This document shows positions 1-64,000 of a DNA stretch of 64,000 nt, piece by piece; position 1 is the stretch's first letter, and every line of letters starts with the position of its first letter. The notes below the pieces were generated by a model. The model saw only the letters and a program-made list of their open reading frames with translations, searched no databases and had not been told where the DNA came from. The position numbers and the translations under genes are program-made. The stretch is taken from assembly GCA_025786725.1 (NCBI GenBank), contig JAHLTZ010000022.1, forward strand, positions 310,001 through 374,000, in the 5' to 3' direction. The stretch is from Syncephalis fuscata S228 (Eukaryota; Fungi; Zoopagomycota).

Positions 1-883
1 GCTATATTGTCAGTCAAACTACCTCTGAACGAGCAAGAAGTTCATAGTAACGCTTCTTGCACTCTTCAGTAACAGGCGGCCTTTCAAGTGATTCTACACA
101 ATGAGCAAACCATCTTCGCTCGCTGGCATCCTATAACAGTGGTTTGTTATTCATTACACTGACTGACTGTGTCTATTCAAGTACCGGCATATAGGTGAAC
201 TCGTGAGCAATGCGTCCACAATAAGTGCTTCGTAAGTGTTCAACAATAGTAGATAGACTGGCCTTTTCGACATAAGTACTAGAGGATTTATCGTCGTTCA
301 TATGTAGAATTCCTATACAACCCATAAGTAATTAATATTATAAAGTTTACTATATACTTGCCATTAAGATTATAGACCTGGGTTGAATCGTTTAATCCAT
401 AGCGAGATGGCTGAAGTGCAACATGTTCGCTAGAATGTAATGTTAGTTACAATTACTGTTATACATCCAATTAACTTACTCTAGCTCCTGAAGGCCTAAT
501 GGATCCAAATTGGCATTTCGGTGCCCGTGTGTACGGTAAGCAATAACCAGTCGTAATAGATTGGCATTTTCTCTTCGGTTATCGAGTTGCTCTTCAGTAT
601 CTTTAAGATAGCAATATTATTAAATCGGAGTTTAATATGAAAGCTATTAGTCACGCTACTACTTACAATCGGGCATATGGAAACGTTTTGGACGACGATA
701 ACCATAGACACCGTCGTCGTGGTAAAAACGCGTCAGTGCTGGCAATGGTTTATACGAAGAAAGTGCTGGCCGTATATTGCTACTAGCAGCAATAGGTAAT
801 GAACGTGCCCACGTACGCTGGCTACGTAATACTGCGCTTGACGTCCCACGCATGGTCGCTTGCGCCAAACGAAGAAACGACAT
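1..883 (-). CDS. 2-oxoadipate/2-oxoglutarate dehydrogenase E1 (DHTKD1-like), 5' part, multi-exon, runs off the window start
   Basis: Mitochondrial-type presequence followed by FYHDDGVYGYR; later exons read YRSNGHL...LNP and LVEHLRSTYCGRIAHEFTYM, typical of the OGDH/DHTKD1 E1 N-terminus; GT-AG introns. Confidence 0.8.
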
Positions 884-1808
884 GATTACAGTGTGTTTTT
901 ATGCACGTAATCCCAATAGACAGCGACAACAACAGCGAAAGAGTAAACAAGATAAAGAAAGCAAGATAGGAGAGTGGGAGTGAGAGAGCAAAGAGATAGA
1001 ACAAGAGGCTGTATAACTGTCCGCCTTGGGTCGCACTGCTTTTATCTATGCCATCTCGAGGGATATACGACGGCCAAGTCGTCTATCGTCGCCAAAGATG
1101 GCCTGACACCCAAAGAAGGTCGTATAGTTTTTAAGGCTTAGTCAGTGTTGTCGTGCGTGTTATGGGGCAACTCATCCATATGTGATAGTTTGCGTGGGAA
1201 AAATCAAATCAATAGTTTTTATCAATGTAATTCACGTCGAGTCGGTTTCGATTCGCCTCGGGTCGATTAATAAAGCTTTTGATTAGTAGGTGGCGTTTTG
1301 CTCACACCAATTTTTGATTCCTCCTCTCAACTCCATCTACATCCACGTATACTGCCTGTCAGTGCCGGAGCGCAAAGTCCTCCTCGTATCCATCCCGGAG
1401 TTAAACAACCTTGCGACAACGCACCAACTGTAAGTATATCTATCCATCCATCTATCCATCCATCCATCTAGCTATTTAGTGCTACTTGGTTTATCTGTTC
1501 ATCTGCTTAAAGATACGCGTATTTGCCAAACGATTGAAACGGTAAATGGATGGTGGTGGCGTTTTTATAGCACTGAATAGCTTGACCAACTGACCAAGCG
1601 ATTATGCATTGCACGCTTTAACAAGCCGGTGCTATTAGTTGCAACTACTAGCTACAGACGAGACAATACTGCTGCTGCTTTATTTGCTAGTCTAAAAGTC
1701 AAATGCAAGCATTAAAGCTGCAATGACAGTAGATTCTACCTACCGCCTCTGTTGCTTATAAAATCATATACTAACCATAGCTTTTATTTTGTTATCTAGT
1801 AAGCTACC

Positions 1809-2267
1809 ATGTCCAACACTTCCGAACAGGCTGTTGTCTACGCTTCCCTCATCCTCCAGGATGACAATGTGGAAATCACCGTATGTAACACTATAATTTG
1901 CTATTGTAACTGGTCTAATAATGTTTATTATACATACGACAAATAGGCTGACAAGATCCAAACCCTTGTCAAGGCTGCTGGCGTCGATGTTGAACTTATC
2001 TGGGCCTCCATCTTCGCCAAGGCTCTTGAAGGCAAGGACCTCGGTGAGATGTTGATGAACGTCGGTGCTGGTGGTGCTGCCCCAGCTGCCGGTGCCGCTG
2101 CCGCCACTGGTGGTGCCGCTGCCGCCGCCGAGGAAGAGAAGGAGGAGGAGAAGGAAGAATCCGATGACGATATGGGCTTCGGTAAGTTACAATGAGTCTA
2201 CCAGTAACTAGACTAGATGACTAACAATGATATGATTGTATTTATTTGTACAGGTTTGTTCGATTAA
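1809..2267 (+). CDS. RPP1: 60S acidic ribosomal protein P1, 3 coding exons; probable 5'UTR intron ~1430-1799
   Basis: [24 protein letters not shown]|[31 protein letters not shown]...[13 protein letters not shown]|GLFD*. Confidence 0.95.
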
Positions 2268-2448
2268 TCGGTTTTTTGCTGATGATATTTGGAAAATTAA
2301 ATACGGCACCTAATCCGTACTCTCCTCATACATTTACACGTGTTTACGTATTATAGTTTATCATGTTGTTACATATCATGTTGTTATTTAATTGTATTAT
2401 TACGTTTAATTGTGTGTATTTATTCAATTTAATGTCATACAAACTTTT

Positions 2449-4157
2449 TTATTTTTTATTTTTGACAGATTCTTGTAATGCTTGCCATTCCGGTAGCCAT
2501 AATGCCTAAATACAATTATTGTTAGTTATGAAATAGCATAATCAATGATGACAATGTTGCCAATTATTATTATCATTTTCATTGTAGATTAATGATTTGC
2601 ACCACTACACGTGGACAGATCTGCAATAAAAAGGTAAATAATTGGATTTACAAATAAATTACACTAAATAGTAAACTATTTAATACAAATCTATTCGTAC
2701 ACTTTGCTTTTCGACAGCACTAAAACCACTAATTGCATACAATAATGTATACAGATTAAAATGTATAATTTACGATTATTAACTAGAAATCGCGTGGGGA
2801 ACGAATGGCTGTCGGTAGTCGTAATGATACACGCTGAATACACGCTATACTTACCGTCTCATTAGAACATGTCACCATAATAGCTAGCTTTGGATTCCAT
2901 CCCACAGCATGTACCGGTCCAGTATGTCCTTCATGCTGTGCAATAGCCGGTGCATCGATGGCCGCATTCACCTGCCAGATGTGTACAGTGCCATCTTCAG
3001 ATCCTATTACAGGTTATTGGTTATTTCTACCAACTACTTGTACTAATCAATTGCACAGATTCTTACCACCAATAACATATTGGCCATCTGGTGTAAAATT
3101 GACTTCATCGCCTGATCCATTGGTAATTGCATTATGCCCAGATAGTCGTCGTTTTACAACGCCTGTAAATGCATCCAGTATATAGTGGCATTCGCCATCT
3201 GTAGCAACCAATAAGCTTAATCCATCATTGCTAAATTTAAGACCTGTCCATCGTAAAGGTGTATCAAAATTGCCACCAACAAAGCTATGAAGTGGAAATA
3301 CTTGAAATGGACCCTAATAAACGTTAATATAAATATACCAACTAAGCAGTCTTTGGCTGCCTACTTTATCCAATGACTCTAGTGCATAAAGTCGGATGTC
3401 ACCACCTGACTTTCCAGCAGCAAACATTTCGCCACCTTGATCCCATCCAACAGCAACAGTACCGTCCAAGTGTAATACGCCCTAGTTATTTTATATATTA
3501 ATATGCACTAATATTTAACCATTCGTATTGGTACCTGACAATTATCAGAACGAAGATCCCATAGTCGAATAGTTCCATCAAGTGAAGCAGATAGAAATGT
3601 ATCATTAACTGGATTCATCTCCAGTGCAGTTACTCTAGTTGGCCATTCATAGCTTAGCATAAGTATTGCGTAAATGAGCTATTGTTGACTCGTTACCGTG
3701 CTTTATGTCCTCGGAAATATCTTAAATATCGATTATCATGCAACGATAAGTATCGGATTGTATCTATTGATTGTTTGTAAATAATTAGAACTGTTTATAT
3801 TCAACGAAATAGTACTTGCCATCGCTTTTAGTTGAGGCATGGATAACATTGTTTCTATGATGTGTGAAACGAGCCATATGGCAGCCATACTTTTTACTTG
3901 GTAATGTTTTTATAACTCTACAAGTTAGAAACAACTTAATACAGGCTAGACGCTGTTATTGAATCTGTGTATTCTTACTTTCCCTCATGGCAATCGTATA
4001 AACAGAGACTATCATCTTGAGACGCGGTTAGACAAACGTCGCCTGATTGAAAGAAATCAAGTGACGTGATCATTTTCTTTTGCTCATTATGCACTTTGGC
4101 AACGTGGAGTGACGCAAGCACACGCGGCGTTAACGTACAGGTCAAACTCTGCGCCAT
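2449..4157 (-). CDS. SWD2: WD40 protein Swd2/WDR82 (COMPASS/CPF subunit), multi-exon
   Basis: ITSLDF...[56 protein letters not shown]-terminal ALWLP. Confidence 0.9.
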
Positions 4158-4779
4158 ACTGTCACGGGCATATCAATGGTCAACTGATTAGTATAGAGAA
4201 GAAGAAAGAAAGAAAGAAACGAACGAACGAACAAACGCGAGTTTAAACGTATTTACTAAACAAACAAAATAATATATTTTACTTTGCACCTTTAAATTAT
4301 CCGCCTTGTTTATGATTGCTATTAAAATAATTAATGATAATAATAAGCTAACTAATTAATAATATACTAATTTAATAAATAGCAATATAAATTAATAAAC
4401 TACAAGTTAAATTGGAATATTTATTGAAACTTTTGCGCTTTAATAACCATCATATTTAAATAATAATAATAATAATAATAATAAACTATTTAATAATTTG
4501 TACAATTATAAATACTTTTACTTAATTCTGAAATGTTTAGATATACGTATATTTATTATGCAATGTATTTGTATTTCATTGTATTCCACGATATTGTTAT
4601 AGCAAACTGTAGATAATTAATGTCGGTTTTGGTTGGTTTAGACCCAATTGGTTCAAGGCAAATAGTAATTGATGCAATTGGAACGCGGCTTTGATTTGCC
4701 GATCAACTAGTTAAATCAGCCGCTCTTTATTGTTACTGGCTATTAACTTGTACTATTCTTATTCATTAACCTTTTGACT

Positions 4780-5434
4780 ATGGAAGACCTTCCACCATTT
4801 GAAGCAGTTGAGCGTAGTTTGTCCTATTTCCGCAGCAATAATACTGGCTTTGATACAGTTGTGTTGGGAAACGTAAGTAAATAACCTATTTAATGCTAGT
4901 CTAATGGTTAAACTACTTTTATTGTTTATAGCTGAAGCTACAGTCAGCCGAGAAAGGCCATGTAGTATTTACGCTCGTTCTTGAGCCTCATCACTTGGTA
5001 AGAAGATAAATCATACTATTATCTACCGTATCGCTTATTATCCACTGATATATTACTAAGAATGCCAATGGCAATCTACACGGCGGCATTACAGCCGGTA
5101 TCATCGATATTGTTAGCTCTTTTTCCATTGCTAGTGCCGGATGCTATATTACTGGTGTATCGACCGATCTCAATGTTAGCTATCTAGCGGCCTCTGAACT
5201 AGGCGATACCATTACTATTGTATGTAGTATTGATCGGAAATAATTCATATAATATTTATACTAATACAATACAAATTACAGGATTCTACATGTAGTCGAT
5301 TGGGCAAAACACTAGCCTATACCACTACAGATGTTAAAAAGGGTGATGTTATTCTTGCCCAAGGAAGACATACAAAGTTTGTTGCATTGGCTTTTGCGAC
5401 ACAGAATAAATTGCAAGGCAAAAGTAATCTTTAA
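4780..5434 (+). CDS. Hotdog-fold acyl-CoA thioesterase (ACOT13/PaaI type), 4 exons, C-terminal SNL (PTS1-like)
   Basis: NANGNLHGGITAGIIDIVSS...GVSTDLNVSYL...RLGKTLAYT...AQGRHTKF. Confidence 0.88.
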
Positions 5435-5494
5435 TAATTCATATAGCAAAATAAATACTATTGCTTTAATTTGATCGTTACGTATTTATTTGAT

Positions 5495-6545
5495 TTACTT
5501 TGGCGTATCAGTGTTTGGTTTAAAGCCACGCAATGTCAAGTCATAAACCACTTCTTCAATACGCTTGACATCATACTAGTGAATAACAGTGAACAGTATT
5601 AATATACTATACCATACTGCTATAATCTATTTACCTTAATTCCATCAAATCTCTTTCGTAGTGCATCATTTTTAAGATTTAGTAATTGGAAACTGGCGTG
5701 CAATTCTTTGACAAAATTGGAGACACGGAATGGATAGGCAAAATCACCGGCTGTAACAGCATTAATGGCCAAACGACTCTGATATACACACAGTTAATTA
5801 ACATAAATTTATCTACAATTATTAATAACCTACTAGTTCGTTAGTTAATGAGCATAGCGCATGTAAATAGTCTTCAATGCTTAGATGAAAGCTTGTCATC
5901 GAATATGTCATATCAAATGGAACTAATGATACATTAATAAATATTTAAATGTCATAAAGACTTGTACCTTGAAGCGTTGCAGCCATTTCCTCTGCACTAA
6001 CTAGGCGCTCTTCATGTAGATAAACAGCGACTGCTGTGATAAAGCAGGCTTGCTGTACAGAACGATTCCACATATCTGCATATCTGCATATATATATATA
6101 TATGTACATACACATTGATTAATATATCAACTCACAAATCAACTAAATGCCTACTTGTAATATTTATGCTCTGGTAAAAGCGAACTTAAACGCTGTAAAT
6201 GACCACGAATGACCACTAGTTCCTGGTCAGCTTGTTTTGCCACCTCGTTTGCTATATCTTAGGTTACTACTTTTAAATACACTGCTTTACTGTATAACAT
6301 ACCCAGATGCTTTGGGTCAGTATGGACACGATTAAGAACTGCATTGGCAGTACGGCATGCTCGGTCCAATTCACGTACTTCTTGACGTAATTGCTAAGCA
6401 GTATATATATATATATGTATATATGTATGTATTAATCATTAGTGTTAACACTCTACTATTCATAAAAACATACGTCGCGTGTCTCCGAATCTACGTCAAG
6501 CTCTTTTTGGATATTGCTGAAAAATTCAAGACTAATTGCCGTCAT
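5495..6545 (-). CDS. TSN: Translin (C3PO subunit), multi-exon
   Basis: [24 protein letters not shown]..., RLAINAVTAGDF, FQLLNLKNDALRKRFDGIK|YDVKRIEEVVYDLTLRG. Confidence 0.92.
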
Positions 6546-8862
6546 GGTAAAAGTAAAAAAGCAAGTTTATTAAAAAAAAGAAGATAACTGTCAAAAAGCG
6601 GTGATGTCGTCAGCATGTTATGAGCGCGTTCCCAATGTCCTTGAACAGCATGGGACTGACATTGATCGACTAGTTTACGTAGTTGTCGTGCTAATGGTTC
6701 AGTAATAGTATTCATCGCTATATCATCGGCCAATACAAGATCGGTTAAAGAGGATTTTGCACCTACTGCAGATAACCAATTAACTATGGCACAAATTAAA
6801 CACCAAAGTGGATGAATAATCGATGGTGATAACTGTACGAGTTGTGCGTATTGACGTCGTTTACGTGTTGACCAACCTCGATTATCTTCACTAATACAAG
6901 TACCAATAGAGAGTGAATCATATAACTACTAGTCTATTAGTATCAATATATATATATATATATATTACTATACTTACTCTTTCAATAATTACAATAATAC
7001 TTCTTACCAATGGCTCTAACGTACTAGTGGCCAATCGAACTTGAATAGGTGGTCGCCAAAGTGTATGGCATGGTGCCATCTCCCAAATAGATAGCCAGAC
7101 TGGCCAATCTTCTCTTAACACTAACTGTTCAATGGTTTCTATCTCTAAATCTATTAATTGATATATACACGTTTTACCAATATTAATTGCCTCCTTTAAA
7201 CTTATTAAAGGATGAAAGTGCGATTGATAGTCGACAGGTACAATATCAAATGTATTAGATTGATTATTACTTGTTATAATCGACAACACTGATTCAAATG
7301 CCATTTCCACCATACGTACAAATGGCTCTATATCTGATGAAGATACATTATCATTCAACCAGTTCAATTCACCATGTGCTAATCTATCCCGTAAACGAGG
7401 ACCTCTTGAATATAAAAATAGATCCATTAAAAAGTTCTAATACAAAGTATTATTATTGTTATTAATACTATTTAGACAAACGTTACCGTAACAGACTCGG
7501 TCAATCTATTGGCTATTAGATTGCATCTAGGTGGTGTATCTTCATTCAATCTAATAGGGGAAGCAAGAATATCATCTAAAATACTATAGAATTGTGTTGA
7601 ATTTGCTGTACAGCATCGTTCTATAGGTAACTGATTGCAATCTACCCAATATCTTCGTAGGCCATGTTCAATTAATGGCAAGATACTAATTACAGTACGT
7701 AGTTGTTGATCTACAGAGCGGCCATCACTGTAATTAGATGGATACCAAAGAGTTGATGTTCCTGGTATAACACGCTCAATCAAGTCCATTGAATGCTTAA
7801 TATCAAATCTACTATTAGTTACTGCTAACTGAATGGCATCTATAATAACTAATCAGCTAATCAGTCTAATTATTCAAATTTACTTACAGTCATAGTAATT
7901 GGATAGATTTGCTAAAGGACGACATTTAATATGATCTAATTGAGGATGTGCACATTTGGCAACCTTTATAAATACTGCCAGTAAAAGTACGGTATAACAA
8001 CGACCACAATCATTGAACGATGCATCCAAGAATCCATGCCAGGCAATATTACGCACATTCATTCCTGTTGGTGGTCCAATCAATAATCGAAGTAGAAATA
8101 TCTATCTAATTTAGTTATAGCAATTATAATCGCCTCTACTTACTAGATCATGGCCTAACAACTGAACTAAAGAAGGAACTAGTAGTAAGTCACGAAGAAG
8201 AAATGGAATAGCAACATCAGCGTGTTTTTGCTTCATTGTAATGACCAGCTAAAGACTATTAATTAATACAATGTAGTGTCATCTATAATACACGTACATC
8301 ACCCAAAAACCGTTCCAACAAAGATGTAATACGTAATAAAGCTGGAAACCAGCCAGATGTACTTGACACTTGCCAATCTACAGCTTGTATTACTGATACC
8401 AATTTAAATGATACATATTATCAACAAATATACAATCTTTTATCGTAAATATTACTTACTCATTAAAAGATAATTTCCTAACCAGTCACGTATCTCTATC
8501 GAAATACCATTGATGATTTGTATTGATAATAAATTATTGTCTACAACCTTGGTTGATTCAGATAACAATTAGCTAATGAATAAGCAGCATGGCTTAATAA
8601 CGCGGCATCACTTGTATCATACGGAACTGCTCTGCCTATACAAGCAATAGTCAAACTACTATTCTGAACTTATTAGACTGCACTCGTCTATTTACCTACT
8701 AGACTGATTAGCTTGGTGTCTGCAAGTTTACAGGCTTCTTTCCAATCAAGTGCAATATATAACGGCAGTTTATTGCCAATGTCATTGGTCGATTGACGTG
8801 TCAATATCGTTGGAAAGTACACTAACGCACGTACTGGAGCACTTAAAGCCCACCTGGTCCAT
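6542..8862 (-). CDS. ERMARD/C6orf70-like protein (DUF4209), multi-exon; apparent 1-nt frameshift just after the ATG
   Basis: [63 protein letters not shown] match remembered ERMARD family motifs. Confidence 0.8.
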
Positions 8863-8920
8863 TACAACAAAAAGACATGATGACAGAACAGGTGAGTAAA
8901 ATATAAAAGCGGTATTTTAT

Positions 8921-9231
8921 TCATGTTAGACCATTTCGTCGCTTTCGTTCTTCCCGACGTGCATCCAACTAAACAGTAACGACATACCAATATATTAGTG
9001 CTTATAATAGATGTAGATACACGTATAGTCGGTGTAGATACTTGCCCAAATCTTTTTGCAATCCCGGTAAGCCTCAAAGTAGGCTGTACACTTGTTCTTA
9101 TCTCCTGGATTGTCCTCCAAACAACGTAGACTCTCTTTGCTTTGTTTGGCACATGGGTCCATAAACAATGTGGCTGGCTTATTGTTGAATGCCGTAAGAT
9201 CTACAGTTGACGACGAAGTATTTGTAGCCAT
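8921..9231 (-). CDS. COX23: Twin CX9C cytochrome c oxidase assembly protein Cox23/CHCHD7, 2 exons with a GC-AG intron
   Basis: FMDPCAKQSKESLRCLEDNPGDKNKCTAYFEAYRDCKKIW|LDARREERKRRNGLT*; GCAAGT donor at 9045-9040. Confidence 0.88.
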
Positions 9232-9606
9232 AATAAGAATAAAGTTGGTGTGAATGAAAGTGAATAAACCATAAGTAAAGTTTTAATGTTCATATTCATA
9301 TTGATTTCAATCTCAATAATGTCATTGCTATTTGATTATGTTTTATTTAATTGTTATGTTTAATAATTTATGCACTAATAAACGTAGTACAAATAATGCT
9401 TTTTACTTATTCATCTGCACACTATTGTATATCAAATAAGGAAAAGATAATAAAATAATGAAAGAATAGAGTATATTGACTTATCCGATGCTAAGTATTA
9501 ACGCAAAGGACAATAAAGACTACGGCGATAGCGACGGGCAATAAAAATAAAGGCGACTTGAGAATAAGTAACATGGTAATACAAATCACATATTTGCTGG
9601 ACGTGT

Positions 9607-10804
9607 TTAAAGAATAGTACAGCATCCAGCTTTATCGGGTACAGGAGCCGTAGTCCCGTTATTGTTGTTAATAGAAGGTCCTGCATGCATGGTTGCTGGT
9701 CCATAATTGGTCAATGCTGGTGCTGGTTGAGCTGGTCGTGGTGGAGGCTATTGATAAATAGGTTATTAGATACAAATGTATTATAAAAGCTCAATCTACT
9801 TACTGCACCGCCTGCTGAATGAATACTATTATTTCTAGCAGGTGCTGGAGCCTAAATGAATTGTATGTAAGCTACTGTATAGCGTATTTAATAAACAACT
9901 AGTAATATTTACCTGACGTTGAGGTAACATCATGCCTTGGGATACATCATGTCCCTATAATACCTGTAAGTAATATGTTCATCAATATTGTATCTGCTAC
10001 TTACTTGAGCAAACGGTGTACTCATCTCGTCATAGCTACGAGGATTCGATGCATAAGAGGAACCAGGTGGCGATGGATATGCACTGACACCTACATCCAA
10101 GTGTGATCCATGGCTAGATGGATAACGGTGCGATGGTGCTCGTGGTATTCTACCAGAACTGCCACTATTTTGTCGTACAAAGGCATCGCTGCCCGAACGA
10201 GATCCAGTACGTGCTGGCGATTTAGGTGGCCGGCTCGGTTGATCAGATGGCGGTGGCTTGCCGTATTTCGCTTCATATTCACGTCGTCTCTGTGCTTCAT
10301 ACCACTTTTCGGTTAGTTTTAATCGACGTTCCCGTTCCCGCTTCTCCTCTTCCGTTTCTTTTGTGTCAAATGGTGATGAATTTGCTTCCAATGCTGCTGC
10401 CTCTTGCATTTGACGATAGACTGTTGGAAGCATTACTTCATCAAATGCCACTGGTGTGGGTAGGTCGCCTTCTTCAAGCGATATAGGTCGGCCATTATTA
10501 CTAAATCCCGCCCAAAAGCCCTCACTGATATCGCTATTGGCGGTGGCACGGCTAGCTCGACTCAATGCAGTGGAGCGGTCATTGGGCGAGTTTCTACGTA
10601 GATTAGGCATGCTTTGCTGCGGTATTAGCAATGAATTCCGCTTTGCAATCGAGTCATTTCGAGCAATACGATCGCGCGTCTTAAAGGGATCAAATGACTC
10701 GTCTTGTTGGACTGCATTCGATGGTGTTGCCTATGGTGATGGCCGTGTTCAAGGTGACATTGTTTAGTATGACTACGAACACAAAAGTAGTTAAAACTTA
10801 CCAT
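9607..10804 (-). CDS. Uncharacterised Pro/Ser-rich protein ending in a CaaX box (AGCCTIL*)
   Basis: ATG|GTAAGT first exon at 10804; main exon contains FDEVMLPTVYRQM; last exon ends PDKAGCCTIL TAA. Confidence 0.7.
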
Positions 10805-13201
10805 GATGATGATAAAGAGAAAGAATGGCACTGACTTGTTGGCGAGACAAAAGGAGAATACCGAGCTGAATATATGCTAAAGAAGAATAACTCTACTGAC
10901 AAAGCGGTAACTTTTATAATGCTTTGTTGTTGTTGTTATTGATGGTACGACAAGAGTAGTGATATAGGCAAATAAAAGAACTGTGGAACACACCAGGTGC
11001 GCCTGCTCAGTAGATTGGCGTGGCTATGCCTGTGTGTGTATGTGTGTATGTGTGTATGTGCGTGCGTGCAGGTACAAGAAGACAAGCAAGAAAGAAAGAA
11101 AAAGCGACTATTCAAGGGTGACCAGGTATATTATCTGTCTGTCCGTCTGTGTGTGCGTTTGTGTGTGAGGTATGAAGTGTGCGCGTAAGGGGCTTTTAAA
11201 GGAAGAATAATCTGTAGACACAGTAGAAGTAAAAGTAGCAGCAGCAAGAAGAGGAGGAGAAACGTGGCTTGTAACAACAAGGATAAACGTGTTCGTCAAA
11301 GATGTATTTGAGCTTCGTCAAGTATTCAGGACTTTTGAATTGATAGTTAGCAGGGGAAAGGCCGGCTACTAGCACTATAAAATAGTTGTACCCGATGGCT
11401 TGCTAATGTGGCGTGATAGTCGACAATGAAAAGGAAAAAGGCATGGAAGAAGAGTGGCTGCGTTTTGGCAAGTCCACCTTGAATAGCGGAAAAGTAGAAA
11501 ATCACCCGAATAAGAATGACCAAGCAAGAAAATGTAGTAAAAAGAGTGTTGATGAGTCGACCACGTTGTTACCTCGACGACTACGACGAATGGACAAGAG
11601 TGGAGCAAAGACGGTTGATTTTTATATAGCGGACTAGATGATATATGGTCTATTAGCTGGGTTGCTGCACATGTTATAGATTTAAAAGATCTGCCAGTGG
11701 CGTGCCAAGCATGCATCAATACCAAGAAAAATCAAGTGACCTGTGGCCAAGTAGCTTCATACAAAGACTGTCTAGCTATTTCTGCCGCTATAGCTTGGCC
11801 ATAAAACTAGCCATCAATTAGTAATGATAATTATCGATGGTGCATCAGTATAGGTCTCGTTGCAACTATGATTACACGTTCCTTCGACATGTCATCGTTG
11901 TTAGTGTTGTTGCACATCGATTTAATTTAATTGCCGGTTTTATCCGTTGCACAGCGTTTTGCTGCCAATAAAGGTCATAGCAACTTGGCTGACCTGTTTT
12001 TGGGCAAATTACAAATGTTGAAACGTTTTCTCCTATACACCATTGCTATGTTTTATGTCTTCTATAAGTAAGTGTTGATGAAAGGAGTCTGGTTGTAGCA
12101 ATAAAGGAATGCAAAATAGCTACATCAATCGTGTAAATGATTTCTCTATTTTAATTCAATGTATTTTTATTGCTATATTGTAAATGTTATAACACCATAT
12201 ATGATCTGTAGTTTACAGCTACATATTCATTATAATTAAAAAGCAATTGAAACAGTATCAAGCCAAGTGCATAGTTCATATTTGTCAAATATCTGGCTGT
12301 AATCATATTAAAACATAGCAGTGCAATAATCAGTAACTACAGACTATTCTATAACATGCATTGTTCATCAGCATCCATATTGCTATGCCCTCTATTTATT
12401 ACACTCTGTATTGCAAATATAATGCTTGATATGTAGTTTGTAATAAACTTGGCTTTGTTCAATGATATCGACTGGTCTATTTTACATTGACAAGTAATGT
12501 CTGATTAATGTATAAATAGCTATGCATGATCAAAAACTATCGAATGATTACATGTGATTATTGTGTTTATAAGTGTGTAGAGCACCATACAGTAAGTGCT
12601 GGACAATGATCTACAAAACATGACCTATCACCTAATATCAGCAGTAGTTGACATAATGCTAGCAAGCATATCACATTGCATATCTATTGTAACTGCAACA
12701 TATAACGACATACTGAATTGATTTAGCATCCATTGTGGCTATATTAACCAAAATCATGAATAGAGTGCTGATCCCAGCAATAAAAAGTTTCACGATGATA
12801 TTAACTTAGTTTAAGAACAACTAGAGTAAACTATTCGTTTATGATTATAACAAATAGTAATACGTACATTGTATAAAATATATCGTGGAAATAAAATGCA
12901 GATCAATCAAGCACATTTAAGTGGTAGTTTAAAGTATATGTATATTAACCATCCATAATGGACGAACATACAGCCAGTTTCTTTTAGTTTGTTTGAGATT
13001 TTAACAAGTAATACAGTATTTAAATAGTAGTGATTTAAAATCAAATTCGTATTTATTAATTATGTAATTTCGTTTAAAATTTAAAATAGTATAACTAATG
13101 ATGCATAAATAGTTTATCCATAAACAATAAGTAATTGACTGGATATACAGTTGTTATGGTTATACGGCAAGAATTTGATCTATGAAAATGCGCTTGCGCC
13201 G

Positions 13202-14283
13202 TTAAACCTTTAGTACCAAGTTGGGGTGCTTCTTCTTAGCCATTTCTATCCCTGCATTTATGTTATCAGCTTGACCAGCTTGCTTGTATAGAACTCCTAG
13301 TGTACTCAGAAGTTGGATGTTGTATTCATTGATTGCTTTGGCTTTATTTGCTACATCTTTGATTAAAGTCGGTTTAACATTGTTTGAATGGTTTCTGTAA
13401 AATAAAGTTTTTTCTTTAGTAATATAGAAGCCTAAATCAAATCATTAATGTTAATGTGCTGTACAATAAAGTGTAATTAGACTTACTTTTGCCGATTTTA
13501 GCGGGAAGCCAGCCTACTTCAAGTATGTAAGATAAACCTAATTGATACTAAGTTAATAATGCTCATTCTAATTGCGCGCGTATCTACCTTCTGAAATCTG
13601 CTTAATATAGTTCTTTGCTAATTCAGGTGTTAATGCGCCATCTGTGGCACTGAAATCAATCAGATTAGTAATTGAAACAGCAAAAGTGGCCATAAAGCAT
13701 TCATAGCTCTTATAGACGCCATTCGGAACTATACGCTTTATAGGAACAGAAGCATATTTAGTGCCCTGTTTAATTGTTTTATCTGTTGAGAAAGCGTATA
13801 GGCATCCTATTGTTTAATTTGAATACACTAGCAACAACATAACAACGTATATATACATATAACTATACCTTATAGAACATGAATTCTTCATCGATCATGC
13901 CTTCCTTTCCACACGAGAATTTAAAAACTTGCTCATTTAGTTCTGCCCATGCACTAGGCGATTCACCCTCATCACCGCTCGCACGCACAATTTTGAGACC
14001 TTCTATGCCGAATGCACCGGGCACATTTAATTTATAGCCAAAAAATTGTCGACCTATAGATAGTTTTAAAGTTCAGATAAAATATCAAATATAGATTAGT
14101 ATTGCCTATTAGTCTCACTAAGATCAATTTGAAGGCATAGCCGCCCTAATATTGTATCGTACCGTCAAATGGCATGCTAGCTTGAGTAACGGGACTTGAA
14201 ATTGCGGCAACATCTTGGCTAACGGATACTAATGCCAAAGTGGCAATCAAAGCAACGAAAGACTTGGAGTTGGGGAGCATCAT
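13202..14283 (-). CDS. Secreted, highly divergent kinase-like (pseudokinase) protein, ~5-6 exons, one apparent frameshift
   Basis: Signal peptide MMLPNSKSFVALIATLALVSVSQDVAA; later NYIKQISEGLSYILEVGWLP resembles kinase helix E; no HRD or DFG motif. Confidence 0.55.
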
Positions 14284-14936
14284 GATAACTTCTAGTCAAT
14301 TGACAATGGTAGCTGACAAGGGTTTGGATGTAAAAATAATATTCGTAAAAATATTGCTGAAGATAGCAGTTGAAACGGAGCGTGGGGTAAATATATTGGA
14401 AAATAGACGATTGAACTATGAGCATTTTATAGTAAATTCAATGAGTGTAACTGATGAATTAGCATAAAAATACTAGTGGTGTATTAGATACAAGAAAGTT
14501 GAGTTTGAGACTGCTACAATGTTATCCGTAACTTAAAAAGGTAATCTACACATGTATTATAAAACTAAACAAGCTTGAAACTGGCATAGTGCTGCCCGTT
14601 GCTCAAAAAGACATTCTAAGGATGTATAGTAAAATAATCGAGTTTGAAATAGCTGCAGATAAATATAAGTTTCAATTCTAGATGGTTTAATTGCCAAACG
14701 ATTTGCATATAGTTTATTGAATTACAATTTGGCAATATTCTAATAAATACTCAAGCATTGAAACCATTTGCACACAGCTATATTCAATATTAATAGTGAA
14801 TAAAATTAGTTAGTATTGAGTTGAGTGCACAATATTTGTAACAGAGTCATTTCCAGCAAAGATCATACCACAGCACATCATTATTTAATATTTGTTTCTA
14901 TTATTTGCTATTACTATTATTACTGTTATTATTGTC

Positions 14937-16411
14937 ATGTCACTCTACGCGCAATTAGCCACTCTAGCTCATCAGCCACCAAGTGAAGAGCTATTCGATA
15001 GCTTAATAGCCTTGTATCGGTAAGTAATCTGCACTTGTCTACTGTCTACTAAGACAAGCCGACTAGTTCCACTGCCAATACATTTCGTACACAGCCAGCC
15101 GCATCTCTGGGTCTATTGCGTGTCTGTGCGCGGCGTGTTGATACGATCGCACGCTTAGTATGTTGTAAATATAGCCACAATAGACATGAATCTAATCAAA
15201 GACGCGACAATTAGGTAGACGCACAAACGGGCAACAAGCGCTGTCACGAACGATGGACGCAGGAAGCCTCCAATTTGTTTAACTTTGCTGCACTGTAAGT
15301 TACGATACAGCTATTTACTAGCCAGTATTAAAATGGCGTTTAGTCGCGAGGAAGGTAATAGTGCATTATTGCTACTCGCAGGTCTACTATTGCAGATTTA
15401 TTTCCGAGTAAGATACAGTTTTACAGTAATGATTAATAGAGAATAGGATCATTAATGCTGTACCAGTTAAAAATGTTTAAATCTTGTGATCGTATTGTAT
15501 CGGCCGTCGAGAGTGCAAATGTTTCTATGGACAAATTTCCTCGATCTGAGCGTATCATGTACCAGTACTATTACGGACGCTACTTACTTAACCAGCATCG
15601 AGTTAACGAGGTATTTATTAATGGGCTGTATATTATTAGGATATAGCTGTTTATCATGTTAAAATAGGCTGTTGATACATTACAGAATGCATTTCTACGA
15701 TGCAGTAGACATGCTTTTAAAAATAAGCGGTAAATAATCATACATTGTTTTCTTATGCTACGTTTTTGTATTAACTTTGTTATAACTAGACGTATTCTTA
15801 TATATCTTATGGTTGCTGCTATGCTGACAGATAGATTACCTTCACCGACGCTGCTGGTCAAGTATCAGTTAGATGCGCCATTTATCAATCTTATACGCGA
15901 AATGCGTCGTGGTAATCTAGCAGGTTATTTTCGTGAACTAGCCACTTATAGCGCATGGCATACAAATTACGGCAATTTAATGTTGTTGCATCAACGAGGT
16001 ATGGTTATGGTGTATCGTTATTTGTTTAGACGAGTGTAGGTTCTAGTAGCGTATTTAAATGATAGCGTAGATCTCTTATAGCAATAATTACAAATAGATA
16101 TGTATTGCAAGGGTTGTCCAATGTGGATAAGCCGCGTCTTTTGCTCAACGATCTCGTTACTGCCTGTGCATTATCGGTGGGAAAACCAGTAGAGCCAGAG
16201 CATGACGAAGATGAGGTTATATTTCTAATTGCTTCTATGATCCAAAGTGTAAGTACTAACTACTAAACTATAGAATAGTATACTTATTAAAGAAATAATG
16301 CTACATATTGAATAGAAATATATACGTGGCTATATATCAATTACACATAGACTGCTAATTACTGCACGTGGTTCTGCCGAGGCGGCATTTCCACCAATTC
16401 GATCCCGTTAA
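14937..16411 (+). CDS. PCI-domain protein (PCID2/Thp1/Csn12 family), multi-exon
   Basis: LLLQIYFR, FPRSERIMYQYYYGRYLL, AFKNKR|RILIYL, LIASMIQ|KYIRGYIS...AAFP. Confidence 0.8.
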
Positions 16412-16510
16412 TGCTATTCAAAGCAATAAATGATTTGTGATTTATTAATGCATATAGGATACTAGCAGTAATATTGGTAATAGTTATAATAAAAATAGTC
16501 AAGTGACGTA

Positions 16511-17824
16511 TTAAATATCCTTCATAATGGTATCCATTTCTACGCTGTTATTATCCACTTGTTCTGGTGAAGGGGTCGAAATACGTAATCGATTTAGAAT
16601 ATCGGGCACATCTGTTTCACGGAATGTATCCCATACATTATACAGATTCAATAATTGCTGTGCCACTTCTGCCACTTTATCAAGCGGTGTTGAAATGCCC
16701 GCAAACCATTGTTTTAACCGATCTGATAATGATGAAGGCAGTGTATCGGCTAGATGGTTGCCACTACCACCACTCGTATTAGATGAACCGAGTCATCTGG
16801 CTGCAGTGTACACGTAAGATAAAGTGCGGCCAGTGTAATAACATGTGGCGGATAACGCAGACAAACATCGATTCTAAAACTATCATTAATAACGAACCTA
16901 GTAGAAATTGTATTAATATTAGTAATTAAGTAATTAAGTAATTAGTGAATTAATGAGTCTATCATTTGACATACCATGCCGTTTGCATACTTGATGGTGG
17001 GAGATGTAACTCATCACATAATCTAACCATATATACATTATAAATATACAAATTGCATTATTAATTAGTTTATACAATTTACCGTGTTAATAGTTCATAA
17101 GGCTGATAAAGAACCATATAAAAGTCCATCTCTTCAAGTATATATATTTCTAATTCAGCAATGTCGGCCGAACTGTATGGAAATCGTGTTGGTATTGTTT
17201 TACCATCCACTTCTGTAGTTGTCAACTGAGAATCTATATTATAATCGACATTGATATCATTTAATTCATTTCATTGATCTATTGTATTTAACCTACGTTT
17301 TAAATACTCCCGCATTTCATTAACAAATGTACGCAAGTGATGGGGTGTTTCTTCAACTTTTGCCGCCAAATAAAGACACGTACAAGCGATAGGATACGCA
17401 TCGGTATTTCGATAAGCATTACTAGTCATGTTATTGCCAAATCATATCCAATGTAGTCACTACTTACTTTGCATAGTATCGCTGGAAATATGTCATTGCT
17501 GTAGCCAGTACACGTTGGCGCAATAGCATCCGTTTGCCAATATTCTGTATAACTATAGAATAACCAGTCTACGTAAGCATTATAGTTACACTGCTACATC
17601 ACGACACCTATTACCATTAGTATAGTGGAGCGTAAGTTTGATACGCTCTGGCCAACTAATATACGCCAGGTCGTGTTCCGGACCTGGCAATCTAGCAGTA
17701 GTTGGTATTAACCATCGCTGACTAAAACAAAACACAAGTACCAAAGTAAACAACACGCATATCCAAATAGCGTTACTATACTATCTGCTTACTACTGTGA
17801 CGATGACCAGTAAGAGGCCGCCAT
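16511..17824 (-). CDS. SSN8: Cyclin C (Mediator kinase module), multi-exon
   Basis: MAASYWSSSQ, IGKRMLLRQRVLATAMTYFQRYY, IACTCLYLAAKVEETPHHLR, IAELEIYILEEMDFYMVLYQPY. Confidence 0.9.
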
Positions 17825-18039
17825 AGTTGCACTATGCGCTAGGGCCAACAACGACTATAGTTATGACCACGCGTATCAACTATCCAACTATTAAACTCCA
17901 GTTAACGAGTATGGCTGTATAAAAACGAAGGTGTTTTAAGTGGTAAAAGTGAAAGCTATTGATCATAGCTTAATTTCGATATTAAACTGTCCATCAGTTT
18001 TTAGTACTGAGAATTGTTATTTGTTGAAGCAGTGCTACG

Positions 18040-18740
18040 TCAACTCTATTTGAATTAGTTGAAGTTGAGCCAGTCCGCACTATTTTCAATATCAAAATAG
18101 ATATCAGATAGTATTTCATGTTACTTACAATAAAATATAATAAATAAATAAAGGCTAATCCACATTATTGTTATTATAAAGTATTCAAAGCATTATAGTT
18201 TGTTGATTGATGTTATTTATTATCCACCATCATGTTCAATAAATTGGATATTATTAAAGTAACCATTTTAATTACAAATCATACTAAATGACTAATATAT
18301 TTAATTAAATTGTATAATAGTGTTAAATGACACACAATATTTTATACAATGATATATTTTGTTTAACTTAATTAACAAGTATTAAAATTAAAAGTTAAAA
18401 ATGAAATGGTACATAGCATGTATATATTAGTACAATAACACTAACACAATTAAACAAAACAATTAACTAAATAATTATTGACATCATTGCTAAAAAGCTA
18501 ACATGGTTGTAATTGTAGTGAATGTAACTCATTGTAATATGTTAGTATTCAATCAATCTTTCTACACATAACCAACAACAACAATAATGACCAACCTCAA
18601 CCATTCCAAAGAAATCAATTTATTAATAACATTTTAATAAAAAGTAATATAATTGTGATGTGTATAACAACAGTGACATGACTTCAATTGGAACTAATTC
18701 TACTTTGGGGATTCAAAATAGAGGACACAAAGTAAATGTT
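18040..18740 (+). repeat. AT-rich dispersed repeat family, longest local copy (probable non-autonomous element)
   Basis: Colinear with 51420-52300, sharing e.g. gtacatagcatgtatatattagt; reverse-complement matches at ~40790-41260, ~46370-46760, ~47080-47230, ~57540-57790. Boundaries approximate. Confidence 0.75.
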
Positions 18741-19304
18741 ATCACTTTTATTACCATTACTATTACTTATTGCTTCTATCGCTGTTTCTCATCTTTCCCA
18801 TTTAACATTTACTGTTTTTTCTCCACGCCTTCATCTTTTATTCCCGACAGACGCAAAGGCAGCTACAATAACGCTCTAGAAGTGTTGGGTTTGTGGGTAA
18901 GTAGCGGTGTTGACCCACTATTTATTTCTCCGCTTATACGTTCTATAACTTGTACTTTTCAGTTTCATCTATTGAGCGTCATCTATCAATCCTGCTCTCT
19001 CTACTGTTTACAGCCATCTTCTTTCGCTCTTTTCCCTATTTCTTTGTTATTTAGTTGGTTAGTGCCTGGTTGTTGTTAGGTAAGTGGCCGGCTAGAACGA
19101 CCAGCTGATAGATAGGTTCAATCGTTGTAACACGCGATTATGCCTGTGGACACTCGTTGTGCTGTTGGCACACACACGCACACACGCACACACACACTTG
19201 TTTCATCATAATAGACGGCTAACCAGTAGTTACTAGGTTGTTTTTTTAACCTACACCGTTTTTTGGTTTTAGAATCACTATAATTTAACAGTGTAACTAT
19301 TACC

Positions 19305-23350
<4,046 letters not shown>

Positions 23351-23639
23351 TGCAAATAGCTATGAGCGATAACACCTAAATTCACACACACACACACATT
23401 TAAATACGCACACAACTAAATACACACATATCTAAATACACACGCAATTAAACACATGTGTGTGTGTTCTATTCAATAATAAAGCAATATGAATTTATTA
23501 CGTCATAACACATTTATGAATCCCATGTGATAACTGATAAGAGGAAAGACTTACGGGTTTAAGGAGATATAGATCTTCCATTTGCCACATATAGCGCATT
23601 ATTGCTCTTCTTTTCTTTTCAATACTATACTTTATTGCA

Positions 23640-26065
23640 ATGTGGCGTCATACTCGTACTTTGACCGGTCGACGCTGGCCCTTGATACTAGCAGGTACCG
23701 CGACAGCAACCTGGATGACTTATCGTTGGTCATCTCAACGAGAATCTACTACCTCTACCACTCCTTCTAATAATAACAACAATAATAATACTTCAAGGGC
23801 CTTGACCCATTTAAGCTCGTTAGAAACGCCCAGTTTATTTGAACGTGTTAAATCGGCTGTGACTGCAAATACTCAATTATCGTCAATGACAGCCTATGCC
23901 GATACACCAGTGGACGCGGCACCAGTAGCTGAGAATTGGCGTCCACCAACACGCGACGCCATGTTAGACCGACTACGACAAAGTGGTCAACCTAACGAGG
24001 CACCCTTTGATCTATTGGTCGTAGGTGGTGGTGCTACCGGTACTGGTGTGTTACTTGATGCTGCACTACGTGGACTTAATGTGGCGCTAGTTGAAAAGGA
24101 TGACTTTTCATCAGGTATGTATGATCGATAAAGAAGTAATTCGATAATAAGTTATTGATCATTATGGCAACTTTAAGGCACATCTTCTCGTTCAACAAAA
24201 TTGGTTCACGGTGGTGTGCGTTATTTGGAAAAGGCATTTATGGAACTTGATTATGAGCAGTATAAGCTTGTACGAGAAGCATTGCATGAACGTTCAGTCT
24301 TTTTACATATTGCACCATTCCTTAGTAATGAGCTGCCTATTATGCTGCCTCTTTACAAGTAGGTTGAACAAATATGCTTACATCAATGAAACAGATACTA
24401 ATGAATATTTGGTAGATGGTGGCAAGTACCATATTACTGGGCCGGTTGTAAAGCATATGATATGCTTGCTGGCAAAGAGAATATGGAACGAAGCTATTTT
24501 CTTACAAGACGTCGTGCTCTAGAGGCATTTCCTATGTTGAAGAAAGATGAGCTTGTTGGCGCATTGGTTTATTACGATGGCAAGTACATATGTATATAAT
24601 GGTTATAACTATATACTAATTGTAATATAGGTCAGCATAATGATGCTCGTATGAATGTAGCATTGGCTATGACCGCTGTTGCTCATGGTGCAACTGCAGC
24701 TAATCACGTAGAAGTAATGGATTTAGTTAAAGAAAAGAACGATCAAGGAGAAGAGGTGATTTGCGGTGCTGTAGTTCGTGATACATTAACTGGTAATAGT
24801 TGGACAGTTAAAGCCAAGGTAAATTAATAATGCTAGTATTATAATATAAACAATAATTTGTTTATTATTTAGGGAGTTGTTAATGCCACAGGTCCATTTA
24901 TTGGTAATAACAATAATAATAACAAAATACAATACAATACAAATACAAATGTAAATACTAATATAAATACTAATAATATAACTAGATGGATTACGTAAAA
25001 TGGATGAAGTCACAGCCAATGATATTGTCGTACCCAGTGCTGGTGTTCATATTATTCTACCAAATTACTATGCACCAGCCAATATGGGTCTAATTGATCC
25101 AAGTACAAGTGATGGTCGAGTTATCTTCTTTTTACCATGGCAAGGCAATACTATTGCTGGAACAACAGGTAATAACAATCTATTAATGATAATAACTAGA
25201 TATCTAATATAAATACTGTGACAGATTCACCGACTGATGTAACAGATAATCCTATGCCGCAAGAAGACGAAATTCAATGGATCCTTGATGAAGTTCAGCA
25301 TTATCTTAGTGAAGATGTTCAAGTACGTCGTGGTGATGTGTTGGCTGCTTGGTCAGGCATTCGTCCATTGGTACGTGATCCACGTGCCCACAATACTTCT
25401 GAATTAGTGCGCAGTCATATGCTTAATGTATCATCCGACAAGCTACTTACTATTGCCGGTGGTAAATGGACCACCTATCGACACATGGCCTCTGAAACTA
25501 TCGATGAAGCCATTCGAGTATTTAATTTAAAGCCTCAAGGACCATGTGTCACTGAGCATACACGCTTACTTGGATCACACGACTATTCACCGACCATGTT
25601 TATTCGTCTTATCCAAAAGTTTGGACTTGAGACGGATGTAGCAAAGCATTTGGCCACTTCTTATGGTGATCGGGCCTTTGTGGTTGGTTCCATGGCCACA
25701 TTAACCGGTCGACGCTGGCCACGAGTAGGCGAGCGTATTGCTACTGGCTATCCATACATCGAGGCCGAGGTCCGATATGCTGTTAACTACGAATATGCAT
25801 GCACTGCGGTGGTAAGTCAATAGTAGCATTTATAATATTTATAATAACATTTATACGTGTTTGCTATCACTAGGATGTATTGAGTCGACGCACACGTTTG
25901 GCCTTTTTAAATGCTCGTGCTGCCCATGAAGCATTACCACGTGTCGTTGAGATTATGTCCAAAGAATTAGGCTGGGATAAGAAACGATGCCGTGAAGAGA
26001 TTGAACAAGGCGAGAAGTTTCTACTTTACATGGGATATTCAAAGGATGAGCAGGCCGCCGCTTAA
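23640..26065 (+). CDS. GUT2: Mitochondrial FAD-dependent glycerol-3-phosphate dehydrogenase
   Basis: FDLLVVGGGATG, GTSSRSTKLVHGGVRYLEKA, IAGGKWTTYRHMA, SRRTRLAFLN. Confidence 0.96.
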
Positions 26066-26211
26066 TATAGCCAGCACGTCATTATAACAATGGATATTCT
26101 TTGTTTCTTTTTCAAAGTTATTATGTTTATTCAATTATGCGGCTAAATGGCTGTTTTTACTCTTCTTTCTCTCCCTCTTTAAACGGCCCGCACATAAACA
26201 CGCCGCTACAC

Positions 26212-28852
26212 TTAGACTTTAGGCTGATCTTGCCATGCGAACGCCTAGTGTTGATGTCAAATGATAAGTCATAGTCAGTTATACATTGGTCGTGTCGCGA
26301 TAGTATAGTTTATTAACAACACTTACCAATTTACCAGTGGCATCGCCATTGCGAATTAAAATATTAATGACACTAATTCGTTCTGTTTCGAGAAGTGCCG
26401 ACTTGACGGCCGCTGTAATTTCGTCTTTAGTGCGGCAGAGATAGCCACGACCATTAAAAGCGTCGGCCATCAATTCGTAACGTGCATCTGGCAATAGTGT
26501 AAACGACGGAATATACGACGCTTGTTCGATGGTATTCGTGTAGTCCTCTTTGTTGAGGCCATAATAGATGCCGTTATTATTAACTACAACAATAATTAAT
26601 GGTAATCGGTACCGTGCTGCCGTCTCTAATTCCATTGCACTAATGATAGGGCAATGCAATGTAACAATCGTGTATAAGTATAGGTAGAATGAATTGATGG
26701 GTGGGCTGTAGTGCAACTAATTACCTGAAACCAAATGCTGAATCACCGACAATGGCCACGACACGTCGATCAGGATGTAATAGTTGTGCTGTTACGGCGT
26801 GTTAATAGTGTGTATTTGTATTAATGCTGTACTACTTACCAGCAATGGCATAGCCCATAGATGGACCCATAGTGCCCATTGTACCTAATGATATCATTAT
26901 TAGTGTAACAAATTATAATAACTGCATTGTAATGCTTACCAGCATCGAGACGACTACGTGCATGACGAATAGGGAATAGACTACGTGAAATGTCCATAGT
27001 ATTAGCGCCCTCTGATACAATAAAGGCATCATCAGGTAGAAGAGTACGAATTGTATCAAATGTTGGATAATAGTCTAATGGCAAACTATCTTCGGCGATG
27101 CGCTTTTGCATTACTATTTCGTTGGCCTTGATCTTCTGTTGCAAAGCTTCTAAATAGTCTGGTGATGGGATGGGTACTGCACTAGAGGCACGATATGGTT
27201 GTAGTGCACTGATTAACTGGCGTAATACTGGTCGAAGATGACCGACCAGTGGCACGTCAATAGATTGTGCCTGACCTATTAATAAAGATATAAGATGCTG
27301 TATAAAATGTATATCGAATGTGTTAATGCTTACCCATTTCTTCTGGTGAAATGTCAACTTGAATCCATTTAACATCAGTAGAAAAGCGAGGTGCACGACC
27401 ATAGTGGAGAATCCAATTGAGTCTAAGCATTATATTGTTAATAAAGATAAAGCAAAGTATAGATTATCTACCTAGCACCCAATAGTAAAACCACGTCAGC
27501 TTGTTTAAGAGCCAGAGAACGAGCAGCAGAGATACAATTTGGATCATCATCGGAAATAACACCTTTGCCCTTAAGCAGTAGTTAATAAATAGTGTACTCA
27601 TAGCTGACACGTATTACTTACCATTGGTGTGGGCAATACGGGAATACCTGTAAGATCAACCAGTGTTTTGACTTCAGCCTCGACTTGAGCATAATTGGCA
27701 CTAGATAATAAATAATGTCGAAATGTGAATATATAATACTAAATAAATGGTCGTCAATACTTACCCTTTGCCAACAATAATTAGTGGTCGTTTAGCCGAT
27801 AACAACAGTTGGGCTGCATCATTGATCAAATCGGGATTGGCTGCAAATTCATAGCAGCTAGGTGGTCGACAATTGCATAGGAAATGGTTTCAGCTGGTAC
27901 ATGTTCTTGAATAATATCTGCTGGCTATATATATATATAATTACATGGTTAGTATAGATAGAAGTAGACGCTAATGTATTTCACCTACCAAGTCAACATA
28001 GGTAGCACCAGGACGTCCTTGAATTGCCAGATCAAATGCACGGGTAAGTACATTGGGAATGTCGGCATGATTAATTGGTTGCTTGGCATATTTAGTATGA
28101 GGTTCACATAGCGCAACTTGATCCAAATCTTGGAATCCACCTCGGCCCATCTAATACAATAAAGATATTTAGTTAGTAATGTTATCGTTGATGTTATATT
28201 AATAATTACCATGTTTCTTTCGGTTGATCCAGCGATAACTACCAATGGCTGTGGTTGATTTGTTAAATATATTAGATGCTAAATAACTATACACTTAAAT
28301 AAATGGTCTAGTGCTTACCCAGCAGTTTTCCTACAACACTTAAGTATTAGCAATCAACTATAACCATAAAACAGTTACTTACGCGAGCATTAAAGATACC
28401 GGCCAATGCTAAATAAACATTATTAGCTATGACATCAATAATGAGTATTTATATGATTTACCATGAACAGCACCGGGTCCTGAAACAACAAGACAAACCT
28501 ATATCGAATTTTAATGTGTTAGAATAAATATCAACGATGACGTCTATCTTACTATCTATTTACTTACACCAGGCTGGCCCGTCAGATATCCTATATAATA
28601 AAGTTGTAATTTGTAATTTGTTTGTTTTAATTGTTTACATTGGCTAGTTATTGAATGGCATAGTCACTTACCCCAAGCACTGGCCGCGTAACTAGCTGCT
28701 TGTTCGTTACGGAAGCCAATAAAGCGGATACCGTCCTTTTGACAAGCTTCGGCCACTTCGAGAACTGGAATGCCAACGATACCGAAAATCACCGTAACGC
28801 CCAATTGCTTCAAAGAATGCGCGATAATATGAGCTCCGTCGAGTGTAGTCAT
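26212..28852 (-). CDS. HACL1: TPP-dependent 2-hydroxyacyl-CoA lyase / oxalyl-CoA decarboxylase family protein, many short exons
   Basis: FGIVGIPV...[46 protein letters not shown]|[13 protein letters not shown]...NNNGIY. Confidence 0.9.
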
Positions 28853-29295
28853 TTTGGCAGGTGTTAGTAAAAATCAACTAGAGTAGAGTAAATAGTCAAC
28901 AGAGAGTAGTAGAGGTGGTGGTAGTGGTAGTAGTGCTAGTAGCAAATAAAGGCAAGTTAATACAATAATGTTCAACTGATGGTCAATTTCTAGTATGTTT
29001 TTATAATGGTTTATTTGAGAGTATCACAGATATACGCACATGTATACCGTTATCATTGCTATAATGATATCGTCTTCCTCATCAGGCAATTGGTATGTTG
29101 ATCAGGTTTGAGCAACTTTACAAGTTTGAAATAGTGATTTATTTTGAGATGTGACAGTATCTATTTGCAGCGTGATAGCAACCCGTAACATGGTCACATC
29201 CCTGAAGCATGCCACTCTCCTTTCCCGTTTTCAACCGATGTTTTATAATGGAATTATTATTAACAACGTCGATAAAATGCCAATTTACTAAATAA

Positions 29296-30006
29296 TCAGT
29301 CAAAAATATCTCCCGTTGCGACTCCACCCGGAGGCACACGACCCGACCGTTCCAATTCCTCTTGCATCGCCCGTGCCTTTGCAACAAACTTGGTATGGCG
29401 TCCTTGAGCTAATAGTCGGGTGCCGGATGTAATATCCACCGTGGTAAATGCCAACGATTTACCAATCTTCGTACAACGAGAGTCCTAATCAGCATAATGT
29501 TATATACCGGCCAAACCGATATTTATAACAAATGTATCAGTGCGTTAGATAGTCGTGGCGAGAACAACACCTACAATGGTGATAACCTCGTTGATGGCGG
29601 AACCGTTTAGATAGCTAACGCTAATATCGGTCGATACACCGGTGATGTAGTTGCCCGTGCTAGCGATGGCCAACGAGCCACCAATGTCGACAAGTGCAGC
29701 GATCATCCCACCGTGTAAGCTGTCAACTCGATTCTAAATCATGGTTATTAAAATAAAAATATAATTATAAATGTGTATTACCAAATGTCGTTCTTCAATT
29801 TTCATTGTACAAATAGCGCGTCCTGGCTCGGCCTCGACAACTTGAAGCTATTTAATACGTGAATTAAAGCGCTATCAGTTATTATTGCTATTACATGCTT
29901 GCTTTTAACTTACATTATTGGCAACATGACCCTCAAATCCACTGGGTCGACGTAATAATTGCAATGAACGCTGCACAAAATCAAGAGTGTTTTTGGCGAC
30001 AGACAT
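29296..30006 (-). CDS. Second ACOT13/PaaI-type thioesterase, 4 exons (missed by the ORF track)
   Basis: NRVDSLHGGMIAALVDIGGSLAIA...GVSTDISVSYL...KIGKSLAFTTVD...AQGRHTKF; same intron positions as the 4780-5434 gene. Confidence 0.88.
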
Positions 30007-30961
30007 TACTGCTAGTGGCCAATTAGCTACGAATTGCTTGCAAATAAGAACAATAAATGACGGGAAGACAAGAAAGTGCGTGCGTGGAAAAGTACGTGTA
30101 TAACTCAGCTTTTAGTCATTTGATTTTATTACTATATCTGTATATTTATTGCCTGTTACCAATTAAATAAAGACAAAATTTCTCACATTTATTAGCTATT
30201 GTTACAACACCAGTAGTGCGATGATGTAACATTGATCAAATAATAATTAAGAAGAGAGTATACAAATAGCTTAACCAGCTGTTTTAATATTATTCAGTAA
30301 ATAATTGCTATCAATATCAAATGACTTTAACATACAAATATAGCTTAAATTAGCAGGTTTATAACAGAAGCTGCATTTAAATTTAAGGTTTGTTGCATTT
30401 ATTGTACCTAACGTTTTCTCACCCTACCCATTTTATGCCATGTAGCTCCTATTAGAGTTCCAATAGTATTGTAAATACGTTATAATGGCATTTCAATAAC
30501 AATAAATTCCATTTATTGCTTCAATTTTATTTAGTTTACTGTCAGGATTTATACAATTGCAATTTCTGTTATAAACCTGCTAATTTAAGCTATATTTGTA
30601 TGTTAAAGTCATTTGATATTGATAGCAATTATTTACTGAATAATATTAAAACAGTTGGTTAAGCTATTTGTATACTCTCTTCTTAATTAGTTATTAGCAG
30701 CTCTATTTAATTATTGCACTGTCAATGTAATATTTTGAGCACACGTGTTGAATATCCTGTTTGATGATCTAAAATAGTATCTAGTGCATGCTAACATTCT
30801 TTTATGGTATTCTATCATATAAACTTAGGAGCACATGCTAAGTATTTATTCAAAGTATTTGCATTTTATATACAGCGTTTTAGTTTTATTTGTTTTTTGT
30901 CAACGTTTTTGCATCTAATTAAATTATCCAATTATTTTCATTACGACAGCTATTTATAACA

Positions 30962-32791
30962 ATGATAGTAAAACAGACACAACAATTGGCAATTTCTGTA
31001 CTGCTGCTATTTTGCTCAACACAGCATCTTGCCGTGGACAGTGCCAAAACATATAAAAACGATTTTTATTTAAACCCTCATAGCTTACATCCTATATTGG
31101 TTCTAAAATCACTGGCAAACCAATGTATGTAACACCCTATTATGAACCCACTGGTGTTAAAGCATTTCACAACATGAATATCAAAGGAAAAGGCGTGAAG
31201 CTTGGAATTATCGACAGTGGGATAAACTATAATAATCCTGCGTTCAAGAAAAATCGTTACTATTTTAAAAAATTTGTGGAAATTAAAGGTGAAGATTTAT
31301 CTAAATGCAATAGTCATGGCATAAATCTGGCCGGAATTGCCGCTGGGGAAACTGATTATTTTACTGGAGTTGCTCCTGAGGCAACACTTGGCTCTTATCG
31401 CGTATTTGGTTGCAAAGGTCCAACTTCAACTTCGTTGGTGTTGCAAGCCTTAACAACTGCAGTACAATATGATAAAATGGAAATTATTGTATTACCGGAA
31501 ATTGCCATCGTAGATAAATACAGCATTGAACTGAGAGAAACAATAGAAGTTGCTGCGAGACAGGGTGTAATTATGATTGTTGCAGCAACAACTAATAATT
31601 TCATGAATCAGCAATATTTTTCATACCAAGGTCTTTCTGTATTAAGCGTTGGTGGCGCCAGACAAGATTATCGTCCAATGCATTGGTTTGAAGAAAAACA
31701 ACCCGACGTCGTATTGAGTTTATGTCTTCATGTTCAGGCATGAGCTACAACTTTGGTAAGAAATGGACATTATTCCTAGTAGTCATAAAGACACTTTGAA
31801 TGAACGTTTTAACGGATTTAAAAAAGGAAGCATTGCACTTGTTTGGTATGATAGATCAAAAATGCCTGATTTGTTCGAGCGCGCTAAAGCAATAGGAATG
31901 ACTGCGCTTATCATTGTAAACGATGCTACTAGAATGAGACAAAAATGTGATATACCTCTATTCGGTATCAGTGAAAGAGATGCTTTATTTATAATAGAAG
32001 GCTACAAGAATAAGCTTAAATACAAGTATATTTTTGCAGAAAAATATGGCTACATCGAGAATGGCAATGTTACTGTCGATACGGCTGGACCGCAAAACAA
32101 ACCATTCATACCACCTTTCTATCCTGACATATTGGCACCAAGCCATGAAATCTATACAGCTACTATTACGCAAAAACAAAACAAGCCTCATTTCAGCGAT
32201 ATATCTGCCGCTGTTGCCTATGTTGCCGGTGCAGCTGCACTGATGCCGAAGCCAATCAATATAGTCCATTGATATTGAATATATCAAGACTGCATTGCAA
32301 AACAACGCAGTTCCACTCAAAGACACCAGTACAGATTATTATGCTTCCGCCTTATATCAAGGTGCCGGCATGCTTAATCTTAACAAACTAATAGACACTG
32401 AAGCCATCTACGTTTCTCCATCTTCGATTGATGTGGGAGTTACACATGCCAGTGTAGTGAATGTCCCAATCCAGATTTCACCTTTATCTGCTACATTGTT
32501 ATGTATAAACTTTCACATATTCCAACTGCTGCAGTTTTAATGTCGAAACCTATTGGTAATATGTTCTCAAGGCCACCTGTAGCTGCAGTTGTTTCTTATC
32601 CACAATATATTAATTTACAACCAAATCAGATAGATGAGTTCACTATAACAATCAGTATGCCGATGAATATATTAAAGGATGAAATATGGTTATATTCCGG
32701 ATATATTGTCATCGATCCCAATCCAAGAATTAATGGATTACCATCGAACCGTGCTGTTTTTGTTCCGTATTATGGAACAGTCTATGGCTAA
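30962..32791 (+). CDS. Secreted subtilisin-like (S8) protein with PA and Fn3-like regions, intronless, several frameshifts (assembly error or pseudogene)
   Basis: Signal-like N-terminus; GKGVKLGIIDSG, SHGINLAGI, GVAPEATLGSYRVFGC, PDILAP, QGAGM, YSGYIVI spread over several frames. Confidence 0.8.
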
Positions 32792-33950
32792 ACAACTTAG
32801 ATACAGATCATGTTCAATGTTATTTTATTATTCTATTGGCAGTATTTTTTATAATAAACTAACTAGCAGATCATATTAAAGTTGTCCATGGTTCTAGTTA
32901 GCTATAATATTTAACATAGTGTATTTTCTGTCTAATAGATCCAATTTTAAATCGAAGAATCTTGAACCTCTGTTAGAAGCTAAATAAATGTAACAATCGC
33001 ATAAAATGTTGTGCTATTTAACATTATTATACATCTTGTTTTTATTAGCAAATTTATTAACCATTCAATATGATTTGGAAGAAAATAATTACATTCAATA
33101 ATATCCAATCTATTGAACATGATGATGGATAGTGAATGACATCAATCATCAAAATACTCATTATCGTAGATTTATTATCCAATATGCATATATTCATATA
33201 CATATATGTCATTTACGTAGCCTATTCATACCACTATATATTATTCTATTACACATTAAGCATATTTATTTGTTATAAATTTCAACACATTTCACCTAGA
33301 TACATATAAAATATGCATATTATATCTTTATCTTCCTTGATGACAAACTTGTACTTTACAAGTATTTGAATTAGCATTGCTTAAAAACAATAAAGCGCAG
33401 TAGTCGAATGCATCATTGATACATTCGGGCCATCTTAAATAATGTAATTTGTTATCGCCCCTTTTATTAAATTTTTGGAAGATTAAAGATTAAACGACCA
33501 TAGAATAATGTAGCGTTAATTAAACATAATGTACTATAATCGATTTTAAAAGTATATTGTTTTATTTATGTTTGGGTTCGTATAACTAGGCTGCAGCCAT
33601 TGGCAATTGGTGAATATGTAAACAATTGTTTCTTGGATGCCATCTCCATCCACATTCCATTTAAAATAAAACATTTTTATTATATAGTTACATAGATAAC
33701 AAGAACGCATTTTATACTGTTTTACCAATATTAGAAGCTGTGAGCAAGCTAGCAGTATCTAACAACTGATTGCCCCCTTCTATAAAGCATTTACACTCGT
33801 CAGTGGAGCCTTGCACGTTCATCGTAATAAAAAACGTAACAATCTCCTTATAGCTTGTCGAACTATCCGACTATTTCCTTTATTTTCTGCACTTTTGTTA
33901 TCTGCCAGTCTACTAGCATGTATTTGTATTATTCGTCGTTCAATCTATCA

Positions 33951-34691
33951 ATGGCTTCATTGATAATCGGCCTACTTTATTTAATGTCAACGGTTTTGGC
34001 AATACCAATCAATACATCTACATCCATCAAACCACTGGCTGACGCCATACCAACAAAAAACAGTAACACTAACAGCAATAGTCGATTATTTGAATTGAAC
34101 ACTGTATCGACAACAAACAAAAATATCGATCTTCAGTTTATGCATAATCCAGGCGCTCGACCTCCATGGCAATGGAATTTCAATCACTTTGCGGATATCC
34201 TAAATGACAGTGATGTGGACGACGAGGTCAGCTACGATGACGATGACAACGACGAGCTATCATGGCCATCATCACCGCTGTTGCGTCGTCAGGACGAAGA
34301 AGAAAAGCATCTCGAAAACTTTCCTATGCTTACCGCTGACTCAGACGATAGCGAGATAGATCTGCGCCACTATCCACTACAGCGACGTGCCCTGTTCCGC
34401 TGGTATCCAATGACCAACCGAAATCTTTTTATTCACCATCACTCTCAGCAGTCCGACAAGGATAGTCAAGCATCGAACCAAATAAAACGCTTATCGCATG
34501 CTAACCAATATTATCGCAATATCAGCCCATACCGTAGAAATACAGATCCACACGATGAAGAAGATATTGTCGAAATGGTAGATGCATCGCCTGTGCCAAC
34601 TACGGCCGAGGTTCATTTAACTCGACGATCAGGTGGTACACAAAGATTTCTTCTTGGTAATACTCCAAGTCAGTCTTTGGCATTATCATAA
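33951..34691 (+). CDS. Secreted orphan precursor with multiple dibasic (RR/KR) sites and acidic spacers
   Basis: Signal peptide MASLIIGLLYLMSTVLA-IP; single exon of ~246 aa; TATAAA at 33781. Confidence 0.65.
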   Translation: MASLIIGLLYLMSTVLAIPINTSTSIKPLADAIPTKNSNTNSNSRLFELNTVSTTNKNIDLQFMHNPGARPPWQWNFNHFADILNDSDVDDEVSYDDDDNDELSWPSSPLLRRQDEEEKHLENFPMLTADSDDSEIDLRHYPLQRRALFRWYPMTNRNLFIHHHSQQSDKDSQASNQIKRLSHANQYYRNISPYRRNTDPHDEEDIVEMVDASPVPTTAEVHLTRRSGGTQRFLLGNTPSQSLALS

Positions 34692-34823
34692 ACAAAGTTA
34701 CATTTTTTTATAATAATAAAAATAAAAAATAACAAAATAACAAAAGCTTTAATATAAATAATGTACTAATTTAAATGAGTCTAGAATTCTCAATGACTCA
34801 TACAATGTTTAGTGTTATACTAT

Positions 34824-37800
34824 TTAGACAGTAGGCGTTGCGGGCTGTTTTGGTTCTTGCTTACTAGATACTGAACGTTTGGCCAAAACATCTTTCAAAA
34901 AGTGGCGGACTTCCTTGTGAGCTGATGCACGTAAACGAAGCACGCGAAGAATGCAGTCTTGTTGATCGGCACCACCTTCAACCTTCTTTTTAGCCAGCTG
35001 TTTAATCGTGCCTAGATTGCGTCGAGCAATAAGACTTTTGTTACGACGGGTATTGGAGCTATTGGTTTCTGCATGGGCTGCCACTGCTTGCTCATAGCGC
35101 TCAATTAGCGTCTCATTAGGAAGTGTATAGACTTCTCGAATGAACATAAAGGTGTGATACTTGGGGATCTCCCGTGTAGGCAATCCCACTCCATTATTAT
35201 TGTTATCGTCGCCGCGGAAACAAGCTTTAAGCGACTAAAATACAATTAAATAAGTATAAAATAATGTTAAAAAATGCCACCTACATCAAAGCACGTGTAG
35301 ATCATATCTAGCTCAATGGCGCCTAGTGATTTCATATTGGTGGGCAGATCGGAAAGTGGAGGTATCATAAGATTTTCCAAGCTTTGTAATATTTCTTTCC
35401 AGATTTTAACAAATACAACCGAGGATACTTCAGGTCGCAAATAGTTGGACATTGCAAATAAATTTCTTTCCAAATAGCTTATTAAAGATGACAATGTGGC
35501 ATCATTGTCGCTTTCACCGATAGCTGAATTGCGTCGATTAGTAGCTCCATTTTTGAAGATCGACGTCACTTGTTGAAGTGTACCACTGTTACGCATTGAT
35601 CGGAAAAAAACTTTTTTGACAAGCAGTAGCGCACATAGCCGGATATCTACTCGTTTGTTAGTAATTACTAATACTATCTTACTGTTTTTCGTAATACTTA
35701 CTTCATCAACAATCATACGCGACATATCAGCTTGAGTGCGCTTTAGTGTTCGAAAGGCTTTGCCGAAATGGAAGCGAATATCATCCTTTTCTCCTTCCAT
35801 GCTTACTCGTAATAATAACCGACCTTGTGGTTTCAAGTTTAGCCAGATATCATGCGCAAAGTAGTCGTGGAATAGTGAAGGCTGCAATCGGAAAATGGCC
35901 TCACCACATACTTTGTTGCGATGCATTAGTATAGCGTTTACTTCTACCGCAACTGAAAGTGAAAATGTAAATGAAGCATCCCAGCTAGGATCCAATGTAT
36001 GAAATATTGTTCGTGTACGTGCCATCTGGACTGTACCCGATTGTAGAATGGCATAAATTCCCTGTTGCGAGGCTAGATCACCGCCGGCCAAATCTTCTGC
36101 CAAAACTATCTTTACATTATAAATATAATTCTGAGTAGTTGTTGGCGAGTCGGCGGATGGTGGTTTGGAGCGTAAACTTTGTTCCATAATACAGCTAACT
36201 TCATCTACATCCAAATCGTAATAAAGATCATTTAATTTTTGTCGAACCGCTTCGATATTGCTCAAACAAATGCACGACTAGTGTTGAAAATAAGCATAAA
36301 TAATAATTGAATTTGTTACATACCTCAACAGCTACATCCATAGGTTGCGGTACAGACAAAGAATTTCGTTGACGAGTACCAGTTCCAAACCATCCTTGTT
36401 TAGGAGATACTGCTACGGCTGTTTCATCAATTTGATCGCCATTCATATATTTCTCTAATTCAATACAGTAAAGCTCGACAGCATTACCAAGTATCTAATT
36501 AATGCAATACTTTGTAAGTAAGCAACATTAATCATTCATTACAGCTAACTTGCCTTGGATAGCCGAGTGGCATATATAGCATGCTCTTCTTCTTTTGGCC
36601 ATTGCATAGATAGTATAAACTGTGTTGCGTTTTTTAATACGTCAAATAGCTCTAGAACCGAAGAAGAATGTCTAATTTCAGAAGATAAAGGCTGAAACTG
36701 AAATGAAATTAGTAAATATTAATTACAAATTAATACAATTCTACTAACAGTATCTTTAGCCACGGCTTTCGTTACAATGTTCGGTATTGAATCAGCCAGT
36801 TGATTTAGCCATTTTTCGACAAATCCACCAAACCATCGACTTGATTCAAATTCTGATAGGCTAATTTTACATTAGCAAGTTTGTCTAATTATTAACACTT
36901 ACATTGTATATTTCTTTAATACAATATCCTTTAGTGCTTTCAATGAAAAGTAAAGTGGATATACAGAATCCAACGTACAAATAGCATTATTCAACATTTC
37001 CATGACCCATTGATCCATTTTAGCTGTTAAATGAGATATATAAACCATTAAGAATGTTGCAACTACATCAATACTAGTTGGATATATTAGCTATTATGTT
37101 GCTTTTTTACAATAGCTTACTCAAATAAAAATATAGGAAACCGAGTCTGTAAATCTAACCAATCTTGTTGTATAACAGTTACTAAACGCATTAATTGCTC
37201 AATATCCAATTGATCATCAGTAATTTGCAACTGTAAATTAGTAATGCGATTCCATCGAGCTTCTGCTGCACTCTATCAATTATTTTATGATTAGATATGC
37301 ATTTTCAGCAAACCATTACCTACCTTAACTAAAGGAAGAATACGCAGATGCTCTATTCTAAATGATTCATCCAAATGAATTTGCTCTAAAAGTGTAATAA
37401 CCTCTTGTTCCGCCTTCTTTTGAACAACCATATCTTGTAGTCGATCTTCCAATCGATGGTGTAGCAATTGATTTAAGCGCACAAGTGCTTTGTAAAAATA
37501 TCGTTTCTGGCACTATGTTTAATAGGTTATTATTATGTAATAATCCACTTACATCGCTCAACAGTGGTCCAGCCGCCATTGTAGATTTGAAACCTTTGTT
37601 AATTGCTTCTAGTGTGGTTTGCACATGTTGCAAATCCACCAATCCTTTCGACAAATAATCACACAAGCAATCCAATAGTCTAATAAAGGCATTAATATTA
37701 CAGCTTAATACAAACAATACTCTTACATAATATCTCGTGTTAATGCGCCAATACGCCAGCGAATAGCAATTTCTCTTAATAATTTCATTGATATTGGTGC

Positions 37801-39405
37801 CAATAAAGAATTATTGTCTTTTAAGCGCTTGTATTCCCGAATCTCATGGCTTAGACACGCTTGCAATACCGTTTTAAAACATTCGCGCGGGTGTTCTGGA
37901 ATACATACGTAATGGGGATGACGTGGGTCCTAATTACAATTTATACATAAATAAATATATGTATAGGTATGCAATTACTAATTTGTAACTATATGTTTAC
38001 CTCATTTTTGCCATAATATACTGAACCATATTGGCATCTTACTTGATTGCCATTTGAGTTGGATGGTGTTGTTTCTGATAATAGTCCAGGATTAGCTGTA
38101 AGCGTATAAGCAATAAGTTGATTCAACTGTTGTTCCTCGCCCTGTTGCCACACTGAATAGGCCTCAGAGTCAGCAAAATCGTCCTGCTGCACAGTTGGAT
38201 GCACGTTAAACGCCAAAGCTGCTAGACATCGCTGGTAATCTTCTACACCACTCTGAATTCATAATTTAATAAGATAATTGCTATCATTTCGTATAAGTTA
38301 CCTTAGGTGTACAGGTAAGCTGCAGCTCCCTTACAGATAAATCATTCTCTAGTGAATCGACTTGAAAAACTCGATGCGTCCATTCAACTAGGCCATCAGT
38401 ATCACACAGTGTTTGTCTATAGTTGCCATAAGGCGAAGGAGGAAGAATTTCTACTTTTCCAAATGATTCGGAATACGGCCTAACGATTCGACTTGGCTTA
38501 CGGCGTGCAGTCTGCGCTTTATTGGCCGTTACCTGAGCAGTACGTTGTACATAATCTGTATATGCATTAAACTGGTCGATGGCAATAAGAATTTCTGGCG
38601 ATGATACACACTGATAGCGCAAGCAATCGACCGCTTCATCGCGTAAAACGCGAATAAACTTATATGGATTTTCAATGGCTGGTTGACCGCAATAGATCAA
38701 GAATTCTGTGCCAAGAAATGCCACTGTGCTGCATTGCTGCATGCGATCCTTGAATGCACGCTGTTTCATCACATTGACCACGAATTTTGCAAGCTGTTCT
38801 ATAATAACCGGTTCGGATGTACTTAGTGGTGCGGCTTTTTTATCGGCTACTTTGGCCAAACGGGCCCGAAATCTTCGCAAAAATGCTTTGATAAGCGGTT
38901 TGGTGGGATCTCCACCAGGAATATCGACCCGTTGTGCAGGTTGCTGTGCCTGATCATGAGAATCGGCTTCACCGGAAGCAGTGGCCGGTAATGGTAATAC
39001 TGGAGAAGTATACGAGCCGTCGTAAGATGCTCGTTTTTCATCAAGTACAGGCGATGATTTTGAAATTGGCGGCTGTTGTGAATTACGCAGTGATGAAAAA
39101 GGCAGCGCAACCAACGATTTGGAAAGCGAACTTGGCCGCACTTCACTACTTATAGACAGGCCAAGTCGCTTCGAAAAATGTCTTAACTTCAGTTTGGATT
39201 GTATTGATGTACTATGGGTTCCACGAGACGCGGCGGGTGTTTGTGCGGGTGCTGCTGCTAATAATGCACAGCGTAAAGCTGCCCGGTAGGCTACCTCCGT
39301 TGTTACTCGTACTGGAGGTTCAGGTAAGGCACGATAGCCAGTCGGCACCTGATACGAATCCACTCTAGAGTGGCTGGATAGCGTTGAAACGCCAGGTTGC
39401 TGCAT
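34824..39405 (-). CDS. Munc13-homology (MUN)/C2 domain protein (YOR296W/Git1-like)
   Basis: YVCIPEHPRECF, C2 domain (NVKIVLAEDL...RTRTIFHTLDPSWD), WLNLKPQGRLLLRVSMEGEKDDIRFHFGKAFRTLKR, ILRVLRLR. Confidence 0.85.
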
Positions 39406-40789
39406 ATTAGTACTAAAGTAAATAAGTCGATGCCTGTGGTTGTAATGAATGCAATGAAAGAAATAGAAGTTGGCGAGTGAATAAGAATGGAAAGCTACTG
39501 GGTGCGAAAAAAAGGGAACGTGTGGATATTCCCTATATACACATGCAATGTGTGACCGCAAATTATGCCCCAACTTAGCAAGGGCGTAGATTTTACGGCT
39601 TAAATAAGTGTTCTCGATTGATAATACAAGTTTGGATAGTAAGAACGTTTCATTTTTATGGTGAATATACTGCTAGCATGTTTTATAATAACAGAAATTG
39701 TTTTTAATTGATCTTTTAATATACTGAATATATATTCTATGATAATGAGTGTTTTTTGAGTGTAAATAACTTTTATTTTTAGTGTATTTATTCATTTACT
39801 ATCAATATGTTCTATGATGTACCAACATGTTGGGTAGATTGACTTTTATTATTTACACCATTTATTAATCAATTAAACTCGACTGTTTATAAATATTGAC
39901 TGACAGGCTCACATCTCACAATCTACGTCATCGCATTTCCTTTCTCTTTCTTTACACTTGATAGCATATATCCATAGTATTATTGTACACTCTATATATG
40001 CTAACTAGACAGTGTCAGTAGTGACTGCTACTAGTATGTACAAACACTATTTAACATGCCTTGCATTGCTCTTTGTAACTGGCCTTTTTACAAATCACCA
40101 TTACTTCGATCATTGGTATTGGCAGCTTATTTGACACGGTATGTACATTTCTGGCTTGTTTATATGTTATGTTGAGCATATGCTGTAGAAACTTGTTGTA
40201 TGCTTTGTTTTGCTATTGAGCACAATTGCAGATCGCATTGCTGTATTGGCGCTAAACAAGTCTTCAGCGACCATACTTGAAATGCAGCCTACCGCTGTTT
40301 TTAAAATTATCTCCAGTGGCAATCTATAGCAAACCAAAGTATACAACGGATTTGGCAACATATAGTCACTACATTCATTATGTACAATTTCCAATATGAT
40401 AGCTGTGGTATTTATATTTGTTATCACTTTTTTACAAATAAAATGATATATATATTGGTGTTAGTATATAACTTGATGATATATGCATATTGGATAGTAA
40501 ATTTATGACAATAAATCTATGATAACTGACGTCATTCACCAATCAACTCTATTTTTAATAAAACAACTGTTTAGTTTAGCTACTTAAATAGTATTAAGTA
40601 TAATCATTGAAATACCAATATTATTGATATCATGTTATCATTTTAACTAAAACTGTTACATATTTAATTTCTTTTTTTGTTTTATTAATAATCTTACAGC
40701 TATTCTAACATATCTCACAATCAAAAGTATCTATTTTACTCATGTTTATTCAGCTTATGCCTTTAGTTCCATCTAATCAAATGGCCAAA

Positions 40790-41260
40790 TTGTATTTGAC
40801 TCCTACATTATGAGTTCTTAAAGTAAAATTCGTTTAAATTAAAGTCATGTCGTTGTTATGCACAACAAACATAGTTATATTACTTATTAAAATACTGTGA
40901 ATAAATTGATTTCAATAAACAATGTAACATACTATTTGGTTTCTTTGGAATAGTTGAGACCGATCATTGTTGTTGTTGGTTATGTGTAGAAAGACTGATA
41001 GAATATTAATAAAAGCCATATCATTGTGATTCTATGTCATTTCGTCTTTGTTGGTATTGCATCTACGTACAGCATGAATTATTACATTTGAATGGTCTAT
41101 TCTATTTTCTAATTTTCTACTATTGCATTTTAAGCATATCTGTAATGTAAACTCAGTATTAATATAATTATTATAAATGTCGTTTATTAAACAACCACCT
41201 TTCCTATAGCCAATCTGACTAAATAAATGGCATTTTGAACAATTAATATCATAATAACCA
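40790..41260 (-). repeat. Copy of the AT-rich dispersed repeat
   Basis: Reverse complement matches 18500-18740 and 52020-52290; close direct match to 46370-46760. Confidence 0.75.
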
Positions 41261-41343
41261 ATCAGTTAAATAAAAATAATTAACATTTATAACCATTTAT
41301 TTATCTACATTGAATATAATAACACTATTACTATCGCTATTCT

Positions 41344-42410
41344 CTATCGTTTCCAGTTAGATATTAGCCACATAACAGTCGTAGCAAGTGCTGCTGTAAC
41401 GGCACCCCAAGTTAATCCCCACTGTAGAATATACCATCCAGCACCTTCACTTGCTTCGCTTAAAACTTTGGCATTATTTGCAAAAATACAATTGGCCTCA
41501 TCGATAACAGCATCAATCTCGGATTCGGTTAGTTCTAGATCATCTAGACGACGCTTTAACTCCACGCGAAGCTTCTTGCGCTGAATAGGACGTTCTTGTC
41601 GCCAATCTTCAGTATCTTCCGTTGTAATATTTGCAGGATAAAAGTCAAATATTTGTTGACCATTAAGTATAAGTTCTGAATGAAGAATAGAATGAGGTAA
41701 TTCTGGCTTTAATTCGTCTGAAGGTTCAAAAAATAATAGGTGTTTAATTAAACGAGATCGAAGGATTTGCCCACCTGCTGTAATAGCCGAATACCTAAGT
41801 AAAAATTAACAAATAATTTATCTAAATTCAACTGTTTATCCACTTACATTGTGTAAGCATACGCTAATAATCTAATGGGATCATTTGCTGCTGTATCGGC
41901 AATATGAATCTAACATTAAATGATTAAATATTATTATATTACCATCAAAAAGTAACGCACCTTATAAACCTTGGCTGCTGGGCTCATGCTTTCCCCGGCC
42001 AGTTTAAGTGCTTGTCTAGCAACCTCAACTTCAGTCGATTGTGTCTTAGATGATGTCGTATTAGATTGTAATAAAGACTGAGCATCTTCTTTATAATAAA
42101 ACTCTATATCGGCTTCAAACGACGCTGTTCGAGCCAACTCTGGCATCCAAACATCCGCTAGTAGCTTTTGTACACGAGCTAAATTATTATCTTTATTAAT
42201 CTTGGCATGATTAGTTTGCAGTATAGTTTGCCAGGCTTCTTCAAATGATTGATAAACGGCCCAGAAATCACGTAAAAGCTTGCGATAAAGACGGGCATCT
42301 CGTAGTGCCGTCACCGAGCGTATTTGTGCTAGCTTATCTGTCTTCGCATGCCCCGATTTTGTGGCTTCAAGGATTCGAGCGGTTAAACGCTGTGATTCTT
42401 GAGTCGACAT
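41344..42410 (-). CDS. Heme oxygenase-like protein with C-terminal membrane anchor
   Basis: ATKSGHAKTD (proximal His), ELARTASFEADIEFY, LAYAYTM|YSAITAGGQI, DEANCIFANN, hydrophobic tail. Confidence 0.8.
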
Positions 42411-42526
42411 TTTAGAAAGTGAATACGTAAACACAGAAAAGTAGATAGAAATTGCTGACCGTTTCTCATTACAAACTACGCTTTATTTCATTTCTACCGC
42501 TTTTAAATACCAAGTTATAATTCAAG

Positions 42527-43902
42527 ATGAAAAGACTCAACCAACTTAAAAGCCGTAAACTATTATTAACATTACTACTTAGTGTTGTAGTCTTACTTTG
42601 TATTGCTACAACAAACACTTTCAATACCAATTCTTTGTTTGTTCTTGCTAAAGACGACTTGAAAAGTGACGCGCCTAGTCATAGTCATGTAGACCATCAT
42701 AAACACAACCACGACCATAACATGAACATAAACATGAACACGACCATGAACATGGACATGACCACAGCCATGAGCATAGCCATGAACATAGCCATGATCA
42801 TATCCATCAACATGATCATAGACATACTAGTTCACCTAGTCAGCTCGCCATTCTACATGCCTTCTTTCCAAAAGATCCAGCTTATGCAGCTTTAACTGCT
42901 ACTGCTTATGTATCATTGGCCCCCATTGCCGTTTTGCTGTTTATTCCCAATGAGACTAGTGAAGCGACACTTAATATATTAGTGTCGTTTGCTGTGGGTA
43001 GTTTATTAGGCGACGTGTTTTTACATTTATTGCCACATGCATTTGCGCCCCATTCACATGAACACGAACATGAACACGAACATGAACACAGCCATGAACA
43101 TGGACATAAGCACGAACATAGCCATGACAACCATGATCATGATCATACACGTGGTTTATACATTGGTCTAGCTGTTCTAGGTGGATTTATGACATTCTTT
43201 AGTATTGATCGTGGTATGCGTCTACTTAGTGGTTCATCAGAAGGTGGTCATAGTCATAGTCATCATCATTCTTCTGAAGATGAAAAAAGCCAAGGTCATA
43301 GTTCAGCTGTGGCTTCAAGCGATAATAACAATAATAGCACAGGACGTAAACGTAAATCAAATAAATCGACATCAGCCAATGGATCATCAACTAACAGTGA
43401 AGTGTCAAAAAACACAGCTGCTTCATTTTCATTACAATTAAGCGCATATCTTAATCTACTTGCTGATGCTACACACAATTTTACTGATGGATTGGCTATG
43501 GCAGCAGCATTCTACGCTTCTCGTTCACTTGGGTTACAACAGCAGTAGCCTGCTTTTTCCATGAAATCCCACATGAAATTGGTGATTATGCTATTCTGTT
43601 GCGTAGTGGATTTGGTAGATTCCGTGCGGCCGCTGCACAAGCTATTACTGCTCTTGGGCATTTGCCGGCACTGCTGTTGGTATTTGGCTAAAGTCGGGTG
43701 CACATCATGATAATGCCGCTAAAGAAACGATGTTGACTTGGTTATGCCATTCACAGCCGGTGGATTTATCTACGTGGCAACAGTAGGTGTGGTACCGGAG
43801 TTACTAGCTGCACGCGGAGTTACACTTCGACACTCTATAATGCAAGTCATTGCCATGTCGATTGGCGTAGCATTAATGACACTAATTGCTCTTAACGAAT
43901 AG
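42527..43902 (+). CDS. YKE4: His-rich ZIP zinc transporter (ZIP7/Yke4 type), several apparent frameshifts
   Basis: [62 protein letters not shown]; HE/HD repeats. Confidence 0.88.
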
Positions 43903-43971
43903 TTGGTTATCATTACATGTGTCTATAGACACCAATAAACCATTTTAAATAGTAGCAATTTATTTATAAAT

Positions 43972-45727
43972 TTAATCAAAGTAATTTTTAGTTTTTTCAT
44001 AAACAGTGTATGAAATACCCACAGCCGGTACCACCTAAATAAATAAATAATAAAAATAATTCATTAATATTATTAACAGATTAACAAATAAATACACTTT
44101 AAACCTACCTTAACTAATGTAGGTACTAAACCTTTATAAAATCCACGAATACCTTCACGTTGTAGTGTAACGCGTACAACATCAAATGCACCGCTATAAG
44201 TTCTTGGATGGCCCGGTGTGCCTTGTGCTTGTAGACGAGTACGTACTAGAGAAAGTGGATAGACGGCCACTGCACCGGTTGTGCCGGAAATCATACCACA
44301 AATTAACGTACCCAATACTGAGGTTCAAACGGTTCATTAGCTGGCATCTTCGCTTGGCCACGTTTAATATAGGCAGTTTTTAACGTTTCAAAGCAAGCTA
44401 GATCGATAGCGGCAAATGGAAATACACCAACGAGCGATGGTACAACACCGCGGTAATAGGCGCGGAGGCCAGCTTCACGCCACATCTCACCAGCTACACG
44501 AAGCATAACGTTTGAGGATACAACGCCGGAAGAGGCGCTGACTCCAGAACTTGCCATCATTCTAGTCTTTAATGTTTCTAGTGGATAAATTGAGCCTTGT
44601 GAAATAACACCCGCTGTACCACCCGCCATAAATTTACTGATTAAACCGAGCTCAACGGGTGTACCATCGCTATTAAATTGGCCTGCGCCAAAGAGTCGTT
44701 TACAGCGATCATAAGTAAGAAATTTAATACCCGTTTCAGGAGCAATCTTGAGTACATTCAAACCATTGCCACGGAAAAAGTTACGAATGCCGCCTGACGT
44801 GTAGAGTTCACGTATACCATTAACGAGTGGATTGCCTTGTCCTGGTTGTGGTCGATGTGTTTGCAGGTAAATCTTCAATCGATCAAGGGGTGCTGTTGTT
44901 GTTCGTGATATGGTACCAGCAGTGGCACCGGCAATTAAATGGGTCCATACGCTTTTGGTGGCGACATCTGAAGTAATAATCACTTCACCATCGCTAGTAA
45001 TTTGGGCCATGCTGCGTAAATGTCGGTAAATGTTGCTTAAATTGATTTCACGGGGAAGGAATACAAGAAAATTACGCCATTCATCAAATTGAATACTGCC
45101 ATCACCGTTTGTATCAAGTAGACGCATAAACCGATCAACATCCGCGTCACTTACGGTAATGCCCGCTCGTTGAAGGCTTTCCTTTAACTCGTTCGATTGC
45201 AGCGCTTCATCGTGGCTAACATCCATTTCATCAAATATTTGCCGTAAAGCGCGCTCCTTGCGTTCAATAAACGCACGAAACTCGTCATAATCAATAATAC
45301 CGTCTTTTGTGCGATCAGCTACGCGAATAAGTTCGGATGCGGCAAATGCGCCATAGGATTGCCCGGTAATTTCACCAACGCCTTCTTCAATGTCTATTGG
45401 TCGTAAAAAGCCCGATCGACTTATATCCATACGTTCAAATAAAGCACGTATACGCTTTTCTCGTTCATAAGGTGTCTCGGCGTCTTTACGAGCTAAGGTC
45501 GAGATAGTTTTGGGTGAAACTTTAATGGCATTACTACTGTCGCCGTCATTGCCATCAGCAGTAGCCACCGGTTCGGACTTTTCGTCTTGTAATTTTGCAG
45601 TTAACCGTGTGCGCGCCAAGCCAGTTGCCGCGGCGGCGATATCTGCTGAAGATGACTCGGCCGTCACGACTTTTTCCTTGTTTTTATTTGAGCCTGAAGA
45701 AAACCACGGCACAGAAAAAGAAACCAT
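43972..45727 (-). CDS. SAL1: Ca2+-binding mitochondrial ATP-Mg/Pi carrier (SCaMC/Sal1), one frameshift near 44320
   Basis: EF-hands (DRTKDGIIDYDEF, DTNGDGSIQFDEW) followed by carrier motifs PLDRLK, PLETLKTRM, PLSLVRTRLQAQG. Confidence 0.92.
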
Positions 45728-46369
45728 GTTTACAGATCTAATGAAATCTAATATAAAACGTTGTTGAAATAAAAAAAAGCTATAAGCGAGTACGTACACT
45801 TCAACGAAAGTACAACGTCGAATATTGGAAAAGAAAACTTCAATTGCGACAAATTTGTCAATGCTATCTATCTATGTTCTATATATACATATTTATTCTA
45901 TACATGTAAACTGTAATACGATTGGACCCTTCATTTTCTCTTTCTCTCTTTTTCTGTGTGCGTCTGTGTGTGTGTGTGTGTCTATCTATCTCTGTATCTA
46001 TCTTGCTTTAATTTCATTGGAGCAATGGAAGGAGCAAATAAACGCCCAAGTGCATTGCAAAGGTTGAATAGCGTTGCCACAGGTAATAATATTATCAATG
46101 ATATCATTTACAACTTGTATATTACGTAGTATTTATCAATGCATGAGTCAGAATAGGCCTTTACAAATTGTTATTTATTAAATTTAGTGGATCGTATTTT
46201 GATAGTACAAAGTGTATTGGTTAAGTTGTACTTTGCATCTCTCAAGGCAATAAATCTTTTTACGCAATTGATTGTAATGATTTGCTTAGATTGCTTTGTG
46301 TTCAAACCATCATTCATAGTAAACATTAACATAATATTGTTGTCCATTATCGTTTTCATAAAGTAAAAT

Positions 46370-46760
46370 AGATTAATTGTAACAAAACATTGTATCAGTA
46401 GATGATATTTTAAACATTTAAATAAAAATGTAACATACTATTTGATTTCATTGAAACATTTGAGGCCAATTGTTGTTGTTGGCCATGCATAGGAAAATTG
46501 ATTGAATGTTAATAGAAGCCATTGATTGCAATTCCATGCCATTGTGCATGTGTTGTTGCATCTATGTACATCATTGATTATTGCATTTGAATGGTCTCTT
46601 CTATTTTCCAATTTTCTACTATTGCATTTTGGATATATTTGTAATGTAAGGCCAAGATTAATATAATTATTATAAAAGTCGTTTATTAAACAGTTACTTC
46701 CCTTATAGCCAATCTGACTAAATAAATGACATTTTGAACAATTAATATCATAATGACAAT
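46370..46760 (-). repeat. Copy of the AT-rich dispersed repeat
   Basis: Shares tatagccaatctgactaaataaatg and ttttctactattgcatttt with 40900-41260. Confidence 0.75.
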
Positions 46761-48132
46761 GTATATATTAAAGCAATAATGATGATAATTAATTAATTAA
46801 ATTATTTATTAATAATTACACATGAATTAATTAATGTTGGATGTAATATTATACATGTTATAGTAATGGATAGTGTTTAATTGTATTTAAAAGTGAAGGG
46901 GTGAAATGGATAAATGAAAATGTAAGAGTCAAAATACAATAGCTTCCTTTACTTAATAGTTAATAAATAGACTCATGTAATTCAGTGTCAAAAGATCAAA
47001 ATTGACATTCTTTACTTGATTGAACTACACATTGTTGTTCTACTAAACAAGGAACTGAATGGTGAGTGACATTAAGTATCGAATTATAATGCTTGAATAC
47101 TTTACAACAACAATAATATGGATCAACATTTATTTATTGCTACCATTTATCTATTTATTATATTTTATTGTAAGTAGCATGAAATAGTATAACATCATTA
47201 ACACTGACATCAGATATTGAAAATTGTGCTGTTTAATTGAAGTTGTCACATATTACTTTTGCTGTACATTGCGAATCATGTTCTTTCCACATCTAATCTT
47301 ATTAAAAGATTGCTTATTCAGCTTAATTGCTTAAACGTTTTTTATTTTTATTAATTTCAACAAAATGTTTATTTGATATAACAGCAATATTATAGGACTA
47401 TTGCATAATTGATTAATAAATAGCTGTTAATAATAATAAAGTTATAGCATATTTATGTTTATACAATATCACTTTGTTATAAATAGACTAAATAACTATT
47501 ATCTATTGGCTAGGCATTGTTAAATGTATATAGCAGATTATTATTACAATAGAAATATAAAGCCATTGTATTGATTAAAGGATCTAAAAATAAACCATTG
47601 TTACTACCTTGCTTGCATTATTATAATGTTGTGATGGTATGACTAAAAACGCATTGTATTCTGAGTGTTAGGCAAGTGTTAATAGGCATCAGTAATTAAC
47701 GGTATGGAATAACCCCAGGATAAGGTGTTGCTTGGCCATCTAATTTGCAATTTAAAAATTAGAAACATAACAATATAAGTCTCGTTTTTATAAAATGTAT
47801 AAACTATTACCTTTAAATAGCGAAAATCGTAATAAAGATTAAAAGTAAACAGGTTGTGCATGTGATTAACACCAAGTGCGATAACTGTTGAAGCAGATGA
47901 ATACATTTAAACTGGATAACATTGCAGCCAATAATAGAATATTGTTTAATGGAAAATTAATGGCTATAATAAGGTAATAGCAAATTGAGTAGACAAATAA
48001 ACAGTTTGTTTGGTTCATTAATTGCAAATAGTAATAATTTTGATTTTAACAAATAAAATGTTGCTGTTTTATTTGGTACCATAAGCTGCGTTTTATTAGC
48101 TTACAGTACTTTTAATTCCAAATCAAAACACT

Positions 48133-49940
48133 TTAGGCTTGCTTTTGTTTCTTCTGCTTAAGACGCAGTATACCAAATCCATATCTCACGACAGAAACAA
48201 ACAGATAGATTGATGTAGCAACAATTAAAAGTATAAAGGCGTATAGATCATAGTTGCCGGCTTTCCACCATGGCATGCGGAAATCCGCACTTTCGTGTGC
48301 TAGAATAGCACCGGGGATGGCGGCCAGCTCAACAAGATCAGCACCACGATTGTGATCACGATTAGCCATATGAAACATACGCTGAAGACGGTTAATGTTG
48401 GTACGGATCTCTTTAGCTTCCTCTGATCCAGGTGACAGTAGTCGATGGAAGGCATCGCTCAAAGTGTCATGGCTAATCTCCTTCTTAGACAGCCATAAAC
48501 CTGCTTTGTGTTTGGACATTTTGTTTGCATTGATTGTTTGATCACCAAAGCCTGGAAGGCCAAGAACTGGCACTCCAGCGTAAAGTGTTTCGTAAATAGA
48601 GCTAATGCCGCAGTGTGTAACAAACAGCTGAGTAGATGGATGCGCTAATACAGCACGCTGTGGTGCATTATCAAGCAGACGAATTACTGGATGCTTTCCA
48701 GAACGCATATCCTCAACACTATGGTCAACACCATCAATGGTAATTGTTTGCGGTATTGATTCTTTGTTATCAGCTGTCCGCATTAATCCCCAGATAACAC
48801 CGTCAAGCAGACCATCTCTATGAGCAACAAGCAATGAATAAAGTATTTTTGAAACACGATGAATTGGCAAAACAGAGGCAGTCCCAAATCCTACATAAAC
48901 GGTGCGTTTATGGGTATCCAAGAATTCGGCAAGCTCGTCAGGCAGTGCTTCAACGGCATTTGATATGTGCGGACCAATCATAAATGTGTTGGATGGCAAA
49001 GGTCGAGGAGTCTACACAGAACATTGTTAGAAATTATTAAAAGCGCAATCGTGCCATTACCTCAAAGCCAATAAAGTTATTAACCAATATAAATCCGTGT
49101 CGCCAAAGATCCGTGAATCCACTGTATGGTGTAATACCCGCCTTGGACATTGTAGCCTCTCTCTTTTTCAAAATCTCTTTTGCAGCAAAAAATACTTTTC
49201 CAGGGAAGATAATTTTGTCGTATAGACGATCAATAAATCCTACATTCTCATATGTGGGTGGCATATGTTGCATGCTGTTTGGTATATAAGGTTGCGCCGC
49301 ATGGCCTAGATATTACATTGTTACATATAATTACATTCTTTCTAATACACTTACCATTTGTTCCCAACATATGCATGGTAATGACAAACGGACAGCCAAC
49401 ATCGTGTGCAGCATCAACACAAGCAGGACTGCTAAAGTCGCATATGATCACGTCAGCCGAGTTGTCACGAATCCATTGACGATAGAATTGAACATTTTCA
49501 ACGTAGTTTTCTATGATTATGTCAAGCACCCAATTAATTAAGTCCGTTAATTTCATTTCTTCATCGGAAAATAAAGCCTGACGAGACATTTCTAAAAACA
49601 TAGCTTTATCCATTGGATTGGCGCCCATATCTACAGGACGTAACATAGGATGGTCCTTCAGCCACGAAGACAACGTATCGTTGTAGCCGGCAAATGCTAC
49701 TTTATGGCCGCGTGCAGCCAGGATATTGCCTATAGATAGCTGGGGCACTGCATGGGACTTGGTGCCTATCGCAGTGCTAATAAGAACATTCAACGGACGG
49801 CTGCCGAAGCTGGCGGGTGTTGGCCCAGAAGTATTCTGTTTGGTTGGTGCATTTGCGCTTTTAGCGGATATATACGTTGACTTAGAACACAATATGCAAC
49901 TAAGTGCAAGAAAACAAAATAGCAACTTTTTACAAAGCAT
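48133..49940 (-). CDS. Family-1 UDP-glycosyltransferase with signal peptide and C-terminal TM helix, 3 exons
   Basis: GTKSH...LAARGHKV; APQRAVLAHPSTQLFVTHCGISSIYETLYAGVPVLGLPGFGDQ; basic tail after the TM helix. Confidence 0.92.
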
Positions 49941-51419
49941 ATTGCAGTAACCAACGAATAAACAGTAAAAAGAGAAGTTGGGCTCAATTCCTTGATAATC
50001 CATTCCTTTTCAAAGGCAATGTTCACTCTGGTAAACCTCGTGTTTATCGTTACACCAACGTCGGCATAACATGTACGGTTGCAACGTCATGCTGATGATG
50101 AGTCAATATGAATAATCTATTAGTGTAAAAATATGCTATAATATGGTACAATATTTAATATCACGAATGCCCGTATTTTATTGTATCTAAAGCGTAAAGT
50201 AATTTTATAGCTAATTGAATATAAGAGTATATATATTAATGAATGTTATACCAAAAATCATCAATAAAATTTTGTAATTAAGTGACGTAACCTTTGACGT
50301 TACACTATCCACATTCATTGATATGACAGTTGTCAAAATAAAATGATTACATATAAAAACAATATAATCGTAATTACTATTTTTGTAATTAAATCATTAT
50401 ATTGCAACCACTGTGCTTAACTATTTATTAAATGAAATATCAGTATTAGCATTTATAAACCTAAAATACAGTAGGTTATTTTCTGACCTTGATAATTAAA
50501 CAAAAATACAAGTTACTATTGTTTAAATTGCATAATTCAACGAAGTTCAGTTTAAGCCTCGTTGTACTTAAATTAAGCTTTTCTCGTCAGGCTTCTTTGC
50601 CTGACTCTCCATTTTAATTGCTGACAGCATTACAAATACTTAATGCTGCCGGCCAAACATTAAATAAACAACTTTTTCTACTTCCAATTACTTTTAGCTT
50701 ATTTTCAGGTTTACACAGTTGAGACTTTTGTTTAAATTATTGAATAAAGCTATTTATTGCTAATAAGAGTTGTTAGCTATTAAATTAATAAATTTTATTA
50801 ATTTTATTAATTAACAATTGACTAAGCTACCTCTGTTACTCTCTCTCTTTTCTATTCAGGTTGCTTAGTAAAGCTTACAAGATCATAAACCGTGATTTTG
50901 TAACAATATGTTTCAATATAATTTACTCAGTCTACTCATTAAATTATATGAACTATACCTTTAACATTGCTTTATATGATTTCTTACCGTACATTTGTTA
51001 TTTTATATACGATTCTAGACTTATTTACCCTTCCTTTATCCAATGCTATTTTTATTTTTGTTCTAACTGTATTATTAATAAATGTCCATTAATATCGGTC
51101 ATCTGCTCATGCATACATGCTTAATAACTTTAACATTGCTAATCTCGCTCAATATTGCATATTTATTATAATGTTTATCATCTTATTGTATATTGGCTAT
51201 ACGCTGTCTATAGTCGTTGTCGGTATGGCTCCGACTCTTTTATTAATAAAAATAAACTTATCGCACCTAGTTTGTTCACTGAGTTATATTGGTAGAACAA
51301 ACAACATGAATATGAACGGAGTTATGTTTTATTAAGAATATTTATAAATAAACTAGATCATGTCAATTAGTTATGATTTTAATGTTGATCAAGCAAAATG
51401 ACGGGTATACATAGTAATA

Positions 51420-52300
51420 ATACATACCGTGATGATATATGCATATTGGATAATAAATCTACAATGATGGGTATTTGATGATTGATGTCACTTACCACCC
51501 ATCATGTTCAACAGATTAAATGTTATTAAAATATTCGGGAGAGTCGTGGTGGCCTAAACAGTCAAAGCGTCTTCCCTTAGTAGGAAAGTGTTGGTTCGCC
51601 TAGTTCGAATCTTGTTTTTAGAAAATGCGTGATGAATCCTTCCGTAGAAGAAATGGTCGATATTCCAACACGTGAGGAGAGCCACCAACGGTTTCAGTTG
51701 TAGATGGCAGGTTCTGCGTTGCGCGCGAATAGGTTCGAAATGAACCGTCTATTCTCCTAGGGTGGCAGGCAAATGCTGCAAATGCACGGTTAGGTCCTAC
51801 GGACCGTTGTCTCACTCAAGCTAATAAATCCGAACTTGAATGTTATTAAAATAGTCATTTAATCACAAATCATACTACAATAATTGATAAATTTAATTAG
51901 ATTGTATAATAATGTCAAATGCCACACAATATTTTATATGATGCTGCAGTTTATTTAGCCAATTAACAAGTACTAAAAGTTAAAAGCTAAAAATGAAATA
52001 GTACATAGCATGTATATATTAGTGCAACAACAACAATTGCGGAATGACATATAATTGCAATCATATGAAATTTATCAATATTTAATCAATATTTCTATCG
52101 TGGCCAGTAACGACAGCAATAATCAATCTTAAACGTTTCAATGAAATTAAATAGTATGTTACATTTTTTATTTAAATCAATTTATTAACAACATTTTAAT
52201 AGAAAGTAATATAGTTGTGATGTGCATAACCACACGAATTCAATTGGAATAAATCTACTTTGTGGACTCAAATGTGAGAGTCAAAGTAAAAATGACTTGA
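51420..52300 (+). repeat. Copy of the AT-rich dispersed repeat, interrupted by SINE-A
   Basis: Colinear with 18200-18740 once 51534-51838 is removed. Confidence 0.75.
51534..51838 (+). mobile_element. tRNA-derived SINE (family A) with 15-bp target-site duplication
   Basis: A-box-like TGGCCTAAACAG, B-box GTTCGAATC, higher GC than flanks; AATGTTATTAAAATA duplicated at 51519-51533 and 51839-51853. Confidence 0.8.
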
Positions 52301-53541
52301 TTATGTAAATATTACGTGCTTAATCCAATATTTTGTTTTATTTTAATATATAGCTATACAGCTCTTATTAATGCTTAATAAACAAAATTAATATTTCTTC
52401 CTATTACTATAATAATGTATAATATTAGTCGCTTACTTTGATAAATAATTAGATTAAGCCTTGTAATAGTTGGATTAGTTGGTAGTCGTATAAATGTAAG
52501 TATATAAGAAGTTACAGTGTGATTGTAAATATTTATACTCACAAACAACCATAATTATAAATTATAATGACAATAATAAATGATTTAATTACTAAAATTG
52601 TTAATTCAATTTTATTTACATTTCTCTGTTTTCTGTGCATTATCTCGGTTTAACGTTGCTGCTGTTTTGGTCACATTAGCAACAGCCAACTTTTGATAAA
52701 CGCAGTCCATTTTAGCATAGTTATAATGATTTGTTATAGGTCAAACCATTAATCCTTTGAGCTGCCAATTGTTTTTCCATTGGTTTCTGCTTTGACTTGT
52801 TCGTCTATATTCTATTTTGCTTAACTTGCTAGGATTGGTTTCGAAAATGTAAGTAGTACCTAGGCCTTGGATGATTACCAGTTGATATGCAATCCATCGA
52901 CACTATGCACTGAAATTGGTAATATTTGAGCAAAACTTTCTATTGTGTTTAATCTAGTGTTTGCATATTGTATTGCGTGTAATCTAGTCAATGCAATCTA
53001 GTTTACAGCTGAAAACTGATGACGAAAATGACTTGTTGGAATGTTCCATTGCTCAAAATGCTGTGATGCATTATGCTACAAACAATACTTATTGTATATT
53101 TAATTTCAGGTGATTTAGATTAGTCGCCATTTGAATGATGGTAGTTGCACAACATGTGGCATGATATGCCTGGATGTAATGCGTTTGTGAATTCAAAGCA
53201 ATGATTGCCCCATAACAATGGGCATAGTGTCGAATGAAATGTATACATGCATCAATCAACACACTTTATAATCTAAAATTACAGCTGACCTATGTATGGC
53301 AGTAAAACCTGTATAAAATACCAGTTTAACATATTAAACTTGTTTTTGCATCAGTGTTGTTGTGTGTTATTCTGTATGCAACAGATATTGAGAATCAAAT
53401 CGGTAGAAATGGCAGCAAAGACTTCATTATCGTTTTTACCAAATAGTTAAATCGTGTAACAAAAAATTCAGGCTAATATGTCTATTTTTATCCCATATTA
53501 CTGGATTACGAACATTGTTACATCATTCGTGTAAATAACTA

Positions 53542-53604
53542 GCAGATTGAAGTAAAGACCGGGCAGGTTAAAATCAAGACCGAGCAGATTAAAAGCAAGG
53601 CTGA
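53542..53604 (+). repeat. Three imperfect 21-bp tandem repeats upstream of microexon gene 1
   Basis: gcagattgaagtaaagaccgg / gcaggttaaaatcaagaccga / gcagattaaaagcaaggctga. Confidence 0.7.
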
Positions 53605-53886
53605 GATACATCCTATTACGGCATGAGTCTATTGGTACACGCGCACCTCAGTTCATTGTTTGGATTGCTTTATTGGTTCATATTATACATTAATGGTATA
53701 TATCGTATACTACAGTATACTAGTACTCAGCATAATCATAAGTTTAAATAGCCCACAAAATATACACAAATAACTGCGATATCATCATCCCACCCTACTT
53801 CTTATTAAACACACACTACTCTCCACTCTATACCAACCGCACTCTACTATCTCTTTTTTTGTTTGTCTCAACAAATTAATATCACC

Positions 53887-56026
53887 ACGAAGCTTTCCAT
53901 TGCCGTCGTTTGCACCATTGTCGTCGCGCCTGTGGCCGCTACAGCCATTGTGGATGCTGATCCAGCTTTAGTTCGTCGTGGTATGTTGCAATAACAATAA
54001 ATATGCCATAGCATTTGCTTACCAATAATATTGCTAACTAATGATGATATTAGATTGTAAGTTGTATTGCTTATTAACTGTAATTACTCATTAATTGCAT
54101 GTTATATACTATGTGTATTATTAACTTAATGCTAATAGGCGGTAAGTGATACTGTATATTACTGACTTATAAATTAATTAATAACATGTATTACGTGTAT
54201 ACATAACTTAATACCATAGATGGTAAGATGTATTGTGTATTAACCGACTATGTGCTAATTTTATGTGATACATTGTGTGTATCAACAACTTAATATAATA
54301 GATTGTAAGTTATATTTTATATTAAGCAAACATTGACTAATTATATACTATATATTGTGTACATCAATGACTTAATATTAATAGGCAGTAAGTAGCATTG
54401 TATGTTACTGACTTATAAATTAATTATATACCATACACTATGTGTATTAACGACTTAATATAATAGAAAGTAAGTTGTATTGTATATTATTATTTTATTT
54501 TATTTTGAAGAGCTTGTGAGCCCCCGCTGCGCATAATTAAAGAATTTGCGCTGCTTCCCACTATATTTGGACTTTTCCAAACTTTTAACGGGTGGACTGC
54601 CACGTTTTTGCGCAAAATCTGGTCCATATAGATTTTACACGGGGGCCATCTTCCTTTAAATGGTGCTACACAGCACTATTCTCTTGAAGTTGGTCCCAAT
54701 TGGGTTTTCCTCGGCTATTCTGGCCAAGGTCTTGTTTCCGGACCTACTTATTGGGTTCTGGTTTGCAATTTGTTAACTAGAGAAAACTGGGGGGGGGGAT
54801 TTTCCACTTAAGGATTGATTCAAACTGAGGTTTGAACCCGGAGCCTTCAGCTCGGGAGACGCTGCCTTACCAACTGGGCTAGCAACGTCCCCCTTGTATT
54901 GTATATTAACTGCCTATGTACTAATTATATATTGTGTATTATATGTATCAATAACTTGGCACTAATTACGTGTTATATATTGTGTGCATCAACAATCTTA
55001 TTAATAGGCAGTAAGTGGTATTGTATATTAGTTGACTATATATTAACTGCTATTTATTAATAATACCAATTATTTAATATTAATAGAATGTAAGTGATAT
55101 TGTATATTAGCTGACCATAGATTAACTATACTGTTTACTAATGGTATTAATTATTTAATATTAATAGAATGTAAGTGATATTGTATATTAGCTAACTATA
55201 CATTAACTATTTGTTTACTAATGGTATTAATTATTTAATATTAATAGGCGGTAAGTGATATTGTATATTAATTGACTATACATTAACTATACTATTTACT
55301 AATTGTATTAATTATTTAATATTAATAGTTGGTAAGTGATATTGTATATTAGCTGACTATACATTAACTATACTATTTACTAATTGTATTAATTATTTAA
55401 TATTAATAGAATGTAAGTGTATTGTATATTATGTACCGTTTACTAATTATATATTATGTACTTTATGAATCAACAACATTATTGATAGATTGTAAGTATA
55501 ATTTTATATTAATTGACTATGTACTGACCACATGCTATATAATGTGCGCATCAACAACTTAATATAATAGGCAGCAAGTAGTATTGTATATCACTTGACT
55601 ATTTACTAATTATATATTGCATTTTGTGTATCAATAACTTGCTACTAATAGACAGTAAGTTGTATTGTATACTAACTGGCTACTCACTAATTACATGCTA
55701 TTTACTGTATCCATCAACAACTTAATATCAATAGAGCGTAAGTTGTATTGTATACTAACTGGCTACTCACTAACTAAATGTTATTTACTGTATTCGCCAA
55801 CAATTTAATATTAATAGAATGTAAGTAGCATTGTATATTAATTGACTATGTACTGACCAAATGCTATATACTGTGTGTATTAATAACTTAATATAATAGG
55901 CAGTAAGTAGTACTGTATATTAATAGATTATACATTAACTATATGACATGTAATATCTTTCTTTATAAATGCCGATAACCCGCAGCTATAAGAGCATCAG
56001 CATCGGTAGTACAATCAAACCACTAG
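53887..56026 (+). CDS. Microexon gene 1: secreted Cys-rich peptide precursor with 18 three-nucleotide exons; ACG start and one in-frame stop, so possibly a pseudogene or dependent on exon skipping
   Basis: Exon 1 is 53887-53980: (M)KLSIAVVCTIVVAPVAATAIVDADPALVRR+G. TAG|NNN|GT(GC) exons start at 54054, 54139, 54220, 54302, 54385, 54467, 55008, 55087, 55168, 55248, 55329, 55410, 55489, 55571, 55652, 55735, 55818, 55900. Final acceptor uncertain (55985, 56000 or 56009, all in frame to TAG 56026). Confidence 0.75.
53981..55940 (+). repeat. Tandem array of ~79-85-bp intron+microexon units
   Basis: Consensus GTAAGTnnnnTTGTATATTA...CTAATT...AACTTAATATTAATAG + NNN. Confidence 0.95.
54490..54893 (-). 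mobile_element. tRNA-derived SINE (family B), copy 1, inside an intron of microexon gene 1
   Basis: Reverse complement of 60809-61210 with no differences seen apart from the tail; TSD TTGTATTGTATATTA at 54475-54489 and 54894-54908. Confidence 0.9.
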
Positions 56027-58191
56027 TACAATACACTTTAGATATATATTCGGTAAAAATCAAAACCATTTGACAACTACGCCGTCCAGTCTATTTATAT
56101 ATCAAGTTTTGGCCAATGCTCTGGTTTATCCAGTCTTTAATCAATGGGATCATTATTTTACCACCAAGCTTGCATCTAGTTGTTTCTATTCAACTGTGCA
56201 AGTTTATTGTAATAAACCTATGGTTCCATCCTAACTATATACAATCAAATAGCTATATTTATAATCATGTTTTATTGATATCTAAAAACCGATAATTATT
56301 AATTATTAGTCAAACTAACAAAAGACATGTACGATATATTGTATTAGCTATAGGCATAGGTTGGTATGAATAGTAGCAAAACTATTATTACCATATAGCC
56401 AAATAATATTATAAAACGAATTAAATAGAGAAATTCAATACGTGAATAGTGATAGTGAGACTATACTGTATACAATTAACCAAGAATAATGAACAAAATG
56501 AATTAAAATCTACTAAAAGAATACAGTTAGCAATAAAATTTTAGCTTTTGTTAATGTAATTTTTGCAATATACACTATTAATGATATAGACGGACATATA
56601 GTATATGTATACAGAATAGATATGTACAGTACAATAATAATGATAAATAAATAGCTTAATGACCAATGACACTCACCACTCAATTTCATCTTTAATAAAG
56701 CAAATATCTTGTTTAAATGTATGGCTATTATAGCTATTTAACTGCCAAATCACATTAAATAACCAATAGTGTACTTAATATTGTGTAAGAGTTGTTTTTA
56801 TTTAGCTAATAAAAGTATTATAATATTTAGTACAAATCAAGTGGTTTAAATGATCTGTCACAACACCCTTTTAAGCTTCTTTCGCCATGTTCCACAACTT
56901 TTTTAAATTAGAACATTGGCGTGGCTATTGTGAAATTTAGGAATGAATATTACAAATAGCTTGTTTTAGTTTATCAATGGAAAATGCCATGTTGGCGGCT
57001 TTATTTTGCATATCTTTACTCATGTTTGATACACTAGCTAGTTAATTTGAGTTGATCAAAGCAATAATATTTTATATAATTCGGAATTATTTAATTGCTA
57101 AATCTTATATCTGAAACGCTCCAAGCCAGTCTAATTTTATTTTTTAATTAAATCATTTTTATTTGCATTACACTTTATTCATTTTAATAGTTGCTTCGTT
57201 AGTAGTTTGTATTTGTTTTTCAATAAAGACATTTGTTTTAACATTAACTACCAGTTCAATATTAATACTAATTCCTACAGAACCTATTCTTGTATTATAT
57301 TTTTGCGTTACATTTGCCATCAGTATATTATTGAAAGTTTTTTAAAAAGCACAATTGGCGTTGCTGTTAACATTGCTACAATTAACTAAATTACGCAAAT
57401 AAGCAAAGTTTTAAATTAAAATTGTTGCATTTATTGTAATTAACTTTTTCCCTATCAGGCATTTTTAGCTTTTTCAAAATTCCTCAATTTTGCTTTAACT
57501 TTTCTATTTTGAATTCTCAAAGCAAAATTAGTTCCAATCAAAAACATGTTATTATGTACAACAAACATAGTCATAATGTTTTCATTGACTAATTTAAAAT
57601 CTGTGAGGCCGATCATTATTGTTGTTGGTTATGCGTAGAAAGATTGATTGAATATTAATAAAAGCCATTGATCGCAATTCCATATTGTTCCGCAGTTGTT
57701 ATTGTTGTCAGTACGTACAGTGTGGTTTCCTTGCGTCTGAATGGTTTATTCTATTATCCAATCTTCTACTATTGCATTTGAGCATTTTTGGTATCAACTT
57801 GGCAGGTGCAAATTATTTGCCAACCATTGATAAAACAAATGGCCTCCACCATATGCAATAATGATAAGTTGAGCGTCTTCACTAGGAAGAACTTGTGGCA
57901 ACAGCTGTAACCAGAATATACGGCATACCGTTGAGGTTACTTGAACAAATATTGATGCAAAATAAGAGAAATAAAGACTAGGAATTGAAGTGTTTTTTAT
58001 TGATGTTCAAATACACATGCTATTTATATTGTTATATTCAACATTATTGTATAATATGTTACTGAATAGAATATTTAAAAAAATAAGACGACAAGATAGT
58101 AATGAGAAAAAGGCGGTGAAATGAGTCAATAAAAATGTGAAAATCAAAGTACAGTAGTTCCATCTTTTTAATTTAAATAATACAGAAACAG

Positions 58192-60056
58192 TTAAGCATT
58201 AAATGCTGACATATCAACGGAAATACCAAATTCTTTTTGCATTGCCATATTTGCTTGTGCATCTAAGGCATCTTCAAATCCTTGGACGTTTTGGCCCAAA
58301 AACCATGAACATATGTGTTGCCATAGACGCATTGCCACAAATGAAATGTTAATTAAAGCCATTGTTAGTCGGAAATGAATATAAGCAAGTCGCGCCCGAG
58401 TACCACTTATAATATACTGTAACATATTTTCTTCTCGTCTTTGGCCAATAACGCGTGAGTAGGCTGGTGATATTGCTGGTCCATTCGTCGTAGATTCATT
58501 GCTATTAGAGTCGGATTGTGTTGATGTTGGCCATTCAGTCCAATCGGTGCCAAGACCACGAGCTGCCCAATCGGCCATACGGCCAATACGATTGACTGGT
58601 GAGCCTAAAGCTTGATTATACGCACGTATCATATTCATATTGCGTCCTACAAGTATAAGCTCGCGCGGAAACTGTTGTTCGTTTATTAATAAGTCGCGGG
58701 CCCGTTTTTTTGCTTGTAGTTGCATCTCGTATACATCATGGGCTCTTATTGGCGCATTTAACGTGGCTGCAGACTGGCCTTGTTGATAGGGGCGCATTAG
58801 TGTAGCACTGGCGAACATACCTACTTCTTTAATACCCCACTGGTGACATATCTCTGTTAATCGGCGATGATCATTAGTAAATAGCGATTTCCATAGTTGG
58901 CAATGTTCACGACGGAAACTATCACGGCAACGAAGATACAATCCATGATCAAGTAAAACAAGCTGTGGTCGTCTCGGTGGCCCACTAGGATGAGGGCGTA
59001 CTAATAAATTACCCGGATGTGGATCACCTAGAATTTACTTGCTTATTATTACAATGACATTTAAACTAATAAATAGCTTACAATGAACAAATCCAGTTAT
59101 AAATATTTGATGGGAAAATAAATCAACCATAATACGCATAATTTCTGTCATGTCGTAGTTCATCGCACGCAATTCGTCAATATCGGCCAGACGTCGACCA
59201 TCGATCCATTCACAAGTAAGTACTCGATCGGCTGAATAGTCCCAAAAGACACGCGGCACATAAACTTCCTCTCGTAGTTTTGGTTCGCTAGCAATGGCTT
59301 GTGCGCACATTTCGGCATTTCTGCCTTCGCGTGCAAAATCGATTTCTTGACGTAAATGCTCTTGTACAAATTCTCCTGCCCAGGTAATTGGTAAATCAAA
59401 AGTCCATTCAAAAAATTTCATTAGTAAAGTATGAGCACGTAAATCCCATTCAATTTGTCGTTGGATTTCTGGCTTTTGCACTTTAACAGCTACACGCGTG
59501 CCATCATTTAAAGTAGCCTGATGTACTTGCGCGATTGAAGCGGATGCGATAGGCAGCCGATCAAAGGTGCAGAAAAGCTTTTCGGGTACATCGCCAAGCT
59601 CTTCTCTTATAATACGCTCGACTTCATCATACGATGAAAAAGGCGCGTCGTCAAGTAAAACCTTCATTACTTTATTGTACTCGGGCGGTAGTACGGCCGA
59701 TTGTAAAGCCAATGCTTGTCCGAATTTTGTATAAAGACCGCTATATTGAATATCGATTAGCGGTCCGTTTGTTTTCTATATATTAGTGTAAACGTTAATG
59801 CGTACCCGTTTTTCTGGCAAACATCGAGAATACGCTCGGCGGCTCGTTGGTGCAACGCGGATAGCTCTTCGGCTGACCGGTCAGCTTGGAAATTCCACTT
59901 GTAATCAAAAGCAAGTCGGCCGGCTCCCCAAAGAGCCCGTCCGTTGCGGCTTAGCACACGTGCGCCATACGAACGGTCCCAGGCCCAAAGAGCAGTGCCG
60001 GCAAGCGTGCACGGCATAACTGCTTTGACCGTCCAATAACCTAGTCTCGACTGCAT
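58192..60056 (-). CDS. ABC1/ADCK atypical kinase (ADCK1/Mcp2-like), 3 exons
   Basis: NG|GLYTKFGQ, PIASASIAQVHQA, VAVKVQKP, EIDFAREGRN, GFVH|DPHPGN, LVLLDHG. Confidence 0.93.
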
Positions 60057-60699
60057 AGCTTATAGATAGTAATCGTAGCAATCGTAGTAAATAAAATGAA
60101 AAGATGCCACTGCACGACAGCTACTTTCCTTGAGTCTTGATGCGTCATCTTTATCACGTGATGTTCAACAGTCAAAGTAAAGTCATTCTATTTGTCGATT
60201 AGTAACTTGATAGTGACGACTTTATTTATATATAGAAGTGTTTTGTAAAAGTTTTGTTACGTATTGTGTTTAGCCTTGCACCCAAAATATTATGGTAAAT
60301 TGTTCCATCTACAAAATGGATCATTACCATTTACCACTTGAATCTATTACGTAAATTATGTTACAAATCATAATAATAAGACATGTAACATTTTAGTAAT
60401 ATTTGGCCCATGATGATTAGTCGTTTTTATTTTATCCATCCATTTCAGTAGCATTTTAAATCATTTTTAGTCGCATATATATGATAAAGATAAAATTATG
60501 AGTTTATTACTACGAATTTGCATAGTTGAGTAAACATAACTAAGTCCAGATTTGTTGATAATATAATAAATTCATTGATTACAAGTTGAATAAACCAAAG
60601 CATCAAGTATAACTTGATATGCGTATGGGCTAGAGGAAAACTGTCAAATGGTCTTGAGTTTTTTGATTATGTCTAAAATATATTAAACCAAAAGTTCAA

Positions 60700-63410
60700 T
60701 CAATCTAACAGCACTAATGTTTTGCAAGCATCGATTACATTAGTTTATAAACAAAAAACAGTATGTGTTATATAATTCGTGAGTATTCAATTAATATACA
60801 ACATCACAGGGGGACGTTGCTAGCCCAGTTGGTAAGGCAGCGTCTCCCGAGCTGAAGGCTCCGGGTTCAAACCTCAGTTTGAATCAATCCTTAAGTGGAA
60901 AATCCCCCCCCCCAGTTTTCTCTAGTTAACAAATTGCAAACCAGAACCCAATAAGTAGGTCCGGAAACAAGACCTTGGCCAGAATAGCCGAGGAAAACCC
61001 AATTGGGACCAACTTCAAGAGAATAGTGCTGTGTAGCACCATTTAAAGGAAGATGGCCCCCGTGTAAAATCTATATGGACCAGATTTTGCGCAAAAACGT
61101 GGCAGTCCACCCGTTAAAAGTTTGGAAAAGTCCAAATATAGTGGGAAGCAGCGCAAATTCTTTAATTATGCGCAGCGGGGGCTCACAAGCTCTTCAAAAT
61201 AAAAATAAAATAATATACAACATCACTTACTGCCTATTATGTGAGGTTTTTATACATACATCACATAATATAAAATTGGCGTATAGTCAACGTGTATACC
61301 GTATTATTAGCCATCTATTGATATTGAGTCATAGATGCACACAGTAAATAGCATGTGATTAGTGTCGAGTCGATTAATATGCAATGCCACTTACCGCCTA
61401 TTAATATTAAGTTGTCAATACACATAGTTCATAGTATATAATTAGTGCATATTTAGCTGCTATACCATGTCACTTACAATCTATTAATATTAGTTTGTTG
61501 ATGAGCACAGTTCATAGCATTTAATTAATGCATAAGCAATTAACACACAGCAGCACTTACTCTCTATCAATAACAGATCATTGATACATGCAATACATAT
61601 TATGTAGTTATTATATAGTCAATTTATATAAAACTACACTTACCGGCTATTAATATTAAGTTATTAAGGCACACATAACAGAAAAATATAATTAGCGTAT
61701 AATTAATTGATATACAATGTTACCTACGGCCTATTATAATAAATTTTAGTATACAAAGTACATGGCATATAATTAGCGTATAGTTAATTGATATAAAATG
61801 ATTCTTACAAGCTATTATAACAAGTTGTTGATGCACATGACACATATCATTTGATGAGTGTATTTCCATAAATATATATTAGCACTTACATTCTATTAAT
61901 ATCAAATAGTTAAATATACACATTTTATAGCATATAATTAATTTAAGGCCAACTATGCATATATATATATATCGTCACTTACTAACTATTATATCAGTTG
62001 TTTGTAATATAATATATGGTGGATAGTTAGCGTATAATTAGCTGATATGCAATAGCACTTACTGCCTATTATGTTATATTGCCAATATACATATTATAAA
62101 ATATATAGTCATTACATAGTTAATTAGTGAATAATAGTATTGAGAGTACACTAGCTCTCCAAACTAGCTATTATACAATAACACTTACAAGCTATTGATG
62201 TCAAATTGTCAGATATGCGCATTGCATAGCAGCGATTAGTGTATAATTACTTAGCATATAATAGCACTTACGAACTATTGATATTAAGTTTTATGTATAT
62301 AGTATCCAATGTGTAATTAGCGCATATTCAAGTGTTATTAAATAACACTTGCCAACTATTAATATTAAATTATCAAACGCACGCATTATATAGTATGTGG
62401 TTAGTGTGTGGTCAGTTAATATACAAACTACTAACAAACTATTAATATTGTGCCGTTTATACAGGCGGCAAATAGCATTTAATTAATGTATAGCTAAAAA
62501 GTATAAGTATCACTTACAGCCTATCAATTTTAAGTTATTGGTAGAAACATTATACAAAATGTAATTAGTATAGAACTGATTAGTATACAATGGCACCTAC
62601 AATCTATTATATGAGATTTTGATACAATCATATAGTATATAATTAGTTCGTATATAAGCAGTACATAGTTCCACTTACACCCTATGAATATTGAGTTGTT
62701 GGTAAAATAGTAAATAAGTGTAATTAGTACAAAGCTAGCTAGTTTACAATGTCACCTACATCCTATTATATTATATTTTAAATAAATAAAATTTATAAAA
62801 TACAGTTAGCACATAGCTAATCAGTGCGCAGCTTCACTTACGTCCTATTAATATTATGTTGTTGATAGATATGACAGACAACATGCAGTTAGGCTATATT
62901 CAATTAGTATACAGTCTCACTTACGTCCTGTTAAAGTTATGTTGTTAACGCATGTAATACATAGCATATAATTGGTAAGTAATCAATTAATATAAATAAC
63001 ACTCACCGTCTATTGGTATTAGTTAGTTGATATAATGGCATATACCATACCATTAGTGTGCAATCAATAAATATACAATGCTACTTACGGGCTATTGATA
63101 TTAGGTTGATAAATGAATACAATAATTAGTTAGATTGCTATTAAGATACAATACCACTTACTATCTATTTATGTTGATTTGGCAAACAAAAGCAATGTTC
63201 AATTAAATCTTAATTAATATGTAATATTACTTACGTGCTATTAATGTTGATTCAGCATTGGTTAAACATAATACTAGTAAGCATAAATTATTGTTTAGTT
63301 ATTTTAAGTGCACATACGACGACCTTCTTGATTTGGCGTAGCATCCACTATGGCTATATTAGCTACAAAAGCCACGAAGAAAGTAAAAAGACGACAATGA
63401 AAAGGTTCAT
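60700..63410 (-). CDS. Microexon gene 2: secreted Cys-rich peptide precursor with 25 three-nucleotide exons
   Basis: Exon 1 is 63410-63318 and needs +1 T in the homopolymer at 63385-63389 to equal the 94-nt paralogous exon: MNLFIVVFFTFFVAFVANIAIVDATPNQEGR+C. The 25 microexons give PHTHGRRWYCFFVPCIKSCPENCDG with no stop; last exon gives MLLD* or N*. Confidence 0.85.
60809..61210 (+). mobile_element. tRNA-derived SINE (family B), copy 2, inside the last intron of microexon gene 2
   Basis: Head GGGGGACGTTGCTAGCCCAGTTGGTAAGGC...CTCCCGA...GGTTCAAACC (A and B boxes, Gly-CCC-like loop); (TAAAA)n tail; TSD TAATATACAACATCAC at 60792-60807 and 61211-61226. Confidence 0.9.
61211..63317 (-). repeat. Tandem array of ~73-93-bp intron+microexon units (one 126-bp unit)
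   Basis: On the + strand ACTTAC-NNN-CTA, or a close donor variant, recurs 25 times with ~82-bp period. Confidence 0.95.
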
Positions 63411-64000
63411 GGTAATTTTGCTTGGATAGAAAAGAATCAAACCTAACACTAAAATGTATTTAGTATGAAGCAGGCAGTAGTGAATACTTGGCAAAATTAA
63501 AGGGCGGTGATGGTATTACCAAGGGTTTATGTGTATTTTGTGAGCTATTTAAATATTTAATTATAATGAGACAACGCCAATATGTATTGTATGGAATATG
63601 CCATTAAAACACAATGTAAGCTAATAGTGCATGTCTACACGATGCTTTGAAGCGTGTGTATACTAATAGATCAATGGAGTATTAGTATATAATCTAGCTC
63701 TTTGTTTCACTCTACTTGGCACTTGTACAAACAATACAATGATATCAGCTATACAGTGCATTTGTGATATAAATAAATATGCCAATCTACACTGTACTTT
63801 GTACAATACGACAATATCATAACAAAGGACGGCAAATTTATAGGAACAACGATAAAGCATTGCTGCATCTTGTTCCTGATTTTTCAAAAAGCCTCAATAG
63901 CAAATACCTGCTTGTGTTCCAAACAAAGAGTGTTATGTTGCAGCATATCCAATACATTGCACTGATTTTGTGTAAACTAATCATAGTACTGAACTATAAG

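What the first reader, a model, noticed from the sequence alone, without database searches (positions are those of the whole stretch)
55090..55412. Introns nearly identical while the exon triplets between them differ
Seen: the 78-nt introns 55251-55328 and 55332-55409 differ at only two positions, and 55090-55167 and 55171-55247 are very close to them. Yet the exons around them are AAT, GCG, TTG and AAT. Introns 55655-55734 and 55738-55817 form another similar pair next to different triplets (ACA, AGC, AAT). This reverses the usual pattern of conserved exons and variable introns, and resembles a repeat-spacer array with 3-nt spacers. Inference: intron homogenisation by gene conversion with exon identity held by selection, diversifying selection on the triplets, or shuffling of codon cassettes between family members using intron homology.
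Basis: partly seen in the sequence, partly recalled or inferred. Interest (0 to 1): 0.78.

Follow-up and report, generated by a model that had tools for sequence, protein, structure and literature searches.

The report
Look-alike introns between one-codon exons
In a Syncephalis-like parasitic fungus, a gene for a predicted secreted cysteine-rich peptide carries 18 three-base putative exons, and four neighbouring introns are 91-97% identical while most triplets between them differ, likely because recombination evens out the introns while selection keeps the codons.

Summary
Introns 55251-55328 and 55332-55409 differ at 2 of 78 bases. The four-intron block is 91-97% identical, and its triplets need 5 changes where 0.4 are expected. 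The effect is local: the median identity of 41 introns is 65%.

The units belong to a Syncephalis secreted-peptide family with one phase-1 intron per codon. Read in order, the triplets give a cysteine frame that matches an annotated S. fuscata relative (P=0.0009). So triplet identity is old and the introns were probably homogenised later, by gene conversion or unequal exchange under selection. Conversion tracts were not shown, nor was inclusion of the triplets in RNA. This copy looks broken (ACG start, stop, SINE-like insert).

The same decoupling appears in unrelated metagenome arrays: 0.43 differences per exon site against 0.04-0.14 at intron control sites. Codon-sized exons are published for Tuber nank genes. 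The scan found such arrays before on other DNA, including a mycoparasite peptide gene. Verdict: new variant of a known kind.

The parts
53887..53980 (+). Gene 1, exon 1: predicted signal and pro-peptide ending in two Arg; ACG stands where relatives have Met; phase-1 donor at 53981
   Evidence: 81-83% identity to S. fuscata hypothetical proteins. RNA contigs of relatives leave the genome at 53980-82.
54054..55902 (+). Gene 1 array: 18 three-base putative exons (starts 54054, 54139, 54220, 54302, 54385, 54467, 55008, 55087, 55168, 55248, 55329, 55410, 55489, 55571, 55652, 55735, 55818, 55900) between 76-82-nt homologous introns (one 538-nt intron holds an insert)
   Evidence: Phase-1 reading gives 5 Cys (spacing 2,4,3,3) and 1 stop.
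55087..55412 (+). The finding: four introns 91-97% identical (55090-55167, 55171-55247, 55251-55328, 55332-55409) with triplets AAT, AAT, GCG, TTG, AAT; the first two triplets form an in-frame TAA
55652..55820 (+). Second similar pair (90%): first 36 nt identical, 8 differences in the rest; triplets ACA, AGC, AAT
   Evidence: clustering P=0.068, not significant
54490..54893 (-). 404-nt SINE-like insert in intron 6, with a 15-nt target-site repeat, an A-rich tail and a tRNA-like head (A/B-box reading recalled)
   Evidence: 2 differences from the copy at 60810-61213. No ARAGORN or Rfam hit.
54894..55007 (+). Over-long rest of intron 6 (115 nt with the target repeat): looks like most of one intron joined to the 3' half of another; possible deletion junction or internal duplication
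   Evidence: interpretation inferred
55986..56026 (+). Gene 1, predicted last coding exon (13 more residues, then a stop)
   Evidence: inferred from the acceptor and frame
63318..63410 (-). Gene 2, exon 1 (paralogue): 93 nt, one base shorter than gene 1 in a T run, so the frame from ATG meets a stop
   Evidence: real lesion or assembly slip not resolved
61231..63237 (-). Gene 2 array: 25 three-base putative exons; introns about 63% identical to each other; phase-1 reading has 4 Cys (4,3,3) and no stop
60810..61213 (+). Second copy of the SINE-like insert, at the same position of the intron motif, in the last intron of gene 2
12600..12793 (-). Third, degenerate family copy: exon 1 with GTG start, first intron, one triplet, no array

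Best explanation
This is part of a gene for a predicted secreted cysteine-rich peptide in which each codon of the mature part is likely split by its own intron, and the introns were likely made alike by DNA recombination between neighbouring units while selection kept the older triplets. Steps: (1) Shown: homologous intron units with intact splice signals, exactly three bases apart. (2) Inferred, well supported: the triplets are spliced in order in phase 1. (3) Inferred: the array arose by tandem copying of intron-plus-triplet units. (4) Inferred: misaligned units exchange sequence (gene conversion, unequal crossing-over). Exchanges inside an intron are neutral and persist. Exchanges that cross a triplet change two codons and mostly are removed, but some survive and change or delete residues. 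(5) Inferred: this copy later decayed (ACG start, stop, SINE-like insert, about 13 residues shorter than two six-Cys relatives).
For: Triplets carry 12 times more change than the block's introns predict. Exon order is non-random for Cys: 9 against 4.1 expected, P=0.0008. Stops are fewer than expected: 1 against 3.8, P=0.04. Phase 1 alone gives the Cys frames. Gene 1 aligns to P0045 across the homogenised block (score 43, P=0.0009, one of 18 tests, 13-residue gap), so triplet identity predates the intron likeness. 40 of 42 acceptors end ATAG and 31 of 41 donors are GTAAGT. RNA contigs of relatives leave the genome at the exon-1 donor (9 contigs, depth 30,397 to 67). Among six S. fuscata relatives the first 28 residues are 68-89% identical and the mature parts 7-57% (15 pairs). 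In 29 of 73 unrelated arrays with close pairs (153 pairs), exon sites differ at 0.43 and held-out intron sites at 0.04-0.14. About 20% of such pairs look co-copied and the rest look unlinked.
Against: No conversion tract is shown: best clustering P=0.001 among 780 pairs, and 0.068 for 55655/55738. Intron identity does not fall significantly with distance (rho -0.15, P=0.11; rho -0.05, P=0.39). The variable sites of the four introns fit a simple tree. No RNA contig showed the triplets joined; the loose-end consensus was mixed (agreement 0.55-0.63). If the AAT-AAT stop came from a unit duplication as old as the 6% divergence of 55090/55171, the gene was dead before the 2.6% pair formed, and selection could not have guarded the triplets unless one AAT is skipped. 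The match to P0037 was not significant (P=0.08) and that to P0041 was nil. In 10 of 29 outside loci the close pairs had identical triplets. Arrays with uniform triplets were dropped before that count, which biases it towards variable exons.
Confidence: 0.55

Rival explanations
1. Codon-cassette swapping: the introns act as homology arms, and short exchanges import a triplet from another unit or paralogue, so the triplets move and the introns stay.
For: Differences sit only in the triplet between long identical flanks, often 3 of 3. Close pairs in outside arrays differ almost like random pairs (0/1/2/3 differences: 48/40/37/28 against 22/39/47/45 expected). Triplets are re-used as blocks: 9 kinds among 18 against 13.7 expected in gene 1 (P=0.0004), and 13 of 34 outside loci reach P<=0.05. 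A DNA contig about 90% alike spans 55275-55384, so related units exist elsewhere.
Against: The block's triplets keep the family frame, which random import would break. Selection for Cys codons also limits the vocabulary. Gene 2 shows no re-use (21 of 25 distinct, P=0.70). No donor locus could be looked for.
Confidence: 0.17
2. Recent tandem duplication of one unit, followed by very fast diversifying selection or targeted mutation at the triplets.
For: The four introns fit a duplication tree. 55090/55171 with AAT, AAT and 55492/55821 fit plain duplication. Mature peptides of relatives are hypervariable. Exon-over-intron divergence is recalled for venom genes (from memory; search found nothing).
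Against: It needs at least 5 substitutions in 12 exon bases against 9 in 67 intron sites, and they must rebuild the family's Cys and Tyr columns by chance. Point mutation predicts mostly single differences, but 65 of 105 differing close pairs differ at 2-3 bases.
Confidence: 0.12
3. RNA-guided homogenisation: abundant excised introns, or their cDNA made by a retroelement enzyme, are copied back onto sister introns, which by nature spares the exons.
For: Identity runs end at exon borders (56 nt up to 55410; 36 nt from 55655). Family exon-1 contigs are very deep in the RNA run (depth is a poor measure of expression). A young SINE-like element sits twice in these introns, which implies reverse-transcriptase activity (inference). 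It needs no selection, so it would work in a dead gene.
Against: No direct sign. DNA conversion with selection gives the same pattern. About 20% of close pairs look co-copied with their triplet, which needs DNA-level copying.
Confidence: 0.08
4. Assembly artefact, or a non-coding satellite with chance splice-like motifs.
For: No listed contig bridges 55090-55412 exactly (32 of 1,421 pieces shown). The same motif pattern also matches cyanobacterial repeat-spacer arrays. None of 26 RNA contigs laid on 53925-54053 is 99% alike to this copy (no proof of silence).
Against: All four introns differ from each other (2-7 bases). The triplets are ordered for Cys and match a relative. A DNA contig bridges the 55735 triplet with 2 differences, and exact contigs bridge gene-2 units. 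38 of 39 prokaryote matches have a near-uniform triplet.
Confidence: 0.08

Closest known systems
Codon-sized microexons of Tuber melanosporum nank (NACHT-ankyrin) genes (Iotti et al. 2012; not held; seen only as citing passages in PMC4986451, PMC3689799, PMC10197012)
   Same: Tens of 3-bp exons in a row in an expanded, diversifying fungal gene family tied to interaction with other organisms. Two metagenome arrays found here lie beside NACHT-type/ankyrin frames (L021, L064).
   Different: Here the host gene is a small secreted Cys-rich peptide and the whole mature part is split, in phase 1, in a Zoopagomycete. The citing passages credit alternative splicing. They say nothing on near-identical introns or DNA-level exchange; the original paper may.
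Schistosoma micro-exon genes (MEGs; PMC4350168 abstract and passages, PMC10526429 abstract start and passages)
   Same: Parasite, signal peptide, most of the coding region in small symmetric exons, family expansion, fast-changing mature part, transposon insertions.
   Different: MEG exons are 3-81 bp with long introns (up to 5 kb) and are said to be restricted to flatworms. Here the array exons are all 3 bp and the introns are short homologous repeats.
[quoted passage not shown]
   Same: One repeat unit per exon, intra- and intergenic recombination, high gene birth and death, pseudogenes.
   Different: The units there are 24- or 42-residue exons that are themselves the repeat. Here the intron is the repeat and the exon is one codon long.
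Podospora nwd/HNWD WD-repeat concerted evolution (PMC4986451, passages)
   Same: Repeats homogenised by exchange within and between genes while a few positions stay hypervariable.
   Different: There the conserved repeat is coding. Here it is non-coding and is predicted to be spliced out.

Membership tests
Tuber nank-type codon-sized microexon arrays | Many 3-bp exons in tandem with canonical splice sites | tested here: met
   18 and 25 units; 31 of 41 donors GTAAGT, 40 of 42 acceptors ATAG. DNA-level only.
Tuber nank-type codon-sized microexon arrays | Host gene is a NACHT-ankyrin receptor | tested here: not met
   Exon 1 matches small S. fuscata secreted peptides; four of them have no Pfam family.
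Tuber nank-type codon-sized microexon arrays | Microexons alternatively spliced in RNA | tested here: inconclusive
   RNA contigs leave at the exon-1 donor, but only a mixed 30-nt consensus was visible.
Schistosoma MEGs | Signal peptide | tested here: met
   Hydrophobic N-terminus shared by 10 S. fuscata proteins; judged by eye, no predictor run. This copy has ACG for ATG.
Schistosoma MEGs | Most coding sequence in small symmetric exons | tested here: inconclusive
   18 of about 31 predicted mature residues lie in 3-nt units; inclusion inferred.
Schistosoma MEGs | Flatworm lineage; long introns | tested here: not met
   Fungal window; array introns 70-90 nt except two.
Introner-type mobile introns (definition recalled) | Near-identical introns scattered in unrelated genes | tested here: not met
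   Within the window the unit occurs only in the two arrays; the rest of the genome is not held.
Gene conversion / concerted evolution of repeats | Statistically defined tracts or mosaic ancestry | tested here: inconclusive
   No test survives 780 comparisons; the block fits a tree.
Prokaryotic repeat-spacer (CRISPR-like) arrays | Short constant repeat with 30-40-nt variable spacers | tested here: not met
   The layout is the reverse: about 78 nt constant, 3 nt variable. The cyanobacterial look-alikes have an invariant triplet.

The most novel reading that the evidence does not exclude
One-codon-per-exon arrays are a dedicated, heritable peptide diversifier that arose many times in eukaryotes: homologous introns serve as repeats and triplets as swappable spacers, so single residues are rewritten, added or deleted in frame. 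In Syncephalis it builds a library of secreted disulfide peptides aimed at host fungi, and the introns may be kept alike by copying from their own excised RNA.
Probability: 0.2. Interest if true: 0.9.

Novelty: new variant of a known kind. Interest (0 to 1): 0.6.

Why it matters
If the triplets are spliced in, a spliceosome joins 18-25 consecutive three-base exons accurately in an abundant transcript family, which is a test case for how such exons are recognised. The reversed conservation also separates two things that are normally tied: recombination homology lies in the introns and coding information in the triplets. That makes tract length, co-conversion and selection measurable one codon at a time. 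Gene finders are likely to miss such genes, so families of secreted peptides may be hidden as 'satellite' DNA. The layout itself is already described in Tuber and was met repeatedly by this scan, which caps the surprise. What is added here is a peptide whose mature part seems wholly built this way, evidence that the triplets are older than the intron likeness, and a matched control across unrelated arrays.

Tried and rejected
No genome is held for the window, so there was no genome-wide paralogue set or intron tree. No RNA holder was listed on record. Run X1 was a guess, but it skips two introns of the neighbouring ABC1 gene. Laying X1 on the exon-1 donor gave only mixed consensus ends, so exact triplet joins were not seen. 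The sub-intron tract and distance tests were not significant. I first thought a lost exon in intron 6 explained the Cys spacing; this was left open after the family comparison, which is also compatible with a larger deletion. The first metagenome control favoured the exon, because its flanks included splice signals; it was replaced by held-out triplets between the same distal flanks. The invariant-GGA arrays (L002, L026, L051, L126) first looked like conserved exons; L002 and L026 share their repeat with cyanobacterial arrays, and all four were dropped. Only L082 of the 128 loci gave a weak DNA match to the window genes (118 nt, 71%), so I treat them as unrelated. The structure model of P0037 was weak (pLDDT 66, pTM 0.39, helical) and had no PDB match. 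There was no Atlas hit and no Pfam family for 4 of 4 relatives scanned. ARAGORN and Rfam found nothing in the SINE-like insert. Paper searches returned nothing; searches listed nothing on this layout (listings only). Iotti 2012 is not held. No supplements were read; those of the nank and Ectocarpus papers may bear on intron similarity. The exon structure of the S. fuscata relatives could not be fetched.

Full report
Observation. The coordinates and triplets are right. Two arrays hold 43 units, 18 on + and 25 on -. Introns 55251-55328 and 55332-55409 differ at 2 of 78 bases, and the four introns from 55090 to 55409 differ pairwise at 2-7. The pair 55655/55738 differs at 8 of 80. Seen from the exon, 55329 and 55410 share 56 identical upstream bases and differ at all three exon bases; 55168 and 55248 share 36 upstream and 20 downstream bases and also differ at all three. 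The block's introns carry 9 changes in 67 sites and its triplets need at least 5, against 0.40 expected (the block was chosen after the fact). The likeness is local: median identity over 820 pairs is 65%, and gene 2's introns average about 63%. Three of 8 close pairs need no exon change at all.

What the units are. The window is Syncephalis-like: its ABC1 gene is 80% identical to that of S. pseudoplumigaleata, and exon 1 of gene 1 is 77-83% identical to S. fuscata hypothetical proteins. A profile search found 10 proteins among 124 candidates, all from S. fuscata. Among six of them the first 28 residues are 68-89% identical and the mature parts 7-57% (15 pairs). Two, P0037 and P0045, have six Cys (spacings 2,3,11,5,3 and 2,3,13,3,3). 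How their genes are split is unknown to me. Exon 1 of gene 1 is 94 nt, which sets phase 1. In that phase gene 1 gives 5 Cys (2,4,3,3) and gene 2 gives 4 (4,3,3); the other phases give 0 or 1. Shuffling exon order gives 4.1 Cys against 9 seen (P=0.0008) and 3.8 stops against 1 (P=0.04). Gene 1's reading aligns to P0045 with 8 identities and a 13-residue gap (P=0.0009, one of 18 tests); against P0037 P=0.08, and against P0041 P=0.33. Splice signals are intact: 31 of 41 donors are GTAAGT and 40 of 42 acceptors end ATAG. A branch-like motif lies near -10 in 24 of 40 introns and is absent in 15. Run X1 behaves as RNA, since it skips two ABC1 introns. Nine of its 26 contigs laid on 53925-54053 leave the genome at 53980-82 with about 150 loose bases, and depth falls from 30,397 to 67. 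Their consensus is mixed, so this shows relatives departing at the first donor, not inclusion of the triplets.

This copy looks broken. It has ACG for the start, a TAA across the two AAT triplets, and a 404-nt SINE-like insert in intron 6. The stop falls in the column where P0045 has Tyr (read from the aligned blocks), so it may be a late change and not a duplication. Gene 2 is one base short in exon 1 and holds the same insert (2 differences) at the same intron position. A third copy at 12600-12793 is a remnant. None of the 26 contigs is 99% alike to gene 1, which does not prove silence.

Mechanism. The triplets inside the near-identical block supply a Cys and a Tyr column shared with P0045, so they are probably older than the intron likeness. 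Duplication followed by fast change would have to rebuild those columns by chance. The best reading is exchange between misaligned homologous introns, with exchanges across a triplet mostly removed because each changes two codons (0.55). Against it: no tract is proven (best P=0.001 among 780 pairs), identity does not fall significantly with distance, and the block's variable sites fit a tree. If the stop is as old as the 6% pair, selection was already off when the 2.6% pair formed. Cassette swapping (0.17) is helped by block-wise re-use of triplets in gene 1 (9 kinds against 13.7, P=0.0004) but not in gene 2 (P=0.70). Duplication with rapid selection gets 0.12, RNA-guided copying of introns 0.08, and artefact or satellite 0.08. 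No listed contig bridges the block exactly (32 of 1,421 pieces shown), though one bridges the 55735 triplet with 2 differences.

Generality. A pattern of three such units found 130 stretches in metagenomes (partial scan; 128 loci held). I dropped 10 overlapping or duplicate loci, loci with fewer than 4 units, arrays open in an unspliced frame, and arrays with one triplet above 60%; 73 remained. In 29 of the 73 there were 153 pairs with at most 2 differences in 50 distal flank bases. Exon sites differed at 0.43 per site and five held-out intron triplets at 0.04-0.14. Two or more differences occurred in 42% of pairs against at most 2.6%, and in 17 of 29 loci against at most 3. The pairs are not independent, and dropping uniform arrays favours variable exons. 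Ten of 29 loci had identical triplets in their close pairs, and about 20% of pairs look co-copied. Of 20 loci scanned, 4 lie beside HET, 2 beside kinase and 2 beside NACHT-type/ankyrin frames. In prokaryote genomes the pattern gave 39 loci, 38 with a near-uniform triplet, mostly cyanobacterial repeat-spacer arrays (the CRISPR label is recalled, not tested).

What is known. Codon-sized microexons with alternative splicing are reported for Tuber nank genes (Iotti 2012; the paper is not held; I saw citing passages in PMC4986451, PMC3689799 and PMC10197012). Schistosoma MEGs share the secreted, small-symmetric-exon design (PMC4350168 abstract and passages; PMC10526429 passages). Ectocarpus shuffles one-repeat exons by recombination (PMC3341825 passages). 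Podospora WD repeats combine concerted evolution with hypervariable sites. Searches found no paper on this in Syncephalis or on such arrays by my terms; the library lacks most subscription journals. The scan noted similar arrays in other genomes, including a secreted-peptide gene of a mycoparasite; these notes are leads, not support.

Verdict. The feature is real. It works like the nank and MEG designs but belongs to neither. It is a new variant of a known kind, with interest 0.6.

Noticed in passing
window 54490-54893 and 60810-61213: Both copies of a young SINE-like element in the window (2 differences in 404 nt) sit antisense at the same position of the array-intron motif, about 20 nt after the donor, each with a target-site repeat. 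This suggests a target preference. Its contigs are very deep in run X1.
   Followed up: partly
window 63318-63410 (-): Gene 2's first exon is one base short in a T run; real frameshift or assembly slip. Its 25-triplet array has no stop in phase 1.
   Followed up: partly
window 12600-12793 (-): Third, decayed family copy with GTG start and a single triplet.
   Followed up: partly
window 55492-55570 and 55821-55899: Two introns four units apart, both splitting a Cys codon, are 89% identical with matching triplets, a hint of in-register four-unit copying; seen in this one pair.
   Followed up: partly
L001, L005, L019, L027, L106 and other very AT-rich contigs (GC 0.15-0.26): Arrays of 12-27 triplets with about 95-nt spacing, often open only in the phase-1 reading; L001 and L005 lie upstream of kinase domains. 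Organism not determined.
   Followed up: partly
L095:16-2601, L034, L065, L091, L128: Long arrays (22-38 units), some with a small re-used triplet vocabulary (L065: 13 kinds against 25.5 expected).
   Followed up: partly
L002, L026, L051, L126 and most of L130-L167: A cyanobacterial repeat with variable spacers mimics the acceptor-triplet-donor pattern with an invariant GGA; a false-positive class for such scans.
   Followed up: yes
P0043, P0041, P0046: S. fuscata relatives with the same signal part but other mature types: a Cys-free Lys/Ala-rich one, and two models that look like different frames of one sequence type.
   Followed up: no
window 30239-30378 and 30555-30695: 141-nt inverted repeat, 96% identical arms, possible MITE.
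   Followed up: no
window 18100-18740, 32980-33190, 40800-41260, 46420-46760, 51430-52290, 57500-57780: Dispersed repeat fragments 68-84% alike; the one near 57600 shows many variant contigs.
   Followed up: no

Follow-up and report, generated by a model that had tools for sequence, protein, structure and literature searches.

A very likely pseudogene or null allele in a Syncephalis fuscata gene family predicted to be built of three-nucleotide exons

Organisation of the locus

Syncephalis fuscata is a zoopagalean mycoparasite, that is, a parasite of other fungi. In the window, as we call the whole stretch of 64,000 nucleotides analysed here, the locus comprises a leader exon of 94 nt followed by 18 exons of 3 nt each, all in phase 1, as obtained by reading and parsing the sequence between 53600 and 56400. 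Exon 1, read from the sequence at 53887..53980 on the plus strand, provides the signal peptide together with a short pro-region whose last residues are RR, and the 5' flank and 5' UTR before it (53787..53886, plus strand) are conserved in the family according to the alignment of leaders with paralogues. In the letters of the assembly, ACG (53887-53889), preceded by CACC, occupies the place of the start codon, and a Pro codon stands at 53929-53931. Parsing places microexons 1-6 at 54054..54469 on the plus strand, with starts at 54054, 54139, 54220, 54302, 54385 and 54467 and introns of 78-82 nt, and microexons 7-18 at 55008..55902 on the same strand, with starts at 55008, 55087, 55168, 55248, 55329, 55410, 55489, 55571, 55652, 55735, 55818 and 55900 and introns of 76-80 nt. 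The acceptor is TAG in 18 of 18 microexons, while the donors are GTAAGT (16), GTAAGA (one) and GCAAGT (one). Microexon spacing is ~78 nt, and introns throughout the array measure 73-82 nt with the single exception of one of 538 nt, which holds an insertion; all 18 units qualify as members of a run of TAG, 3-nt phase-1 exon and GTAAGT repeated ~78 nt apart.

Exon 1 stops one base into a codon, and every triplet supplies the last two bases of one codon and the first base of the following one. Read in this phase, the window array yields a Cys-rich peptide, with five Cys in 18 codons and one in-frame TAA, whose T (55089) ends microexon 8 and whose AA (55168-55169) begins microexon 9 (55089..55169, plus strand); this stop comes after 8 mature codons. 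The original prediction, made from the sequence, had described a 94-nt exon 1 ending RR in phase 1 with ACG in a good context, 18 triplets, and a phase-1 peptide with five Cys and one stop; re-reading confirmed the exon and all 18 triplets with their positions and reading, and parsing reproduced the peptide. The last intron (55903..55985, plus strand) carries CCG instead of CAG at the acceptor position of the family (55972-55974), and a new AG at 55984-55985. It is followed by a conserved terminal exon and 3' UTR (55975..56170, plus strand) that is present in all parsed paralogues and that, in the intact ones, provides the stop codon within its first few codons. A terminal exon with a coding end at 56026 had been predicted; the exon is present, but the acceptor assigned to it (55984-55985) is a derived site, the family's own at 55972-55974 being mutated.

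The introns of the window array are homologous, aligning to one another over their full length, and the unit alignment places the three variable bases exactly between the conserved TAG and GTAAGT. Tandem Repeats Finder (TRF) reports the region as a tandem repeat with an 81-82-bp period, in which units 7-12 form a nearly homogeneous 81-bp sub-array (89% matches over 54999-55431), and both TRF and the unit alignment find neighbouring units to be the most alike. Within the window, the motif AG-NNN-GYAAG is found 47 times, a count that 0 of 100 shuffles reached (expected, 11.4). An Rfam search over 53600-56400 gave no match except a chance one to mir-19 (E 0.21). Neighbouring genes in the stretch include a mitochondrial-carrier ORF and an ABC1-kinase gene with a 54-nt intron.

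The exceptional intron is intron 7 (54470-55007), which lies after the sixth microexon and contains a SINE-like insertion of 404 bp (54490-54893) between 15-bp target-site duplications (54475-54489 and 54894-54908; 54475..54908 in all, minus strand), antisense to the gene. The empty site is present in contig C8, which carries the sibling copy described below. The element has A-box-like and B-box-like motifs and an (AAAAT)n tail, ARAGORN finds no tRNA in the insertion, and at least 42 copies with 86-100% identity exist in the genome, including a second one in the window at 60809-61213 and others at loci L063, L071, L072, L077 and further places. All 12 inspected insertions share the same orientation, antisense to the gene, and follow the same conserved 5' intron motif, the insertion point being identical or within a few nt, and most of them have a target-site duplication of 13-16 bp. 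Judged by these sites, the element looks specialised on array introns. Its contigs in RNA run X1 have a depth of 80,000-142,000, the highest in the stretch.

The gene family and its reading frames

A genome scan for array periodicity, as suggested in the original prediction, found 2,564 adjacent array-unit pairs in the 29.4-Mb assembly versus 0 for the reversed control, and sizing the family by its leader, likewise suggested there, gave at least 231 candidate copies of leader plus 5' UTR in the genome, of which at least 40 were scored, with 87-98% identity to the window. Intact members have a first exon of 94-97 nt, encoding a signal peptide and a pro-piece ending in dibasic RR, then 18-37 phase-1 exons, of 3 nt or in a few cases of 6 nt, and a conserved last exon that carries the stop codon; the intervening introns are homologous, ~78 nt long and close to consensus in their splice signals. 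The predicted joined product is 20-38 residues long and usually contains six Cys, arranged as C-x2-C-x3-C, a loop of 9-17 residues, and C-x(3-5)-C-x3-C. That the leader is conserved while the mature peptide is rewritten, as proposed for the window gene, proved correct as a property of the whole family.

GenBank also contains intronless relatives that share the leader and the Cys spacing, among them P0124 and P0121, the latter a single ORF on contig C240. A leader-profile search of 1.84 billion proteins returned 16 cluster representatives, without exception hypothetical proteins from S. fuscata, and a word-based protein search with P0121 only 4 annotated relatives, while looking up P0121 and a window ORF as exact protein sequences gave no match; to judge from these matches, the family is lineage-specific to S. 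fuscata. Pfam assigned the intronless members to no family, one sub-threshold Gloverin match being disregarded.

A parser tolerant of 6-nt exons and of GTAATT or GTAAGG donors was applied to 13 paralogues fetched in full. In 12 of these, 18-37 microexons are read without a stop and termination occurs within the first few codons of the conserved last exon. When the order of triplets was shuffled within the genes of these 13 paralogues (2,000 shuffles), stops in phase 1 numbered 22.6 +/- 3.5 and never fewer than 10, versus 1 observed in 391 codons, while Cys codons in phase 1 numbered 64 versus 31.5 +/- 4.0 shuffled, the other two phases having 1 and 14. In addition, the joined triplets repeat the scaffold that the independently annotated intronless relatives encode in one piece. 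From stop avoidance and Cys enrichment in one phase, together with the six-Cys scaffold of the intronless relatives, it follows that the arrays, as read in their genomic letters, are coding; their splicing, which we infer, is strongly implied by the same reading-frame evidence.

A 1.8-kb contig of run X1 maps to the ABC1-kinase gene but lacks its 54-nt intron, which has been spliced out; the run therefore represents real RNA. Word depth in X1 is ~61,000 for leader-like and ~54,000 for last-exon-like sequence, 329 for the ABC1 gene and 1-100 for array introns. The leader-like and last-exon-like contigs are only 90-99% like the window and hence come from paralogues; RNA contigs of this origin gather at the terminal exon and 3' UTR region (55975..56170), and intronless relatives may contribute part of the leader and last-exon depth. 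No joined triplet string was found among the X1 contigs listed. Position 53930 has the paralogue base in every RNA contig and the window base in none, a comparison by which the silence of the window copy is not proven, since contigs drop rare variants. Low-level expression of the window copy is possible, and its array splice signals are still intact.

Public annotation treats these loci differently. GenBank models such as P0138, P0125 (KAI9596839.1) and others translate an array intron straight through as coding and leave the microexons unused, and the true products of the microexon loci are absent from it. P0121 is found three times at 100% identity (C240:2569-2775, C308:180381-180587 and C345:42395-42601), and several leader copies likewise occur as identical pairs, one on a large contig and one on a small contig; such identity suggests either that the duplications are very recent or that the assembly contains redundant contigs. 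The paralogue L070 (C290:149400-155400) has 13 microexons, an ATG and an in-frame TAA just before the last microexon, and is either another decayed copy or a gene with a naturally short product.

Probable decay of the window copy, and its intact sibling

In the alignment of 30 leader exons, the start codon is ATG in all 29 paralogues and ACG in the window alone, and codon 15, in the core of the signal peptide, is CTT (Leu) in all 29 and Pro uniquely in the window. Reading exon 1 of the window copy finds no in-frame AUG elsewhere in it. Contig C8, 27 kb in length, is colinear with the window over >8 kb and carries a sibling copy, with ATG, 21 microexons, no stop, and an end five codons into the last exon, from which a mature peptide of 26 residues with four Cys is predicted. 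The flanks differ by 0.46-0.64% (identity ~99.5%), while within the gene divergence is 2.6% in the leader, 4.7% in introns 1-6 and 2.6% in the last-exon region, with parts as low as 1.1%; roughly 74 substitutions separate the two copies. In introns 1-6, 22 of the 24 C8 differences fall into two clusters (54311-54371 and 54426-54440), a distribution compatible with gene conversion by other units or by paralogues.

Comparison with C8 accounts for the lesions. In the leader, the changes from the C8 to the window state include 53888 T>C and 53930 T>C, and at the 3' end 55973 A>C, which turns CAG into CCG, and 55985 A>G, which creates the new AG. In a mosaic stretch of the array, four C8 units (CTT, GGG, ATC and TTG) stand where the window has its second AAT, and this second AAT unit in place of the four is what produces the TAA in the window copy. 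The homogeneous 81-bp sub-array might be mis-assembled, in which case only the stop-codon lesion would be affected. Thus, the window copy retains the conserved leader of the family, while an ATG with an intact signal core, an open frame and the terminal acceptor were not found in it. We regard it as very likely that the window copy is a young unprocessed pseudogene or a null allele of the lineage-specific S. fuscata family; its array splice sites are all intact, as would fit a very recent loss. C8 is either a paralogue or the other allele of the window locus.

Two readings had been offered for this copy, decay or a working gene with non-AUG initiation and exon skipping; the former was borne out and the latter is unsupported. 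It is arithmetically correct that skipping either of the AAT exons (55087 or 55168) abolishes the TAA, and a gene that starts at ACG and skips one of them would yield a five-Cys peptide from a locus in which the CACC context is kept and the splice sites of 18 of 18 microexons are intact; schistosome micro-exon genes are known to vary by exon skipping (PMC10526429). Nevertheless, such a gene would be alone in starting without ATG, found in 29 of 29 paralogues, and would do so with no other in-frame AUG in exon 1, with Pro in place of a signal-core Leu that is at least 90% conserved, and with its terminal acceptor lost, while the sibling on C8 has an ATG and a frame that is open with no skipping. 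Its odd number of Cys would be atypical for a family whose peptides mostly have six, and the window base at 53930 appears in no RNA contig. We consequently consider a functional gene of this kind extremely unlikely.

The lesions could instead be artefacts of assembly or sequencing, the true locus being intact and C8 perhaps the correct version of the same place. Such an explanation draws on the fact that C8 is just 27 kb long and colinear, with flanks ~99.5% identical, that several small contigs duplicate parts of large ones, and that near-identical 81-bp units are prone to collapse in assembly. It is nonetheless very unlikely, because the copies differ independently in several ways that are improbable as errors (the 404-bp insertion with its target-site duplications, substitutions in unique sequence, and unit number), and roughly 74 substitutions indicate two real sequences. 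The array itself might also be a non-coding minisatellite with incidental splice-like motifs, the gene consisting of leader and last exon alone. By every repeat-finder measure it is a tandem repeat, joined mRNA is absent among the contigs listed, and GenBank models make no use of the microexons; yet stop avoidance and Cys enrichment in the triplet order are confined to a single phase and go far beyond what shuffling yields, the arrays reproduce the Cys scaffold of the intronless relatives, the three variable bases lie exactly between TAG and GTAAGT, and RNA depth collapses over the arrays, which makes this explanation highly improbable. Decay of a copy of a coding family therefore stands as the preferred reading.

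A second array gene in the window, on the minus strand from 63410 down to about 60750, had been taken in the original prediction as the reference, but is not an intact one. Its exon 1, at 93 nt, lacks one base in a run of T, so that the ATG is out of frame with the leader and its frame meets a stop after 15 codons. The 24 microexons read open with four Cys, the final intron holds a copy of the 404-bp SINE-like element, and no AG stands at the customary terminal acceptor. This gene has probably decayed too, or else shows a homopolymer error of the assembly.

Comparison with known systems and proposed mechanism

The closest known kind of gene is the schistosome micro-exon genes (MEGs), of which ~35 are known, with exons of 3-81 bp and long, unrelated introns of up to 5 kb (PMC10526429). 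The likeness is one of architecture only: the products are secreted, a longer first exon carries the signal peptide, the coding sequence is mostly split into short symmetric exons before a 3' exon, gain, loss or skipping of exons keeps the frame, and in both cases the genes are lineage-specific and fast-evolving. In contrast to MEGs, the S. fuscata genes are fungal, exist in hundreds of copies and encode Cys-rich products; their exons are nearly all one codon long, and their introns of ~78 nt form a mutually homologous tandem repeat. No sequence relationship to trematode MEGs was found, there being no Pfam match and all 16 leader-profile matches belonging to S. fuscata. Isolated 3-nt exons are also known in the animal genes RPS24 and MAP4K5, which demonstrates that the spliceosome can include an exon of this size (PMC12686416, PMC8632122), but they are single and lie between long introns in ordinary genes, whereas S. 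fuscata has runs of 18-37 consecutive ones. In recursive splicing, a 5' splice site is used directly after upstream ligation and the intermediate exon is usually removed (PMC6224609); the likeness of the arrays to it is inferential, and each 3-nt exon would here be kept.

Other systems share single traits with the family. Conotoxins combine a conserved signal and pro region with a hypervariable Cys-rich mature part, and in superfamilies of this type, as in S. fuscata, a leader with a dibasic site is conserved while the mature peptide varies on a fixed Cys framework, although the gene structure is entirely different. The introner-like elements of fungi and algae are near-identical short introns dispersed by insertion in unrelated genes. 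S. fuscata likewise has many near-identical short introns in one genome, but these stand head to tail within one family and always in phase 1, which fits tandem duplication. Dispersal of the introner kind was not found: the genome matches listed are all in head-to-tail runs, and 13 of 13 parsed genes are members of the leader family. The uniform phase of the introns and their head-to-tail homology thus speak for tandem duplication rather than repeated intron insertion.

The signal peptide, the dibasic site and a helical, Cys-stapled model suggest that the products may be secreted effector or antimicrobial peptides. The AlphaFold model of P0121 residues 32-69 is helical (pLDDT 83.7). Foldseek gave no match to it in the PDB, and the VIA-align matches (Z 2.6-3.5) are weak and include generic helical hairpins as well. 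Disulfide-stapled helical hairpins, such as the alpha-hairpinins (nigellin, 2nb2), in which paired C-x3-C motifs pin two helices, and the scorpion toxin WaTx (6ofa), are helical like the P0121 model, these structural matches being weak (Z 2.6-3.5), and venom and hairpin peptides have no sequence relationship to the family.

Short fungal introns are recognised as units, and exon length need not matter. Splice sites 3 nt apart could hardly be bound simultaneously, and the introns would accordingly be removed one after another in an intron-defined manner, with each ligation presenting the next 5' site in a way that would resemble recursive splicing (PMC6224609). Ordered removal is suggested by the near-perfect signals and the uniform intron. 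In evolution, arrays would grow longer or shorter and change in content as intron-plus-codon units recombine unequally or convert one another, and since the exons are symmetric and the introns homologous, codons could be added, deleted or swapped without frameshift. That unit turnover takes place is indicated by the window/C8 pair, by C1 copies with 25 and 34 units, and by the sub-array at 54999-55431, and in the window copy, unit turnover together with point mutations would have destroyed the gene.

We consider it likely, overall, that S. fuscata encodes hundreds of secreted Cys-rich peptides one codon per exon, that 20-40 consecutive 3-nt exons are routinely joined, and that novelty arises codon by codon through unit duplication, loss and conversion. 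Within such a one-codon-per-exon reading, the window copy and its C8 sibling would be a snapshot of unit turnover. Our literature search found no description of single-codon exon runs or of microexons in Syncephalis, and codon-by-codon gene construction through unit duplication, loss and conversion is probably a mode that has not been described before. If the arrays are spliced as the frame statistics imply, they take exon length to the extreme genome-wide, and would offer both a natural test bed for spliceosome handling of sites 3 nt apart and, in a mycoparasite, a new way of diversifying peptides rapidly. Such genes are invisible to gene finders and read aligners, and hence similar families may hide elsewhere. 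The value of the window locus is that a nearly identical intact sibling exists on C8: the pair displays what changes, namely unit number, triplet identity, conversion tracts and site-specific insertion, and indicates that family members are lost as well as made.

On contig C1, two genes form an inverted pair ~55 kb apart, one at C1:475325-479000 on the plus strand and its partner at C1:534399-529000 on the minus strand, with 34 microexons and six Cys or 25 microexons and three Cys depending on the copy.
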